Origin: an uncultured candidate division WWE3 bacterium | GTDB taxonomy: Bacteria; Patescibacteriota; WWE3; UBA101185; UBA10185 | DNA length: 54,812 nucleotides | Assembly: GCA_963765125.1 (NCBI GenBank) | Contig: CAVXUZ010000005.1 | Location: 427,441 to 482,252 of the forward strand | Direction: 5' to 3' | Shown here: piece by piece, positions 1-54,812 of the stretch | How positions within the stretch are numbered: the first letter of the stretch is position 1 | Layout of the letters: each line of letters begins with the position of its first letter | Made by a program: the position numbers and the translations under genes | The notes under the pieces: model-generated | What the model was told of the DNA's origin: nothing | Seen by the model: only the letters and a program-made list of their open reading frames with translations | The model's database searches: none

Positions 1-79
1 ATTTTTTCACGTCATCATCGGACGCATTTTTATTTAATCCAAGCACTTCGTAATAATCTCGGGCTTTCGGCATTGGCAT
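1..79 (-). CDS. dnaJ: J-domain chaperone (DnaJ-like), N-terminal fragment; the gene continues past the left edge
   Basis: Reverse complement of 1-79 translates to MPMPKARDYYEVLGLNKNASDDDVKK, a canonical J-domain start. It is missing from the ORF track because the window edge truncates it. Confidence 0.6.
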   Translation of the reverse strand, partial: MPMPKARDYYEVLGLNKNASDDDVKK

Positions 80-198
80 ATTCTAGCACTACATATCAAT
101 GTTTGCTAGGTCTTTCTTTTACTTGTTGCTACAACCATTATTGCTATTATTGGAGTTGTATATATAAAGAAAAAGAGCCTGTTTTAGTGATCACCTCT

Positions 199-234
199 AA
201 AAACAAATTAACCCCAGACATAAAATCTGGGGTT
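199..234 (-). terminator. Intrinsic terminator downstream of hup
   Basis: Hairpin AACCCCAGA/TCTGGGGTT followed on the minus strand by AATTTGTTTTT, about 30 nt after the hup stop. Confidence 0.7.
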
Positions 235-262
235 AATGTTCAGTAAACAAACTGTTAAAAGC

Positions 263-535
263 TTACTTAACTGAGTCCTTTAAACCTTTACCGGCTTTGA
301 AAGCTGGTGTTTTGCTTGCAGGAATATGCAAAGGAGCTCCTGTTTGAGGATTTCTTCCCATTCTTGCTGCTCTTGATCTTACTTCAAATGTACCAACTCC
401 GGTCCAAGTAACTTTTTCACCTCTTCCGAGAGCGTTCTTTAAAGTTTCTGCGAGAGCGTCCAATGCTTTAGAGGCATCGACTTTAGTCATACCTGCTCTA
501 TCAGCTACTGCTGCTATTAGATCCATTTTTGTCAC
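263..535 (-). CDS. hup: HU/IHF-family nucleoid DNA-binding protein
   Basis: 90 aa. Contains [40 protein letters not shown], the typical HU beta-arm. Confidence 0.95.
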
Positions 536-656
536 TTAAAACACCCCCTCTCAAAACTTGCCCTTATTGCAACTGCCATATAAGGATTGCCTGGTGGCAA
601 AGTAACTAACTAATAATAATTTTCAATAATTCAAAAGGTAGGCTCAATCTATGATT

Positions 657-1421
657 CTATCTAAGTCGTTCGATCGAGTTCCTTTCTGTGTCTAATAATA
701 CACTTCTAAAGGCTTTTGTACCAGCATTTTCCCACTCAAACTTCTGATGTTGTCCTGTTAAAAATTGATTGATTATAATCTCTTTTTTTACACCGATTAC
801 CGAGTCTATCGCGCCGGTCATTCCTACATCACTAATATACAAGGTTTTACGCGGTAATACAAGGTTATCGCAAGTTGGTACGTGTGTATGTGTGCCAATC
901 ACCGCCCCAATTCTTCCGTCTAAATAATGAGCTAATGCATACTTTTCGCTTGTTGCTTCAGCGTGAAAATCTAGTATCGAAAATGCTAAGTCAGAGTTTT
1001 TTGTTTCTTCTAATATTTCGTCAGCGCGTCTGAACGGATCATCAACAAGATTATTTGTGAATGAGACTCTTCCAATGAGATTAAAAATAAGAATGTTACC
1101 GAGTTTACCTGCATCAACTATTTCGTAATCTTTGCCTGCAGCGCCCGGTGTAAAATTTGCAGGTCTTACGACAGGAAGCTTTTCGATGTCATCTTCAAAA
1201 CCTTGATGCCAAAAAATATGGTCGCCGCTGGTAAAATAATTAATTCCAGCCCGCATCATTGCTTCTAAAGTAATTTTTGTTGCACCTCGTCCGTGCGCCA
1301 AATTTTCAGCGTTGGCAACAACAAAATCAATTTTATTTTCTTTAATTATTTTTGGAAGTAGTTCTTCTATTAGTTCTCTACCTGGGCGGGCTACAATATC
1401 ACCTATAAATAGTATTCTCAT
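657..1421 (-). CDS. ymdB: YmdB-like metallophosphoesterase (2',3'-cyclic-nucleotide phosphodiesterase family)
   Basis: N-terminus MRILFIGDIVARPGR, plus GDH and GTHTHV metal motifs. Lies next to rny, as in Firmicutes. Confidence 0.85.
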   Translation of the reverse strand: MRILFIGDIVARPGRELIEELLPKIIKENKIDFVVANAENLAHGRGATKITLEAMMRAGINYFTSGDHIFWHQGFEDDIEKLPVVRPANFTPGAAGKDYEIVDAGKLGNILIFNLIGRVSFTNNLVDDPFRRADEILEETKNSDLAFSILDFHAEATSEKYALAHYLDGRIGAVIGTHTHVPTCDNLVLPRKTLYISDVGMTGAIDSVIGVKKEIIINQFLTGQHQKFEWENAGTKAFRSVLLDTERNSIERLR

Positions 1422-1422
1422 A

Positions 1423-1632
1423 TTATTTGATTCTAGTAACTTCGTAGTTGTCTATGTGGTAAATCCCAAAAATATCGATAGGATTTTTTGATGATTTTAC
1501 AAAGACGGCTACAACTACGACTAAAAATAATACAAACACAGCCGTAACGCAACCCTTTACTATCGAGCTCAATATTTTAAAAAATCCGTAAAACAGTATC
1601 AAAAACAAAAGCAACGCTAAAAGATAGTACAT
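1423..1632 (-). CDS. Small hydrophobic membrane protein, unknown function
   Basis: 69 aa with two predicted TM helices, packed between rny and ymdB. Confidence 0.5.
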   Translation of the reverse strand: MYYLLALLLFLILFYGFFKILSSIVKGCVTAVFVLFLVVVVAVFVKSSKNPIDIFGIYHIDNYEVTRIK

Positions 1633-1649
1633 ATCATCTACATATTATC

Positions 1650-3143
1650 TTATTTTGCGGTCTCAGTCACCCTAGTTTCCCTTATTACTGTAACCTTAAC
1701 AACACCTGGATAGGTTTGCTCGAGTTCGATTTTTTTAGCAATTTCTCTAGCCAAAAACGCGGTTGACGCATCGTCAACTTTGTCTGGTTGCACAAACACA
1801 CGAACTTCTCGTCCCGCTGAAATTGCATAAGCTTTGTCAACTCCGTCAAAATGTGTTGCAGCTTCTTCAAGAGCTTTCATTCTCTTAACATAAGATTCGT
1901 AGTCTTCACCTCTAGCACCTGGTCTGGCACCGCTGACGTGATCAACAAGGTTTACTACAGCTGATTCGATTGAGGTGAACGGCCTATCTTCGTGATGTTC
2001 TGCAATACAGTTAACAACTTTTTCATCAATACCGTGCTTTCTTAGCAAGTCGACGCCTAACTGCACGTGTGTACCATCATCTTCGGTAACAATTTTACCT
2101 ATGTCATGGAAAAGACATCCTAGTTTAACCGTCTCCACGTTGACCCCTAATTCATGAGCGATTGCAATTCCCATTTTTGTTTCTTCAAGCGTATGCTCAA
2201 TCATGTTCTGGCCGTAAGAAAATCTATACTTAAACTTTCCTAGCATGTAAACTAGCTCTTTTGGAATACTGTAAGCACCAACTCTGTGGCAGAGGTCTTC
2301 TCCTGCTTTTTGAATCAAGTGGTCAATGTCTGCTCTTGTCTGCTCAACAATGTCCTCAATTCTTGCCGGTTGAATTCTGCCATCTTTAATTAACCTCTCT
2401 AGTGACACCTTAGCTACTTCTCTTCTAATTGGATCGAAACTTGAGATCATTATTTCGCTAGAGTTAGAATCCATATCAAACTCAACGCCTGCGAGCTCTT
2501 CAAATTTTTTGATATTTCGTCCCTCTTTTCCAATTATGCGTCCTTTTAGCTCTTCATCTGGAAGTGCAACTTTTGAGCTGGTGTACTCGACAACATAATC
2601 TGTAGCGCCGTATCTCATCGCTTCAACCATTAGCTGCTTAGCTTTTTCATTTACTGTACGGCTTACCTCTTCTTCCATCTCTTTTATTTTCTTACCTTTT
2701 TCAGTAGCTAAATCTTTATCTAGTTGCTTGAGAATTTGGTCAACTGCCTCTTGTCTTGAAAGCATAGAAACTTTTTCTAACTCAGTTTTTCTCGATTTCA
2801 AAAGCTCTTCTGCCTCTTCGTTCATACGATCGACAGTTTCTTTTGCGCGTTTGATATTTTTAGACTTTTCCTCTAAATCACGGGCTTTTGCTTCTACTTC
2901 GGCTTTTAAGATAGTAATACCTTTTTCCGCCTCAATAGCTTCAGATTTTATTCTTCGAGCTTCGTTCTCAGCTTCGGTTTTAATTTTTAAAGCCTCATCT
3001 TTGGCTTCAATTACGTACTCACGAGCTTTTGCCTTAATGGCGATGAGCTTGGAATCATCAGATGCGAAAGATACGGATTGGTCGACACGTACCTCTTCTT
3101 GAGGTTTTTTGGACAGTAGTCTGCTTATTAATTCTTTTAACAT
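1650..3143 (-). CDS. rny: Ribonuclease Y
   Basis: N-terminal coiled coil, KH motif GRIIGKEGRNIK and HD motif LFHDIGK. 497 aa. Confidence 0.95.
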   Translation of the reverse strand: MLKELISRLLSKKPQEEVRVDQSVSFASDDSKLIAIKAKAREYVIEAKDEALKIKTEAENEARRIKSEAIEAEKGITILKAEVEAKARDLEEKSKNIKRAKETVDRMNEEAEELLKSRKTELEKVSMLSRQEAVDQILKQLDKDLATEKGKKIKEMEEEVSRTVNEKAKQLMVEAMRYGATDYVVEYTSSKVALPDEELKGRIIGKEGRNIKKFEELAGVEFDMDSNSSEIMISSFDPIRREVAKVSLERLIKDGRIQPARIEDIVEQTRADIDHLIQKAGEDLCHRVGAYSIPKELVYMLGKFKYRFSYGQNMIEHTLEETKMGIAIAHELGVNVETVKLGCLFHDIGKIVTEDDGTHVQLGVDLLRKHGIDEKVVNCIAEHHEDRPFTSIESAVVNLVDHVSGARPGARGEDYESYVKRMKALEEAATHFDGVDKAYAISAGREVRVFVQPDKVDDASTAFLAREIAKKIELEQTYPGVVKVTVIRETRVTETAK

Positions 3144-3324
3144 TAGTTACTCCTAACTATAATTCACTACACTAATTAATTGGGAAATGAGACTTAAAGA
3201 TAAGCCTTAATATATAAGTCACCCAGCGTTTAAACTAGGTTGCTATAAAGTAAAAATCGTTCTTGTAATTTCAGTTTCATATTAAAACAAGGAATTTCAA
3301 GTCTATTTATTTCCCAAGTGGATT

Positions 3325-3873
3325 CTATTTTACATTAAGAAGCGTGTCAACAATAGTACTTACCTGTTCGTACCTAAAACCCTTCCTAAGTAGAAAAGTT
3401 ACGAGCTTTTGGCGTTTTTCCCTGAGATTATGACTTTTTATGGTTGGTAATTTTTTTGCCGCTAGAACCCCTATTTTTTCATTTTCAAGCTCAGGCGGAA
3501 TCTTTTTAACAGCGTTATCTATTGAAACTTGGTCAATTCCCTTCTTACTAAGAAAGGTTCTCATCTTCATTTTGCTGTCAAAACTACGAATGTTTAATTT
3601 TTCCTTAATGTATTGGTCAACGTAAGAGCTGTCGTTTAAAAGTTTTGCGTCTTTAAGCTTTTGTATAATCGTTTGTTTTATCTCTGATTTTTTAGAATCT
3701 GAGTACCCCTTAATGTTTTTTAGGTAATATCCAACTCTACGATCAATTTCGCTTAAAGTTCTAGGTTTGCTCGATAAAAATATTAATGCTTTATCGTAAA
3801 TGTAATTTGTAAGCTTTTCTTCAGGGCTACTACTCAGAGTCAACGGCTTCTCCACCAAGTTCGAGAGGAACAT
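3325..3873 (-). CDS. recX: RecX-like recombination regulator
   Basis: Immediately downstream of recA and helical-repeat rich (e.g. [11 protein letters not shown]). The ATG ORF overlaps the recA 3' end by 44 nt. A TTG at 3843 is an alternative start. Confidence 0.7.
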
Positions 3874-4906
3874 CCTCGTTTTTTACAACGCGAGTTCTAA
3901 TTGCTTTCTCAATTTCAGCAGTTACTTTTGGATTCTCTTTAAGGTAAATCTTAGAAGCTTCTCTTCCTTGACCTAATTTTTCTCCATTAAACTCGTACCA
4001 TGCTCCACTTTTCTTTACTACCTCAAGCTCTGATCCAACATCGAGTAGATTACCTTGTTTGCTGATTCCTTCGTTGAACATAATATCAAACTCTGCTGTT
4101 CTAAATGGAGGAGCAACTTTGTTTTTCACAACCTTCACGCGCACTCTTATGCCAGAAAAATCGTCACCCTGTTTTAATGACTGAATTCTTCTGATTTCTA
4201 ACCTTACCGACGCATAGTATTTAAGCGCATTTCCACCTGGGGTAATTTCTGGGTTTCCAAACATAACGCCGACTTTTGTTCTCAATTGATTTGTAAATAT
4301 AACGGTGCAATTTGATTTACTAATCACACCCGCGAGCCTTCTTAACGCCTGACTCATCAACCTTGCTTGTAAAGCAATGTGGCTATCACCAATTTCGCCT
4401 TCGATTTCTGCTCTGGGCACTAACGCTGCAACAGAATCTATCGCGATTATTTCCACTGCGTTTGAACGGATTAAAGTTTCAGCGATTTCTAAAGCTTGTT
4501 CGCCTGTGTCCGGCTGTGATACGAGTAGTTCGTCGACCTTTAGACCTGTTTTTTCTGCATAAATTGGGTCGAAAGCGTGCTCTGCGTCGATAAGAGCTGC
4601 GGTACCGCCCAATGCCTGTGCTTCGGCTATTATGTGCTGTACTAACGTAGTTTTACCGGATGATTCTGGCCCGTAGATTTCAATAATTCTTCCCCTAGGC
4701 ACACCACCAATTCCAAGCGCCATATCAAGTGCGATCGCACCTGTAGGAATAGCGGGAATATCCACTGCTTTTGGATGATCTCCAAGCTTCATAATTGAAC
4801 CAATTCCAAAGTTTTTTTCGATTTGCGCTAGTGCTGAATTAAGCGCAATTTCTTTATTTTTAGCGTCAGAGCTTATTTTTTCTTTTGTGGATATTTTTGG
4901 AGACAT
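3830..4906 (-). CDS. recA: Recombinase RecA
   Basis: Walker [11 protein letters not shown] and full-length RecA-like sequence. 358 aa. Confidence 0.97.
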
Positions 4907-4995
4907 ACTGTACCTTTCTCAAATTTATGTATATTTATTTTATCAGCTGCTTACTATTAAACAATAGAGAATATGCTAATTGTAATAGATGTTTT

Positions 4996-6459
4996 CTACT
5001 TGATTTGTTTTACGAGACGCTTTAAAGTTCTTTCTTTTCCTAGAAGTTCAATGATTTCCATAATTGGAGGAGTGGCACTCTCTCCCGTCACGGCAACTCG
5101 TAAAGTCATAAAAGCCTCTTTTGTTTTGAAACCCAGTTTATTTACTAAATCGTGAGATTTATGCTCTAAGTCTTTGGCGTTAAATTCTTTTTCTGGCAAT
5201 GATTTGTACAACTCAATAAACGCGTCGATGATTTCTACTTTTCTTTCATTGGTTTGGGTATGTTTTAATATTTCTTGATTATCTACAGTTGGCTCAGAAA
5301 AAAAGTAATGAGTTAATTCAACAAACTCAGAAAATGTTTTCATACGCTCTTGGACCAACGCGATTACTTGAGTCTTATAATTACTGTCGAAATCTGCGGC
5401 GTGTAAGTCAACTTCAAACTTTTTTGCCCAAGTTTCGATTAAACTTAAAAGTGTTTCTTGTGGCATACTCCTTATATAAAGTCCATTTATCCATATTAAT
5501 TTTTCACGATCAAACGAAACTAAATCAGTTTTGTGAATTCTTGAAATATCAAAATCTTCAACAAATTCCTCAAGTGAATAGATTTCTTTTTCGGTACCAG
5601 GATTCCATCCCAAAAACATAAGAAAATTAAGCAGGGCGTCGACTATGTAGCCTTCTTTAAGAAAATCTAAAGCAAATACAGCACCAAACCTTTTTGAAAG
5701 TTTTCTATTTTCACCTTTTTCTTTTAGGTTTGGTAAATGTACATATGTTGGAAGATCCCAGCCAAAGGCGCGATGTAATAAAATATGTTTTGGCGTCGAA
5801 GGCAACCAATCGTTTCCCCTCATAACATGTGTGATTTTCATTAAGTGATCATCTACCACTACTGCTAGGTGATAGGTTGGAAACCCATCGGATTTGAGCA
5901 ATACCGTATCGTCAACCTCATTTGACTCAAACGAAATTTCTCCAAAAACAGCATCGGTAAAAGTAATTACCTCATCTTTTGGTACCTTTAATCTCACTAC
6001 ATAGGGTGTATTTTGGCTAAGCTTTTGCTCGACTTCTTCTCGTGTAAGATTCCTACAATGACCGTCGTACATTGTTTTTGACAACCCTTCTTTCATTTGG
6101 GCCTCTCGCATTTCATCTAAACGCTCTTTAGTACAGAAACAGTAATAGGCCATACCCTTATCAATAAGCTTATCTACATACTCTTTATAAATTGGAAGTC
6201 TTTCAGACTGTGTGTATGGACCATATTCACCACCTTTTATCGGACCCTCATCCCAATCGAGGTGGTAATCTTTGATAACTTCTAAAATTCTTTCTGTAGC
6301 GCCCTCAACATAACGTTCTTGGTCGGTGTCTTCAATTCTTAATAAAAATTTGCCCCCGTTTTTCTTTGCAAACGCATAGTTATAAAGGACTGTTCTTATA
6401 TGACCTATGTGGTATTCACCTGTTGGACTTGGTGCCATTCTTGTTCTTACGCCGTGCAT
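4996..6459 (-). CDS. gltX: Glutamyl-tRNA synthetase
   Basis: Class I HIGH motif (YHIGHIRT) and KMSKS-like RKLSKR. 487 aa. Confidence 0.93.
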   Translation of the reverse strand: MHGVRTRMAPSPTGEYHIGHIRTVLYNYAFAKKNGGKFLLRIEDTDQERYVEGATERILEVIKDYHLDWDEGPIKGGEYGPYTQSERLPIYKEYVDKLIDKGMAYYCFCTKERLDEMREAQMKEGLSKTMYDGHCRNLTREEVEQKLSQNTPYVVRLKVPKDEVITFTDAVFGEISFESNEVDDTVLLKSDGFPTYHLAVVVDDHLMKITHVMRGNDWLPSTPKHILLHRAFGWDLPTYVHLPNLKEKGENRKLSKRFGAVFALDFLKEGYIVDALLNFLMFLGWNPGTEKEIYSLEEFVEDFDISRIHKTDLVSFDREKLIWINGLYIRSMPQETLLSLIETWAKKFEVDLHAADFDSNYKTQVIALVQERMKTFSEFVELTHYFFSEPTVDNQEILKHTQTNERKVEIIDAFIELYKSLPEKEFNAKDLEHKSHDLVNKLGFKTKEAFMTLRVAVTGESATPPIMEIIELLGKERTLKRLVKQIK

Positions 6460-6501
6460 GTGTTCATTCTACCAAAAAGGTATACATGATAATATATAGT
6501 T

Positions 6502-7632
6502 GTGACGTTAACTCAAGTCTCTAGACTTTTTAGAATAGGTGTTGTCTTTTTAATTATCGCGGTAATTGTTTACTACATTTCTATATTAATCATCATCCCA
6601 ATTGGAAGTTCTTTATATGCTGCTGCGTTTCCAAAAAAAGATCCTCCTAACAATTATTATGGACTACTACCTCCTTTAGAATTTGTTGAATATAAAACCA
6701 AAAACGCAGGAGCGCCAATATTTAAACTAGATACAAAAGATGGAAGGTTGCCAAGTGAATTACCCAAAAAAATCACGGTTTACAAAGTAGAAAAGCCTAT
6801 ACCTTCATTCGAAAAGGGTAAGGACGCAATTAGAACAGCACAGGCACTGGGGTTTAATGACGCTGATCTAGTTTCTAGTTTAAAAGACGTCGTTTATGAG
6901 TGGAAAAAAATTGAGTCTGGCGGCGTACTGAAAATTGATACCGAATCTAAGGTCGTAAACCTTACCACGCCACTCGAAGGAAAAACTGCGTTATTTCCAC
7001 GCGGTTCGATTTCTACAGGGGATGCAATTAAGGAAGCAACAAAACTCTTAACTGATGTTGGCAGATTTAATGACGAGCTTTACCGAACTGGAAAACAGGA
7101 AGTAACGCTGGGTAGATACAATGGCAACATTATTGAACAGACAACCAACGCGCTTGACGCCCAAATCGCTAGAGTAGATTTTTATAGAGGTATCGGAGAC
7201 TATGCAATTTTAGGTCCTGACCCAAGGGAGGGTTTAATAAATCTTTACGTCAGGGGTCCACAAAAAGAAAAAGTATTCTACAACTTCCCTGTGATGGAGT
7301 CGTACAATTGGGAAATACAAACACAATCAAACGCAACCTACGGAGTTATCCCTGTTTCAACTGCATGGGAACATATTAAAAACAATCGCGGTGTAATAAG
7401 TAATATTACGCCCGAAAACAGCTCAAATCTCTCCGAATATACACCCGTAGCAGTTGATGAGGTCTTTATTAATAATATCTACCTCGCTTACTATGACAAC
7501 AAAAGTTCGCAAAAATTCTTACAACCTGTTTATGTTTTTGAAGGAAAATACACTACCGAAGGAACTCAAGGAGGAAAAATTACTTATTACTACCCCGCTG
7601 TCACGCCGGAATGGATACAGCCCACTCAGTAG
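6502..7632 (+). CDS. Membrane-anchored hypothetical protein
   Basis: 376 aa with a GTG start and one N-terminal TM helix followed by a large soluble domain. No motif recognised. Confidence 0.6.
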   Translation: MTLTQVSRLFRIGVVFLIIAVIVYYISILIIIPIGSSLYAAAFPKKDPPNNYYGLLPPLEFVEYKTKNAGAPIFKLDTKDGRLPSELPKKITVYKVEKPIPSFEKGKDAIRTAQALGFNDADLVSSLKDVVYEWKKIESGGVLKIDTESKVVNLTTPLEGKTALFPRGSISTGDAIKEATKLLTDVGRFNDELYRTGKQEVTLGRYNGNIIEQTTNALDAQIARVDFYRGIGDYAILGPDPREGLINLYVRGPQKEKVFYNFPVMESYNWEIQTQSNATYGVIPVSTAWEHIKNNRGVISNITPENSSNLSEYTPVAVDEVFINNIYLAYYDNKSSQKFLQPVYVFEGKYTTEGTQGGKITYYYPAVTPEWIQPTQ

Positions 7633-8720
7633 GCCCAAGAATAGCTTGAAAATACCCAATCCAAAATTTCCTTAGTGTCAGAAAACCTATCGTCGCTTGC
7701 CATAACAACAATCGTTAAAGTTTTCTCTCCATCATCGTATCCATAGAGCAAAACCTCACCTGCGCCGTCAGTCGTACCTGTTTTTATACCTACAGTTCCA
7801 GGTACATCCCAAAGCAAACGATTAGTACTAACTAGATTAACGTCCAATTTTTCGGTTTCGTCTGTATAGGAAAATTCTTTTGTCTGAACAATCTCACGAA
7901 TAAACGATTTTTCCATAGCACTCTTTGAAAGTAAATACAGATCCCAAGCCGAAGAATAGTGGGCTCCATCCTCGCCATCAAGACCAATTGGATTTGTAAA
8001 TTTTGTATCAAACATTCCTAGTTCTTCTGCTTTCTTGTTCATAAAACCCACGTACTCACTTTCGTCCATATTTCCATTTGCAAGGGCACAGCCAGCGTCA
8101 CCCGCCGAAGAAATTAAAAGGCTGTAGAGCAAATTTTTAACAGAAAACAGCCCACCAGTAGGAAGCCATAATTTAGTACTCTCAACCTTTGAACAAAATT
8201 CAGGAATTGTAATTATCGCGTCTGGGTCGTACACATCCAATGCCACAAGAGCAGTCATCAATTTTGTTGTTGAGGCTGGTGCAAACGGAACGTGGATATT
8301 ATTTTCGCTAAGAATTTTTCCAGATTTGTTGTCTACTACGAGGTAAGCTCTCGCTGAAATGAATGGAAATGCCTTTTTTGATATGAGAACCGGTGATCTA
8401 TTAACGTTACCGGCAACTTTCTGACCCAATACGTTACGGCTAGACGAAGCGGACACTATAAGCGATTGGGGGCCGTAAATATTTGAAACAAGAGCGTTGT
8501 GCACCAAGGAAACCTGTTTTTTATAAACACTGAAAGGATTTTGAGAAATAAATGGATGGGCGATAATCACCAACACCAAACCAACTAGTGCAAAGTTGAA
8601 AATTAACCTTAGAAATAAAGCTTTTCCAAGCTGAATCGCAACAAGGTCAAACGTCCAAATTATTCCCATCACTAATCGGATCAATAATATTTTGGCTTTT
8701 TGAGATAAGGTCAATACCAC
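7626..8720 (-). CDS. D-alanyl-D-alanine carboxypeptidase (S11 / PBP5-like)
   Basis: SxxK (ASTTKLM) and KTG (IKTGTT) motifs, with an N-terminal membrane anchor. Confidence 0.85.
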   Translation of the reverse strand: MVLTLSQKAKILLIRLVMGIIWTFDLVAIQLGKALFLRLIFNFALVGLVLVIIAHPFISQNPFSVYKKQVSLVHNALVSNIYGPQSLIVSASSSRNVLGQKVAGNVNRSPVLISKKAFPFISARAYLVVDNKSGKILSENNIHVPFAPASTTKLMTALVALDVYDPDAIITIPEFCSKVESTKLWLPTGGLFSVKNLLYSLLISSAGDAGCALANGNMDESEYVGFMNKKAEELGMFDTKFTNPIGLDGEDGAHYSSAWDLYLLSKSAMEKSFIREIVQTKEFSYTDETEKLDVNLVSTNRLLWDVPGTVGIKTGTTDGAGEVLLYGYDDGEKTLTIVVMASDDRFSDTKEILDWVFSSYSWAY

Positions 8721-8764
8721 AAAAGGAATATACCAAACTTTATAATCGTTTGATACAGGCTATT

Positions 8765-10060
8765 TTACGGTGTTAGACGCTTTACATCCCTAGGCATAAA
8801 CGCTGTTTCTTTAACGCTTTGCTGGTCAAGAATCTTCATAATTAATCTTCCTGGACCAATTCCGCCACCACCGTGAGGTGGGCATCCATACCTAAAGAAA
8901 TTCAAATAATCTTTAATACTTTCTAAAGATAAACCTTTTTCTTTTGCTTGTGCCTCTAAAATTTCAACCCGATGTTCTCGCTGTGCACCAGTTACCACTT
9001 CTAACCCTTTGTAAAGTAAATCAAAACTTTTTGTTAGTTTTGGATTACCTTCTTGGCGCATATGGTAAAAAGGTCTTGTTTCAATTGGGTAATCGGTAAG
9101 CAATACAAAATCAGAACCAGTTTCTTCTTTTAGCATTCGGCAAAGTTCTTTCTCTTCTTCGGGAGAAACGTCGCCAGGTTTTTCACTCGCAAAGCCCGCT
9201 CTCTTTAGTTTTTCTTTTGCCTCTGCCATTGTAATTTTTGGAAAAGGTTTCGTTGGAACCTCTAAATCAGGAAGTACTTCTTTCTTAAGCGTTTCAAATC
9301 CACTGATAAACATGTTTTCTAGCTCAGACATTACTTCGTAGTGATCTGAAACAAATGAAATCTCAAAATCCCATCCCGTGAACTCAGTCATGTGTCTCGT
9401 TGTATATGATGGTTCAGCCCTAAAAACGGGTCCTATTATAAAAACTTTCTCTAGACCACTTGCCATCGCTGCTTGTTTATAAAACTGAGGAGATTGGGCT
9501 AGAAAAGCTTTTCTATCAAAATATGTCACCTCAAATACTTCTGCCCCCGACTCGCTCGGGGCGCTCATAAATGATGGTGAGTAAATTTGAAAGTAATCGT
9601 TTTTGTAAAAGTATTCACGAAAACCTTTTTCAAGAGAGGTCCATACTCTAAAGATTTGCTGTTTATCTTTTTTTCTAAGGTCTATCCATCTCCAATCAAA
9701 TCTTTTTGTCATCTCTGTCTCTTCGCCGCCCTTTTCAACATTTATAGGGATTGGTAATTCAGGATCTGCTTTTGAAAGAACAGCAAGTTCCTTAAGTGCA
9801 ATCTCAAATCCACCTGGAGCTTGTTTTTCTTCTTTTAGCAACCCTTTTACTTCGATTACCGATTCGCTGCTAAGTTCTGATAATTTATCAAATAATTCAA
9901 TATTTTCATTTTTTAGAACAACTGCCTGAATAAGTCCGCTCACGTCTCTGATAAGCAAAAATGCAATTTTTCCTTGGTTTCTCATTACTTCCAAAAATCC
10001 AGCAACTACTACCTCTTTTCCTATGAATTCTTTTAGGTCTTTAATCAACGTTCTTTTCAT
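8765..10060 (-). CDS. aspS: Aspartyl-tRNA synthetase, archaeal/type-2 (possibly non-discriminating)
   Basis: 431 aa class IIb enzyme. Has FRAEPSYTTRHMTEF (motif 2) and the C-terminal GGGGIGPGRL...PRDVKRLTP typical of type-2 AspRS rather than AsnRS. Confidence 0.85.
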   Translation of the reverse strand: MKRTLIKDLKEFIGKEVVVAGFLEVMRNQGKIAFLLIRDVSGLIQAVVLKNENIELFDKLSELSSESVIEVKGLLKEEKQAPGGFEIALKELAVLSKADPELPIPINVEKGGEETEMTKRFDWRWIDLRKKDKQQIFRVWTSLEKGFREYFYKNDYFQIYSPSFMSAPSESGAEVFEVTYFDRKAFLAQSPQFYKQAAMASGLEKVFIIGPVFRAEPSYTTRHMTEFTGWDFEISFVSDHYEVMSELENMFISGFETLKKEVLPDLEVPTKPFPKITMAEAKEKLKRAGFASEKPGDVSPEEEKELCRMLKEETGSDFVLLTDYPIETRPFYHMRQEGNPKLTKSFDLLYKGLEVVTGAQREHRVEILEAQAKEKGLSLESIKDYLNFFRYGCPPHGGGGIGPGRLIMKILDQQSVKETAFMPRDVKRLTP

Positions 10061-10085
10061 ATTATTTTCTCCAGGTAATTTAATG

Positions 10086-10265
10086 AAAAAGCCCTCACTA
10101 AACTACCAAATTTGATAATTTTGTGAGGGCGTTTCCTAAAGGATCGCGGTACCACCTCTTTTTTGTCTTATTACTAAGCTATAACGGGCTCCCCCGTAGG
10201 ATTCTAATCTCCGTAAAGGATTTCTTTCCTAAGCTCACCGGTGTTCGCCGGATCTATGCCTGTAG
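10086..10265 (-). promoter_or_regulatory. T-box riboswitch leader of aspS
   Basis: The minus strand reads AGAGGUGGUACCGCG (T-box sequence, plus-strand 10141-10159). The antiterminator is GAGG[UGGUACC]GCG...CGCCCUC. A competing terminator GCCCUCAC...GUGAGGGC + UUUUU lies at 10086-10130. An upstream TTGACA-N17-TAATTT promoter lies at 10270-10298. Confidence 0.85.
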
Positions 10266-10321
10266 TCTTAAATTAGTTCTTATAATAGGTTTTGTCAATT
10301 ACTTAATGTAAAATATAGTTA

Positions 10322-10582
10322 ATGGATGGTAAGTATATAAAAGCAACATTTAAGATTTTTCTTGTTTTTGTTATTGCTGGATTTATAGTTCAAGCAACTT
10401 CATTTGGAATTTATTGGTATAACAGAAGAAACTTCGGCGAACGTGGGGTATATAAAGAAAAAAAAGATAGATGTGAAAGGGTAATAAATAGAGAAGAAGG
10501 TGACCTGATAGATTATTCTGAGTGTGTTATTTTTCTAAAGTGGCTTGAAAAAAATTCGAATATTGATAAATACGGCAATTAA
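10322..10582 (+). CDS. Small membrane-anchored hypothetical protein
   Basis: 86 aa with one TM helix. No recognisable motif. Confidence 0.45.
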   Translation: MDGKYIKATFKIFLVFVIAGFIVQATSFGIYWYNRRNFGERGVYKEKKDRCERVINREEGDLIDYSECVIFLKWLEKNSNIDKYGN

Positions 10583-11826
10583 TTTTTATCTTTTTGTACA
10601 AAGTAAGTAAATAAGGCTGCAATCAATCCTATTACAAAAACCCATCTCCAAGATTCAATAAATTGAAATACAAAGATTAGAAAACCGGTGATAATCACAG
10701 AGCCGGAGTGAAATATTATTTCTCTAAAAAGAATATAGTCCGACCCACCCTGTTTTTTAGCCTTATCATACATCGTTGAAAGTAGAGGGATGTGCATTGC
10801 ACCAGACATAAACCTGTCTGTTATATCTAGGGCATAAAGCAGCGGGGCATTTAAAAATAGCATTTTTGGAATATATAAAACACTCATCGTTATTGACCCC
10901 AACTTATGCATTGCTTGAGGGCCATGCTTTTCAATATATTTTCCAATGTACAAAACCGAAAAAGACGAAAGTAAAAATGAAATTGTATTAATAAAACCAA
11001 ATTTCGCAAAATTTGTCAGAGTAAAATAAAGCAACACAGGCCAAAAGGTTGTATACACCATGGTATCCACACCCTCAGCAAAATAACCAACCATAACCGT
11101 CTTGTACTTTTTATTAAAAATATAATCTTTAAATACCCTCTTTATGTTATGTTCTCTATGTTCCCATTCATGCACAACAAATATAATTGGCAACGCCGAA
11201 ACTATCAAGGTAACTATACCTACAGCAAACAACGTGTCAAAACCGTAATTAACTATAATGAGTCCCCCAATTGCTGGTGAAACTCCTGAGACAAGTCGCG
11301 CCCAAAAAAATCTTGAACTTGTACTTTTTCCATAATTTTTATTCGTTGCATCTTCAGACTTTCTAAGAAAAAATACATGATAAGGAATCCAATAGAGCGC
11401 ACAAGAAATACCTGCTAGAAATCCCGCAACAATAATTAAATATAAGTTGTACTGTGCTAGGTTGGTAACAAACATCTCAAGAGCTAAAACGACTGCGCTT
11501 ATTACCATAGACAATTGAAAATGAAGTTTTGAAAATATTGTATTGCTAAAAAAGAGCACCATTAGTACAACAAATAGCGATCTCAAAAGATAATACGCCA
11601 TAATCCATGAAAACCCGTTTAGAATCTGGTTGTCACTAAAAAACGGGTAGTTCAAGGATAGGTTGTAAATGTAAAGTGGAATAAAAACACCAACTATTGA
11701 GATGGCCACTGATCTTAATGTATTTGATAACAGTAAAGAACCAGGTTCGGTTAAATGCACTGATGATTTATATGTATGGTGAAAAGGCGAATGTAGATGT
11801 GAAAATAAATTAAATGTTAGTGGCAC
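10579..11826 (-). CDS. Polytopic membrane protein, MFS-like transporter candidate
   Basis: 415 aa with about 12 hydrophobic segments. Family not confidently recognised. Confidence 0.5.
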   Translation of the reverse strand: MPLTFNLFSHLHSPFHHTYKSSVHLTEPGSLLLSNTLRSVAISIVGVFIPLYIYNLSLNYPFFSDNQILNGFSWIMAYYLLRSLFVVLMVLFFSNTIFSKLHFQLSMVISAVVLALEMFVTNLAQYNLYLIIVAGFLAGISCALYWIPYHVFFLRKSEDATNKNYGKSTSSRFFWARLVSGVSPAIGGLIIVNYGFDTLFAVGIVTLIVSALPIIFVVHEWEHREHNIKRVFKDYIFNKKYKTVMVGYFAEGVDTMVYTTFWPVLLYFTLTNFAKFGFINTISFLLSSFSVLYIGKYIEKHGPQAMHKLGSITMSVLYIPKMLFLNAPLLYALDITDRFMSGAMHIPLLSTMYDKAKKQGGSDYILFREIIFHSGSVIITGFLIFVFQFIESWRWVFVIGLIAALFTYFVQKDKN

Positions 11827-11844
11827 AGACTATAATTATAAGAT

Positions 11845-13485
11845 TTACTGCGTACTTTTAAAGTCTTTTATTACTATATCAATATATGCATTACCGTTAT
11901 AAATATTTTCTTTTACTGTGTAGACGATATCAACCTTGCTACCTACCTCAAACTGCTGAAGCAAATCGCCATGATTAAATAGAATTCCTTTGAAGGTGTT
12001 GTTTGCCCCCAATAACCTTACCGCAAGATGATTGTTTTCACGCCCAAATGTATTTACAGACGCTACACCAACATTCTTACTAGCAAATACTGGTTCGTCA
12101 TTGCCTATTCCAAAAGGTTTTAGCCCTTTAAGACTTTCTAAGAAATTTAAATCAATAATTTCGAGGGGAATTGCTAAATCTATATTAATCACTTTTACCA
12201 ACATATCATCGGTAATGTTTTGCTCAGCGTATTCCATTAATTTTTCTTCTAATACAGGAATGTTTTCTGATAAGATACTGAAACCTGCCGCCATCGGATG
12301 ACCGCCCAAATTATCAAATAGATAATCAAATTTACGAAGTACCTCAATTATATTAATTGACGGAATTGACCTGACCGAGCCTTTTGCTAGATTATTTCCT
12401 GTGCCTATGACGATCGCAGGACGGTTGTATTTTTGAACTATTTTTGAAGCAACGAGCCCAATAATTCCTTCGTGGTAATTCTGGTCTTGAGAAATAATAA
12501 TCTTTGGGAGTTTTTTACCGCCAAGTTCTGACGCGAGCCCATACATTTCTTCTGTTTTATCTTGCCTTTCAGAATTAATTTTGTTTAAATCCCATGCCAA
12601 CGTTTTTACAACCTCAAGATCTTTTTCAATAAGAAGGTTTAATGATTTTGATGCGTCGTCAACTCTTCCGCTCGCGTTGAGTCTTGGGCCAATGAGCCAA
12701 CCTAAATCGTAAGTATTTACGTCATTGCCTTTTTTTCCACCTAATTTTAGTAATTCATCAAAAGCTAAGGGCAATTTTTGGTTAATGCTCTCAAGTCCAA
12801 ATTTTACAATTGATCGGTTAAAGCCTACCAACGGTTGCAAATCGGTTACCGTTGCTAGGCATGCATATGCTAAATATGTTTCGTCTTTTGCCCCCAACGT
12901 CTTTGCAAGTAACCACGCAATAGACGAACCAACTATTGAGTCGTTCCACAAAATTATGTCTGCTTGAGGTAGTATTTCTGGTTTTTGGTGATGGTCGGTA
13001 ATAATGATGTCATGTCCTAAACCTTTGATGTAATCCGCAGCGGCAACCGCAGTAATTCCACTATCGACAGTAATGAACAACGCGGTGTCATCGCTGTCGA
13101 CTAAGGCTAACGCTGCGTCAATCGACCCTTTAGAAAGACCATAGCCATGAGTAAATCTATTAGGAATAAAGGTGCTAACGTTATCGTAGTTGAGTTCGGT
13201 TTTAATCGTTGAAAATAAAATAGCTGCCGCGCACACACCGTCGACGTCATAATCACCATGCACAATAATTGGTGCGCCTGTAGAAATGGCCTTTGTAATC
13301 TGATCTCTGGCTATTTTCAAGGAATCTAAAAATTCATGAGGCAGTAGCTTAAACCAATATCCCAATGAAGGTGGATTTAAAAATATTTCTCTTTGTTCTG
13401 GTGAATCAAATCCTCGATTTTCTAAAACCCTATCGATAGCGTTTTTTCCATCAGTTGCCTCACCCAAGATATTCCACTTGTACAT
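11845..13485 (-). CDS. recJ: Single-stranded-DNA-specific exonuclease RecJ
   Basis: DHH-family motifs (HGDYDVDG, ITDHHQ) and DHHA1 GGHPMAAG. 546 aa. Confidence 0.92.
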   Translation of the reverse strand: MYKWNILGEATDGKNAIDRVLENRGFDSPEQREIFLNPPSLGYWFKLLPHEFLDSLKIARDQITKAISTGAPIIVHGDYDVDGVCAAAILFSTIKTELNYDNVSTFIPNRFTHGYGLSKGSIDAALALVDSDDTALFITVDSGITAVAAADYIKGLGHDIIITDHHQKPEILPQADIILWNDSIVGSSIAWLLAKTLGAKDETYLAYACLATVTDLQPLVGFNRSIVKFGLESINQKLPLAFDELLKLGGKKGNDVNTYDLGWLIGPRLNASGRVDDASKSLNLLIEKDLEVVKTLAWDLNKINSERQDKTEEMYGLASELGGKKLPKIIISQDQNYHEGIIGLVASKIVQKYNRPAIVIGTGNNLAKGSVRSIPSINIIEVLRKFDYLFDNLGGHPMAAGFSILSENIPVLEEKLMEYAEQNITDDMLVKVINIDLAIPLEIIDLNFLESLKGLKPFGIGNDEPVFASKNVGVASVNTFGRENNHLAVRLLGANNTFKGILFNHGDLLQQFEVGSKVDIVYTVKENIYNGNAYIDIVIKDFKSTQ

Positions 13486-13487
13486 TT

Positions 13488-14405
13488 TTAAGCTTTCTTT
13501 TTTCTCTTAAGAATGGCATTTTCCCAAATTATTAAAATTGGGCTTGCCGTAAATATCGATGAATAGGTTCCTGAAATTATTCCGATGAGCAAAGCAAAAA
13601 CAAAATACCTGATGCTTTCTCCTCCAAGAATAAATAATGATAAAAGTGTAACTAAAACTGTTAATGACGTTGCAAAAGACCTATTGAGTGTTTCGACTAT
13701 TGAATAATTTACAACTTGATCAAAAGACCAACTCGTCGGTAATTTTTTTAAGTTTTCACGAATTCTATCAAAAACGACGATTGTGTCGTGAACTGAAAAA
13801 CCAATTACCGTCAGGGTGGCGGTCATAAAAAGTACGTCTACCTGTACGTTTAAAAATTTTCCAAGAATTGAAAATACACCTATTAGTAAAAGCGCGTCGT
13901 GTAGCATTGCAATGATGGCGCTTATACCAAATCTAATGCTTGAGAATGGTTTGGGAATGTTTCTAAACGCGTAGGCAATGTAAAGCATTATTGCTAACGA
14001 AGCAGCACCTAAAGCCTTAAACGCGTTGGTTGTTGTTTCTAATCCTATTGTTGGTCCGATTGTCTCAAACGAGCTTACTTCTACTGTAGGGGTAACTAAT
14101 TTTATTTCAGCTGTTACTTCATCGAATGCCGATGTTTCTATTTGCTTAGTTCTTATCTCAATTATTGGAGGGGCGTTGTAAATTTCTAGAACTTCAATAT
14201 TTTTTGCTTCGAATACTTTTTTTACATTGTCTTTAAATTCATCGTACTTTTGCTCTTCACCAATAAATTTATATTTGATAACAGAGCCACCTGTAAATTC
14301 AGCAGAAAGATTTAAACCAAATAAAAGCAACGAGATAATTCCAGGAATTAATAACACTCCAGAAATTATCAGATATATTTTTTTGTGCTTCATTAAATCC
14401 CACAT
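13488..14405 (-). CDS. secF: Protein translocase subunit SecF
   Basis: Six-TM SecF-like sequence directly after secD. Confidence 0.9.
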   Translation of the reverse strand: MWDLMKHKKIYLIISGVLLIPGIISLLLFGLNLSAEFTGGSVIKYKFIGEEQKYDEFKDNVKKVFEAKNIEVLEIYNAPPIIEIRTKQIETSAFDEVTAEIKLVTPTVEVSSFETIGPTIGLETTTNAFKALGAASLAIMLYIAYAFRNIPKPFSSIRFGISAIIAMLHDALLLIGVFSILGKFLNVQVDVLFMTATLTVIGFSVHDTIVVFDRIRENLKKLPTSWSFDQVVNYSIVETLNRSFATSLTVLVTLLSLFILGGESIRYFVFALLIGIISGTYSSIFTASPILIIWENAILKRKKKA

Positions 14406-14406
14406 A

Positions 14407-15792
14407 TTATTTTGCCTTACTAACGTTTCCTATGTTAAATACTTCAATTAAAGTACGAACGACAAATATTGATGTAAACAAAGAAATAATAATTCCAATC
14501 GCGAGTGTTAGAGCAAAACCTTTTACAGGACCCGTTCCGAATTGAAAAAGAATATAAGACGTAATTAATGATGAAACGTTTGAATCCCTAATTGATGACC
14601 ATGCGCGTTCAAAACCGTGCTTAATGGCTAAATTCGAAGGCTTGCCCCAGGCAATTTCTTCTTTAATTCTTTCGAAAATCAAAATGTTCGCGTCGCTAGC
14701 CATTCCTATAGATAAAATTAACCCAGCTATACCGGGAAGTGTTAGAACTACAGGCACAACCTTAAAGACAGCAAGAACAATTGTCGAATAGATTAAAAGA
14801 GATAAGCTGGCTAAAATTCCCATTCTTCTGTAGCTATAAATTAAAAATATTAATACCAGAGCTAACCCAACCAACCCTGCAAAGAGACTTTTTGTTACAG
14901 ATTCTTCACCAAGTGTTGCTCCGATTGTTTTTTGTTCAACAACGTTAACTGAGATTGGCAATGCACCAGCTCTAATTTGCACCGAAAGCGCTTTTGCCTG
15001 CTCGACGTCAAAGTTACCGGTGATTACTGGGTCGCCGGTAAGTCCCTGCGCAAGTTGTGCATCCACTACCGCCATTGAAATTGGTGTGGTTTCTTGGTCT
15101 AAATAAATTGCGATAGGTTTACCAACATTTTTCTTTGCAACTTCTGAAAATTTTGCTTGGCCTTCTTCTGAAAATCTTATTTGAATTTGAGGGGATGTAT
15201 TACCCGCCGATGCCTCGCGCGATCCAAAAACCATATCTGCACCAATTAAATCAGAGCCGGTAACGCCTGTTTCTTCCCAAACGGATGGATTGAAATAATA
15301 GTCTTGAAATTTTTCTGGGTCCCACGGTGTTTCTGCGTTTAGCGTTTTAAATTTTAATTTTGCTGTAGAACCAATTAATGATATTGCGTCGGTAATATTA
15401 GCAACACCTGGAATTTCAACAATTATTCTGTGCTTATCACCAACCTTATTAGAAGCGATCAGCGGTTCTGATACACCAAGTAGATTAACACGACGTTCTA
15501 TAACTATGACCGCAGATTCTACAGCGCTATTGTAGTTTTGTGGCTCAATGCCTGTCATATCAGCCTCTAGAACTATTTTCACGCCACCATTGAGATCTAA
15601 TCCCTTTTTAAATTCTGTGAAATCGAAATTATAACGTCCACCAAAGAAGCTAAATGTATAACCCCCAATGAACGAGTCCAACTTCAACCATCGGTTGTCG
15701 CTTTTGAGCTGAATACGTGGCAATGCAATTAATAAACTTATTGCTGCGACGCTTGATATTAATCCTAAACGAAAGTATAGATTTTTGAACAT
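14407..15792 (-). CDS. secD: Protein translocase subunit SecD
   Basis: Periplasmic P1 domain plus C-terminal TM bundle (e.g. SDANILIFERIKEE). Confidence 0.9.
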   Translation of the reverse strand: MFKNLYFRLGLISSVAAISLLIALPRIQLKSDNRWLKLDSFIGGYTFSFFGGRYNFDFTEFKKGLDLNGGVKIVLEADMTGIEPQNYNSAVESAVIVIERRVNLLGVSEPLIASNKVGDKHRIIVEIPGVANITDAISLIGSTAKLKFKTLNAETPWDPEKFQDYYFNPSVWEETGVTGSDLIGADMVFGSREASAGNTSPQIQIRFSEEGQAKFSEVAKKNVGKPIAIYLDQETTPISMAVVDAQLAQGLTGDPVITGNFDVEQAKALSVQIRAGALPISVNVVEQKTIGATLGEESVTKSLFAGLVGLALVLIFLIYSYRRMGILASLSLLIYSTIVLAVFKVVPVVLTLPGIAGLILSIGMASDANILIFERIKEEIAWGKPSNLAIKHGFERAWSSIRDSNVSSLITSYILFQFGTGPVKGFALTLAIGIIISLFTSIFVVRTLIEVFNIGNVSKAK

Positions 15793-15794
15793 GT

Positions 15795-16376
15795 TTACAC
15801 GATTGAGCAGAACTCTTCTTCATCACCTACAAGCATTGTTCGACTTTGAGTTAAAACTTTTGAAACAAAGTGATCGTTTTTTCTTTTTCTAAACATAAAA
15901 TCTTCTTCTGACATTACCGAGTAGTTAATTTCTCTATTCATTTCACGCTCAGCTGTAGCAACAATTTTCTTTAACAGTTCTAAATCCAAGCTACCTACCA
16001 AAAAAAGATCTACGTCTAAAACAGTTGATTTTCTTCCTTTTAAGAATGCTGTAGACAATACTGCGTATTTTACATTACCAAGCTCTTTTTTATTATTCAA
16101 GATTGTTGCACCCACACCCTCTTCTTTTGCTACTAACGATAGAAGTTCTGAATAATATAGGTGAGACGAATCTGCGGTGTAATAAATTCTGTTTCCACTC
16201 TGCCTTTTTCTTAATAACCCCATTGTTTCAAGCTTTGCGAGCTCTCTTCTTACCGCGTTTATTTCAGCGTCGACTGCGCGTACTATTGCTCTAACATGAA
16301 ACTGATCATGAGGCCTTGTGAGCATCAATCTCAATATTCTTAACCTAACTTCCGATACAAATAAATCTTTTAACAT
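15795..16376 (-). CDS. Winged-helix (ArsR-like) transcriptional regulator with C-terminal extension
   Basis: The N-terminal segment RLRILRLML...AINAVRRELAKLETMGLLRKRQSGNRIYY is a wHTH pattern. Confidence 0.6.
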   Translation of the reverse strand: MLKDLFVSEVRLRILRLMLTRPHDQFHVRAIVRAVDAEINAVRRELAKLETMGLLRKRQSGNRIYYTADSSHLYYSELLSLVAKEEGVGATILNNKKELGNVKYAVLSTAFLKGRKSTVLDVDLFLVGSLDLELLKKIVATAEREMNREINYSVMSEEDFMFRKRKNDHFVSKVLTQSRTMLVGDEEEFCSIV

Positions 16377-16399
16377 ATTTTTAGCCTTGGGCAGCTAAA

Positions 16400-17593
16400 T
16401 TAATTAAATACAACCTGTTCAACATTTCTGTCAGGGACAATACTTATCCAAAACTGCCCTCTGTTGAACTGAATTTGGTTTCCATCTTTATCATAGAACA
16501 TGGTTCTTGCATCCCTTTCTGATTTTGACCATGTTGCCTCAATTACTTTTCCATCAATAAATACTAAACCTGTGCCACTACCTACCAGCTCGTATTCGAG
16601 TCGGCTTTTGTCGTCGCCTTCAACTGGAGTTTCTGCAGCAAATTGAACAATTAGATTTTTTACTTCTATCTGCGTGTCTGTCTTTTCTTGGTCTTTATGT
16701 GGTATTGGTTGATCGTTTTCATCATATCCCATAAATCTTAGGTATGTATTTTTTTCTTGGTTATATTTAAAGATTGCTGAGTAATCGCCCTTATCCCAAA
16801 AATCGATCGATATGTTATTTGCAGTAGGTTTATCAGCATATTTATCTATACCATCTTTAAATTCCCAAATAACTGTATCGCGAGTTCCGTCCCAACCAAG
16901 TGTGGTACTAATTTCTCGTAGTTCAACTCCATTTGTATAGGCAGTGTGCTCGATCGCAACGTCTCTTGGGTTATCTCTCCAAAATGTTCCTCCACCTCGG
17001 CCAAGACTTCTAACCGGCCACGTTTCAATTGCCTCTAACGCTTGTGGAGACCAGCCGATGTGCATAATCATCGCGTCACCTAACTCTTTTACTAATACTA
17101 AGTAATATTCTCTGGTGCTTCTTACCGGACCAATCTTTTCAGGTGTATTGCTTTCAAAAAAAGCTAAAAATCTTGTAATTCCGCCCTCAGCAACAATTTC
17201 ATAAACTAAATCGGCAGAAATTAATCCTGATTGAGGTCTCGCATCAGTAAAATTGTTTACCATAACAGCAAGAGGGCGATTGTTTATCCACGGCGCTTCA
17301 GAAGGAACATATTTAACACCTGTTAGCGGGTTTAGTACGTATTCTCCCTCAGGTAGATTGTCTGCGTTTGTGTGGTTGCCATTGTCACCCGTAGGATTGC
17401 GTAAAACAAAAAACCACAACAAGCCAAATGCAACAATCGCTAAAATAGATCCTATTACAATGGGAATAATTGGTTTTTTCTTTTTTATAGGCTCGCCAAC
17501 AACAAATGATGAAACTTGGGGGACGTCGTGAACTTGTTCCTGAGAGACATTTTTATCTTTCATCTCCATAAATACATTATATATTGAGTACAA
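16400..17593 (-). CDS. DUF3048 (YerB-like) membrane-anchored protein
   Basis: Has GLISADLVYEIVAEGGITRFLAFF and overall YerB-like organisation behind a TM anchor. Confidence 0.65.
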   Translation of the reverse strand: MYSIYNVFMEMKDKNVSQEQVHDVPQVSSFVVGEPIKKKKPIIPIVIGSILAIVAFGLLWFFVLRNPTGDNGNHTNADNLPEGEYVLNPLTGVKYVPSEAPWINNRPLAVMVNNFTDARPQSGLISADLVYEIVAEGGITRFLAFFESNTPEKIGPVRSTREYYLVLVKELGDAMIMHIGWSPQALEAIETWPVRSLGRGGGTFWRDNPRDVAIEHTAYTNGVELREISTTLGWDGTRDTVIWEFKDGIDKYADKPTANNISIDFWDKGDYSAIFKYNQEKNTYLRFMGYDENDQPIPHKDQEKTDTQIEVKNLIVQFAAETPVEGDDKSRLEYELVGSGTGLVFIDGKVIEATWSKSERDARTMFYDKDGNQIQFNRGQFWISIVPDRNVEQVVFN

Positions 17594-17679
17594 AAATTGT
17601 CTATATTTATATCTATAGTGTAGTTTTTCCCAATGTCATATTTTAAACACACGGCTGTTTTATATTGCAATAACAACAA

Positions 17680-19488
17680 TTATAGTTTTTTGAGCCTTTT
17701 TGCTAAAGAAATTGTGTCGTCGAGATACTTTTCGACTTCAACTAGCCCTATTTGCCAAAAAGTTTTGTCGGCGATGTCTATACCCATCTCTGAAAATATA
17801 TTTTTTGGTGATTTTGAAATGCCCGCTGAAAGAAAAACTTTAACGTTATCAATAAAAGACGCGCCATCTCTCACTTTTGTTTGTAAATATTTAGAAATTA
17901 ACAATCCACTTGCGTAAGAGTAAACATAAAAATAATTTCTGAAGTGACTTACATAAGTCCACCAATTTTCTGATCCTTCTGAGGCGCCACCCATGTACGC
18001 AGACATTTTTTCTTTAAACATTTGTCCAATTTCTACAGCGGTTAAATATCCTTTTTCTCTAAATTTCTTATGTAAGGAAGATTCAAACAAATAAAATGCG
18101 GCTTGCCTAAAAATTGTTGAAATATCTGAATCAAGTTTCATCATTCTGATTGATAGTTTCTCTTCGTCGCTTACATTTTCGTAAAGTTTCTCTAAGACGA
18201 AGTCCTCAACGAAAGTACTCGCTACTTCGGCGGTTGAGGTTGGGGTGTCAAAGTTAAGTTCGTTTTGAGCCTGTTTGATGAGTTCGTTGTTTATACCGTG
18301 GCCAACTTCATGCGCAATTGTTAGCACATCATTAAACCTATCAGTATGATTAAGTAGAATATATGTTGGCATCAGCTTGGTTCCATGCGTACAAAATGCT
18401 CCCCCAGACTTTCCTGCTTTAGGAAATACATCGATTTGACCGTTATCGATAAATTTTTTAAAAATTTCTGCGAATTCGTTGTCAAGTTTGGTTAACGATT
18501 CAAAAACGAGTTCTACAGATTTATCAAATGGGTATTTTTCTTTGAGCGAACCGTATTCAACGCTACGTTCAAAGTATTTTAGTTTTTCTTGACCAAGAAG
18601 CTTTGCTTTAAAATCATAATATTTCTTTGCAATATAAAATTTTTCCTCAACGGCTTTAATAAGTTTATCTACGACTTCGGTCTCAATGTCGTCTTCAACA
18701 TGTCTACTCTCGTCGTAACGTTTATAACCTCTTAGCTTGTCCATCGCCGTTTTATCTTCTAACACGGTATTCATTTCGATCTCGATTACGTCTAAATGTT
18801 TTAGAAATACTTTTTCAATCTCTTCTGCGGATTTAGTACGAATTTCTTTGTTCTCAGAAGAAATCAGCGCAAGAGCTTCGTTAAAGGGCAATTTAACCAA
18901 TTTTCCGTCTGAGTCAATTACCTCAAGTATTTCTTTAGACAATAGTTCAGAGACCATATTCACCCAATTATCAAATGCTGTTTTTGCTGTAATATTTAAA
19001 ATTTTTTCTTCTGCGTCTGTAAGTGTGTATTTTCCTTGTATAAATAGAATCTCTAGCAGATGCCTGTATTCTTTAAGATCATCACTTTTTAAAAATGCTT
19101 CTTGTTTTTCTTTTGGAATTTTACTCACTCCAAGCATAAAAAATTGAATTTCATTTCCCATTTCAACACTTTTCTCACTCAGTTTATTTATTTTTGCTTT
19201 GAGATCTGGGTTACTTTGTTCGAGCGCACTTCTTAGACCTAGATAGTAGTTAGCACTTCCTGCTATTCCGTACTTTTCAGCCCACCTCTCATATTCATCT
19301 AGAGCTTCTTTAAGTATTTTGGGGTTTTCTAGATAATCGCTACGATTTTTCCATTTTGATGTAAATTTAATAATTTCTTGTTCAGAGGTTTTAATATCGC
19401 TATCTATTTTGCCATCTGTGTCGGAATCATACAAGGGCGTTAAATCCCACTCCATTTTTCTTGTTTTCACCGGATTTTTGCTATTCAT
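17680..19488 (-). CDS. pepF: Oligoendopeptidase F (M3B metallopeptidase)
   Basis: HEVGH zinc motif (TIAHEVGHGINN). 602 aa, PepF-like length. Confidence 0.9.
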   Translation of the reverse strand: MNSKNPVKTRKMEWDLTPLYDSDTDGKIDSDIKTSEQEIIKFTSKWKNRSDYLENPKILKEALDEYERWAEKYGIAGSANYYLGLRSALEQSNPDLKAKINKLSEKSVEMGNEIQFFMLGVSKIPKEKQEAFLKSDDLKEYRHLLEILFIQGKYTLTDAEEKILNITAKTAFDNWVNMVSELLSKEILEVIDSDGKLVKLPFNEALALISSENKEIRTKSAEEIEKVFLKHLDVIEIEMNTVLEDKTAMDKLRGYKRYDESRHVEDDIETEVVDKLIKAVEEKFYIAKKYYDFKAKLLGQEKLKYFERSVEYGSLKEKYPFDKSVELVFESLTKLDNEFAEIFKKFIDNGQIDVFPKAGKSGGAFCTHGTKLMPTYILLNHTDRFNDVLTIAHEVGHGINNELIKQAQNELNFDTPTSTAEVASTFVEDFVLEKLYENVSDEEKLSIRMMKLDSDISTIFRQAAFYLFESSLHKKFREKGYLTAVEIGQMFKEKMSAYMGGASEGSENWWTYVSHFRNYFYVYSYASGLLISKYLQTKVRDGASFIDNVKVFLSAGISKSPKNIFSEMGIDIADKTFWQIGLVEVEKYLDDTISLAKRLKKL

Positions 19489-19578
19489 AAGTAAGATTAT
19501 AACAGCATTTACCCAATTTTTACTGTTGTATAAACCTATTTATAGGTTGCCACTGTAAGACTAAATTGCCATCACCCA

Positions 19579-19607
19579 TTTGACACAGGCGATGCTGCGT
19601 GTTATAT
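19579..19607 (+). promoter_or_regulatory. Sigma-70-type promoter of the greA leader
   Basis: TTGACA-N17-TATATT, about 105 nt upstream of the greA ATG. Confidence 0.55.
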
Positions 19608-19628
19608 TTCGTAGGTTAAAAATTCAAA

Positions 19629-19655
19629 GCCCCAATTTGAGGGGTGTTTGTTTTT
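19629..19655 (+). terminator. Terminator-like hairpin inside the greA 5' leader
   Basis: GCCCC-AATTTGA-GGGGT followed by GTTTGTTTTT, between the predicted promoter and the greA start. Confidence 0.45.
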
Positions 19656-19712
19656 AGAAAGTACTTCCCAGAATTTATTAATTTTAAAACTTACTAAATC
19701 GGGAAATTAAAA

Positions 19713-20174
19713 ATGACTAACACAGATTTATATATAACTAAAGAAGGTTTGAAGAAATTAAAAGACGAGCTCGCAGAGCTGGTCGACGTTCGACGTCCAG
19801 AAATTGCTCAAAAGATTAAAGAAGCAAGAGAAATGGGTGATATTTCTGAAAACGCAGCTTACGACGAAGCAAAAAGAGAACAATCATTCACCGAAGGAAA
19901 AATAACCGAACTTGAGGACATTATAAAAACTTCAAAAGTTGCAAGTGGTGTTGAAATTGGTTCTATCACAGTTGGATCAAAAGTTAGAGTTCACATCGAC
20001 GGCGATGAAGAAGAATTTCACATTGTTGGTGCACCAGAAGCAGACCCACTTGAAAAGAAAATTTCACACGAGTCACCACTGGGCGCCGCTTTACTTGGTA
20101 AAAAAATTGGCGACAAAGTCGAAGTTGACGCTCCAATAGGAAAACTTATATACACAGTGTTGCGTATTGGATAA
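19713..20174 (+). CDS. greA: Transcription elongation factor GreA
   Basis: Has ISENAAYDEAKREQ and GreA coiled-coil plus FKBP-like C-domain length. 153 aa. Confidence 0.95.
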   Translation: MTNTDLYITKEGLKKLKDELAELVDVRRPEIAQKIKEAREMGDISENAAYDEAKREQSFTEGKITELEDIIKTSKVASGVEIGSITVGSKVRVHIDGDEEEFHIVGAPEADPLEKKISHESPLGAALLGKKIGDKVEVDAPIGKLIYTVLRIG

Positions 20175-20203
20175 TCCTCAAAGGTTTATCTTTGCTACAC
20201 ACT

Positions 20204-20229
20204 AAAAAACGCCACTGAGGCGTTTTTTT
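20204..20229 (+). terminator. Intrinsic terminator after greA
   Basis: AAAAAACGCC-ACTGA-GGCGTTTTTTT. Confidence 0.8.
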
Positions 20230-20261
20230 ATTGGGTAAAAAGTGTTAAATTAGATAGTATT

Positions 20262-22367
20262 ATGGCGACATTAAAAGAGCTCAGAGAAGAAAGAATAAAA
20301 AAGCTTGAGAAACTAAGAGATTTAGGCATTAACCCATTTCCTCCTCATGCAGTAAAAGACTTACCAAACAAAGAAATAACTGATAATTTTTCTAAACTCG
20401 AAGATAAGACAGTAACCGTAGCAGGAAGAATTATGTCGCTAAGGGAACACGGACAATTGATTTTTGCAGATTTGCACGATTTCACAGGAAAAGTTCAACT
20501 CTATATTAAAGACGATGAATTAAATCCAACAAATAAAAAAACGCAGGAACTTGGATTTACAGACCTGGGACTTTTAGATATTGGTGATTTTATACAAGCT
20601 TCGGGTAAAGTAACAAAAACAAAATCGGGCGAAGTTTCGATTACCCCAACTTCAATAAAACTTTTAACAAAAACGATCAGGCCTCTTCCAGAAAAAAGAG
20701 AAGGCTTAAAAGATAGAGATACAATTTTTAGAAGAAGATATCTCGATCTCGCTATGAATCCTGAAACAAGAGAAATGTTTATTAGAAAATCAAAGTTTTG
20801 GGCAGGCGTAAGAAATTTTCTAACAGACAATGGATTTATTGAATTTGAAACTCCGGTTCTTGAGCACGTCACAGGAGGCGCAGATGCCAAACCTTTTGTA
20901 ACCCACCACGAAGCCCTAGACGAAGATTTTTATCTTAGAATTTCCACAGAGCTTTATCAAAAAAGATTAATTGGGGGTGGTTATGAAAAAATCTTTACTC
21001 TTGGACCTAACTTTAGAAATGAGGGCCTAAGCGACGAGCACCTTCAAGAATTTTATCAAGTCGAGTGGTACTGGGCATATGCAAACTATAAAGACAATAT
21101 GGAACTCACCGAAAAGCTTTTTAAATACGTTGCTAAAGAAGTCTATGGAAAAACAAAGTTTGAAAAAAACGGTCACAAGTTTGATCTTTCTGACAAGTGG
21201 AAAGAAATTGATTACGCAAAAGTTATAAAAGAAAAATACAATGTAGATATTTTTGAAACACCCGACGAAAAGATTTTACAAATACTTAAAGGGAATAAAG
21301 TTAATCTACCAGGAAAAATAAATAGAACTCGACTTATCGACAACTTGTGGAAATTAATTAGAAAAGAAATCTCTGGTCCAGCATTTTTAATCAACCAGCC
21401 AAAATTTATTTCACCTCTCGCAAAATCTATCCCTGGTAACGAAAATTTTACCGAAAGATTTCAAATTATAATTGCGGGCAGCGAACTCGGTAATGGTTAC
21501 AGCGAGCTTAACGACCCATTTGACCAGCTAGATAGATTCGTCGAGCAGCAACAAGCAAGAAATGAAGGCGACGATGAGGCACAAATGCTCGACATAGACT
21601 TTGTTGAAATGCTCGAATACGGTATGCCACCAACCTCTGGTTTTGGCTTAAGTGAAAGGGTTTTCTGGTTTTTAGAGGGGGTCACCGCGAGAGAAGGAAT
21701 ATTTTTCCCACAGATGAGAGCAAAGCTCGACGATGTAACTAAAGAAATATACGGTTTATCGGAGCAGAAACAATCACCAAGCCAAAAACCCAGCACAAAA
21801 GAACCTACAGAAAAGGCTAATTTTTCAATCGCAGACGCAAAAAAACTTTTAGAAGATCATGTAAAAGATGATTATCAAAAACTACACGCGCTTATGGTCG
21901 CCGAAGCTATGAAATCTTACGCTGAAAAATTTGGTGAAGACCAAACACTTTGGTACATTACTGGCTTACTTCACGACCTTGATTATTTTGAGTACCCCGA
22001 GGAACACCCCGCAGTAGAAATAAAATGGTTTGAGACGTGGAATTTTCCAAAAGAATTTGTTGAAGCAGTTGCTGCTCATGCGCACGAAAGAACCGGAGTC
22101 GAACCAGAAACAAAAATATCATCAACCCTAGCTGCCACTGATGAACTTGCAGGATTTTTATACGCATATTCTTTGATGAGACCAGAAGGATTTGAAAACA
22201 TGGACGCATCTTCTGTTAAGAAAAAGTTTAAGGACAAGGCTTTCGCAAGAAAAGTTAACAGAGAAGATATAACATATGGCGTAGAAAAATTTGGTATAGA
22301 GTTTTCGGAACACGTTAATTTTTTAATCGACGTCTTCAATAAAATGGCGGAATTGAAAAAGCAGTAG
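20262..22367 (+). CDS. lysS: Lysyl-tRNA synthetase (class II) fused to a C-terminal HD-domain module
   Basis: The first ~500 aa carry an OB fold and class II motifs (FRNEGLSDEHLQEF, GFGLSERV). The last ~190 aa carry H...HD...H (KLHALMV, LLHDLDY, AAHAHE). Confidence 0.9.
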   Translation: MATLKELREERIKKLEKLRDLGINPFPPHAVKDLPNKEITDNFSKLEDKTVTVAGRIMSLREHGQLIFADLHDFTGKVQLYIKDDELNPTNKKTQELGFTDLGLLDIGDFIQASGKVTKTKSGEVSITPTSIKLLTKTIRPLPEKREGLKDRDTIFRRRYLDLAMNPETREMFIRKSKFWAGVRNFLTDNGFIEFETPVLEHVTGGADAKPFVTHHEALDEDFYLRISTELYQKRLIGGGYEKIFTLGPNFRNEGLSDEHLQEFYQVEWYWAYANYKDNMELTEKLFKYVAKEVYGKTKFEKNGHKFDLSDKWKEIDYAKVIKEKYNVDIFETPDEKILQILKGNKVNLPGKINRTRLIDNLWKLIRKEISGPAFLINQPKFISPLAKSIPGNENFTERFQIIIAGSELGNGYSELNDPFDQLDRFVEQQQARNEGDDEAQMLDIDFVEMLEYGMPPTSGFGLSERVFWFLEGVTAREGIFFPQMRAKLDDVTKEIYGLSEQKQSPSQKPSTKEPTEKANFSIADAKKLLEDHVKDDYQKLHALMVAEAMKSYAEKFGEDQTLWYITGLLHDLDYFEYPEEHPAVEIKWFETWNFPKEFVEAVAAHAHERTGVEPETKISSTLAATDELAGFLYAYSLMRPEGFENMDASSVKKKFKDKAFARKVNREDITYGVEKFGIEFSEHVNFLIDVFNKMAELKKQ

Positions 22368-22391
22368 TTTAATTCTGTTAAAATCATACTG

Positions 22392-23648
22392 ATGGATAAT
22401 CAAACAAGCCCACAAGAAAATCCTCAACCGACCCAGCCTACTATAGAGGCCGTTAATACCGCGCCACAACAACAAGAACAGCTATCACAAAAAGACGTGA
22501 ACGCGGCAAAAAAGAAAAGCTTTGAGAAAAAAGTAAAGTTATTCTTATTTATTTTTGGCATTGTAATCGTGTTGATGATTATTTCTGCGTTTGTGTGGCA
22601 AATCTATACAAAGAACAAAAAACAATTTGAGGTAAATGAACAAATTCCAGATGAAACAGATATTGTTATTAAAGAAGAAGACCCCATATCAACCGAAGAT
22701 TGGCAAAGATTTTCTAGTGATAAATATAGATTTATATTTGATTACCCAAAAGAAGATAAGTTCTCTGTTTCTGACGACACAGAAAATGCATATTTTGTAA
22801 AAATAGTATCTTCTGACACAGTCCCTGTTGATAACCCTGACGGTTTTGTATTAGTAAAAGGATATATTTTTGAAATAAAACCACTCGCAATCGCGGCAAG
22901 AAATATAAATAAAATTGTTGAGATTAAATCAAACTGGTTTAAAGAAAATTGCCCGGATACAGCAACAATCGGAGAAAAGAAAACAGACACTAAAATTTCT
23001 GATATTACTACAACAGGTTTTGAAGTATCAAACTGCAATAGCGATTTTGTTGTTAACTACTTATCAGCAAATAATTACGTCTATGAAATAGTACAAACCT
23101 TTAAAGGTGATATTGGCTTTAAACAAAATTACAAGCTTAGAACCGAGCAAATGCTAGCATCTCTCAAAATAGATCAGTTAAAACCAGAAGAACCTGACTA
23201 CCTTGAGTATGAAGATAAAATAGGCGGTTACTCATTTACATATCCAAGAACGCTCGATTCTACCTGCTGTAAAGTGCCAGAACCACCTATCAGCAATACG
23301 AGATCAATTCTCACCCTCTCCTCAACTGGAGGAAACGAGTCAGCAGTAGGATTTTTTACTACAAACTTAGGGGATAGACAAACGTATGATCAGTTTTTGC
23401 AAAATTTTGAAAACTTACTCACAGACGACTACAAGGTAATTAAAGGCAAACCCCCTGAGGGTGAAAAAATTAATCTAGTTTACAATAACTACGATTTCGT
23501 AAGGCTCAATGGATACTCTTGGAGAGGAAACAATTTTATAATTGCTAAAACACCAGACGATAGAAATGTTGTTATAATTTCAATTATGGGATTTCCTGAA
23601 GACTCTCTAGAACAAATTATGAGTACCGTGTTGTTTGAGTTTAAATAA
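22392..23648 (+). CDS. Membrane-anchored hypothetical protein
   Basis: 418 aa with a Q/P-rich N-terminus, one TM helix and a large extracytoplasmic domain. Confidence 0.6.
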   Translation: MDNQTSPQENPQPTQPTIEAVNTAPQQQEQLSQKDVNAAKKKSFEKKVKLFLFIFGIVIVLMIISAFVWQIYTKNKKQFEVNEQIPDETDIVIKEEDPISTEDWQRFSSDKYRFIFDYPKEDKFSVSDDTENAYFVKIVSSDTVPVDNPDGFVLVKGYIFEIKPLAIAARNINKIVEIKSNWFKENCPDTATIGEKKTDTKISDITTTGFEVSNCNSDFVVNYLSANNYVYEIVQTFKGDIGFKQNYKLRTEQMLASLKIDQLKPEEPDYLEYEDKIGGYSFTYPRTLDSTCCKVPEPPISNTRSILTLSSTGGNESAVGFFTTNLGDRQTYDQFLQNFENLLTDDYKVIKGKPPEGEKINLVYNNYDFVRLNGYSWRGNNFIIAKTPDDRNVVIISIMGFPEDSLEQIMSTVLFEFK

Positions 23649-24263
23649 CTAATAGCCAAGTTTTGCAATTATTCTTTTAAAAACCTCTTCCTCTGTTCCT
23701 AACGCATCTACATTAATCCATTTTTCTTTAAAGTTTTTATGCTTTGACATAAATTTGTAGCCGTCTATTACTCTTTTGTAAAAATCTACACCATACTTTT
23801 CAAATTTATCTGTTTGGTGATCTTCTGTCCGCAATGTTCCAACTTCGAATGGGATATCAAGATAAATAATTTTATCTGGAAGTAAACCTTCAATTGCTGG
23901 TATGTTTATTTTATAAACTAATTTGAAGCCTAATTCCCTACCAAAAGCTTGATTGCTTAGGCTAGTTAGAAAGCTCCTGTCTGCAACAACAATTCCACCT
24001 TTATCAAGAACCGGCTTTACAATCTGCCTAAGACTTTGAGCTCGCGAAGAGGCGTAAAGGTATGCTTCGCAGATCGACTCCATCTCTACCTCATAATCTA
24101 CGTGCTGGCATATTTTTCTGATATCTTCCGAGATCTTTGTCCCTCCGGGCTCTCTTGTATAAATAACTTCCAATTTGGGAAACTTTTGTTTAAGGTACTC
24201 GGTCAGTTTTTTAGATTGAGTGGATTTTCCACTACCTACCAATCCTTCAAAAACAATATACAT
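23649..24263 (-). CDS. tmk: Thymidylate kinase
   Basis: P-loop FEGLVGSGKSTQ, plus TREPGGT and DR motifs. Confidence 0.92.
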   Translation of the reverse strand: MYIVFEGLVGSGKSTQSKKLTEYLKQKFPKLEVIYTREPGGTKISEDIRKICQHVDYEVEMESICEAYLYASSRAQSLRQIVKPVLDKGGIVVADRSFLTSLSNQAFGRELGFKLVYKINIPAIEGLLPDKIIYLDIPFEVGTLRTEDHQTDKFEKYGVDFYKRVIDGYKFMSKHKNFKEKWINVDALGTEEEVFKRIIAKLGY

Positions 24264-24267
24264 AGTT

Positions 24268-25185
24268 TTAATTTCTTGAGAAAAAGTCCCAAATTACGTC
24301 TGTAGTGTTGATAGTTCTTTTTGAAACAAAATTGAATAAATCGTCTATACTCCCCGGCCAAGTGTGCGCAGACTCAGTAACGTAAAACTCAATGTTTGAA
24401 TTTTCGCAGTCTCGATAAATTTCTTTGGTAATATACTGCTGGTTTGATACTTCTGATGGGTGATTTGTACATTTATTATTTTCTAACCAAAAGAAAAGTG
24501 AGTCATACGCGCCTGTAAAATTCACAACCCTGTATTTACTTAACCCTCCCTCAAAAGGTACAACTTCGTCGTTTTTACCGTGAATTATTATCGTAGGGAT
24601 TGGAACCCCAGATTTACTGAGCATTTTAAACTCTTCGTCATCTTCGTATTTAGCGCCCACCGCCCCCGCAACTTGTGCAAAACCTGCGACTTTATCGTTC
24701 ATGTCTAACGCGAGTAAACTACCTATCATAGCGCCGTTTGAAATACCTGCGACGTAAATACGCGACTCGTTAATTCCACCCTGGCCAATAACTTGTTTGA
24801 TCATTTCTTTTAAAAATCCCAAGTCGTCGACGTTATGGTCGTAAGCCCAGGCACAGCAGAATGTACTATTCCACGACGGGGCAGAAAAAAATCCGCGTCT
24901 GTAAGCGTAAGGATAAACAACAATAAACCCCTCTTCGTCTGCTTTTCTACTAAACCCAGTATAAATCTCCATAATACGTGCGTCATCCATAAAGCCGTGT
25001 ATTGCAACAACAAGAGGATATTCTTTACCAACCACGTAATTTTTTGGGTAGTGAATTCTATACTTTCTTTCTAAACCGGCGTACTCAATTTTCTTTTCTT
25101 TTGAGGAATGAGTACTAAATCCTACGTATATTGATGCTGCTAAAATTGGAAGAATAAAAACAAGAATCAAAATCTTTCTGATCAT
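24268..25185 (-). CDS. Secreted alpha/beta hydrolase (esterase / PHB-depolymerase LpqC-like)
   Basis: Signal anchor, nucleophile elbow GISNGAM and HG oxyanion motif. Confidence 0.65.
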   Translation of the reverse strand: MIRKILILVFILPILAASIYVGFSTHSSKEKKIEYAGLERKYRIHYPKNYVVGKEYPLVVAIHGFMDDARIMEIYTGFSRKADEEGFIVVYPYAYRRGFFSAPSWNSTFCCAWAYDHNVDDLGFLKEMIKQVIGQGGINESRIYVAGISNGAMIGSLLALDMNDKVAGFAQVAGAVGAKYEDDEEFKMLSKSGVPIPTIIIHGKNDEVVPFEGGLSKYRVVNFTGAYDSLFFWLENNKCTNHPSEVSNQQYITKEIYRDCENSNIEFYVTESAHTWPGSIDDLFNFVSKRTINTTDVIWDFFSRN

Positions 25186-25211
25186 AATGTTTTTATTATA
25201 ACGTTATGCGC

Positions 25212-26612
25212 CTAGGAGCGAAATAATATTTTTCTGAGGATCTGACCAAGTTTTATTAAAACAAGGTAAGAAATGAGCGAACCGAGCGTAAACACTAATA
25301 GTAAATACAGCGCATCGTAGATATCCATAAAATATAAATTCATCGCCAAAAGTGCAAAAGAAAACGGATTTGCAATTACGCCAAGAGCAGCGCCTAGAGA
25401 AGACATTTCTGAATAGTCCATCTTTCTCTCGCCTTTAATAATCAAAACTCTAGAAAACAGCAAAACCATCATCGCAATACCTAACACGAGCAAAACTTTA
25501 GAAATGATATCTGAGATATAAAAACCCTTTTCGTAATATAAAGTTAGAAATACCAGAACGAGCGTAAAGAATGATTGCATAATGATGTACGTCCCAGAAA
25601 AACTCGCAGCGCTTTTTAGGCAAGTTCCATATCTTTTTAAACCAAACGCTACAAGAAGAACTAAAAGCAATGGGCTTAGAGCTATCTGAATAAGCCCTAG
25701 TGAAAATGTTGAACCAAGTAGTGAAAGCCTGTCTTTAGCACCCATACGATATGCGCTGTATGCATTGTTTAAGCTGGTTTCAAAACTTCGGTAAAGGTAA
25801 TTTGTATATTTGGTGATCAACGAAACATCTTCGTACACCGAAGGATAAATATCTACAAACTCATCATCAAAAAATTTGTTGTCATCCCAAACTCTCGCAG
25901 CAGCACGATGGTGCGTGTTGTCTTTAAAATAAGTATGAATGCTTATCGGATTGTGTGTTTTATTTCCATCGCCGTAGTCAAACAGAAATTTAAGAGGCGC
26001 TATTCCACGGCTATGACTTAGATCAAAAATATATTGAATTCTGTCGCTACCAAAAATTGTGGGGTTTCTTATACCAACTAGCGAAGCTTCTGGCATGTCA
26101 TATCGTCCTGCTGGAATTATATTAATTTGTAACCTTGAATAATTTATTTGTTTTGCAAATTGTTTAGGCTGGTCATTGCCCGCTGCGTTGTTAATCTGAT
26201 CAATTATACCGACGCTAACAACGTATGAACCCGGTTTGAGATAACTGTATGAAATAGAATGGCCGGACAAAATTTTCTCACCGTCATCAAAATCCCACAC
26301 AAAGTTGAGCTTTTCAAAATCGGCAGGCGTGTACCCTAAATATTGGTTATTAACCGAAAGGTTGATCTTTTCACCAACCAAAAAATTAATTGGAGAAACT
26401 GAATCAGGCAGTTTTAGAAACTCAGAATCGAAATACCCAAACTTTGTTAAAACATCTAATTTATTTATTTTTATTCTTGGAACATAAGTATAAAGCTGTG
26501 AACTTGGCTGAAGCTCGCCAATGTTAATTTCAGCTGCTCTTATAGCTAACCGTGGAAATATGAAAAAATTTACTACGAGAAGGGTAATAACAATTGTAAT
26601 TAGTTTTTTCAT
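25212..26612 (-). CDS. PKD-repeat protein with C-terminal polytopic membrane domain
   Basis: Signal peptide and two PKD-like repeats (WDFDDGE...YSYLKPGSYVVSV; FDYGDGN), followed by about 5-6 TM helices. Confidence 0.65.
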   Translation of the reverse strand: MKKLITIVITLLVVNFFIFPRLAIRAAEINIGELQPSSQLYTYVPRIKINKLDVLTKFGYFDSEFLKLPDSVSPINFLVGEKINLSVNNQYLGYTPADFEKLNFVWDFDDGEKILSGHSISYSYLKPGSYVVSVGIIDQINNAAGNDQPKQFAKQINYSRLQINIIPAGRYDMPEASLVGIRNPTIFGSDRIQYIFDLSHSRGIAPLKFLFDYGDGNKTHNPISIHTYFKDNTHHRAAARVWDDNKFFDDEFVDIYPSVYEDVSLITKYTNYLYRSFETSLNNAYSAYRMGAKDRLSLLGSTFSLGLIQIALSPLLLVLLVAFGLKRYGTCLKSAASFSGTYIIMQSFFTLVLVFLTLYYEKGFYISDIISKVLLVLGIAMMVLLFSRVLIIKGERKMDYSEMSSLGAALGVIANPFSFALLAMNLYFMDIYDALYLLLVFTLGSLISYLVLIKLGQILRKILFRS

Positions 26613-26656
26613 TATTTTAATTGTAACAAATCGGGTGAAATGAACAAATTGGGTTT

Positions 26657-27041
26657 TAAAAAGGTATTAGCGCACATTGAGTTTTATATTCTCTTTGTGC
26701 GCTAATTATAGAAGAGAGACGCAGGTAATACTACGGTTCCGATTGGACCGAGCGGCAAAATTTAATTTGAACAGCCACAAAGCCCAACAAAAGTAACTAC
26801 GCCATGAGGGTTCCCGATTTAGAGCTACAAATCCTGTGTTGATCATCGTTGATTTGCTAACTCTAGTCGAAGGTTAAAACCGTCTGGGGTCTCCAACAAA
26901 CGTCAAAAAACGATCATACGGCTGCTGCTTGCGTGTATATTCTTCCCTAGATACCAAGTACTTAGTACCAATAGTGCCTTTAAAAGGTCACCAATGTGGG
27001 ATGCACCGAAACAGCAACTAAGTCGAACCTGCGCCTCTCTT
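26657..27041 (-). ncRNA. Unidentified structured RNA candidate 2 (~330-nt core)
   Basis: Promoter TTGACA-N17-TATATT at 27049-27077. A 13-bp closing helix pairs GAGAGGCGCAGGU (27027-27039) with ACCUGCGUCUCUC (26714-26726). Terminator hairpin TTAGCGCACA/TGTGCGCTAA + T-run at 26657-26705. No ORF, and G+C-rich by eye. Confidence 0.55.
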
Positions 27042-27096
27042 GACATGCAATATACTATATGGGTTTATTTGTGTCAAATATAAAAAGAGGGAGAAA

Positions 27097-27324
27097 ATGA
27101 AAAGGACGCGGTCTCAAAATAAAATTTAAGAGAAACCGCGTCCTAGTAACAAGGAGGTCCGTCCTGCCTTGAAATAATTTTGTTACTAGCGAGATTATTT
27201 AGCTTGTATGTGTGGCTTCAGGGAAGACGTCTCATATGTACGCCGGGGAAGTGGTCTCTAAAACGACCTCTAAATTTCTTCCAATACCTTAGCCTTATCT
27301 TTCACACCAGTGTGCTCGCTAGAT
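27097..27324 (-). ncRNA. Unidentified structured RNA candidate 1 (~230 nt)
   Basis: Promoter TTGACG-N17-TATAAT at 27331-27359. A long irregular hairpin is closed by CUAGCGAG/CUCGCUAG. A 10-bp hairpin CUAGUAACAA/UUGUUACUAG follows. Terminator GGACGCGGU.UCUC/GAGACCGCGUCC + UUUU at 27098-27145. Confidence 0.55.
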
Positions 27325-27359
27325 GAGAGTATTATACTATGGGTTTCTAATAACGTCAA

Positions 27360-28586
27360 CTACCTAGTTAATATGATTGCGTTTGGTAAACTTCTACCTG
27401 GTCCGACTACGTAGCGTCCGTCGATGTACATCGCAGAAGAACCACCGCCGTCAAGATTTAATGCGTGCTGTGCCCCAAGTGCGCGCATTGCATATGCAGC
27501 TTCTTCGACTGAAGCGTTGTAAATTATTGCAAGATAAATATTTTCTCCTCCAACACCTATAGCACCACGTGTTCCTTTTATTTTTTGATACGACGTTAAA
27601 CTACTATCTTTGACAATCACCTCTCCATTTTTTAATAACGAAGGATAATTAGAAATTCCTGCGCTTACTCCACTGCCGCCAAACTCTGAAGATTTTTTAT
27701 AAAATTGTGCTGAACTTCCGTTGAAAGTCATTAAACCGGTTTCTGACCAAGAGAGTGCCCCCTTGTTTAACCACTTTCCTTTGCTCGAATGGTAGAAGGC
27801 GTAGTCAGAAGAATTTACTTTACCCCCACAGGCTGAATAATCAGGAGGGCAAAAATACGCGCCGTTTATTCCAGCGAAACCATTATTGTCGCTTACAAAT
27901 TGCTGTAGAGATTTTGTAGGACAATTGTCTTTGCAGTCGTCAGACGACGCGGAGGTCGTTCTAACGTTAACGCCAGAAAGGGGTAGTTTGATTAGATGAA
28001 CGCCAAAAGTGCCCTTCTCGGTGCCCACGTTGACGTAGGAGTAGCCTGTAGACGCCGCTGGTGCTGGAGGAGGCAATGACGCTACATATTCAGCGTAGTC
28101 AGCGTCTAGTTTTGCCACTGCTTCACTCAATCCAACGTCGAGATTTTCAAAATCTTGGGCTATGAGTAGCGTCCCCCACTCCTCAAGCTTATCGAGCGAA
28201 TCTTTAGTGTCGAGTTTTACATTTTCGTTTCGCTTTAGCTTGGCTTCAAAATCACCATACAATTCATAAACCTCATTTACATTTTCAACCAAACTACCTT
28301 CTGGCGTATTTTTTATAGTTTCGATTTCTTTTTCAAGGTTGCTCAAATTATTTTCAAGATTTCTTTTATCGAGCAAAAAAAGGTGTTCGTTAAAAAGTTC
28401 TTCTGAAAGATTTTGTTGGAAATTTTGCTGAGCCTGCTTCACTTCGTCGTAGTTCATTTTTAAAGATTTAAGGTTTGTGTCAGAGCGTAGAAATAAATAT
28501 CCCAAAAGCGCGATCGGTATATAAATAATTAAAGTTATTCCTAAAACCAAAAATACGTGTTTTTTATGAGGATGGGGCAGTTTCAT
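27360..28586 (-). CDS. Phosphodiester glycosidase (NAGPA/DUF2233) domain protein, membrane-anchored with coiled coil
   Basis: The C-terminal segment GINGAYF...RGAIGVGGENIYLAII...ALNLDGGGSSAMY is typical of DUF2233. Confidence 0.75.
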   Translation of the reverse strand: MKLPHPHKKHVFLVLGITLIIYIPIALLGYLFLRSDTNLKSLKMNYDEVKQAQQNFQQNLSEELFNEHLFLLDKRNLENNLSNLEKEIETIKNTPEGSLVENVNEVYELYGDFEAKLKRNENVKLDTKDSLDKLEEWGTLLIAQDFENLDVGLSEAVAKLDADYAEYVASLPPPAPAASTGYSYVNVGTEKGTFGVHLIKLPLSGVNVRTTSASSDDCKDNCPTKSLQQFVSDNNGFAGINGAYFCPPDYSACGGKVNSSDYAFYHSSKGKWLNKGALSWSETGLMTFNGSSAQFYKKSSEFGGSGVSAGISNYPSLLKNGEVIVKDSSLTSYQKIKGTRGAIGVGGENIYLAIIYNASVEEAAYAMRALGAQHALNLDGGGSSAMYIDGRYVVGPGRSLPNAIILTR

Positions 28587-28655
28587 ACTATTTGTTAATA
28601 ATAATAGATATACCCTGCTGATACAACTTGCGATTAGTAATATAATTCAAGCTGA

Positions 28656-29777
28656 GTGACGTTTATACAAAATCTTAAAAAATACAAATATCTGATCGTA
28701 ACTATTCTCATAATTGTTCTTGGGCTTGCACAAAGACTTGATCACGCATGGCATACAAGTCTTGGTGGCGACGCACAAACACATCTTAGAGCTGTAACTG
28801 AGCTATTTTCTGGAGTAAACCCTTATGCGTGGACTGTAGAAACATATAAAAATCTGGAAAACGACCCGGGCAATAAAGGCTACGCATACCTACCTGGAAT
28901 TATGTACATGAACTCTGCTTTCTATCTGTTTCACTTGGCTCTTAAATATAGTTTTGGTATTAATCTCCATTTGCCGTTTTTGTTTTTACTTCCAAGTGTA
29001 ATTTCGTCTTTATTTATCGGAATATTTTTTATCAAATATTTTTATAATAAAAATCAGCTTGCGATGTTGTTTTGCAATATTGCGTGGTTTTTTAATTCAT
29101 ATTTTGTGGCGCAAAAAAATGATGTGGGTTATGACGCAGTTGCGGTTGCACTTTTATTGTGGGCATTACACTTTCTTGAAAAAGACGATGTGAAGAGTTC
29201 TGCGTTATTTTCCCTGGCGGTAATTGTAAAAACATTTCCGATTGTTTTACTCCCAATATTTCTAATGAAAAGTAAAAATAAACTACTTTTTGTCGTTACG
29301 GGAATTATTATGTTTCTGTCCTTTAGCGTACCTTTTTTAACAAGCAAATCAGATTTTCTAACTTATATTCAGGGAGCTCTGTTAGTTCACGGTGATAGAT
29401 TTGTGCAAGGTAGGCCATTTTTATATTATCTTAGCTATTATGAAAAAATTGAACTTTTCAGAATAATTCCTTTTAAATTTTATTCTCTAGGGTCTATTTT
29501 GATTGGTTGGGTGATTTCAATAGTGTTGCGTACGTTTAATGTAATTAAAGATAAATACGAACTTTCTGTGTTTCCTATTGTGGTGTTTTTGGTTTTAACT
29601 CCGGTATTAAACCGTTCTTATTTAGTATGGGGAATACCGCTTATTCTTGTTGGAACATATTCCTTTTTTCAGCAAAGACATTCGAGACTTTTCTACTCAA
29701 TAAATATATTTGTCTGGGTGTTCTTCTACTGGTATCTACTGCAGTGGAAAGACGGGTTTCATATCTGGCACCCGTAA
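28656..29777 (+). CDS. GT-C fold membrane glycosyltransferase (DUF2029/GT87-like)
   Basis: 373 aa polytopic protein with a GTG start and an early loop with GGDAQTHL...NPY...YAYLPG. Confidence 0.5.
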   Translation: MTFIQNLKKYKYLIVTILIIVLGLAQRLDHAWHTSLGGDAQTHLRAVTELFSGVNPYAWTVETYKNLENDPGNKGYAYLPGIMYMNSAFYLFHLALKYSFGINLHLPFLFLLPSVISSLFIGIFFIKYFYNKNQLAMLFCNIAWFFNSYFVAQKNDVGYDAVAVALLLWALHFLEKDDVKSSALFSLAVIVKTFPIVLLPIFLMKSKNKLLFVVTGIIMFLSFSVPFLTSKSDFLTYIQGALLVHGDRFVQGRPFLYYLSYYEKIELFRIIPFKFYSLGSILIGWVISIVLRTFNVIKDKYELSVFPIVVFLVLTPVLNRSYLVWGIPLILVGTYSFFQQRHSRLFYSINIFVWVFFYWYLLQWKDGFHIWHP

Positions 29778-29781
29778 GTTA

Positions 29782-31254
29782 TTATTTTACTTTTATTTTG
29801 TAAATTTCTGTTACTGGATGACCGTCTACAACGTGTGAATATACTGGTGTCTTATTTCTGATTTGAGAAAAAACTACTCCATCTTCTCTCGTAATAAATG
29901 GACGCTCGACATCCACAATAAAATAACAACTTCTTGTTTTTAATATTCCGTATTTTTCTAATGTGTATATTTGTGAGATTTCTTTTCCCTCGTTGGTAAT
30001 GTAGGTACACTTGTCAGAGTCATTTAAAATAGCTTCGTTAACACTTTTCCAGTTTCTAAAATGCGGAAATCCAAAAGTTAATACTTCTTTGTCATCGTAA
30101 AATGGGGTATGCAGAATAATATTTTTGAAAGAAAATATAATTTTTGGATACCAAGGATATTCTGGAGAATGATCGACAAATATTTTATAGGATTGATAAT
30201 TTACGAATGCCAGCGCGGCTATAACTGGCAGTGCAAAAACTAGTAATACATATTTATTCTTTCTAATCTGCGCAAACCCCGATGTAGCAACAAATATGGC
30301 TGGTATTATATAGTTATAGATGTGGGTCCCCGGCTTCTTCATAAGTAGAAATATCACTAAAAAGTTTAATGAAAACCAAAATATAAGTGGTGCACTTTTT
30401 CTATAATTTACCAAACCAATTAAAAATAGTACGAACATAAACGGCAGCGTAATAAATGGGTTATATAAATCGAAAATAAATTTGTGACGAGAAATAGGAA
30501 GTTGCGAAGTACCTACCCTTCTTTCAAAATACTCGGTGTTTACAGTATTGCTAAATTGATTTTGAACATAAGGTACTAAAAAAGGTAGGAGAAGAAGTAA
30601 ACCAAAAAGTAAATTAAACAATGTAATCTTCACTCTTCTTGTCAAAGGAATGCTTTTATCAGAAATGAATCTACCGTAAAAATAAATAATGGGAATTACA
30701 AAAAATATGGCATCCCAATGCGCAAGTAGCGATAATGAAAAGGCTAAAGTTCCCAAAAGAGAAAACACCATTGCTTTTGAAGGATTATTTTTACATTTGA
30801 GAAAAAGATAAACTGCCAAAAAAGAAAAAAGAAGATTTAGATTTTGGTACTGAGCAATACGAGAAAAACCTACGACAAAACCATTTGCCATATAAAGAGT
30901 AGAGCCAAAAACAGCTGTAAGACGCGAAGAAAAATACTCTTTTAAGATAAGATACACAACCAGCACAGATAGCAGATTAGCAATTGTAAACGGCAAACGA
31001 ACCAAAAACTCATTTCGAGCATCGTGGGTAAAAAATACAGTTGCAGACGTGAGAAAAAACTGAAGTGGACCTTTACGCTGGTTAAGCAAAAAGTTATAAA
31101 CAGTTTCGTCGCTTCCATTTCTTATAAACGCCTTCTTTTCGTCGTCTTGAAATTCTGAATAACCGAGATTTGTAAATCTCAGAAAAGAGGCAAGAATAAT
31201 TATGAGTAGTATGGGTAAGACAGCAATTGTAAATGCTTTGACGTTTTTAAACAC
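29782..31254 (-). CDS. GT-C fold membrane glycosyltransferase (ArnT/PMT GT39/83-like)
   Basis: 490 aa polytopic protein. The first loop has an acidic DDE motif (EFQDDEKKAF). Confidence 0.6.
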   Translation of the reverse strand: MFKNVKAFTIAVLPILLIIILASFLRFTNLGYSEFQDDEKKAFIRNGSDETVYNFLLNQRKGPLQFFLTSATVFFTHDARNEFLVRLPFTIANLLSVLVVYLILKEYFSSRLTAVFGSTLYMANGFVVGFSRIAQYQNLNLLFSFLAVYLFLKCKNNPSKAMVFSLLGTLAFSLSLLAHWDAIFFVIPIIYFYGRFISDKSIPLTRRVKITLFNLLFGLLLLLPFLVPYVQNQFSNTVNTEYFERRVGTSQLPISRHKFIFDLYNPFITLPFMFVLFLIGLVNYRKSAPLIFWFSLNFLVIFLLMKKPGTHIYNYIIPAIFVATSGFAQIRKNKYVLLVFALPVIAALAFVNYQSYKIFVDHSPEYPWYPKIIFSFKNIILHTPFYDDKEVLTFGFPHFRNWKSVNEAILNDSDKCTYITNEGKEISQIYTLEKYGILKTRSCYFIVDVERPFITREDGVVFSQIRNKTPVYSHVVDGHPVTEIYKIKVK

Positions 31255-31286
31255 CTCTTATAATTCTATAACATATTGTTACAAAT

Positions 31287-31324
31287 AAAAAAAGACCGAA
31301 GGATTTTGGATACTACCTTCGGTC
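31287..31324 (-). terminator. Intrinsic terminator after the small-paralog pair
   Basis: GACCGAAGG/CCTTCGGTC hairpin followed by TTTTTTT on the minus strand. Confidence 0.8.
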
Positions 31325-31334
31325 AAAGCAAAAT

Positions 31335-31586
31335 CTAAATAGCCAAGATTTCTCCTTCAATACAGAAATTTTCAAGTCCTGGCTTTGATCTCGATGAAAC
31401 AGCACAGCATCTACCAGAAACTGCACCAGTTCTCACGTTAACAAACCATGTGGTTACGCATCCAGTTTCATCGGTCACCTCAATCTTCCAGGTCGAACCT
31501 TTGCTAAGCACACGCACAGAGTCAGTTCTCGATTCAGTCATGAGTGTTGCAACATGACATGCCACCGCAACCGGATCGATAAACAT
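31335..31586 (-). CDS. Small Cys-rich hypothetical protein (PepSY-like beta motif)
   Basis: 83 aa. Has TWKIEVTDETGCVTTWFVNVRTGAVSG and shares an N-terminal VAVAC(H/Q)V with the upstream paralog. G+C-rich by eye. Confidence 0.6.
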   Translation of the reverse strand: MFIDPVAVACHVATLMTESRTDSVRVLSKGSTWKIEVTDETGCVTTWFVNVRTGAVSGRCCAVSSRSKPGLENFCIEGEILAI

Positions 31587-31598
31587 AGCAAGCCTCCT

Positions 31599-31892
31599 TT
31601 AGATTTTGATGTCAATAATCTTTCCTTTACGCCCGCGGTCAGGATCTTCAATATTTACTATCAATGCATGGTGCGTGAAAAACTTCTTTACTTCAGCACC
31701 TTCAAACTTTGTACCTAGGTAAAATATACCTTTGGGTTGTTTTGAAGCTCTAAACCTGACAGTGTATTCTTCAAAACTTACTGTTGTTACAACGACTTCA
31801 ACACAATCAGCCTGTTGCGTAAGCTTTGCACTAGCCACAAGCTCGCATCTATACGCACCAATTACCTGACAAGCAACAGCAACATGGTCCAT
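31599..31892 (-). CDS. Small hypothetical protein, paralog of 31335..31586
   Basis: Start trimmed to MDHVAVACQV (ATG at 31892), which sits 8 nt after AAGGAG. The longer track ORF (to 31994) has no SD. Confidence 0.55.
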   Translation of the reverse strand: MDHVAVACQVIGAYRCELVASAKLTQQADCVEVVVTTVSFEEYTVRFRASKQPKGIFYLGTKFEGAEVKKFFTHHALIVNIEDPDRGRKGKIIDIKI

Positions 31893-32036
31893 GTGGTCAT
31901 CTCCTTTTTTAAGATTTGTAGAGAATTTACCACCTAAATAGCTAGAAATCAAACCTAAAACTCGCTTTGCAGAGATTTTGAGCACAGCGTACAATAAGAA
32001 GGCAAAAGTTTAGCTCTATTTAAAAAGGAGATTAAA

Positions 32037-32306
32037 ATGAAAGTATTAAAATTTGGTGCAGTTTGGTGTTCAGGTTGTTTGGTGATGAGACCAAGATGGC
32101 AAGAAATTGAAAAAGAGTATCCTGAATTAAAAACTTTATACTTTGACTTTGATAAAGATAAAGAAATGATTGAAAAATATAAAATAGATGAAACATTACC
32201 AACATTTGTATTTTTAACAAACGAAGATGAAGAATTTTTAAGACTTACGGGTGAGGTAGAAAAAAGTAAATTACTAGAAATTATTAAAGAATACTTCGAT
32301 AGATAA
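32037..32306 (+). CDS. Thioredoxin-fold protein (WCSGC active site)
   Basis: 89 aa with a CxxC motif WCSGC. SD AAGGAG lies upstream. Confidence 0.8.
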   Translation: MKVLKFGAVWCSGCLVMRPRWQEIEKEYPELKTLYFDFDKDKEMIEKYKIDETLPTFVFLTNEDEEFLRLTGEVEKSKLLEIIKEYFDR

Positions 32307-32309
32307 ATT

Positions 32310-33494
32310 ATGAAATTGAAATATTTTTTCACAGCATTAGTATTTTTTGTATCTTTAAGTGTCGGCCTTACTAAAGCTGAAGAAAATATTAATATTTATT
32401 TTTTCTGGGGTGATGGCTGTCCGCATTGTGCAAAAGAAGAAGAATTTCTAAAAATACTTACCGCGGAAGATAGATCGATTACCGTTAAAGATTACGAAGT
32501 CTGGAACAGCGCTGAAAATAGAGAATTCATGAGAAAGGCTGGTGAAAAAATTGGAGTTGAAGTCAACGGAGTTCCCTTTACGATAATTGGCGAAAAACAT
32601 GTCATTGGTTATTTAAACGATAAAACAACTGGCGTAGTAATAGAGCAGCTAATTGATGAGTGTAAAACTAACGGCTGCAAGGACGTAATCGCAGAGCTAG
32701 AAATCGCCAAACCTACAGAAGAGCCTGTAATCAAGGAAGAACAATCCGAGCAAAAACCCCCTCTAATAATTTCTGGATTTGACCTAAACAACCTCTCTTT
32801 ACCACTTCTAACAGTGGTATTAGGATTTCTCGACGGCTTTAACCCCTGCGCAATGTGGACACTTTTATTTTTAATCAGTCTCCTTCTTGGAATGGAAAAT
32901 AAAAAAAGAATGTGGGCATTAGGAATTGCGTTTATCATAACCTCTGCGCTAGTTTACTTTTTATTTATGGTCGCGTGGCTGAAATTATTTTTATTTATTG
33001 GTTTTATATTTTGGGTGAGAGCGTTAATTGGAGTAGTTGCATTAGTCGGAGGATATTACAGCCTTAAGAAATTTATAGAAAAGAAAACAGACGGATGCGA
33101 TGTTGTTGACGCAGATAAAAAGAAAAATGTATTTGATAAACTAGGCAAAATTACATCAAATAAATCATTTATATTAGCTTTAATTGGAATCGTCGGTCTC
33201 GCGTTTGCAGTAAACTTAGTCGAACTCATCTGTTCAGCCGGCCTCCCCGCAATTTATACGCAAGTTTTAGCTCTCAACAATATGGCAGGCGTTCAATACT
33301 ACCTTTATATACTCGCTTATATTTTATTTTTTATGCTTGATGATTTAATAGTCTTTTTTATAGCCATGATTACGTTGCAAATGACAGGCATTACCACTAA
33401 ATACGTCCGTTATTCAAGACTAATCGGCGGCGTTTTGATGCTGTTAATCGGCCTTCTTCTCATTTTTAAACCTGAACTTTTGATGATGGGATAA
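32310..33494 (+). CDS. Fused periplasmic thioredoxin/glutaredoxin-fold domain (CPHC) and CcdA/DsbD-like transmembrane thiol-disulfide transporter
   Basis: Signal peptide, WGDGCPHCAKEE, then a TM core with the DGFNPCA motif of the DsbD/CcdA family. Confidence 0.75.
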   Translation: MKLKYFFTALVFFVSLSVGLTKAEENINIYFFWGDGCPHCAKEEEFLKILTAEDRSITVKDYEVWNSAENREFMRKAGEKIGVEVNGVPFTIIGEKHVIGYLNDKTTGVVIEQLIDECKTNGCKDVIAELEIAKPTEEPVIKEEQSEQKPPLIISGFDLNNLSLPLLTVVLGFLDGFNPCAMWTLLFLISLLLGMENKKRMWALGIAFIITSALVYFLFMVAWLKLFLFIGFIFWVRALIGVVALVGGYYSLKKFIEKKTDGCDVVDADKKKNVFDKLGKITSNKSFILALIGIVGLAFAVNLVELICSAGLPAIYTQVLALNNMAGVQYYLYILAYILFFMLDDLIVFFIAMITLQMTGITTKYVRYSRLIGGVLMLLIGLLLIFKPELLMMG

Positions 33495-33506
33495 TCGGCT
33501 GCAAAA

Positions 33507-34982
33507 CTAACTGCTATCTAAGGTAAAACCAATTCTATTTTGTAAATATTGTTCCCATTTATACCTATCATCTTTTTCTGGTACAGCAGTTTTCAGTTCT
33601 TCTTTGGTAATTTTAATGTCATTTCTCATCTGAATTTCAATAAAGTTGTGATCATCATAGAATGTACTCCTCGCGAGGTACCATGGAACTACTGGCCAAC
33701 TCATTATTTCCTTATAGCTACTTCCTGACTCATAACTGCAGTCAACTCCTAGCACATAATACGGAGCAGAATCACTATACATTCCTCCTGAGCCAGTTAC
33801 TTCATCGTTTTGTGTATATATAATCGCAGCGGGACCCATCATTCTAAGCTCCCTTGTAAAATCTATACCAGCTGGCATCCATGAGTTAACAACAACATCA
33901 ATCTGTGAATGCTCGGTTTCTTTTGCAGTATAAATATTTTCCTGGCGTTCATGAATTTTAACAATCTCCTGATGATAATAATCAGACCTTGAAATATAAT
34001 AATCGGAAATACTATTGCGAATCTCCTCAATAGACATTGTTCCATCTGGGACTACTCCACTTTCATTTAAAATATTAATCGCAGTGTCTCCGTAAGCTCC
34101 AGTTAATAGAGAAACAATGCTGGGCAAATAAAATCCATCCTCGCTAAGACCCTCTAGACTGGCCATTAACGCACTTATGCGTACTAACTCTGCTCTACCA
34201 GTCTCAGTTATTTCTGTGCTTTCGTTTTGAAGTTTTGTGAATTCATTTTTCTCAGAGACATCTAACTTGGGGCCAAACATCTCGAGTGCCTGTTTTGCCG
34301 AACCAACTTCAAATTTTAAGTTTGATGTGTCTTCGTAAATTACTTTCGCTTTTTCTATAAGATTCACATCAGGGTCAACAACAATTACCTCAAGAGCAAT
34401 TCCCTGCTTTGTTGCCTCGTCTGCGATAAGCTTACCTAGAAAACCTGAACCTCCACCTACATCAACCACTTTAATCTTTCCCTCTCTCTGAGATATTTTG
34501 TGAACCTCAACTGCGGTTTTAACATATTGTAAAATATCCTGTTTTTTTGGTATCCAAAAACAAGGTACTTTTTCCATACCTTCTCTCCAGTGCTCCAAAT
34601 CGTTTATTTCTTCAGGTCTTATTATTTTTTGCTCATACTTATGTACGTCACTGTCTATACTATTTACTTTTTTATCATTACGAGCACTAATTATTTCTAT
34701 CTGCTTATCAATATCTCGAGAATTGGTTATTACCTCATGAGCTAGTTTCCAACCAGCTTCTCTTGTTATCTCTTCCAACTCTGATAACATTTCTTTTCTT
34801 TTTTGTGAGTCTAGTGTAGCCAGAACAGTAGAAATATCATCGCGTATACCATTCTCATAGCCTTCATTTAAACCTACGATTGTAGCCATAACACTAGCCA
34901 ACTCTTTACGGGCGTGTTCGTGCTCGTCAGAGTCACTTATTTTATTAGAAATTTCGCTAATCTGTTCCGTGTTGTTTATCAT
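33507..34982 (-). CDS. Class I SAM-dependent methyltransferase-fold protein with N-terminal helical extension and large internal insertion
   Basis: Motif I VVDVGGGSGFLG, acidic post-I VVDPD, and strand-4-like IDVVVNSWMP about 130 aa further on. No DPPY/NPPY or PCQ DNA-MTase motif seen. Confidence 0.6.
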   Translation of the reverse strand: MINNTEQISEISNKISDSDEHEHARKELASVMATIVGLNEGYENGIRDDISTVLATLDSQKRKEMLSELEEITREAGWKLAHEVITNSRDIDKQIEIISARNDKKVNSIDSDVHKYEQKIIRPEEINDLEHWREGMEKVPCFWIPKKQDILQYVKTAVEVHKISQREGKIKVVDVGGGSGFLGKLIADEATKQGIALEVIVVDPDVNLIEKAKVIYEDTSNLKFEVGSAKQALEMFGPKLDVSEKNEFTKLQNESTEITETGRAELVRISALMASLEGLSEDGFYLPSIVSLLTGAYGDTAINILNESGVVPDGTMSIEEIRNSISDYYISRSDYYHQEIVKIHERQENIYTAKETEHSQIDVVVNSWMPAGIDFTRELRMMGPAAIIYTQNDEVTGSGGMYSDSAPYYVLGVDCSYESGSSYKEIMSWPVVPWYLARSTFYDDHNFIEIQMRNDIKITKEELKTAVPEKDDRYKWEQYLQNRIGFTLDSS

Positions 34983-35229
34983 ATTTATTAATAATGTTAG
35001 TAAGATTATCCAAAGATTTATTTAAAGCTATTAATTTTGTAGGTGAACTTGCAAGCTTCTTTAAACTTGCAACACGAATTCGCAAAAAAACCAGCACTTC
35101 ACAGAGTTGTTCAAACGTCAAATTATTACACCTGTTTATTATCAGGTCTGACTTAAGCGTATCGCACACTCCAGGTAGTTCTAAAAGAAGTTTAACTCGC
35201 TCTATAAGTTGTTCTTTTGTTTGTAACAC
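34957..35229 (-). CDS. Small helical hypothetical protein (uncertain)
   Basis: 90 aa with a GTG start 7-8 nt after a TATAAT box (35237-35242). Its end overlaps the methyltransferase start by 26 nt. A competing plus-strand ORF exists. Confidence 0.35.
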   Translation of the reverse strand: MLQTKEQLIERVKLLLELPGVCDTLKSDLIINRCNNLTFEQLCEVLVFLRIRVASLKKLASSPTKLIALNKSLDNLTNIINKYDKQHGTD

Positions 35230-35477
35230 AGCTAAATTATATCATTATCATTTCTTAAATATTCATATTTTAAAGATAAAAACGCTGTCTTAAGCCAAAA
35301 TCATATAGTTAATGAAACGCTAGGTTAGGGCTGCTTTCTTTAATTTTTATAGCTATTAGTTAGTAAAGCACAGCTAAAGTCGCGAATTTAGAATTTTTTA
35401 ATGGTGCGGGGTTTTAAATCTTACTCAGCGTGTTTCACAAATGTGGGTGAATGTTTGCGCTCAGAAGCATGATGGGA

Positions 35478-35517
35478 TAAAAAAATTCCCCACGTTATGT
35501 ATATAACAATGGGGAAT
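35478..35517 (-). terminator. Intrinsic terminator after the helicase gene
   Basis: ATTCCCCA/TGGGGAAT hairpin followed by TTTTTTT on the minus strand, 7 nt after the stop. Confidence 0.8.
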
Positions 35518-35523
35518 TATATT

Positions 35524-38500
35524 TTAAGAAACTGGAACAAGTAGCAAATCGACTCTTGTTTGGGTTTCTTCTTTTTTTACTGCAGCAATCTTTACTCTTA
35601 GCTGGCTACCAACTTTATAATCCCAAGTATTGTGGGGATAAAGATTTGGTATTCTCACAAGACCAGTAAATCCTATCGGCAGTGTTACAAACACTCCAAG
35701 ATTTTCAGGAGTACTATAAACTACTCCGTCGTATTCGCTTCCGATTACGAGGTCGCTATAGTTTCCTTCAATTCTCTTCACACGCAATTGGTTTGACTTC
35801 CAATACAGCTTGTTTACTGCTCTTCGATAGTCATTGCTGTGTACCAATTCGTACAAATGTTTATAGACGTCAAAACTCATATGCCCTTTAAACACCAGCT
35901 TGTCTGACTCGTCGACGTAAAGGTTACCACCACTTTGCTCTAAAGTTTTCATTTCTTCTTCGGTAAACTCATCTAAATTAACCCGATACTCCTTTTCGGT
36001 ATCAAGATTAAAGTTTATTTGATAAGTTTCTCCCAGAGCAGTTTCGGATAACGGTTTATGCCACCTGCTTGCCCACGGCGATACAACAAAAAACAGTCCT
36101 TCTGACGGAATACTCCAATCGAGAAGTACGTGTACTGAACGGTCGGCTTCTATTTCAAACACTTTACCAACTGTTGAGTAAACACCACCATTAGTACGTT
36201 GCTGCCTCAGTTTAGATGAAAGTGCAATCTCAACTTTAGGAAGAGTTGATACTTTAACGTAATTTAGATCCTCTCTGATGAACATCACTGTTGCATCAAG
36301 AATGGTTCCTAGTGGCACTTGTGTAAGTGCTCTTTTTACGTAACTAAACATCATATCTTCTGGGTCGATTGCAATTATCAATCCGCTATTTGGTTCGATT
36401 GTCACTAGTGAAACTTCTCCATCTTCTGGATAAATCCCATGCTGAATAACCTCAAGTTTTACAGTTTTGCCAATTTCACAGACATCAACAAATTTTTTAA
36501 ATTTGTTCTGTTTATCTTGAACCGTTACCCAACATTCAACTAGCGACTGCTCGTCGAAATAGTATTTTTCAACTACAACTTCGAGTTCTTGACCCAAACT
36601 AACACTGCACTCTTGACCAACTTCTAACAGAATTGGAAAACCAAATTTTCCAATCTTAACTGAACTTGCAATACTTTCGACTTCTTCAGGATTGAACGCG
36701 GGCTTTTCGTCGACTTCAGATTCTTCCCCCTCGTCAACATCCTCTTCGTCTTCTTCCTGAATTTCGTCAGCGGCATTACTCATTATTTCTGTTATGCCTA
36801 ACCAGCTTCCATCTGAGAGTATTTCTAATCTCGCAACATCACCAGCTGGGTTAATCTCAGCAACAGACGCTTTGTAGAAACAATTGCTTGGAAGCAACTG
36901 TTCACACAAAATACGTTCATAGAGATTTGGTTCTTCAGGATTATCTGCCATCTCGCCTAATAACTTTGCGAATTGCCAGTGTTTATCAACTGAAGTTTGT
37001 AGATTTGAAGCAATGCTTGTGAAGGTTGTTAGCGATTCAACATTTGATTTCATTTTGGATTGATAGACATAATTATTGTCATTTCCGCTACTAATCAATG
37101 CGTCACTGCCAAGATACCTTAACAACACTGCACGAGTCCTTGGTATTAAATCTATTTCGACTGGCCGAACATTCAATCCTCTTTTATGGACATAGAAAGA
37201 AGATAAAATCTCTTCTTGTCTTTCCTTCAACACTTTTGAAAATATTTCGTGATTAACAAAGTTTCTTTTTGCCCATGCAACTTTTTCAATAGGGGTTCGC
37301 AGATTACCTGTTGATAAGTCCACTTCCCAAGATAAAAACAGTTTGAGCAAAAATTCAATGTCATCATGACAACCAGTCATCAGTGCTTTGTGAACACGGT
37401 ACACTTCATACTTTGTTTGTGCACTCCAGCGCTTATCCCATTTAAGGATTTGACGCAATCCGCCATTTCTTATAATCGGGATGAGAGTAGCAGTCTCTAC
37501 TAAACATCCGTAGATGTCAGCAGAAAGTAAAAGATCAACTATTTTTGCCGAGTAGTTAAATCGACGCAATAGTCTTCCGTATTCTGTGAGTGTTCCCTCT
37601 TCGTCTAAAGCTTTAACACTTGTTAGAACTTTTACAGCTCGGTCAACTTCTTCCGCGGGAGGATTATCTAACCAATTATTCTTAAGGTCAGCAAGTCCCG
37701 CAGCTCGAGAGTTAGATAATGCATTTTCAAGGTTCAATCTCTCAAAGTCAGTCTTTGGAAATTCAGGCATCGCTTCAAACTGATCTTTTGTGTAAGTCGT
37801 AAAAGCTCTGCCGTCACGAACACGTCCAGCACGCCCCCACCTCTGTCTAGCGTTTGCTTGGCTAATCAAAGTCAGAGGAATTTTAGTTTGTCCTAAAGCT
37901 GAATCCCAAACGGGTACTTTAGACAAACCAGTTTCTACGACGTGTACCAAACTTTCGATAGTAACCGATGCCTCAGCAATATTTGTGCTTACTACTACAC
38001 GGATTACTTTTTCTAACTCTTTACCGTTTATCGCCTGCTCTTGAATAGACGAGTCGACGCCGCGGTAAAGTGGTAAAATCTTAACCTTCATTTCTTTTGT
38101 GTTACTTTTACGCACTAAAGAAGATAGGTGTTCAACCGTGGCTTCGACTTCTCTTTTGCCCGGCATAAAAACTAGAATATCTCCTTTATCAAGTTTGCCT
38201 TCTTTTATCTGATCTATTACCCAAGCTGCCTTTTTTGCGGCTGTCGAAGTAATCATTGAGGACAATTTTGCAAGGTCTTCGTAGGGAAGTCGCTCGCTAT
38301 CATCCATCCAATCAACTTCTCCAGTCTCAGGGTTCAAGTAGCTGTGAGTCTTAGCTTCGAAATGAACTATTGTAGTGGTATCTTTTCCAAAATAATTTTG
38401 GAATTTTTCAGCGTCAATTGTTGCACTAGCAATAATAATCTTTAGATGCTGGTGCATTGGCATTTGTTCTTTGAGATTTCTCAAGATCATATCTATTTCT

Positions 38501-39225
38501 AATGATCTATCGTGTGCCTCATCAACCATTACGATACCAACGTTTTTTAAATCACCACGCTCAATCATATTAACTACCTGGCCATGCGTTTTTTGCACAA
38601 CAAGGTTTCGCTGATCTGCGTTTGCCTCACCACCATGTGTAAATCCAATAGTCCCACCAGCACCCAACCTTGAGTTATCAATTTTTGCAGCATACGATGC
38701 AGTATTAGACGCAGCAACCCTCCTAGGTTGTCCGACAATTATCTGCCCGTTCTTTGTAAAAAAATCTTCTGGTATACCTTCTGGTGGTTCAGACAACCAT
38801 TGAACAAATTTTGTTGACTTTCCTGAACCAGTACCTCCCAATATGATTGCAACTCTGTGGCTTGGATCTTTAAACCATTCGTATATCTGGTGAATATTCT
38901 CCTCGGTTACCCCAAATTTGCGCTTGCTTGCTTCAGTCTCTATCTCTGGTTCAAGCTGGTGTGTACGTTCAGCATGTTTAACCATACCTAAAGTTCCCAC
39001 CTCCAACTGTGAAATATCAAAACCTTGCCGAAGTTTCAGCGTGAAGTAGCTTGTTGCCATTTCCTGCCTAGCTTTGCTGTGCTTACCTTGACAACTTTCG
39101 CAGTATTCAGGTCTTGAAAACCCGTATTTTGCAAGTGCGCGGTATGATCTATCCGAGTAGTACACCCAACCAAGACAGTCGGGTTTACCAAAGTCTTTAC
39201 ACTTCACCTTCCATATCTTAGCCAT
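35524..39225 (-). CDS. DEAH/RHA-family (HrpA-like) RNA helicase with N-terminal Cys4 Zn-ribbon-like extension, acidic linker and C-terminal S1/OB domains
   Basis: Motifs GGTGSGKST, VDEAHDRS, SATID, TNIAEASVTI and QRWGRAGR. Cys at residues 9, 17, 42 and 45. Acidic run EIQEEDEEDVDEGEESEVDE. The terminal ~75 aa have an S1-like pattern (GSEYDGVVYS...GVFVTLP.GFTGLVRI...VGSQLRVKI). Confidence 0.9.
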   Translation of the reverse strand: MAKIWKVKCKDFGKPDCLGWVYYSDRSYRALAKYGFSRPEYCESCQGKHSKARQEMATSYFTLKLRQGFDISQLEVGTLGMVKHAERTHQLEPEIETEASKRKFGVTEENIHQIYEWFKDPSHRVAIILGGTGSGKSTKFVQWLSEPPEGIPEDFFTKNGQIIVGQPRRVAASNTASYAAKIDNSRLGAGGTIGFTHGGEANADQRNLVVQKTHGQVVNMIERGDLKNVGIVMVDEAHDRSLEIDMILRNLKEQMPMHQHLKIIIASATIDAEKFQNYFGKDTTTIVHFEAKTHSYLNPETGEVDWMDDSERLPYEDLAKLSSMITSTAAKKAAWVIDQIKEGKLDKGDILVFMPGKREVEATVEHLSSLVRKSNTKEMKVKILPLYRGVDSSIQEQAINGKELEKVIRVVVSTNIAEASVTIESLVHVVETGLSKVPVWDSALGQTKIPLTLISQANARQRWGRAGRVRDGRAFTTYTKDQFEAMPEFPKTDFERLNLENALSNSRAAGLADLKNNWLDNPPAEEVDRAVKVLTSVKALDEEGTLTEYGRLLRRFNYSAKIVDLLLSADIYGCLVETATLIPIIRNGGLRQILKWDKRWSAQTKYEVYRVHKALMTGCHDDIEFLLKLFLSWEVDLSTGNLRTPIEKVAWAKRNFVNHEIFSKVLKERQEEILSSFYVHKRGLNVRPVEIDLIPRTRAVLLRYLGSDALISSGNDNNYVYQSKMKSNVESLTTFTSIASNLQTSVDKHWQFAKLLGEMADNPEEPNLYERILCEQLLPSNCFYKASVAEINPAGDVARLEILSDGSWLGITEIMSNAADEIQEEDEEDVDEGEESEVDEKPAFNPEEVESIASSVKIGKFGFPILLEVGQECSVSLGQELEVVVEKYYFDEQSLVECWVTVQDKQNKFKKFVDVCEIGKTVKLEVIQHGIYPEDGEVSLVTIEPNSGLIIAIDPEDMMFSYVKRALTQVPLGTILDATVMFIREDLNYVKVSTLPKVEIALSSKLRQQRTNGGVYSTVGKVFEIEADRSVHVLLDWSIPSEGLFFVVSPWASRWHKPLSETALGETYQINFNLDTEKEYRVNLDEFTEEEMKTLEQSGGNLYVDESDKLVFKGHMSFDVYKHLYELVHSNDYRRAVNKLYWKSNQLRVKRIEGNYSDLVIGSEYDGVVYSTPENLGVFVTLPIGFTGLVRIPNLYPHNTWDYKVGSQLRVKIAAVKKEETQTRVDLLLVPVS

Positions 39226-39270
39226 CTCTGAGATTCTCCTCTCTTATAGGTTATTTGAATTTGTTAAGCG

Positions 39271-39279
39271 GATTCTACC
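39271..39279 (-). promoter_or_regulatory. Extended -10 promoter element (TGGTAGAAT) for the helicase gene
   Basis: The minus strand reads TGGTAGAAT about 45 nt upstream of the helicase ATG and just after the upstream terminator. The -35 is weak. Confidence 0.4.
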
Positions 39280-39290
39280 AGAATTATCAC

Positions 39291-39335
39291 AAAAAGAAAA
39301 AGCCGGAGTGACATAATATTTTTGTCATTCCGGCT
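39291..39335 (-). terminator. Intrinsic terminator after the three-gene operon
   Basis: AGCCGGAATGAC/GTCACTCCGGCT (11 of 12 bp) followed by TTTTCTTTTT on the minus strand, 8 nt after the stop of 39343..40452. Confidence 0.8.
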
Positions 39336-39342
39336 TATTTGT

Positions 39343-40452
39343 TTACGACCAAGGAGATCCCGATGAAAAACTGCTGTCTCCTGAGTCAAAAAACTTTGGT
39401 ATTATTTCCAACCATGGATTCGAACGGCTTTCTATTAGTTCTTCAACTACTGCTCGATAAAACCCAATTGTCACTGGTTGAAAACCTACTTGATAGAAAG
39501 TTATTCGCAACGGTCCCTCTTTTCTTGCTTTATCAAGAATATTCTTTGTTTCCTGATATGCAGTTTCATCGGTAACAGCAAGGGGTCTTGTTACTGACAC
39601 CATCTGATTTCGAAAGAGATATCGCGTAATCATATGGTCCATCTCCGGGTGTCGATCAGATATCTGCCCAATTGCAAGAGGTGCCTGGCTTCTTATGTGA
39701 TGTAGCTCTCTGTCAGAAAGTTTATTCAAACATAGAAGTGGAAACGGTCTTGCCTGAGAACCGTCTGAATAACCAATCGGTATTTCCACTGGACTTTTCC
39801 CTGGTCGCATATAAATAAATTGCCTAAGCGCTTTAGTTATTGCAACATGCGCAAATACACCTAAATTTACCGGTGACTTGTCGCCACTGTAAAAACGTGA
39901 TATCGCGCGACTTAACAAAGCTGTTGTGCCCTCGTCTCCGTCGCTAGTTTCGAGTAGCGTAGCTGATGGAGTTTCTCGAAATATTGGTTCTGTAGCTTCT
40001 ATTTTAGTATCTGAAAAGCTACAACCAAAAGTTGGATCGGTAATCTCAAACAGGGTCTTTTTACCTTTCTCAACACTCCTTAGAAGTGCCAACCTAAAGT
40101 CAAACTTCGTCAACTTGTCATTGTTTAACCCATTAATGATGTTCTGAAATGCTATTTGATATTTACTAGCATCCTCAGGGGTTATAAATAGTCCTGCAAG
40201 TTTTACTTTTGTCTGTTCGTTGTATTGAGAATTTTTTATACTATCTCTAACAACCTCTAAGTATGCGTTTAGCAGGCTATCTGTCGGCGCAAAATTTTCT
40301 GCAAGATATTCTTCTAAGCAGAGGCTTCTGATGTGAGACAACCCAACACTGTTTGCATTTCCTTCTTTAACTTGGTCAATCATGCTTTGTTTTAAAGAAA
40401 ACAAAAGATCATTTATGGTGGAATCTGGTTCTATAAGATACACCGCTGTCAT
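39343..40452 (-). CDS. Hypothetical protein, third gene of the nuclease operon (no recognisable domain)
   Basis: 369 aa. The ATG is 2 nt after the upstream stop, and its SD AAGGAGG is formed by the terminal Arg-Arg codons of the upstream gene. Confidence 0.75.
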   Translation of the reverse strand: MTAVYLIEPDSTINDLLFSLKQSMIDQVKEGNANSVGLSHIRSLCLEEYLAENFAPTDSLLNAYLEVVRDSIKNSQYNEQTKVKLAGLFITPEDASKYQIAFQNIINGLNNDKLTKFDFRLALLRSVEKGKKTLFEITDPTFGCSFSDTKIEATEPIFRETPSATLLETSDGDEGTTALLSRAISRFYSGDKSPVNLGVFAHVAITKALRQFIYMRPGKSPVEIPIGYSDGSQARPFPLLCLNKLSDRELHHIRSQAPLAIGQISDRHPEMDHMITRYLFRNQMVSVTRPLAVTDETAYQETKNILDKARKEGPLRITFYQVGFQPVTIGFYRAVVEELIESRSNPWLEIIPKFFDSGDSSFSSGSPWS

Positions 40453-40454
40453 AG

Positions 40455-41627
40455 TTACCTCCTTATTAGACGACTTCTCTCAAGCTTCTGCATAGCAGAG
40501 GCGTCGATGTTTTCTAAAATCTCAGGACTAACAATAACGTTAATTCCTAATTTTTTAGCGGTTTTCACGAAAACCCCCTGAAAACTTGGTTTGGTAAAGA
40601 AAAAATCTTGCGGATAAAGTACACCTAACCATACATTTTTCTGGTTTTTGTATGCGTCGGCCATTTCAGCTAGCTTTCTTATATCATCCCAACCAAAAAG
40701 CATGAGGTGCCCAGAACTTCTTGGTCTTACCATAATCACTAGCTCCTGACCTTTATCCAAAGTTACAACTTCGTCGTCAACAAGCCAGGGAACCTGGAGT
40801 GTTTCCAACAACTCGTACTTCTTTGCATAAAATCTTGGGTCAAAACTTGTCTTTACGAGATTATCAGCCGCTTCAATGTCAATTATTTCGCCTTTTTGGT
40901 TCGTAGTTTCTTTTTGAAGTAGCTTTCTTGTCAGCAATGAACCAAGTATTGGCCCACTAGCTTGAAACAAATCTGCCAAAAACAACTGCCTATTAAGCGG
41001 ATCAGCATCTCCAAACAAAACATCCTCCGGCCACCTAGCTCCTGTGAGAATCATTTCCATTTCTTCAGATGTCCATATCTGATTGTTCACCATAAAACAA
41101 ATTCGTTCGACTGTAATTCTTTCTGAATTGTTAAGGTGCACGGCAACATCCCTTGCGGAAGGTGAAAGATCTGTCAACTCAAAATAAAGTCTCTTTGCTT
41201 CAGTCGCACCTATCATCCCGCTGAGAGAATTTTGAAGTCTCATACCTGAATCGAGTGCCAATGATTGCAGGATAGAAGGGATCTCAACTTTCTTTGAACC
41301 AAAATCGTTAGTAAATTGAATATCCATCGTGCTCCCACTCATAAACGCATCGGAAAGGATAAACAAAATACCAATTTTTGTGCCAGAGTATTCATCAAAA
41401 ACAATTGGGTTATAAGATGCAAATAAATCTACATCTGTAGACCCTTTGAATGAGTTATACCTGGTAGCTACTATTGCTAAAACAATGTCGCGGACACAAA
41501 AACGATGTGGCCTCCAGTTTTGCTTTCGCGGTTCCTTATTTTTATATACGAAATCCGCTTCAAACCTAGTGGCATGTTCTGTAAAAGTGTCGATCGCAAC
41601 CAACGGGTCACTATTCTTGTCTTTCAT
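40455..41627 (-). CDS. Hypothetical protein, second gene of the nuclease operon (no recognisable domain)
   Basis: Start trimmed to MKDKNSDPL (ATG at 41627), 4 nt after AGGAGG. The longer track ORF (to 41684) would overlap the upstream gene and lacks an SD. Confidence 0.75.
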   Translation of the reverse strand: MKDKNSDPLVAIDTFTEHATRFEADFVYKNKEPRKQNWRPHRFCVRDIVLAIVATRYNSFKGSTDVDLFASYNPIVFDEYSGTKIGILFILSDAFMSGSTMDIQFTNDFGSKKVEIPSILQSLALDSGMRLQNSLSGMIGATEAKRLYFELTDLSPSARDVAVHLNNSERITVERICFMVNNQIWTSEEMEMILTGARWPEDVLFGDADPLNRQLFLADLFQASGPILGSLLTRKLLQKETTNQKGEIIDIEAADNLVKTSFDPRFYAKKYELLETLQVPWLVDDEVVTLDKGQELVIMVRPRSSGHLMLFGWDDIRKLAEMADAYKNQKNVWLGVLYPQDFFFTKPSFQGVFVKTAKKLGINVIVSPEILENIDASAMQKLERSRLIRR

Positions 41628-41643
41628 CGTGCCTCCTAAAATA

Positions 41644-42144
41644 TTACGGATTTTCTGTGTGTATAACCTGCCACCTTTCCCCAAACTTTTCGTAGACCTT
41701 GGTCACAAAAGTATCGGGATTGGTGTGTACAGCTAACGTTCGCACATTTTCTGCACCATTTATGTCTATTTCGTTTCCGATTCGAGCATTGTCAGGTGAG
41801 TACATTCCTGGGCTAGTTTGCATTAGTTCTGCCTTACGATCTAGCCAACTTGGGGAAAGCTGTTGACCAAACTTTGTTCCTTTTAAACGTAAGCGGTCAC
41901 CCTCAGTCATTTTTGATTCGATGACAACCAGTTTTCCTTCTCTATCGCGATAAACTGAATCAATACCCTTGTCAGGTTGGTCAAAAAATTCTCCAGTTAA
42001 CCCAAGTTTATTTACAAGAACATGAGCAGCAATTTGTTCGCCAATATCACCCTGGAGCTTGTTCCCATAGGGGTTTGCTTTGCTCGTACTGCGCATGTTT
42101 TTACCGTCTTTTGAAGCACCGTACTTATTGCAAGGCGTAGCCAT
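41644..42144 (-). CDS. Small PD-(D/E)xK (Mrr/restriction-endonuclease-like) nuclease-fold protein
   Basis: 166 aa with GDIGEQIAAHVL (helix Glu), GIDSVY (Asp) and VVIESK (ExK). SD AAAGGAG lies upstream. Confidence 0.65.
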   Translation of the reverse strand: MATPCNKYGASKDGKNMRSTSKANPYGNKLQGDIGEQIAAHVLVNKLGLTGEFFDQPDKGIDSVYRDREGKLVVIESKMTEGDRLRLKGTKFGQQLSPSWLDRKAELMQTSPGMYSPDNARIGNEIDINGAENVRTLAVHTNPDTFVTKVYEKFGERWQVIHTENP

Positions 42145-42223
42145 TGCAGTCTCCTTTCGTATTATTTGTGATTTGGATTAGTTTGAGCCTATAATACGCA
42201 TCGCTACAGAAAATGTAAAGTTC

Positions 42224-42232
42224 TGCTAGAAT
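42224..42232 (+). promoter_or_regulatory. Extended -10 element (TGCTAGAAT) placing the TSS at or near the ATG of 42239..42877
   Basis: TGCTAGAAT ends 6 nt before the ATG, with no SD between. This suggests a leaderless mRNA. Confidence 0.4.
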
Positions 42233-42238
42233 TGTTTT

Positions 42239-42877
42239 ATGTTTGAAATGCCACCATTTCACCATATTACGATTACACCTCCAAATATTGACCCCAATTC
42301 TGTGATGGATAAATTTCTAACCATCAATAACTCTGATTCAAAATTTATACCCTGCGTAAGTACAGAAAAAGCAAAAGAAAAACAAAAACTAATTTCAGAG
42401 AAAAATAAAACAAAAGGTATTGAAAAAATGACTCTTGATGAATTTGTTGAATACTATTGGGGGTTTAACGAGTTTAATAAAAAAACGGGTTACTATGGCT
42501 ATCTAGGTAATCTAAATGATCACTACGAAAATTATGTACTTGGTGAAGAGATTTTTATAAATCTTAAGTGCGAGAGAAAATCACAAGAAGTAAATAAAAA
42601 TATTGATTGGAATAAAATGCGCGAAGAGGCACACGAAAGAGCTGTCGATAATTCACTCACATACGATAAACCCGATAAAGAGGATTTTATAAAAATAAGA
42701 GAAGTTGTTCATCTACGACCTTATTCTTTTGTTGGCAAAGATGGGGTTTGGCACGAATTAGACCAAGAAGATGAAGACGTTAAACTAAGCCTCGAGCTGT
42801 ATCAAAAAGCTTGGGACGACGCGCTAAAAACAGCTGAGCCTGATGATATTTTTACACACTGGAGGACGATAGAGTAA
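42239..42877 (+). CDS. Hypothetical acidic protein
   Basis: 212 aa with no recognised motif. Divergent from the nuclease operon. Confidence 0.6.
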   Translation: MFEMPPFHHITITPPNIDPNSVMDKFLTINNSDSKFIPCVSTEKAKEKQKLISEKNKTKGIEKMTLDEFVEYYWGFNEFNKKTGYYGYLGNLNDHYENYVLGEEIFINLKCERKSQEVNKNIDWNKMREEAHERAVDNSLTYDKPDKEDFIKIREVVHLRPYSFVGKDGVWHELDQEDEDVKLSLELYQKAWDDALKTAEPDDIFTHWRTIE

Positions 42878-42879
42878 TC

Positions 42880-43404
42880 ATGGACAAACAAACACTTATA
42901 AACATGACCGACGAGCTATACAACATTTCAAAAAATGCCGGTATAGTTGATGATCTATCATACGATGAGGTCTTTCCAGAAGTTTATATTAATAATGTTG
43001 TAACTGAGTCAGCCACTATAAGTGGACTAGAAACATTACTTCTTCGCGAAAAAATAATCGACATCGCAGAAAAAAATGGGAGAGCTTTTTATCTCGACTG
43101 GCGATGGGATCCGAAAGATCTCGCGTGGAATATTAATAATGCAATTCCAAATTTAGGACTTGAGATTCTTGAAGAGGTACAAAATGATGACTCGATGTTT
43201 TTGAGAGTAAGTATTCTAGGTAGTGAAATTGAAGTAACAACTAACTCCCCCTATGACCTTGTCACTCTCATAAATGGGAAGCTAGAAAATGTTGAAATAC
43301 TCGCTGTTGATTCAGAGGGCGATTCATACATTTTTTTAATCGTAGATAGCAAGTACGCTACCGAAATTGCGAACTCAGAATTTTTTGGTACTACCAGACT
43401 TTAA
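42880..43404 (+). CDS. Hypothetical acidic protein (immunity-protein-like size and composition)
   Basis: 174 aa. Starts 2 nt after the upstream stop. Confidence 0.6.
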   Translation: MDKQTLINMTDELYNISKNAGIVDDLSYDEVFPEVYINNVVTESATISGLETLLLREKIIDIAEKNGRAFYLDWRWDPKDLAWNINNAIPNLGLEILEEVQNDDSMFLRVSILGSEIEVTTNSPYDLVTLINGKLENVEILAVDSEGDSYIFLIVDSKYATEIANSEFFGTTRL

Positions 43405-43407
43405 ATA

Positions 43408-44046
43408 TTACTCAGCACATCTCTCAAATGCTGGTAAATGCTTTTGTTCGGAAGCGTTCATAAGATTCTTAAATACCGCGGTAATATCTTCATAGTCACT
43501 TACTTCTGGTAATAATTCATCATTATATAACGCTGCGTTTTCTTCTTCTGCTGTAACTCCAGCGGTACAAGCTGCTGCTAATGTTTCAGGAGCGTTGATT
43601 GCACCAATGTAAGAATTTTCTGGAACGTCTAATCCATATTTATCAAAGAGTGATTTCAAAGAAGAAATGTGTTGTTCCTCAGCACGACTAATCATTATAA
43701 AAGGTCTTACGTTGCCTAATTTTTGCATTATGGCTTGGTAAGTTGCAAACGCTTTATATTCGTCATCGAGTGCACTTAACAACGCGTCTTTAGCATTACC
43801 TGAAAGTTCAGCAACAGGAAATTCGAGATCGTCCACAGCTAAACACCCGTCTGCCAAACAATTACCTTTGTTTTGACCCTGCATACCTACCGGTCCGTTA
43901 CCCATACCGCGTGCATCACCTAAAGGCTCTTTTCTCATTTGCTGTTGCGGTTGCATTTGAGACGCAGTTTTTGTTTTGTAGTAGACTGCCCCACCTGAAA
44001 TTGCTAGTAAAACTAAAATGGCTGATATTATTAATGTTTTATTCAT
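43408..44046 (-). CDS. DUF2202 ferritin-like domain protein, membrane-anchored
   Basis: Has LSALDDEYKAFATYQAIMQKLGNVRPFIMISRAEEQHISSLKSLF. Start trimmed to MNKTLIISAIL (signal anchor). Confidence 0.7.
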   Translation of the reverse strand: MNKTLIISAILVLLAISGGAVYYKTKTASQMQPQQQMRKEPLGDARGMGNGPVGMQGQNKGNCLADGCLAVDDLEFPVAELSGNAKDALLSALDDEYKAFATYQAIMQKLGNVRPFIMISRAEEQHISSLKSLFDKYGLDVPENSYIGAINAPETLAAACTAGVTAEEENAALYNDELLPEVSDYEDITAVFKNLMNASEQKHLPAFERCAE

Positions 44047-44165
44047 AAAGTCAGTATATACCCTTATTTCTGAGAGAATACTGAGCATTAAGAGATTTGT
44101 GGATTCTCTTTACTAGTAATATAATCTCAGCAACTAAATATCTTGAGTTGAAAAGGAGATAAGAA

Positions 44166-44414
44166 ATGGTTGACTCGTTAGTGGGCGCAATATTTAAGAT
44201 GTTTTTTGCATTAGCTATTGTCCTCTTGGAGCCTATTTTTATAACAAAGGGAAAAGCCAAATGGAAAGCAATACCAATTGCCATAATGTTGTATTTGACT
44301 TCTCCAATCTGGGGGTCTGCTTTATGGCTCGATTTGATGTTTAAAATGGGTCCTGGCGACCAGCTGCTCAAAGAGTTTGCTGACTTTATGTCTTATGACT
44401 TAGAGTACGATTAG
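44166..44414 (+). CDS. Small membrane protein
   Basis: 82 aa with SD AAAGGAG 7 nt upstream and two TM helices. A terminator-like hairpin follows at about 44450-44496. Confidence 0.6.
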   Translation: MVDSLVGAIFKMFFALAIVLLEPIFITKGKAKWKAIPIAIMLYLTSPIWGSALWLDLMFKMGPGDQLLKEFADFMSYDLEYD

Positions 44415-44546
44415 AAACCTAACAAAGGAGTAGCAAATGTTAGACTAATGGGCACACGAATTATTAAAAAACGTGCTGCCCATTTTTGTTTTTCGAATTA
44501 TTGACAATTACTTACTTTGTTAGACAATGTTATCTGTAATCCCGTT

Positions 44547-44978
44547 ATGCTATACATCAAAGTCAAAAAAACTAAAAATATGGGTTGGGGTGTTTACGCC
44601 GATAAAGATTTTTTTGTTGGTGATCAAATTGAAATTTGCCCGGCAGTTCCACTGACTGAAGAAGAATTAAAATCTGTTGAATCTACAAGATTAGAAAATT
44701 GGTTTTTTGAATGGCATAATTTTGAAGAATCAGCTCTTATCATGGGTTACGGTATGATTTATAACCACTCTTCGACTCCAAACGCCAAGTACGAATTTGA
44801 TTTTGAAAATGAATTTGTTACCGTCGTTTGTACTGCGCCCATTAAAAAAGGTCAACAAATATTTTTAAATTATAACCAAACCAGAACAACCGACGAACCT
44901 GTAAGCATGTTTCACCCCGTAACTAAAAAAACCGTTGTGTTTGTTGATGGAAAACTAAAACCCAATAATAAAAACTAA
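44547..44978 (+). CDS. SET-domain protein (putative protein lysine methyltransferase)
   Basis: Has GWGVYADKDFFVGDQI, NHSSTPN (the NHSxxPN motif) and QIFLNY. Start trimmed to the ATG at 44547; the track ORF starts at a TTG at 44517. Confidence 0.75.
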   Translation: MLYIKVKKTKNMGWGVYADKDFFVGDQIEICPAVPLTEEELKSVESTRLENWFFEWHNFEESALIMGYGMIYNHSSTPNAKYEFDFENEFVTVVCTAPIKKGQQIFLNYNQTRTTDEPVSMFHPVTKKTVVFVDGKLKPNNKN

Positions 44979-45046
44979 GCCGTCTGTTTGCTTTTACACT
45001 TTTTAGAAGCTAAAATGACGCAAATCACACAAAAGGAGAGGTGGAA

Positions 45047-45325
45047 ATGATAATCTATAATACGGAGCTCGCGTACAAGATAGCTGATGAAAAGGGTATA
45101 CCCATTGCCGGCACTAACTTTGTTGAACTGGACTCAAAACTCAAGCCTGGCGAAGTTGTAGTTGCTTTGTACTTTTTTTTGGGGGAACTGGATAATTTTG
45201 AGGGGGCAAGAATAATTTCAAGTGGTTACGATCTGAGTGACTACATGGCAAGATCTGACTACAGGCGCATGGGTTTCTTCGCAGTGAATATTGCGGATCT
45301 TTCAAGTGCAGGTTGTTTCCATTAA
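45047..45325 (+). CDS. Small hypothetical protein
   Basis: 92 aa from the ATG 8 nt after AAGGAG (the track gives a GTG at 45041). A hairpin plus T-run follows. Confidence 0.55.
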   Translation: MIIYNTELAYKIADEKGIPIAGTNFVELDSKLKPGEVVVALYFFLGELDNFEGARIISSGYDLSDYMARSDYRRMGFFAVNIADLSSAGCFH

Positions 45326-45400
45326 TTGTTTAAATCGTGTTTAGCCGTGAGATAGAATAAAATCTTCTTGCGGCTTTTTGTTTTTAACACAGAGACCCTA

Positions 45401-45760
45401 AAATAGAAAAACCCCCAGTTATATATTTCCTGAGGGTTATTAGCTAGACATATTATTTTCCCGATAGGAATAGTAAAATATTTGCCCACCGCGCAGAAAA
45501 ATGATCAGGTCTCAAGATATAAACTCCTATTCCACCGCATAATACACCGAGGAAGAGACTAGTCAAAACAGCAAACGCAGCCTTGGGTGAATATCTTATT
45601 TCGATAATCTCAAGTAAATCTAATAAGTATGCGAATACGCCAACACCAACAAGGGCTAAACCAAGATAGTATAGTATCTCTCCTAGAATATGCATCTCAC
45701 TCACTCCTTTCATTTTTGTGGTGATTATACAAGGAATATTATATTAAGTCTAACAATGGG
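45401..45760. repeat. Copy 1 of a ~355-bp duplicated cassette (promoter, small membrane ORF, terminator)
   Basis: A 41-nt block AAATAGAAAAACCCCCAGTTATATATTTCCTGAGGGTTATT is identical to 47807-47847. The promoter/SD block is near-identical (..CATCTCACTCACTCCTTTCATTTT..TTATACAAG.AATATTATATTAAGTCTAAC). The coding part has diverged. Confidence 0.8.
45453..45695 (-). CDS. Small two-to-three-TM membrane protein, paralog A
   Basis: Start at MHILGEILYY, 7 nt after AAAGGAG. Paralogous to 47859..48092. Confidence 0.6.
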   Translation of the reverse strand: MHILGEILYYLGLALVGVGVFAYLLDLLEIIEIRYSPKAAFAVLTSLFLGVLCGGIGVYILRPDHFSARWANILLFLSGK

Positions 45761-45845
45761 ACATAATAAATCCTTACGAGACTTATTTGAAATCAGATAA
45801 CCTTCTCAATGATGGTTGTGCAAGTCTTTTAATAAATTATTTGAG

Positions 45846-46766
45846 TTAGTAAGTTAAGTTAACTAGGTACACACCGAATGTTATTGCAATAATAGCAATT
45901 ATTCTTTGTATAAGAGTTCTTTTAGATATGTCTTCTTTTGAAATTTTTGGGAATAGTATTGTAAGAATTATTCCAAGTATAAAAACGAACAAAGGTTGTA
46001 GCCCGTTCATTATCCAAATTATAGTTACAGGAGTTAGCGTAGTTGCGAAGTTAAAAGAAATTTTTGCGATAATATTTAGCACTTCGTTTACTCCATTTAT
46101 TCCTAATACCTGTAATCTATTCACTTTTATAACTCGTAAAAATTCCGACCTAAAACTTTTGACAAACACAAGAAGAAATATTCCAAATAGACCAAAACCG
46201 ATGTATTCCCAAAAACTTGTCGTCCAAAAATCTGTTTCTAAAGTGAAATATTTAAAAAATATAAAATTTAGTGCGTAAAGAAAGCTTGATAACGCCATAA
46301 GAAAAAACACATCCCACTCCATATGTAATTTCTTAATCTCAGACAATTTAAGTGAGATGAACATAGCTGATATTATTATGATCAATCCCCCTATTATTTG
46401 ATTTTGTGTGAGAGTTTCTCCAAGAAAAATATACCCAAGTATAAATGAGATAACGGGAATCATTTGAAACAGCGGTATTGTCAATGAAGCATCATCTTTA
46501 TTAAGGGCGTAGAGATAAGGAATAGTCGCAAGAAGATATAATGTGCCGTTTGCTGTAATCAAAAGGTAACCAAGATTAAAGTTATGTAATACAGCTGGAT
46601 GAATAATTGCAATTATTGGAAGAAGGAGCATCGCAATGCTCGCAGAAAATATCATAACTGCACCAACAGCACCACCCTTGAAGAATCTTGTTAATAGATA
46701 TTTATCTATGTGGCTTGTAATACCCCAAAATATTGGCGGTAACAGCGCGATTAAAAACCAATCCAT
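45846..46766 (-). CDS. EamA/DMT-family transporter
   Basis: 306 aa, ten-TM drug/metabolite-transporter-like repeat architecture. Confidence 0.75.
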   Translation of the reverse strand: MDWFLIALLPPIFWGITSHIDKYLLTRFFKGGAVGAVMIFSASIAMLLLPIIAIIHPAVLHNFNLGYLLITANGTLYLLATIPYLYALNKDDASLTIPLFQMIPVISFILGYIFLGETLTQNQIIGGLIIIISAMFISLKLSEIKKLHMEWDVFFLMALSSFLYALNFIFFKYFTLETDFWTTSFWEYIGFGLFGIFLLVFVKSFRSEFLRVIKVNRLQVLGINGVNEVLNIIAKISFNFATTLTPVTIIWIMNGLQPLFVFILGIILTILFPKISKEDISKRTLIQRIIAIIAITFGVYLVNLTY

Positions 46767-46768
46767 AC

Positions 46769-47659
46769 TTATACTTTATCCTCTAATTTGTTCATACCAA
46801 TCACAGCAAGAGCGATTACCAATCCTCCGAGTAATTCTTTTGCGGCCGGAACCTCTTTATAAAAAAGAAAACCCAAAACTATTGCAAAAACACATTCAAG
46901 TGTTAAAAGGTTACTTGCTAGTACAGCGTCAACCTTCTGAAAACCATAGTTAGTAAGAAAAACGTTCGTAATGTTGAAAATACCTGCACCTACAACAGCG
47001 AACAAAAGCCCCCAGTGCCACCCAGTTGTGGGTAATCCATCTCCCTTTAGTATTGAAACAAGAAATACCACTATGAACGCTACGAGAAAATTTACAACAG
47101 TTAGTTCTTTATTGGTTAATGACTTAGATTGCCACTTTCTAGCGATGTAACTTAACGAGAAAAATGCGGTAGCAGTTAAAGCAAAAACCTCACCCTCACC
47201 CCAAGCAAACATATTGGAGTAATCTTTCACGGATATTAAAATTGCACCAACAAACGCAAGTAAAACGAGCAAGAGTTTCTTTAAACTAAATTTTTCATGA
47301 AGTAGGATAAATCCTAAAACGGCCGTCACTGGTAAAGAACCGATAAAAGACACATTACTATATTTTGTAAGAATGATTGCTTGAGTAAAAAGAATTATTC
47401 CAAACAGTGAATAAGATACTGCTCGGACAATAATTATTAACCATTCTTTTGCAGGTAGCTTTTTAAATTTTGAAATATCAATTTGTCTACGAAAAACAAA
47501 ATACCCCACTACAAGCGCTGCAAACATTCTTAGATAAACCTGTTGAAAAAGTAGAAAACCGGTTGAAAGATAACGAGCAAAAAGACCCATTGAAGCAAAG
47601 ACTAATGCTAACAAGATTAGTGCCAACACACCTTTTTGATGTTCGGTTTTGGATTTCAT
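46769..47659 (-). CDS. EamA/DMT-family transporter
   Basis: 296 aa, ten-TM. In tandem with the previous gene (2-nt gap). Confidence 0.75.
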   Translation of the reverse strand: MKSKTEHQKGVLALILLALVFASMGLFARYLSTGFLLFQQVYLRMFAALVVGYFVFRRQIDISKFKKLPAKEWLIIIVRAVSYSLFGIILFTQAIILTKYSNVSFIGSLPVTAVLGFILLHEKFSLKKLLLVLLAFVGAILISVKDYSNMFAWGEGEVFALTATAFFSLSYIARKWQSKSLTNKELTVVNFLVAFIVVFLVSILKGDGLPTTGWHWGLLFAVVGAGIFNITNVFLTNYGFQKVDAVLASNLLTLECVFAIVLGFLFYKEVPAAKELLGGLVIALAVIGMNKLEDKV

Positions 47660-47806
47660 AACATTTTTGTTCTTAATTTTTCTAACTTTTTCATAAAACC
47701 ATTGATTAAATTGTTACCAAGCAAACCAAAATAAACCGCCTTAATCATAAATAAATTATACATCGAGGGTACAGGATTTCTGGGTGAATTGTTTTGTACC
47801 ATCACC

Positions 47807-48157
47807 AAATAGAAAAACCCCCAGTTATATATTTCCTGAGGGTTATTTACAGTACATGTTATCTTACCGACGAGAAAAAGGTTGCCCACCGCTCAAAGTA
47901 CTCAGGTTTCGAAAGATAAAGTCCTACTATTATGCATAATGCGCCGAGGATGGCATTAATCGACACAATAGCTGAAGCCTTGAGTGAATATCCTATATTG
48001 ATAACCCCGAGCCTATCTAATAAATATGCAATTGCAACGCCACCAAGAATGCCTGCACCAAGAAGGTATAATATTTCTCCTAGAGTAGCCATCTCACTCA
48101 CTCCTTTCATTTTGTGATGATTATACAAGTAATATTATATTAAGTCTAACTATAGGG
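47807..48157. repeat. Copy 2 of the duplicated cassette
   Basis: See copy 1. The two copies are direct repeats flanking the EamA gene pair. Confidence 0.8.
47859..48092 (-). CDS. Small membrane protein, paralog B
   Basis: Start at MATLGEILYLL after AAAGGAG. Same length class and hydrophobic pattern as paralog A. Confidence 0.6.
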   Translation of the reverse strand: MATLGEILYLLGAGILGGVAIAYLLDRLGVINIGYSLKASAIVSINAILGALCIIVGLYLSKPEYFERWATFFSSVR

Positions 48158-48187
48158 TGTAATAACGACTGCGGGCTTGCCTCCTGA

Positions 48188-48260
48188 TTCATAACAAAAA
48201 TTCGTGCCAACCCTTTGGGCTTGCGCGAGTCTTCGTTGGTGCGCCCGCACTCGCTTATAG
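48188..48260 (-). repeat. Decayed copy of the tRNA-Glu 3' end plus its terminator (older att-like scar)
   Basis: 48188-48241 aligns to 48890-48941 at roughly four-fifths identity by eye (TTCATAACAAAAA..TCG.GC...GGGC.TGCGCGA.TCTTCGTTGGTG). It continues into a diverged tRNA-end-like TGGTGCGCCCGCACTCG. Confidence 0.55.
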
Positions 48261-48505
48261 CAAACAGCTTGTTGCTCGAGTACCAACAAACTTATGTACT
48301 ATTACATAACAGTGTTCGAAATGATAAAAAAATCAAGACATTCCACTATATCCTATAGTTGATAATCACTGGGTAAAGTGCTATATTCATCTGCGTAATA
48401 GAGACGTTAGGATTATCAATCCAAAATTTGTTTATTACTCATGCTCTTTAATATATAAATATTCTCTCCAAGAGTCTTCAATTCTGATTGAAAGGAAGGT
48501 GTGAA

Positions 48506-48727
48506 ATGACAATGAAAGAACCTGATCAAATCCCTTTTACTTACGAATACAAAAAAAGAATAGCAAGAGAAAAAATAGTCGGGGGAATAATCGCACTTCT
48601 GTTTGCACTAATTTGCTTTAAATCAATGAATTACTTTGCCAACGTTTTAGGCATATTTTTAGCATTTGGCGGCGGAGGCTGTTTTCTTGATGGATTTTTT
48701 AGCTATTTGTTTACAACGAGAGAATAG
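48506..48727 (+). CDS. Small membrane protein
   Basis: Start at MTMKEPDQ after GAAAGGAAGG. Two TM helices. Confidence 0.5.
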   Translation: MTMKEPDQIPFTYEYKKRIAREKIVGGIIALLFALICFKSMNYFANVLGIFLAFGGGGCFLDGFFSYLFTTRE

Positions 48728-48794
48728 GTATATAAAAGTGCTCCTCAGTTAAGAAGCCGTTTTTGGTTTTTTAATTTTGATGGAGCATTTTTTT

Positions 48795-48815
48795 TGGTGA
48801 CCCCTACGGGACTCG
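48795..48815 (-). repeat. Exact 21-nt duplicate of the tRNA-Glu 3' end (att-like direct repeat)
   Basis: TGGTGACCCCTACGGGACTCG is identical to 48937-48957 (tRNA positions ~56-76, including CCA). Confidence 0.8.
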
Positions 48816-48895
48816 GTCACCTGTTTTCGCCTGCTGGCGAAACAGTCGACCCCGGCTCGTCGCCTTCGCTCGGCGCATTCTCGTCTCCCTTCATA

Positions 48896-48928
48896 ACAAA
48901 AAATCGCGCTACCATTCGGGCTGCGCGA
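48896..48928 (-). terminator. Intrinsic terminator after tRNA-Glu
   Basis: TCGCGC/GCGCGA hairpin followed by TTTTTTGT on the minus strand. Confidence 0.7.
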
Positions 48929-48936
48929 ATCTTCGT

Positions 48937-49012
48937 TGGTGACCCCTACGGGACTCGAACCCGTGTTATTGGAATGAGAATCCAACGTCCTAGACCGCTA
49001 GACGAAGGGGCC
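48937..49012 (-). tRNA. tRNA-Glu (anticodon CUC), CCA encoded
   Basis: The reverse complement is GGCCCCTTCGTCTAGCGGTCTAGGACGTTGGATTCTCATTCCAATAACACGGGTTCGAGTCCCGTAGGGGTCACCA. It folds as a cloverleaf with anticodon loop TTCTCAT. Confidence 0.9.
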
Positions 49013-49105
49013 GTGCCTAAGCAATTACGCTCAATAAAGCATAGCCATTTTACCAAATGTCTATTCCAAAGTATAATAATTTTGCGAGAGCACTCGCGAG
49101 TACTT

Positions 49106-49546
49106 ATGTTTAAATTATCACCAACAATTAAAGTAGCCGGTTCATTTATTATAGTCGCGAGTCTTTTTACGATTTCGTATTTTTCTTTTTCTAATTATCA
49201 ACCAAAAGTGCTAAAAGAAATCCGCGAGGTTAAAGGTTATTCTACTGTTAAGAATGATATTTTTGAGTTGCCTACCCCGAGGTATGCGACGAGTCTAGCG
49301 TTTGATCAAACTTTAAATTCGAAGAAGTATACTTTTCAAACTGACCGCTCGCCTTCTGAGGTTTTTAATTTTTATAAGGTGATTTTGGCAGACGACAATT
49401 GGAAGGTTAAAAAAGAAGGTTCGACGAATGATTTTTTTACGGCTGAGTATAGAAAAGAAGATCAAACTATTACTGTGTGGGCTGCCTACAATAAAGACAC
49501 TAAACTAACTTTTGCTAGTGTTGAGATTTTAAAACTTAGAGACTAG
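49106..49546 (+). CDS. Membrane-anchored hypothetical protein
   Basis: Start trimmed to MFKLSPTIKV. The upstream part of the track ORF (48794-49105) reads through the tRNA and its terminator. Confidence 0.6.
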   Translation: MFKLSPTIKVAGSFIIVASLFTISYFSFSNYQPKVLKEIREVKGYSTVKNDIFELPTPRYATSLAFDQTLNSKKYTFQTDRSPSEVFNFYKVILADDNWKVKKEGSTNDFFTAEYRKEDQTITVWAAYNKDTKLTFASVEILKLRD

Positions 49547-50811
49547 TTCTCTTTTGTCCCTACTAAATATATTGCTCTCCATGGTTGGTAGTTTGTTTTG
49601 AATAGGTCGTCGTAGAGTACTTCGCTTCCTCTAGTTACTTTTCTTGTAAATGAAACGTTTGCTCCCCACGCCGCCCAGTCTACTTGTTTTGTGATTCCTT
49701 TTTCTAATGTTGGGTCGTCTTGATAGCGCGCTTCGAGAGGTGCTGATTCTGATGATATGACCGGTTCGCTAATTTCTACTTTTCTCCCGTCGGGTGTTCC
49801 GTAAATTTTAAATTCCAAAGAATCTTCGTCTAAGTTCCACGAGGCTTGAATTAAAATGTAGTTTGGTGTGTCGTTTTTAAATTGAAAATCAAGTGTGGGT
49901 TGGTAAACAGATGCGTCGATGCCTATCGGGCTTTCGAGTTCATAATAACGTACGCGGTAAGCGTGCGGGTGCCTGGTAACAATTGGTAAACCTGAGTTGA
50001 GCGCTGCTCTAAACATTGTGGTCGAAGTTTGGCAAACACCACCTCCGTCGCCTAAAACTGTACGGTTACCGACGATGACATAAGCTGAGTTGTACCCTGT
50101 GGCACCGCTAATTTCGCCGACTGATTCGTTAAATGAGTAGACCCCACCCGGTGGTACGATTACGCCGTCGGTGCGCTCGGCGGCTAATGTAAGGTTGTGT
50201 ATTCTACCCGCTGCGGAACCCGAAAATTTTGAGTGCCCTTCACCAAGCAAAGCAAAAATACCGTACTCTTTAGGATCAACTGGACCTGAAATTTTATCTA
50301 CTTTTATTTCGGCTTTTCCTGTTCTTTCAAGTAGTGCTTTTTTAAACGCTTCGGCTGACTGGTCAACGTTTATTTCGATACCGTCTTGTTTGAGTTCAAA
50401 ACCTAAAACTTTGTTGCCTTCTAAAGCGGTGACTTTACCACGCGGTAATTTATTTACTTCGCTGGCGATGCTGTCTAAAAATACGCGGTAAGCAACTTTA
50501 TTAAAACCAAGTTTTTGCTCTTCGAGGTCATACATTAAAAATTCTAATTTTTGCTCGTTTGTTAATTTCCATTCTTTTTTTTCATAAACGACGCTTAAAG
50601 GTGCAAAAACTGATTTTTCTGCGTCCGCTTTATCTTTTTGTAATTGAATAGAATTTATTTTTGGTTCACTAGATTTAACCTCGAGAGTTTTTGTACCAAA
50701 TGTAAAAGTATCAAATGATTTTATTAAATCTGTGTAGAGTCTTTTATCGTCGATAACTTGACCGTATTTTTCTGAAACGAGTTCTAAGCTCTTTTGTACT
50801 TTTAATAACAT
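49543..50811 (-). CDS. VanW-family protein, C-terminal portion
   Basis: Has the VanW core GGGVCQTSTTMFRAALNSGLPIVTRHPHAYRVRYYE. Confidence 0.8.
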   Translation of the reverse strand: MLLKVQKSLELVSEKYGQVIDDKRLYTDLIKSFDTFTFGTKTLEVKSSEPKINSIQLQKDKADAEKSVFAPLSVVYEKKEWKLTNEQKLEFLMYDLEEQKLGFNKVAYRVFLDSIASEVNKLPRGKVTALEGNKVLGFELKQDGIEINVDQSAEAFKKALLERTGKAEIKVDKISGPVDPKEYGIFALLGEGHSKFSGSAAGRIHNLTLAAERTDGVIVPPGGVYSFNESVGEISGATGYNSAYVIVGNRTVLGDGGGVCQTSTTMFRAALNSGLPIVTRHPHAYRVRYYELESPIGIDASVYQPTLDFQFKNDTPNYILIQASWNLDEDSLEFKIYGTPDGRKVEISEPVISSESAPLEARYQDDPTLEKGITKQVDWAAWGANVSFTRKVTRGSEVLYDDLFKTNYQPWRAIYLVGTKEN

Positions 50812-51346
50812 ATTTTGCGTCTTCTGCTGGCGAGTCTAAGTCACCTTGCACTGTAGCAATAAAGTTTTGCAGTGATTTTTCTTCAAAATCGTAATAAGTC
50901 GGTATGTAGAGTTTTTTGAATAAACCCGCTATTTTGTCCTTTGTATCAATAAATACGTTGCCCGTTCTACCAACCTCAAACGCTCGGTTTACGGTTGCCT
51001 CCCAGTCGTAAATAAGCTCGATATCCTCTGGTTTTAGATCGTACGTTTTACCCGCGTAAGAAACCGTAAGTTTTTTATCTGTGAGGATTTCGTATTCTTT
51101 TAGTTTGCTGACTGCTTGTGAATAAGTTTCGCCGCCAACTTTTACGCCGCCGACAAATACGCCGGGTATAAGTCTTTTTGCGAAATACATATGATAGCCA
51201 GAAATCACCAACAAAAATACTAAAACAATAATGTAGATAATTTTATGTGAAGAAATAAACTCACCAATATGAAGCTTCTCAAATGGGCTTTTTAATTTTT
51301 CGATGTCGATTTTATTAATTAGCTCGTTGATCTTTTTTGGGTTCAT
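50744..51346 (-). CDS. VanW-family N-terminal portion (TM anchor plus PG-binding-like repeat), in a different frame from the downstream part
   Basis: Typical VanW N-terminus (TM helix, then GVKVGGETYSQAVSKLKEY). Overlaps the downstream ORF by 68 nt. Confidence 0.6.
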   Translation of the reverse strand: MNPKKINELINKIDIEKLKSPFEKLHIGEFISSHKIIYIIVLVFLLVISGYHMYFAKRLIPGVFVGGVKVGGETYSQAVSKLKEYEILTDKKLTVSYAGKTYDLKPEDIELIYDWEATVNRAFEVGRTGNVFIDTKDKIAGLFKKLYIPTYYDFEEKSLQNFIATVQGDLDSPAEDAKYVIKSTKELRTRFRKIRSSYRR

Positions 51347-51869
51347 GTGTAGCAGGTTTTGATCTTAACTTAATCAAATAGCGTGCTGGGTTCTTACTCA
51401 TGTCTATCATAGAATCGGCCTCTTCAATTAGTTTGCTTGATGATGTTTTACCAAAAGCGATAATTTCAGTACGCACACCTTGAGAACGGGCAAAGTCGAG
51501 TAAGTCAACATAGTCACCGTCACCCGAAACCAAAACCATCACGTCTATTTTTGGCATCATTCTCACTGCGTCCATACAAAGACCTACATCCCAATCGCCT
51601 TTTTTAGCACCGCCAAGAAAGATTTGTAAATCTTTTAGACGAACTTCGAAACCAATTTTTTCTAAAGCGTCAAAAAAATCTTGCTCGGTTTCAATATCGG
51701 CTTTAATACCGTAGGCAAAGGCTCTTATAAGCTTGCGCTCAACCACGGCGTCTTCTAAAACCTTGGTGTAATTAACTTTAGCGTTATATAAATTTTTAGC
51801 GGAATAATACATATTCTGCACGTCGACAAAAATACCAACTCTTTGTTCTTTATGTTGTGTTGTACTCAT
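51315..51869 (-). CDS. NYN/LabA-like (DUF88) domain protein
   Basis: Has RVGIFVDVQNMYY...LVSGDGDYVDLL...GVRTEIIAF. Confidence 0.8.
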   Translation of the reverse strand: MSTTQHKEQRVGIFVDVQNMYYSAKNLYNAKVNYTKVLEDAVVERKLIRAFAYGIKADIETEQDFFDALEKIGFEVRLKDLQIFLGGAKKGDWDVGLCMDAVRMMPKIDVMVLVSGDGDYVDLLDFARSQGVRTEIIAFGKTSSSKLIEEADSMIDMSKNPARYLIKLRSKPATHEPKKDQRAN

Positions 51870-51936
51870 AGTGTCATTTTAGAGCAAAAGACGCCTAACA
51901 ACAATGCGTGGGTAAGGGTAAAATGGGAATAGAAAA

Positions 51937-53265
51937 ATGTTTAAAAAATTACTCACAACAAATAAAGGTTTTATAATAGTATTCTTTGCAGTTTTTGCCG
52001 GCTACCTAATCAACCTACCAACAGATTATATGGTAAGTTTAAAAACCAGAACGTACCGCAGGCTTCTTACCTCATACGATGTAACAGCAGCAACTTTTAT
52101 GCCTTACGAAATTATTAAAAAAGGCACGCTGTCTTTTTCAAAAGAAACGATTGAGGCAATGAAGCGTGTACAAGACCCAAATGTGTATTCGGTTATAAAG
52201 GTCGGAGAGAAAAATTTTTCGTCGTATCCAATATTAATGGGTGTTATGGCGGTACCAATTTATTTAATCCCAATACTATTAAATAAAATCCCCGAACTGC
52301 ATTATGTCGAAGACCTGCTAAAAATAATCGCGCTGGCTAGAATTACGGCGTCTTTTTATACCGCGCTCGCCGTCGCCTTCTTTTACTTAATAATAAAAGA
52401 GGTAAATAGACTCAAAAACATCAAAATCACCAAACTAGAGCAAATAATACTAATAGCCTTTTATGCCTTTGGTACCAACCTTTACTCCATCGCGAGCAGA
52501 TCACTTTGGCAGCACACATCGTCACTACTGTTTATAACCATAATCATTCTTTTACTAATAAAAAGCCTCAACGACGAAAAATATGTAAAATGGCTCGGTA
52601 CACTCACAGCGCTTCTTTTTATCGCCAGACCACTAAACATCATCTTCGTCGTCATAATTAGTCTTTACGTACTTATCAAACACAAAAAACAATTTCTAAA
52701 CTACATACTCTTTGCCCTACCCTTCGCCCTGCTCTTATTTGCATACAACTACTACGCCTTTGGCAACCCCATCACAAACGAATACATATTTAAAGGAGAC
52801 ACACAATTTTCAACACCGCTCCTCGAAGGACTCGCAGGCAACCTCTTTAGCCCCGCGCGCAGTTTCTTATTCATCACCCCGCCACTTCTACTTGGATACT
52901 TTGGAATAATAAAAACATTTCTCAAAAAGAAAAAAGAACCAATAGACATCATCTTACTTACACTCTCACTCACCTACCTCATCGCACTCATCACCTACTC
53001 AAAATGGTGGTGCTGGTATGGAGCTGACAGGTTTGGTTATGGATTCTTCACCGAGTGGGTACCCATCATCACACTACTAGGCTACACCGCCGTAATCGAA
53101 AAAAAGTCATTGGTACTAAAAATTGCACTCATCCTACTCATCATCTACTCCATCTACGCCCAATCAAACGCCGTCTGGTTCAGAAAAAGCCGCTGCAGTG
53201 GTTTATCCCACAACTGGAGCTTCTACTGCCTCAAACCCGGCATCCTCACCAAACAAGAATACTAG
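51937..53265 (+). CDS. Polytopic membrane protein, GT-C glycosyltransferase-like candidate
   Basis: 442 aa with about 11 TM segments. Family not confidently recognised. Confidence 0.45.
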   Translation: MFKKLLTTNKGFIIVFFAVFAGYLINLPTDYMVSLKTRTYRRLLTSYDVTAATFMPYEIIKKGTLSFSKETIEAMKRVQDPNVYSVIKVGEKNFSSYPILMGVMAVPIYLIPILLNKIPELHYVEDLLKIIALARITASFYTALAVAFFYLIIKEVNRLKNIKITKLEQIILIAFYAFGTNLYSIASRSLWQHTSSLLFITIIILLLIKSLNDEKYVKWLGTLTALLFIARPLNIIFVVIISLYVLIKHKKQFLNYILFALPFALLLFAYNYYAFGNPITNEYIFKGDTQFSTPLLEGLAGNLFSPARSFLFITPPLLLGYFGIIKTFLKKKKEPIDIILLTLSLTYLIALITYSKWWCWYGADRFGYGFFTEWVPIITLLGYTAVIEKKSLVLKIALILLIIYSIYAQSNAVWFRKSRCSGLSHNWSFYCLKPGILTKQEY

Positions 53266-53317
53266 AATAAACTGTCAAAACCACATCAAAATGATAAAAT
53301 AGCAGAGTTTCAAACAT

Positions 53318-53391
53318 TGGGGAATCGTCTAATGGCAGGACGTCGCACTCTGGATGCGAAAATTGGGGTTCAAATCCCTGTTCCCCAGCCA
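53318..53391 (+). tRNA. tRNA-Gln (anticodon CUG), CCA encoded
   Basis: TGGGGAATCGTCTAATGGCAGGACGTCGCACTCTGGATGCGAAAATTGGGGTTCAAATCCCTGTTCCCCAGCCA. Anticodon loop CTCTGGA. Confidence 0.9.
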
Positions 53392-54812
53392 AGAAGAACT
53401 GGCAAGCTGTAAAACCTCACTATTTGTTATCTTCTCAATGTTTATTCCTGGTTCAAACTTATCTAGTACTTCTTGAACTTCATTTTTACCTTTCTCAATT
53501 AAGAACCATGCTTTGCCCCCGTCAATACAGAGTTTTCTATCTTTTATTGTTAAGTTCGAACCAAGAGAGTTTAGTATTGAAACTTTAGTTTTAGAATCTC
53601 CATTTTCAAACCAATATTTTGCGTAACAGGAAAAATCAAACAACTTCGTTGCGGTATCAAACCAATTTTCTTGTCTTGTTCTAGTGGATTCTTTTTGTGC
53701 TAAAAGTAATTCTTTCTCTTCAATTAAAGGTTTTTTCTGTTCTGCTAACTCTTTTGGAGATACCAGATCGTGGTTTGTATTTTGAGGTGAAATATATAGC
53801 TTCATCAGGTTATCTATTCTTTTTTCAACATCACTTAGTGCACCATCAAGATTTTTATTAACGATTTGTCTGTTTGTTACTTCAACATCTGAAAGCTCAT
53901 TTAAATGCGCTATTGCCCAGTCTCTAAGGCGAGGAGAGATTGTAAATTTCTCTATCTCTTTACTAGCAGCTTTTTCTAATTCTGATAATGGTAAGCTACC
54001 TTCAGCACATGACGGGGTAGTTTTCTTTGTACAGCGGTAGTAGACATAGTGGAGGAGTTTTTTATCCTTCATATCCTCTATTAAGGTATTACAATGTGGA
54101 CATGCGTCTCTATCTTGTTTGACAGCGAATTTTGCCTTACAGTTGCCACATATTATTTGCCACTTCTCTTCATAAGTAATACTTCCTCCACATCCCCCAC
54201 AACGTAAAAGTTCTTTATAAATGCCGTCTCTTTTTATATGACTAGATTTTCTGTTATTAGAAAATAATATTTGAAGTTTTTCGAATTCTTCTTTTGTTAT
54301 CATTGGTTTATGATTTCCCCAGCCTTCTTTAGTGACACCTTCAACTTTCCTCTTCATCCATCCAAAATAATAGGGGTCTTGGACTAAACGATAAAAGGCA
54401 CTCTTAGATATTGGTTTACTACCTTGTCTAGCTGTTTTGATTGTCCTATAACCCCATTCATTATTTAGCTTTTCTAAAACCTCCATTCTTGTATAGTTCC
54501 CGCTCAATAACAATTCGAATGCATTTTGGATCAGTATCCATCTTTCTTGATCCGCATCAATATAATTTTCTTTGGTTATTGGATTTTCTGCATTTATATA
54601 ACCAGGCTTAGCAAAACCTCCCCATTGTTTTTGTTGGAAAAACTTTTCCTTGTTACCCCTATGAACTGCATCAGATTTATCATCAGAATCTCTTGTTGCC
54701 TTAGTAAACTCTTGCATTAGGTACTCTTTGTCTCTCCCAGTGTTTTCAAAAACTGAATTTGGAGTTATTACATATTTAAGTAGATTATCAGACATAAGCT
54801 GAACAAATTCTC
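53329..54812 (-). mobile_element. Large serine recombinase (recombinase domain, Zn-ribbon, coiled coil); 5' end probably beyond the right edge
   Basis: Has YYFGWMKRK, the Zn-ribbon RCGGCGGSITYEE...CGNCKAKF...CPHCNT, and a long coiled coil. The frame stays open upstream of the first ATG to the window edge and no catalytic resolvase domain is seen. The last 21 codons overlap tRNA-Gln. Confidence 0.8.

Follow-up and report, generated by a model that had tools for sequence, protein, structure and literature searches.

The three minus-strand genes g1, g2 and g3, located in a 54,812-nucleotide stretch of a contig from an uncultured candidate division WWE3 bacterium (the window), are best explained, with about even confidence, as the effector/adaptor operon of a previously undescribed four-part conflict system, the fourth part being the adjacent DEAH/RHA helicase (Table 1). 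Comparison of homologous loci reveals a conserved unit composed of a leader-effector, g2, g3 and this helicase. The first-pass annotation had taken the three genes as the whole module; that boundary does not hold, as the helicase adjoins g2-g3 in all 20 informative loci, i.e. those with enough flanking sequence.

Table 1. Features of the module and its immediate surroundings in the window
Feature	Position	Strand	Size	Basis or remark
g1	42144..41644	-	166 aa	ORF and family comparison
Cys leader of g1 (aa 1-22), MATPCNKYGASKDGKNMRSTSK	42079..42144	-	22 aa	leader shared across effectors
g2	41627..40455	-	390 aa	counted from the ATG behind TAGGAGG
g3	40452..39343	-	369 aa	
g3 C-terminal Rossmann-like domain (aa 170-369)	39346..39945	-		conserved columns and Foldseek
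DEAH/RHA RNA helicase	39225..35524	-	1233 aa	motifs, profile and PDB matches
Candidate sigma-70-like promoter of the trio, TTTACA-17-TATTAT	42219..42191	-		consensus match only, 10/12
Intrinsic terminator behind g3, ahead of the helicase gene	39335..39291	-		hairpin fold and U-run
Divergent gene	42239..42877	+	212 aa	40% identity to L001:4823-5515(-), same divergent position
Divergent DUF6630 gene	42880..43404	+	174 aa	Pfam DUF6630, 5.5e-10

The three-gene operon is real and tightly coupled. Re-reading of the ORFs and Shine-Dalgarno sites from the sequence bore out the layout described earlier, with 16 nt between the g1 stop and the g2 ATG, 2 nt between the g2 stop and the g3 ATG, and a strong site in front of each gene (AAAGGAG, TAGGAGG and AAGGAGG, respectively), the last of which is indeed formed by the two Arg codons, AGG AGG, at the end of g2. 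The mechanical ORF list opens g2 earlier, at a TTG; the length given here uses the ATG. Since gene order and tight spacing persist in relatives that are only 28-55% identical, the arrangement goes beyond chance. Upstream, the reported divergent promoter region measures 94 bp and holds the promoter candidate, with promoter-like sites overall no more numerous there than in shuffled sequences. The reported downstream hairpin and T-run were likewise recovered, with a folding energy of -18.8 kcal/mol (z = -5.4, equalled by 0 of 200 shuffles) and followed by UUUUUCUUUUU; a consensus terminator scan had missed the hairpin because its loop spans 9 nt. Hairpins with a U-run directly behind the g3 stop, differing in sequence, are also found in L001, L006, L017, L019 and L028, and in six lineages a terminator together with a -10-like box lies between g3 and the helicase gene. 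The terminator does not functionally close the unit, because the gene behind it is the conserved partner. In loci where g2 and g3 are fused, the helicase gene is divergent. The helicase is an obligate partner of the three genes and is transcribed on its own.

Co-occurrence across genomes, a check proposed in the first-pass annotation, gave a split outcome: g2, g3 and the helicase stay together in 20 of 20 informative loci, whereas g1 is replaced by unrelated proteins in some. The two neighbours named there also part ways, as the methyltransferase is not conserved beside the module and consequently lies outside it. The 20 distinct loci span 37-63% GC and include a complete Candidatus Woesebacteria genome and an Ardenticatenia MAG. 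In a set of 5.8 billion proteins, relatives of g2-g3 amount to about 60 clusters (90% identity), from Patescibacteria (CPR), Chloroflexota and further bacteria known from metagenomes. Among them are fused and inverted arrangements and exchanges of the effector domain. Such a rare and patchy distribution, variable architecture and the absence of the module from IMG/VR viral contigs are typical of conflict systems, not of housekeeping genes. In a correction of the setting first described, most genes around the loci serve housekeeping or transport and few serve defence, so that there is no defence-island signal, which counts against the proposed explanation. Mobile-element genes flank the module neither in the window nor in long contigs. 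The divergent 212-aa gene, which has no match in a Pfam scan, adjoins the module only in the lineage closest to the window. DUF6630 genes lie divergently next to g1 in L010, L011 and L019 as well; they are a recurrent neighbour and may encode an immunity protein or an accessory one.

The g1 protein consists of the N-terminal Cys leader and a PD-(D/E)xK domain with key residues E36, D62, E76, K78 and W100. The restriction-endonuclease signature noted previously (GDIGEQ, GIDSVY and VVIESK) is present, and its catalytic residues are conserved in the family: among 101 relatives D62 is invariant, and conservation reaches at least 90% at G32, G35, E36, G60, E76, K78, W100, M108 and N119. The order E36 ... 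D62 ... E76-x-K78 fits the signature of the superfamily. In profile searches the window g1 itself matches no established PD-(D/E)xK member. Single family members match Mrr_cat_2 (1.4e-4), NucS_C (2.2e-4) and NucS NCBIfam models (2.8e-4 and 7.7e-4). The family profile finds the structure of the PoNe DNase toxin VP14465 (9waq_B) in one match (E = 8e-3, 19 bits), the alignment pairing GxD, ExK and the Q-S-x-x-W helix. That the PoNe link consists of this one match and motif agreement weighs against the overall explanation. Elsewhere, an RHS protein (Rhs_assc_core, 6e-13) ends in a g1-type domain as its C-terminal tip, and so, outside the module, do WXG100/LXG-like proteins. The g1-family relatives outside the module are secreted interbacterial toxins, an observation that suits a toxin reading equally well. 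From these motifs and matches, g1 is predicted to be a toxin-type PD-(D/E)xK nuclease related to PoNe DNases. If the four-part reading holds, PoNe-type DNase domains would occur not just in secreted toxins but also in a setting that is apparently intracellular and linked to a helicase.

The leader of g1 belongs to a pattern of about 20 residues with an invariant Cys5, K/E at +2, an acidic residue at about +8 and I/M at about +12, and contains no hydrophobic stretch. It opens 38 of 110 g1-family representatives and, within homologous modules, precedes no fewer than six C-terminal domains that are unrelated to one another; g2, g3 and the helicase showed no matching copy. The slot upstream of g2 is polymorphic, with unrelated leader proteins standing in place of g1 at other loci and extra pairs of a leader protein and a small ORF in L010-L012 and L015. 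Within the module, g1 is the replaceable part. If the four-part reading holds, the Cys leader would tie unrelated effectors to one machinery and could serve as a search handle for unknown toxins.

For g2 and g3, sequence searches of Pfam, PADLOC, PHROG, NCBIfam and PDB gave no match, in agreement with the earlier failure to name a family; as rare proteins with about 60 relatives they are, however, not ORFans. They are always adjacent, either 2 nt apart, overlapping by 4 nt or, in about half of the lineages, fused into one protein of ~800 aa, and so appear to behave as one protein. In the AF2 model of g2 (pLDDT 92.7, pTM 0.88), an alpha-beta-beta-beta-alpha-beta domain at the N-terminus precedes a helical and then a beta-rich domain, and the C-terminal domain is alpha/beta; Foldseek places no neighbour in PDB or BFVD at E <= 1e-3. 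In some relatives a SUKH domain is fused to the g2 N-terminus (one at 7e-12 and three further SUKH-g2 proteins). The g3 protein combines a variable helical N-terminal half with a conserved C-terminal alpha/beta domain carrying the motifs YxDGSQ, RHxxxD, RN, TDE and YQxGFxP; its pLDDT of 77.9 overall comprises values of ~50 for aa 1-170 and > 90 for aa 170-369. The suggested AlphaFold and Foldseek comparison, which left g2 without a structural neighbour, thus returned for g3 a C-terminal domain whose model weakly resembles CARF/SAVED sensor domains, with Cam1, Cap5, Csm6, Cap4-SAVED and a ring nuclease as top PDB matches. These are marginal (probability 0.9-1.0, rmsd 3.8-4.8 Å over ~125 columns, E ~1e-2, TM 0.2-0.3), which again speaks against the overall explanation, and CARF/SAVED sequence models do not match g3. 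Should the assignment as a module hold, two new protein families would be defined, with the g2 fold confidently predicted and lacking structural neighbours.

The helicase begins with a Zn-ribbon (C9, C17, C42, C45) that is conserved in relatives, followed by the GSGKST...DEAH core and a winged-helix/HA2 region; an acidic linker then leads to a C-terminal S1/OB region. Walker A (GGTGSGKST) and the DEAH box (VDEAHDRS) are intact. Pfam matches are DEAD (7e-11), Helicase_C (2e-10) and a weak HA2_N, and Prp22, DHX8, Prp43 and HrpA are matched in PDB at E 1e-47 to 1e-56, all of which mark the protein, as judged from its sequence, as a bona fide DEAH/RHA family member. Orthology to HrpA (204 bits vs an NCBIfam equivalog cut-off of 723) or HrpB (195 bits vs 546) was rejected, the alignment to both spanning only the helicase core, aa 122-589. 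In eukaryotes the DEAH/RHA lineage serves RNA surveillance and innate sensing. To our knowledge, no role of such a helicase in bacterial immunity is documented, a further point against the proposed explanation.

We hypothesize that translational coupling would supply g1, g2 and g3 in fixed proportion, and that g2 and g3 would form a complex, as their fusions suggest. This complex would dock and restrain the nuclease via the Cys leader and/or by direct binding, the latter suggested by the immunity-type SUKH domains on some g2 relatives; the leader role and the g1-g2 contact are purely what we infer. The helicase would engage RNA through its Zn-ribbon and S1 region, be it foreign transcripts, aberrant RNA or ribosome complexes, and would spend ATP to remodel the complex, while the ligand of the CARF/SAVED-like domain in g3 may be a nucleotide or an RNA end. 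A cyclase or other signal generator is missing from the locus, and at no locus does a gene of cyclase or CD-NTase type lie in or next to the module, which counts against the proposed explanation. Activation would release the nuclease, and degradation of DNA would follow as an abortive-infection-type immunity. More tentatively, and with clearly less than even confidence, we picture a new class of immune or conflict machine in prokaryotes, built around a DEAH/RHA helicase that an adaptor of novel fold, in two proteins or one fused, would link to leader-recruited, interchangeable effectors; the cysteine of the leader is possibly chemically active. It would be a bacterial counterpart of eukaryotic DExH/DEAH RNA sensors and would add a conflict system with a DEAH/RHA-type core helicase. 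Patescibacteria (CPR) genomes have few recognised defence systems, and the module would have a bearing on how such ultra-small genomes come to invest ~7 kb in one dedicated unit. As for the original suggestion of an anti-phage or toxin module, a conflict system, of either the defence or the toxin/immunity kind, is indeed the most plausible reading.

The best-surviving alternative, which we consider rather unlikely, is that the loci encode polymorphic toxins with their immunity proteins, used in antagonism between bacteria or between epibiont and host. One short N-terminal leader on unrelated C-terminal domains would then be a trafficking or loading signal replacing WXG/LXG or RHS delivery domains, but it has no hydrophobic stretch, and neither a secretion apparatus nor a signal peptide nor a transmembrane component is encoded in the loci. 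The g1 domain does tip RHS and WXG100-type toxins, and T5SS, T6SS and T7SS serve to deliver PoNe toxins (PMC6688995). Immunity would come from at least one of g2, g3, DUF6630, x5 and the small downstream ORFs; the pairs in L010-L012 and L015 resemble toxin/immunity cassettes, and SUKH, fused to g2, is a classic immunity domain, yet Pfam finds no PoNi domain (DUF1910/DUF1911) in the module genes scanned. With the helicase as an accessory, an obligate protein of 1200-2000 aa and a g2-g3 of ~760 aa, far exceeding any known immunity protein, are left unexplained. In favour of the alternative, Patescibacteria, whose way of life is attachment to a host cell, account for many of the carriers.

An addiction or selfish module of toxin-antitoxin type, with g1 as toxin, g2-g3 as a large antitoxin, the helicase as regulator and no dedicated role in immunity or competition, is improbable. 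Translationally coupled partners do follow the toxin gene, the distribution is patchy and the module has a slight GC excess (0.40 vs 0.35-0.37 in the flanks); the lack of flanking mobile-element genes, the cost of so large a module to genomes of 0.5-0.9 Mb, and interchangeable effectors with a sensor-type helicase, which are immune-system traits rather than those of a plain TA pair, all argue against it. It also overlaps with the proposed conflict system, because many TA modules are themselves defence systems. Slightly less probable still is a housekeeping RNA-metabolism complex, in which an HrpA-like helicase acts in ribosome rescue, RNA processing or repair, g1 is a nuclease that processes RNA or DNA, and g2-g3 serve as cofactors: the closeness to Prp22/DHX8/Prp43/HrpA, the S1 domains and the housekeeping neighbours would fit, but not the extreme rarity and sporadic occurrence, the divergence with its fusions, inversions and swapped effectors, a nuclease domain common to RHS and WXG toxins, the SUKH fusions, or scores far under the HrpA and HrpB cut-offs.

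The four-part conflict system can finally be set beside known ones. PoNe DNases, whose activity is documented (PMC6688995, PMC13377157) and for which a VP14465-VP14460 structure exists (PMC13377157), carry the motif Kx3GExnGIDx2YxnYx3ExK (PMC6688995). Like them, g1 has a GE...G(I/F)DxxY...ExK core and then a Q-S-x-x-W helix, with G35-E36, GIDSVY (60-65) and ESK (76-78) in place; unlike them, it has its Lys 5 rather than 3 residues before GE and Leu72 for the Tyr, and its similarity is remote. Fusions of relatives to WXG100 and RHS delivery domains are shared as well, whereas the window g1 carries no FIX, PAAR, Rhs or LXG domain, nor any T5SS, T6SS or T7SS delivery fusion, and has the 22-aa leader instead. 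In ~90% of PoNe genes a PoNi gene (DUF1911 +/- DUF1910) lies immediately downstream (Jana et al. 2019, PMC6688995). A partner gene directly follows g1 too, although g2 has no Pfam match at E <= 1, and the module adds a DEAH/RHA helicase.

Hachiman joins the PD-(D/E)xK nuclease HamA with the SF2 helicase HamB, and Gabija, Nhi and Hna are also nuclease-helicase defences. The genetic coupling of a nuclease effector to a large SF2 helicase, a potential sensor and restraint, is common to these and the module. There is no sequence kinship: HamA/DUF1837, HamB and all other PADLOC-DB v2 models are unmatched by the four proteins at E <= 1, which upholds the statement that no named defence system fits and at the same time weighs against the proposed explanation. 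Compared with Hachiman, the helicase is of DEAH/RHA type with S1 domains rather than HamB-type and is separately transcribed, g2 and g3 are extra core proteins, and the effectors are interchangeable and leader-tagged. As in HrpA/HrpB, Prp22/DHX8 and Prp43/DHX15, the helicase has the GSGKST, DEAH and winged-helix/HA2 core, and like DHX8/Prp22 an S1 domain; it differs from all of these in its unique N-terminal CxxC...CxxC Zn-ribbon, its C-terminal S1/OB domains and its fixed genomic partnership with g2 and g3.

In its model, the g3 C-terminal domain resembles the CARF/SAVED domains of type III CRISPR and CBASS effectors (Cam1, Csm6, Cap4, Cap5) in a Rossmann-like topology with a closing beta-hairpin, and nearly all of its top 20 Foldseek PDB neighbours belong to them. 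Its conserved polar residues lie in post-strand loops, where CARF ligand sites are found. In contrast to them, it has no cyclase or CRISPR context and is not effector-fused; what precedes it is a helical region and, in many lineages, also g2. Polymorphic toxin systems combine a common N-terminal module, variable C-terminal toxins and adjacent immunity genes (Zhang et al. 2012, PMC3482391). Of these elements, the loci hold the leader shared by at least six domains and putative immunity genes (SUKH-g2, DUF6630 and small helical ORFs), with no secretion system linked to them. The concept of the effector-associated domain (EAD) describes adaptor modularity in NTPase conflict systems. While known adaptor and delivery domains are far longer than the Cys leader, and none that has been described matches it, the module has in common with polymorphic toxin and EAD systems a short shared N-terminal part placed on unrelated effectors in homologous loci.

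The minus-strand genes g1, g2 and g3 form the coupled operon described in the first-pass annotation, with intergenic gaps of 16 nt (g1-g2) and 2 nt (g2-g3), and with the Shine-Dalgarno sequence of g3, AAGGAGG, built from the terminal Arg-Arg codons of g2. The 94 bp before the divergent gene at 42239, earlier proposed as promoter region, hold a TTTACA-17-TATTAT site on the correct strand. The proposed terminator behind g3 has a folding energy of -18.8 kcal/mol (z = -5.4, with no equally stable fold in 200 shuffles) and is followed by a U-run. The GDIGEQ, GIDSVY and VVIESK motifs claimed for g1 are all present.

The same annotation regarded g2 and g3 as ORFans. A word-indexed search of 5.8 billion proteins returned three relatives of g2 and two of g3, on contigs with the same gene order followed by a helicase of 1167-1557 aa. 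Pattern scans retrieved a MAG of Ardenticatenia (Chloroflexota) and 24 metagenome loci, and a profile search with the g2-g3 alignment retrieved 55 proteins, annotated as hypothetical where annotation is given; the only names attached to them are Candidatus Woesebacteria and Candidatus Blackburnbacteria. With relatives in many loci the two genes are no orphans, but they are rare and match no family.

We built HMMs for the three genes and for the helicase and mapped them onto all loci, and three long contigs were inspected as well, including the complete 0.92-Mb Woesebacteria genome CP066693.1 and a 63%-GC contig. Throughout, g2 and g3 are adjacent: 2-3 nt apart, overlapping by 4 nt or, in roughly half of the lineages, fused into a single protein of ~800 aa. 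A DEAH-type helicase of the same clade accompanies them in 20 of 20 distinct loci with enough flanking sequence. It closely follows them on the same strand, or stands divergent 2.3-2.8 kb upstream; where a locus seems to lack it, the contig ends on the side in question. Wherever the helicase lies downstream, a strong hairpin and U-run stand right behind the g3 stop and precede a -10-like box, with sequences that differ between the six lineages. Terminator and promoter between trio and helicase gene are conserved by position. As the helicase is always present, the terminator, which recurs in position, marks a conserved boundary of transcription and not of function, where the original delimitation had placed the end of the unit. 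The co-occurrence to be checked for the trio holds for g2 and g3, together with the helicase, but not for g1, which is exchanged.

The helicase carries GSGKST and DEAH motifs, a Helicase_C domain and a weak HA2 winged-helix match. It matches Prp22/DHX8, Prp16, Prp43/DHX15 and HrpA at E values of 1e-47 to 1e-56, and scores far under the HrpA and HrpB equivalog cut-offs. An N-terminal CxxC...SRPExCxxC zinc ribbon is kept in nearly all loci examined, and S1 domains in the C-terminal third match weakly in the window helicase and clearly in relatives. Tandem N-terminal ribbons (CxxC...RVPxLCKDC) were also seen in P0138, a 500-aa protein of the g1 family; by eye only, they resemble the helicase ribbon (CKxC...SRPExCxxC, aa 1-45), and the two may represent a shared adaptor module.

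Searched exhaustively with phmmer, 1.84 billion representatives yielded 110 relatives of g1. When 101 of these are aligned, D62 is invariant, and G32, G35, E36, G60, E76, K78, W100, M108 and N119 are at least 90% conserved. These positions make up the PD-(D/E)xK signature with extra family-specific residues, and the retention of E36, D62, E76 and K78 across the 101 relatives agrees with the earlier assignment of g1 as a putative nuclease of this fold. No library model matched the window protein, and individual relatives match Mrr_cat_2, NucS_C and NucS. The single g1 sequence retrieved nothing from the PDB; the 101-sequence profile retrieved one real solved structure, 9waq_B (VP14465; E = 8e-3), in an alignment spanning G-x-D, ExK and a Q-S-x-x-W-I-E helix. 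Two further matches were discarded: a YbbR-like C-terminal match (5hqh) of an 11-sequence profile, judged spurious, and the designed repeat protein 7rdr with the 101-sequence profile, a low-complexity repeat artefact.

VP14465 is a PoNe domain, of a family of PD-(D/E)xK DNase toxins that carries the motif Kx3GExnGIDx2YxnYx3ExK and is delivered via T5SS, T6SS or T7SS and neutralised by DUF1911/DUF1910 PoNi proteins (PMC6688995, PMC13377157). While g1 matches most of this motif, it departs in the K spacing and the Tyr and comes without a PoNi partner, and hence appears PoNe-like rather than a member of the family. In many g1 relatives the domain closes a protein of 300-400 aa whose helical N-terminus is WXG100/LXG-like and whose gene has small WXG-like genes beside it; in one it forms the tip of an RHS protein (Rhs_assc_core 6e-13). 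The domain thus serves as a polymorphic toxin warhead. We sought immunity genes beside the WXG-type toxins on their contigs of only 1.6-1.9 kb; the small genes next to them encode WXG-like partners and have no relation to the module.

Module-associated g1 proteins carry no WXG100/LXG-like or RHS delivery domain, and begin with a ~20-aa leader of the pattern M-x(1-5)-C-x-[KE]-x(5)-[DE]-x(3)-[IM], which in the window reads MATPCNKYGASKDGKNM. It starts 38 of the 110 g1 representatives, and Cys is the sole invariant residue in an alignment of 17 leader N-termini, with variants such as MSQCCGKIPxxDDV..I, MGCAEY.. and MPCNKF... Across homologous loci, in the slot of g1 and outside it, the leader stands ahead of six or more unrelated C-terminal domains. 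Hence it is the effector that is exchanged, while leader, g2, g3 and helicase stay constant. Genes of the small "FPVPEDFG" family are followed by a homologous small helical ORF in L010, L012 and L015, and by an ORF in the same position in L011. These extra cassettes, which look like toxin/immunity pairs, sit between g3 and helicase on the opposite strand, or upstream of fused g2-g3.

Coordinates of module genes, signals, leader-tagged proteins and neighbouring features
Feature	Coordinates	Strand	Remark
g1	window 42144..41644	-	166 aa
g2	window 41627..40455	-	390 aa, from ATG behind TAGGAGG
g3	window 40452..39343	-	369 aa
Helicase gene	window 35524..39225	-	
Helicase zinc ribbon	window 39090-39225	-	
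Cys leader of g1	window 42079-42144	-	
g3-helicase terminator	window 39291-39335	-	
g3-helicase terminator	L001:8445-8493, L006:8189-8226, L017:4921-4955, L019:8143-8184, L028:1711-1732		
Leader + coiled-coil protein	L007:797-1420		also L008
Leader + different D...DxK-like end	L031:6958-8058		366 aa
Leader proteins divergent from g2	L006:5565-5915(-), L017:2117-2515(-)		116-132 aa; loci without g1
Leader + 328-aa protein	L035:9010-9996		
Leader, "FPVPEDFG...YD..TG..HYT" family	L015:129-608, L010:7456-7782(-), L011:4371-4712(-), L012:1733-2122(-)		small; also L033
Two-gene cassettes	L010:7075-7782(-), L011:3882-4712(-), L012:1283-2122(-), L015:129-1191		leader-tagged small protein + small ORF
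DUF6630 gene	window 42880-43404	+	
DUF6630 gene	L010:3588-4178(-), L011:425-1018(-), L019:4668-5261(-)		
x5 family	L029:1307-1975, L030:1584-2264, L020:327-1001, L025:6280-7182, L034:7702-8376		~222 aa
Accessory family	L016:91-1068, L024:6469-7443		~325 aa
STAND NTPase and WD40 genes	L035:221-8487		
DUF2202/rubrerythrin-like gene	window 43408-44088	-	
SET-domain gene	window 44517-44978	+	
Aminoacyl-tRNA synthetase gene	window 20262-22367	+	701 aa
Serine recombinase gene	window 53329-54795	-	
tRNA-Gln	window 53318-53391	+	

Scans of g1, g2 and g3 against Pfam, PADLOC, NCBIfam and PHROGs gave nothing usable, nor did PDB sequence and profile searches with g2 and g3, so these two proteins are indeed without a nameable family. 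From a 37-sequence alignment, AF2 predicts g2 with confidence (pLDDT 92.7, pTM 0.88) as an N-terminal alpha-beta-beta-beta-alpha-beta domain followed by helical, beta-rich and C-terminal alpha/beta domains; Foldseek found no neighbour of this model in PDB or BFVD at E <= 1e-3. A GNAT reading was rejected, since the local Foldseek matches are scattered (E >= 0.09, ~93 columns) and the loop at the CoA-binding position, SGTKIG, misfits Q/RxxGxG/A. Judging from the order of secondary structures, one may speculate that the N-terminal domain is a degenerate PD-(D/E)xK fold, whose motif would be D...(E/D)xD; hhalign of g1 against g2 or g3 gave no match. Some lineages carry at the N-terminus of g2 a SUKH/SMI1-KNR4 domain (7e-12), a classic toxin-immunity or adaptor domain, and one shows a faint TsiV-like signal with g2.

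The N-terminal half of g3 is variable, helical and poorly predicted. Its C-terminal domain (aa 170-369; pLDDT >90) is highly conserved, with motifs YxDGSQ, RHxxxD, RN, TDE and YQxGFxP. The best structural neighbours of this predicted domain are almost all CARF/SAVED sensor domains (Cam1, Cap5, Csm6, Cap4, a ring nuclease), with E only ~1e-2, and CARF/SAVED sequence models do not match g3; we treat the likeness as a lead that stops short of an assignment.

At ~37% GC, the window is cellular DNA; among its genes are those for a class II aminoacyl-tRNA synthetase, RecJ and oligopeptidase F, besides tRNAs (two tRNAs only in an Rfam scan). The synthetase joins tRNA-synt_2 and OB anticodon-binding domains to a C-terminal HD extension, an unusual fusion. 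At the window end, tRNA-Gln is slightly overlapped by the adjoining gene of a large serine recombinase (Recombinase + Zn_ribbon_recom); an integrated element may have its border here, ~11 kb from the module. GC over helicase and trio (36000-42000) is ~0.40, against 0.35-0.37 on either side, a mild compositional difference that horizontal acquisition could explain. The unannotated genes beside the module include one for a small bacterial SET-domain protein and one for a DUF2202/rubrerythrin-like protein.

The operon had been placed among ORFans and accessory genes. In 24 loci the module is flanked mostly by housekeeping or transport genes, the methyltransferase is not kept beside it in homologous loci, and no g2 or g3 relative turned up in IMG/VR viral contigs. 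The context therefore gives no sign of a defence island or prophage, and viral origin was discarded too. The only neighbourhood resembling a conflict-system cluster is that of L035 (63% GC), where the module adjoins a DUF4062-AAA_16 STAND NTPase and a large WD40 protein. DUF6630 and Fic are the only recurrent neighbours in the 24 loci. The DUF6630 gene, divergent from the effector gene or g1 in the window and three other lineages, could encode an immunity or accessory protein of the module; the searched literature holds no description of it. A 212-aa divergent gene of the window recurs only in the closest lineage. Two accessory families, x5 and one of ~325 aa, are confined to loci where g2 and g3 are fused; neither matches Pfam, x5 has no PDB sequence match, and hhalign does not relate it to DUF6630.

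The analysis establishes the anatomy, conservation, fusions, nuclease signature and polymorphic leader. We give about an even chance to an intracellular sensor-adaptor-effector conflict system, which is favoured by the large, obligate RNA helicase, by the g3 domain with its likeness to sensors and by the lack of a secretion component. Here g2 and g3 would form a complex that restrains g1, the helicase would sense RNA, and DNA degradation would be the output. The main rival, a secreted-toxin/immunity system with the leader as trafficking tag, draws on the polymorphic-toxin-like cassettes and finds no secretion component beside them; we consider it rather unlikely. A plain addiction module seems improbable. 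An RNA-metabolism complex is more improbable still, as a conflict role rather than housekeeping is indicated by the rare, patchy distribution over distant phyla, the high divergence, the fusions, inversions and exchangeable effector domains, the warhead common to RHS/WXG toxins and the immunity-type domains fused to g2.

As first noted, the module matches no named defence system: PADLOC recognises none of its four proteins. The searched literature on DEAH/S1 helicase defence and on CPR toxins describes neither module nor leader. That the module works in a categorically new way is less likely than not, but the chance is substantial. Nuclease plus helicase is a known general kind of conflict system; what is new is the composition, which combines a DEAH/RHA helicase with two new families and with effectors tagged by the leader. 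In its logic, the module is alike to Hachiman-type nuclease/helicase pairs.
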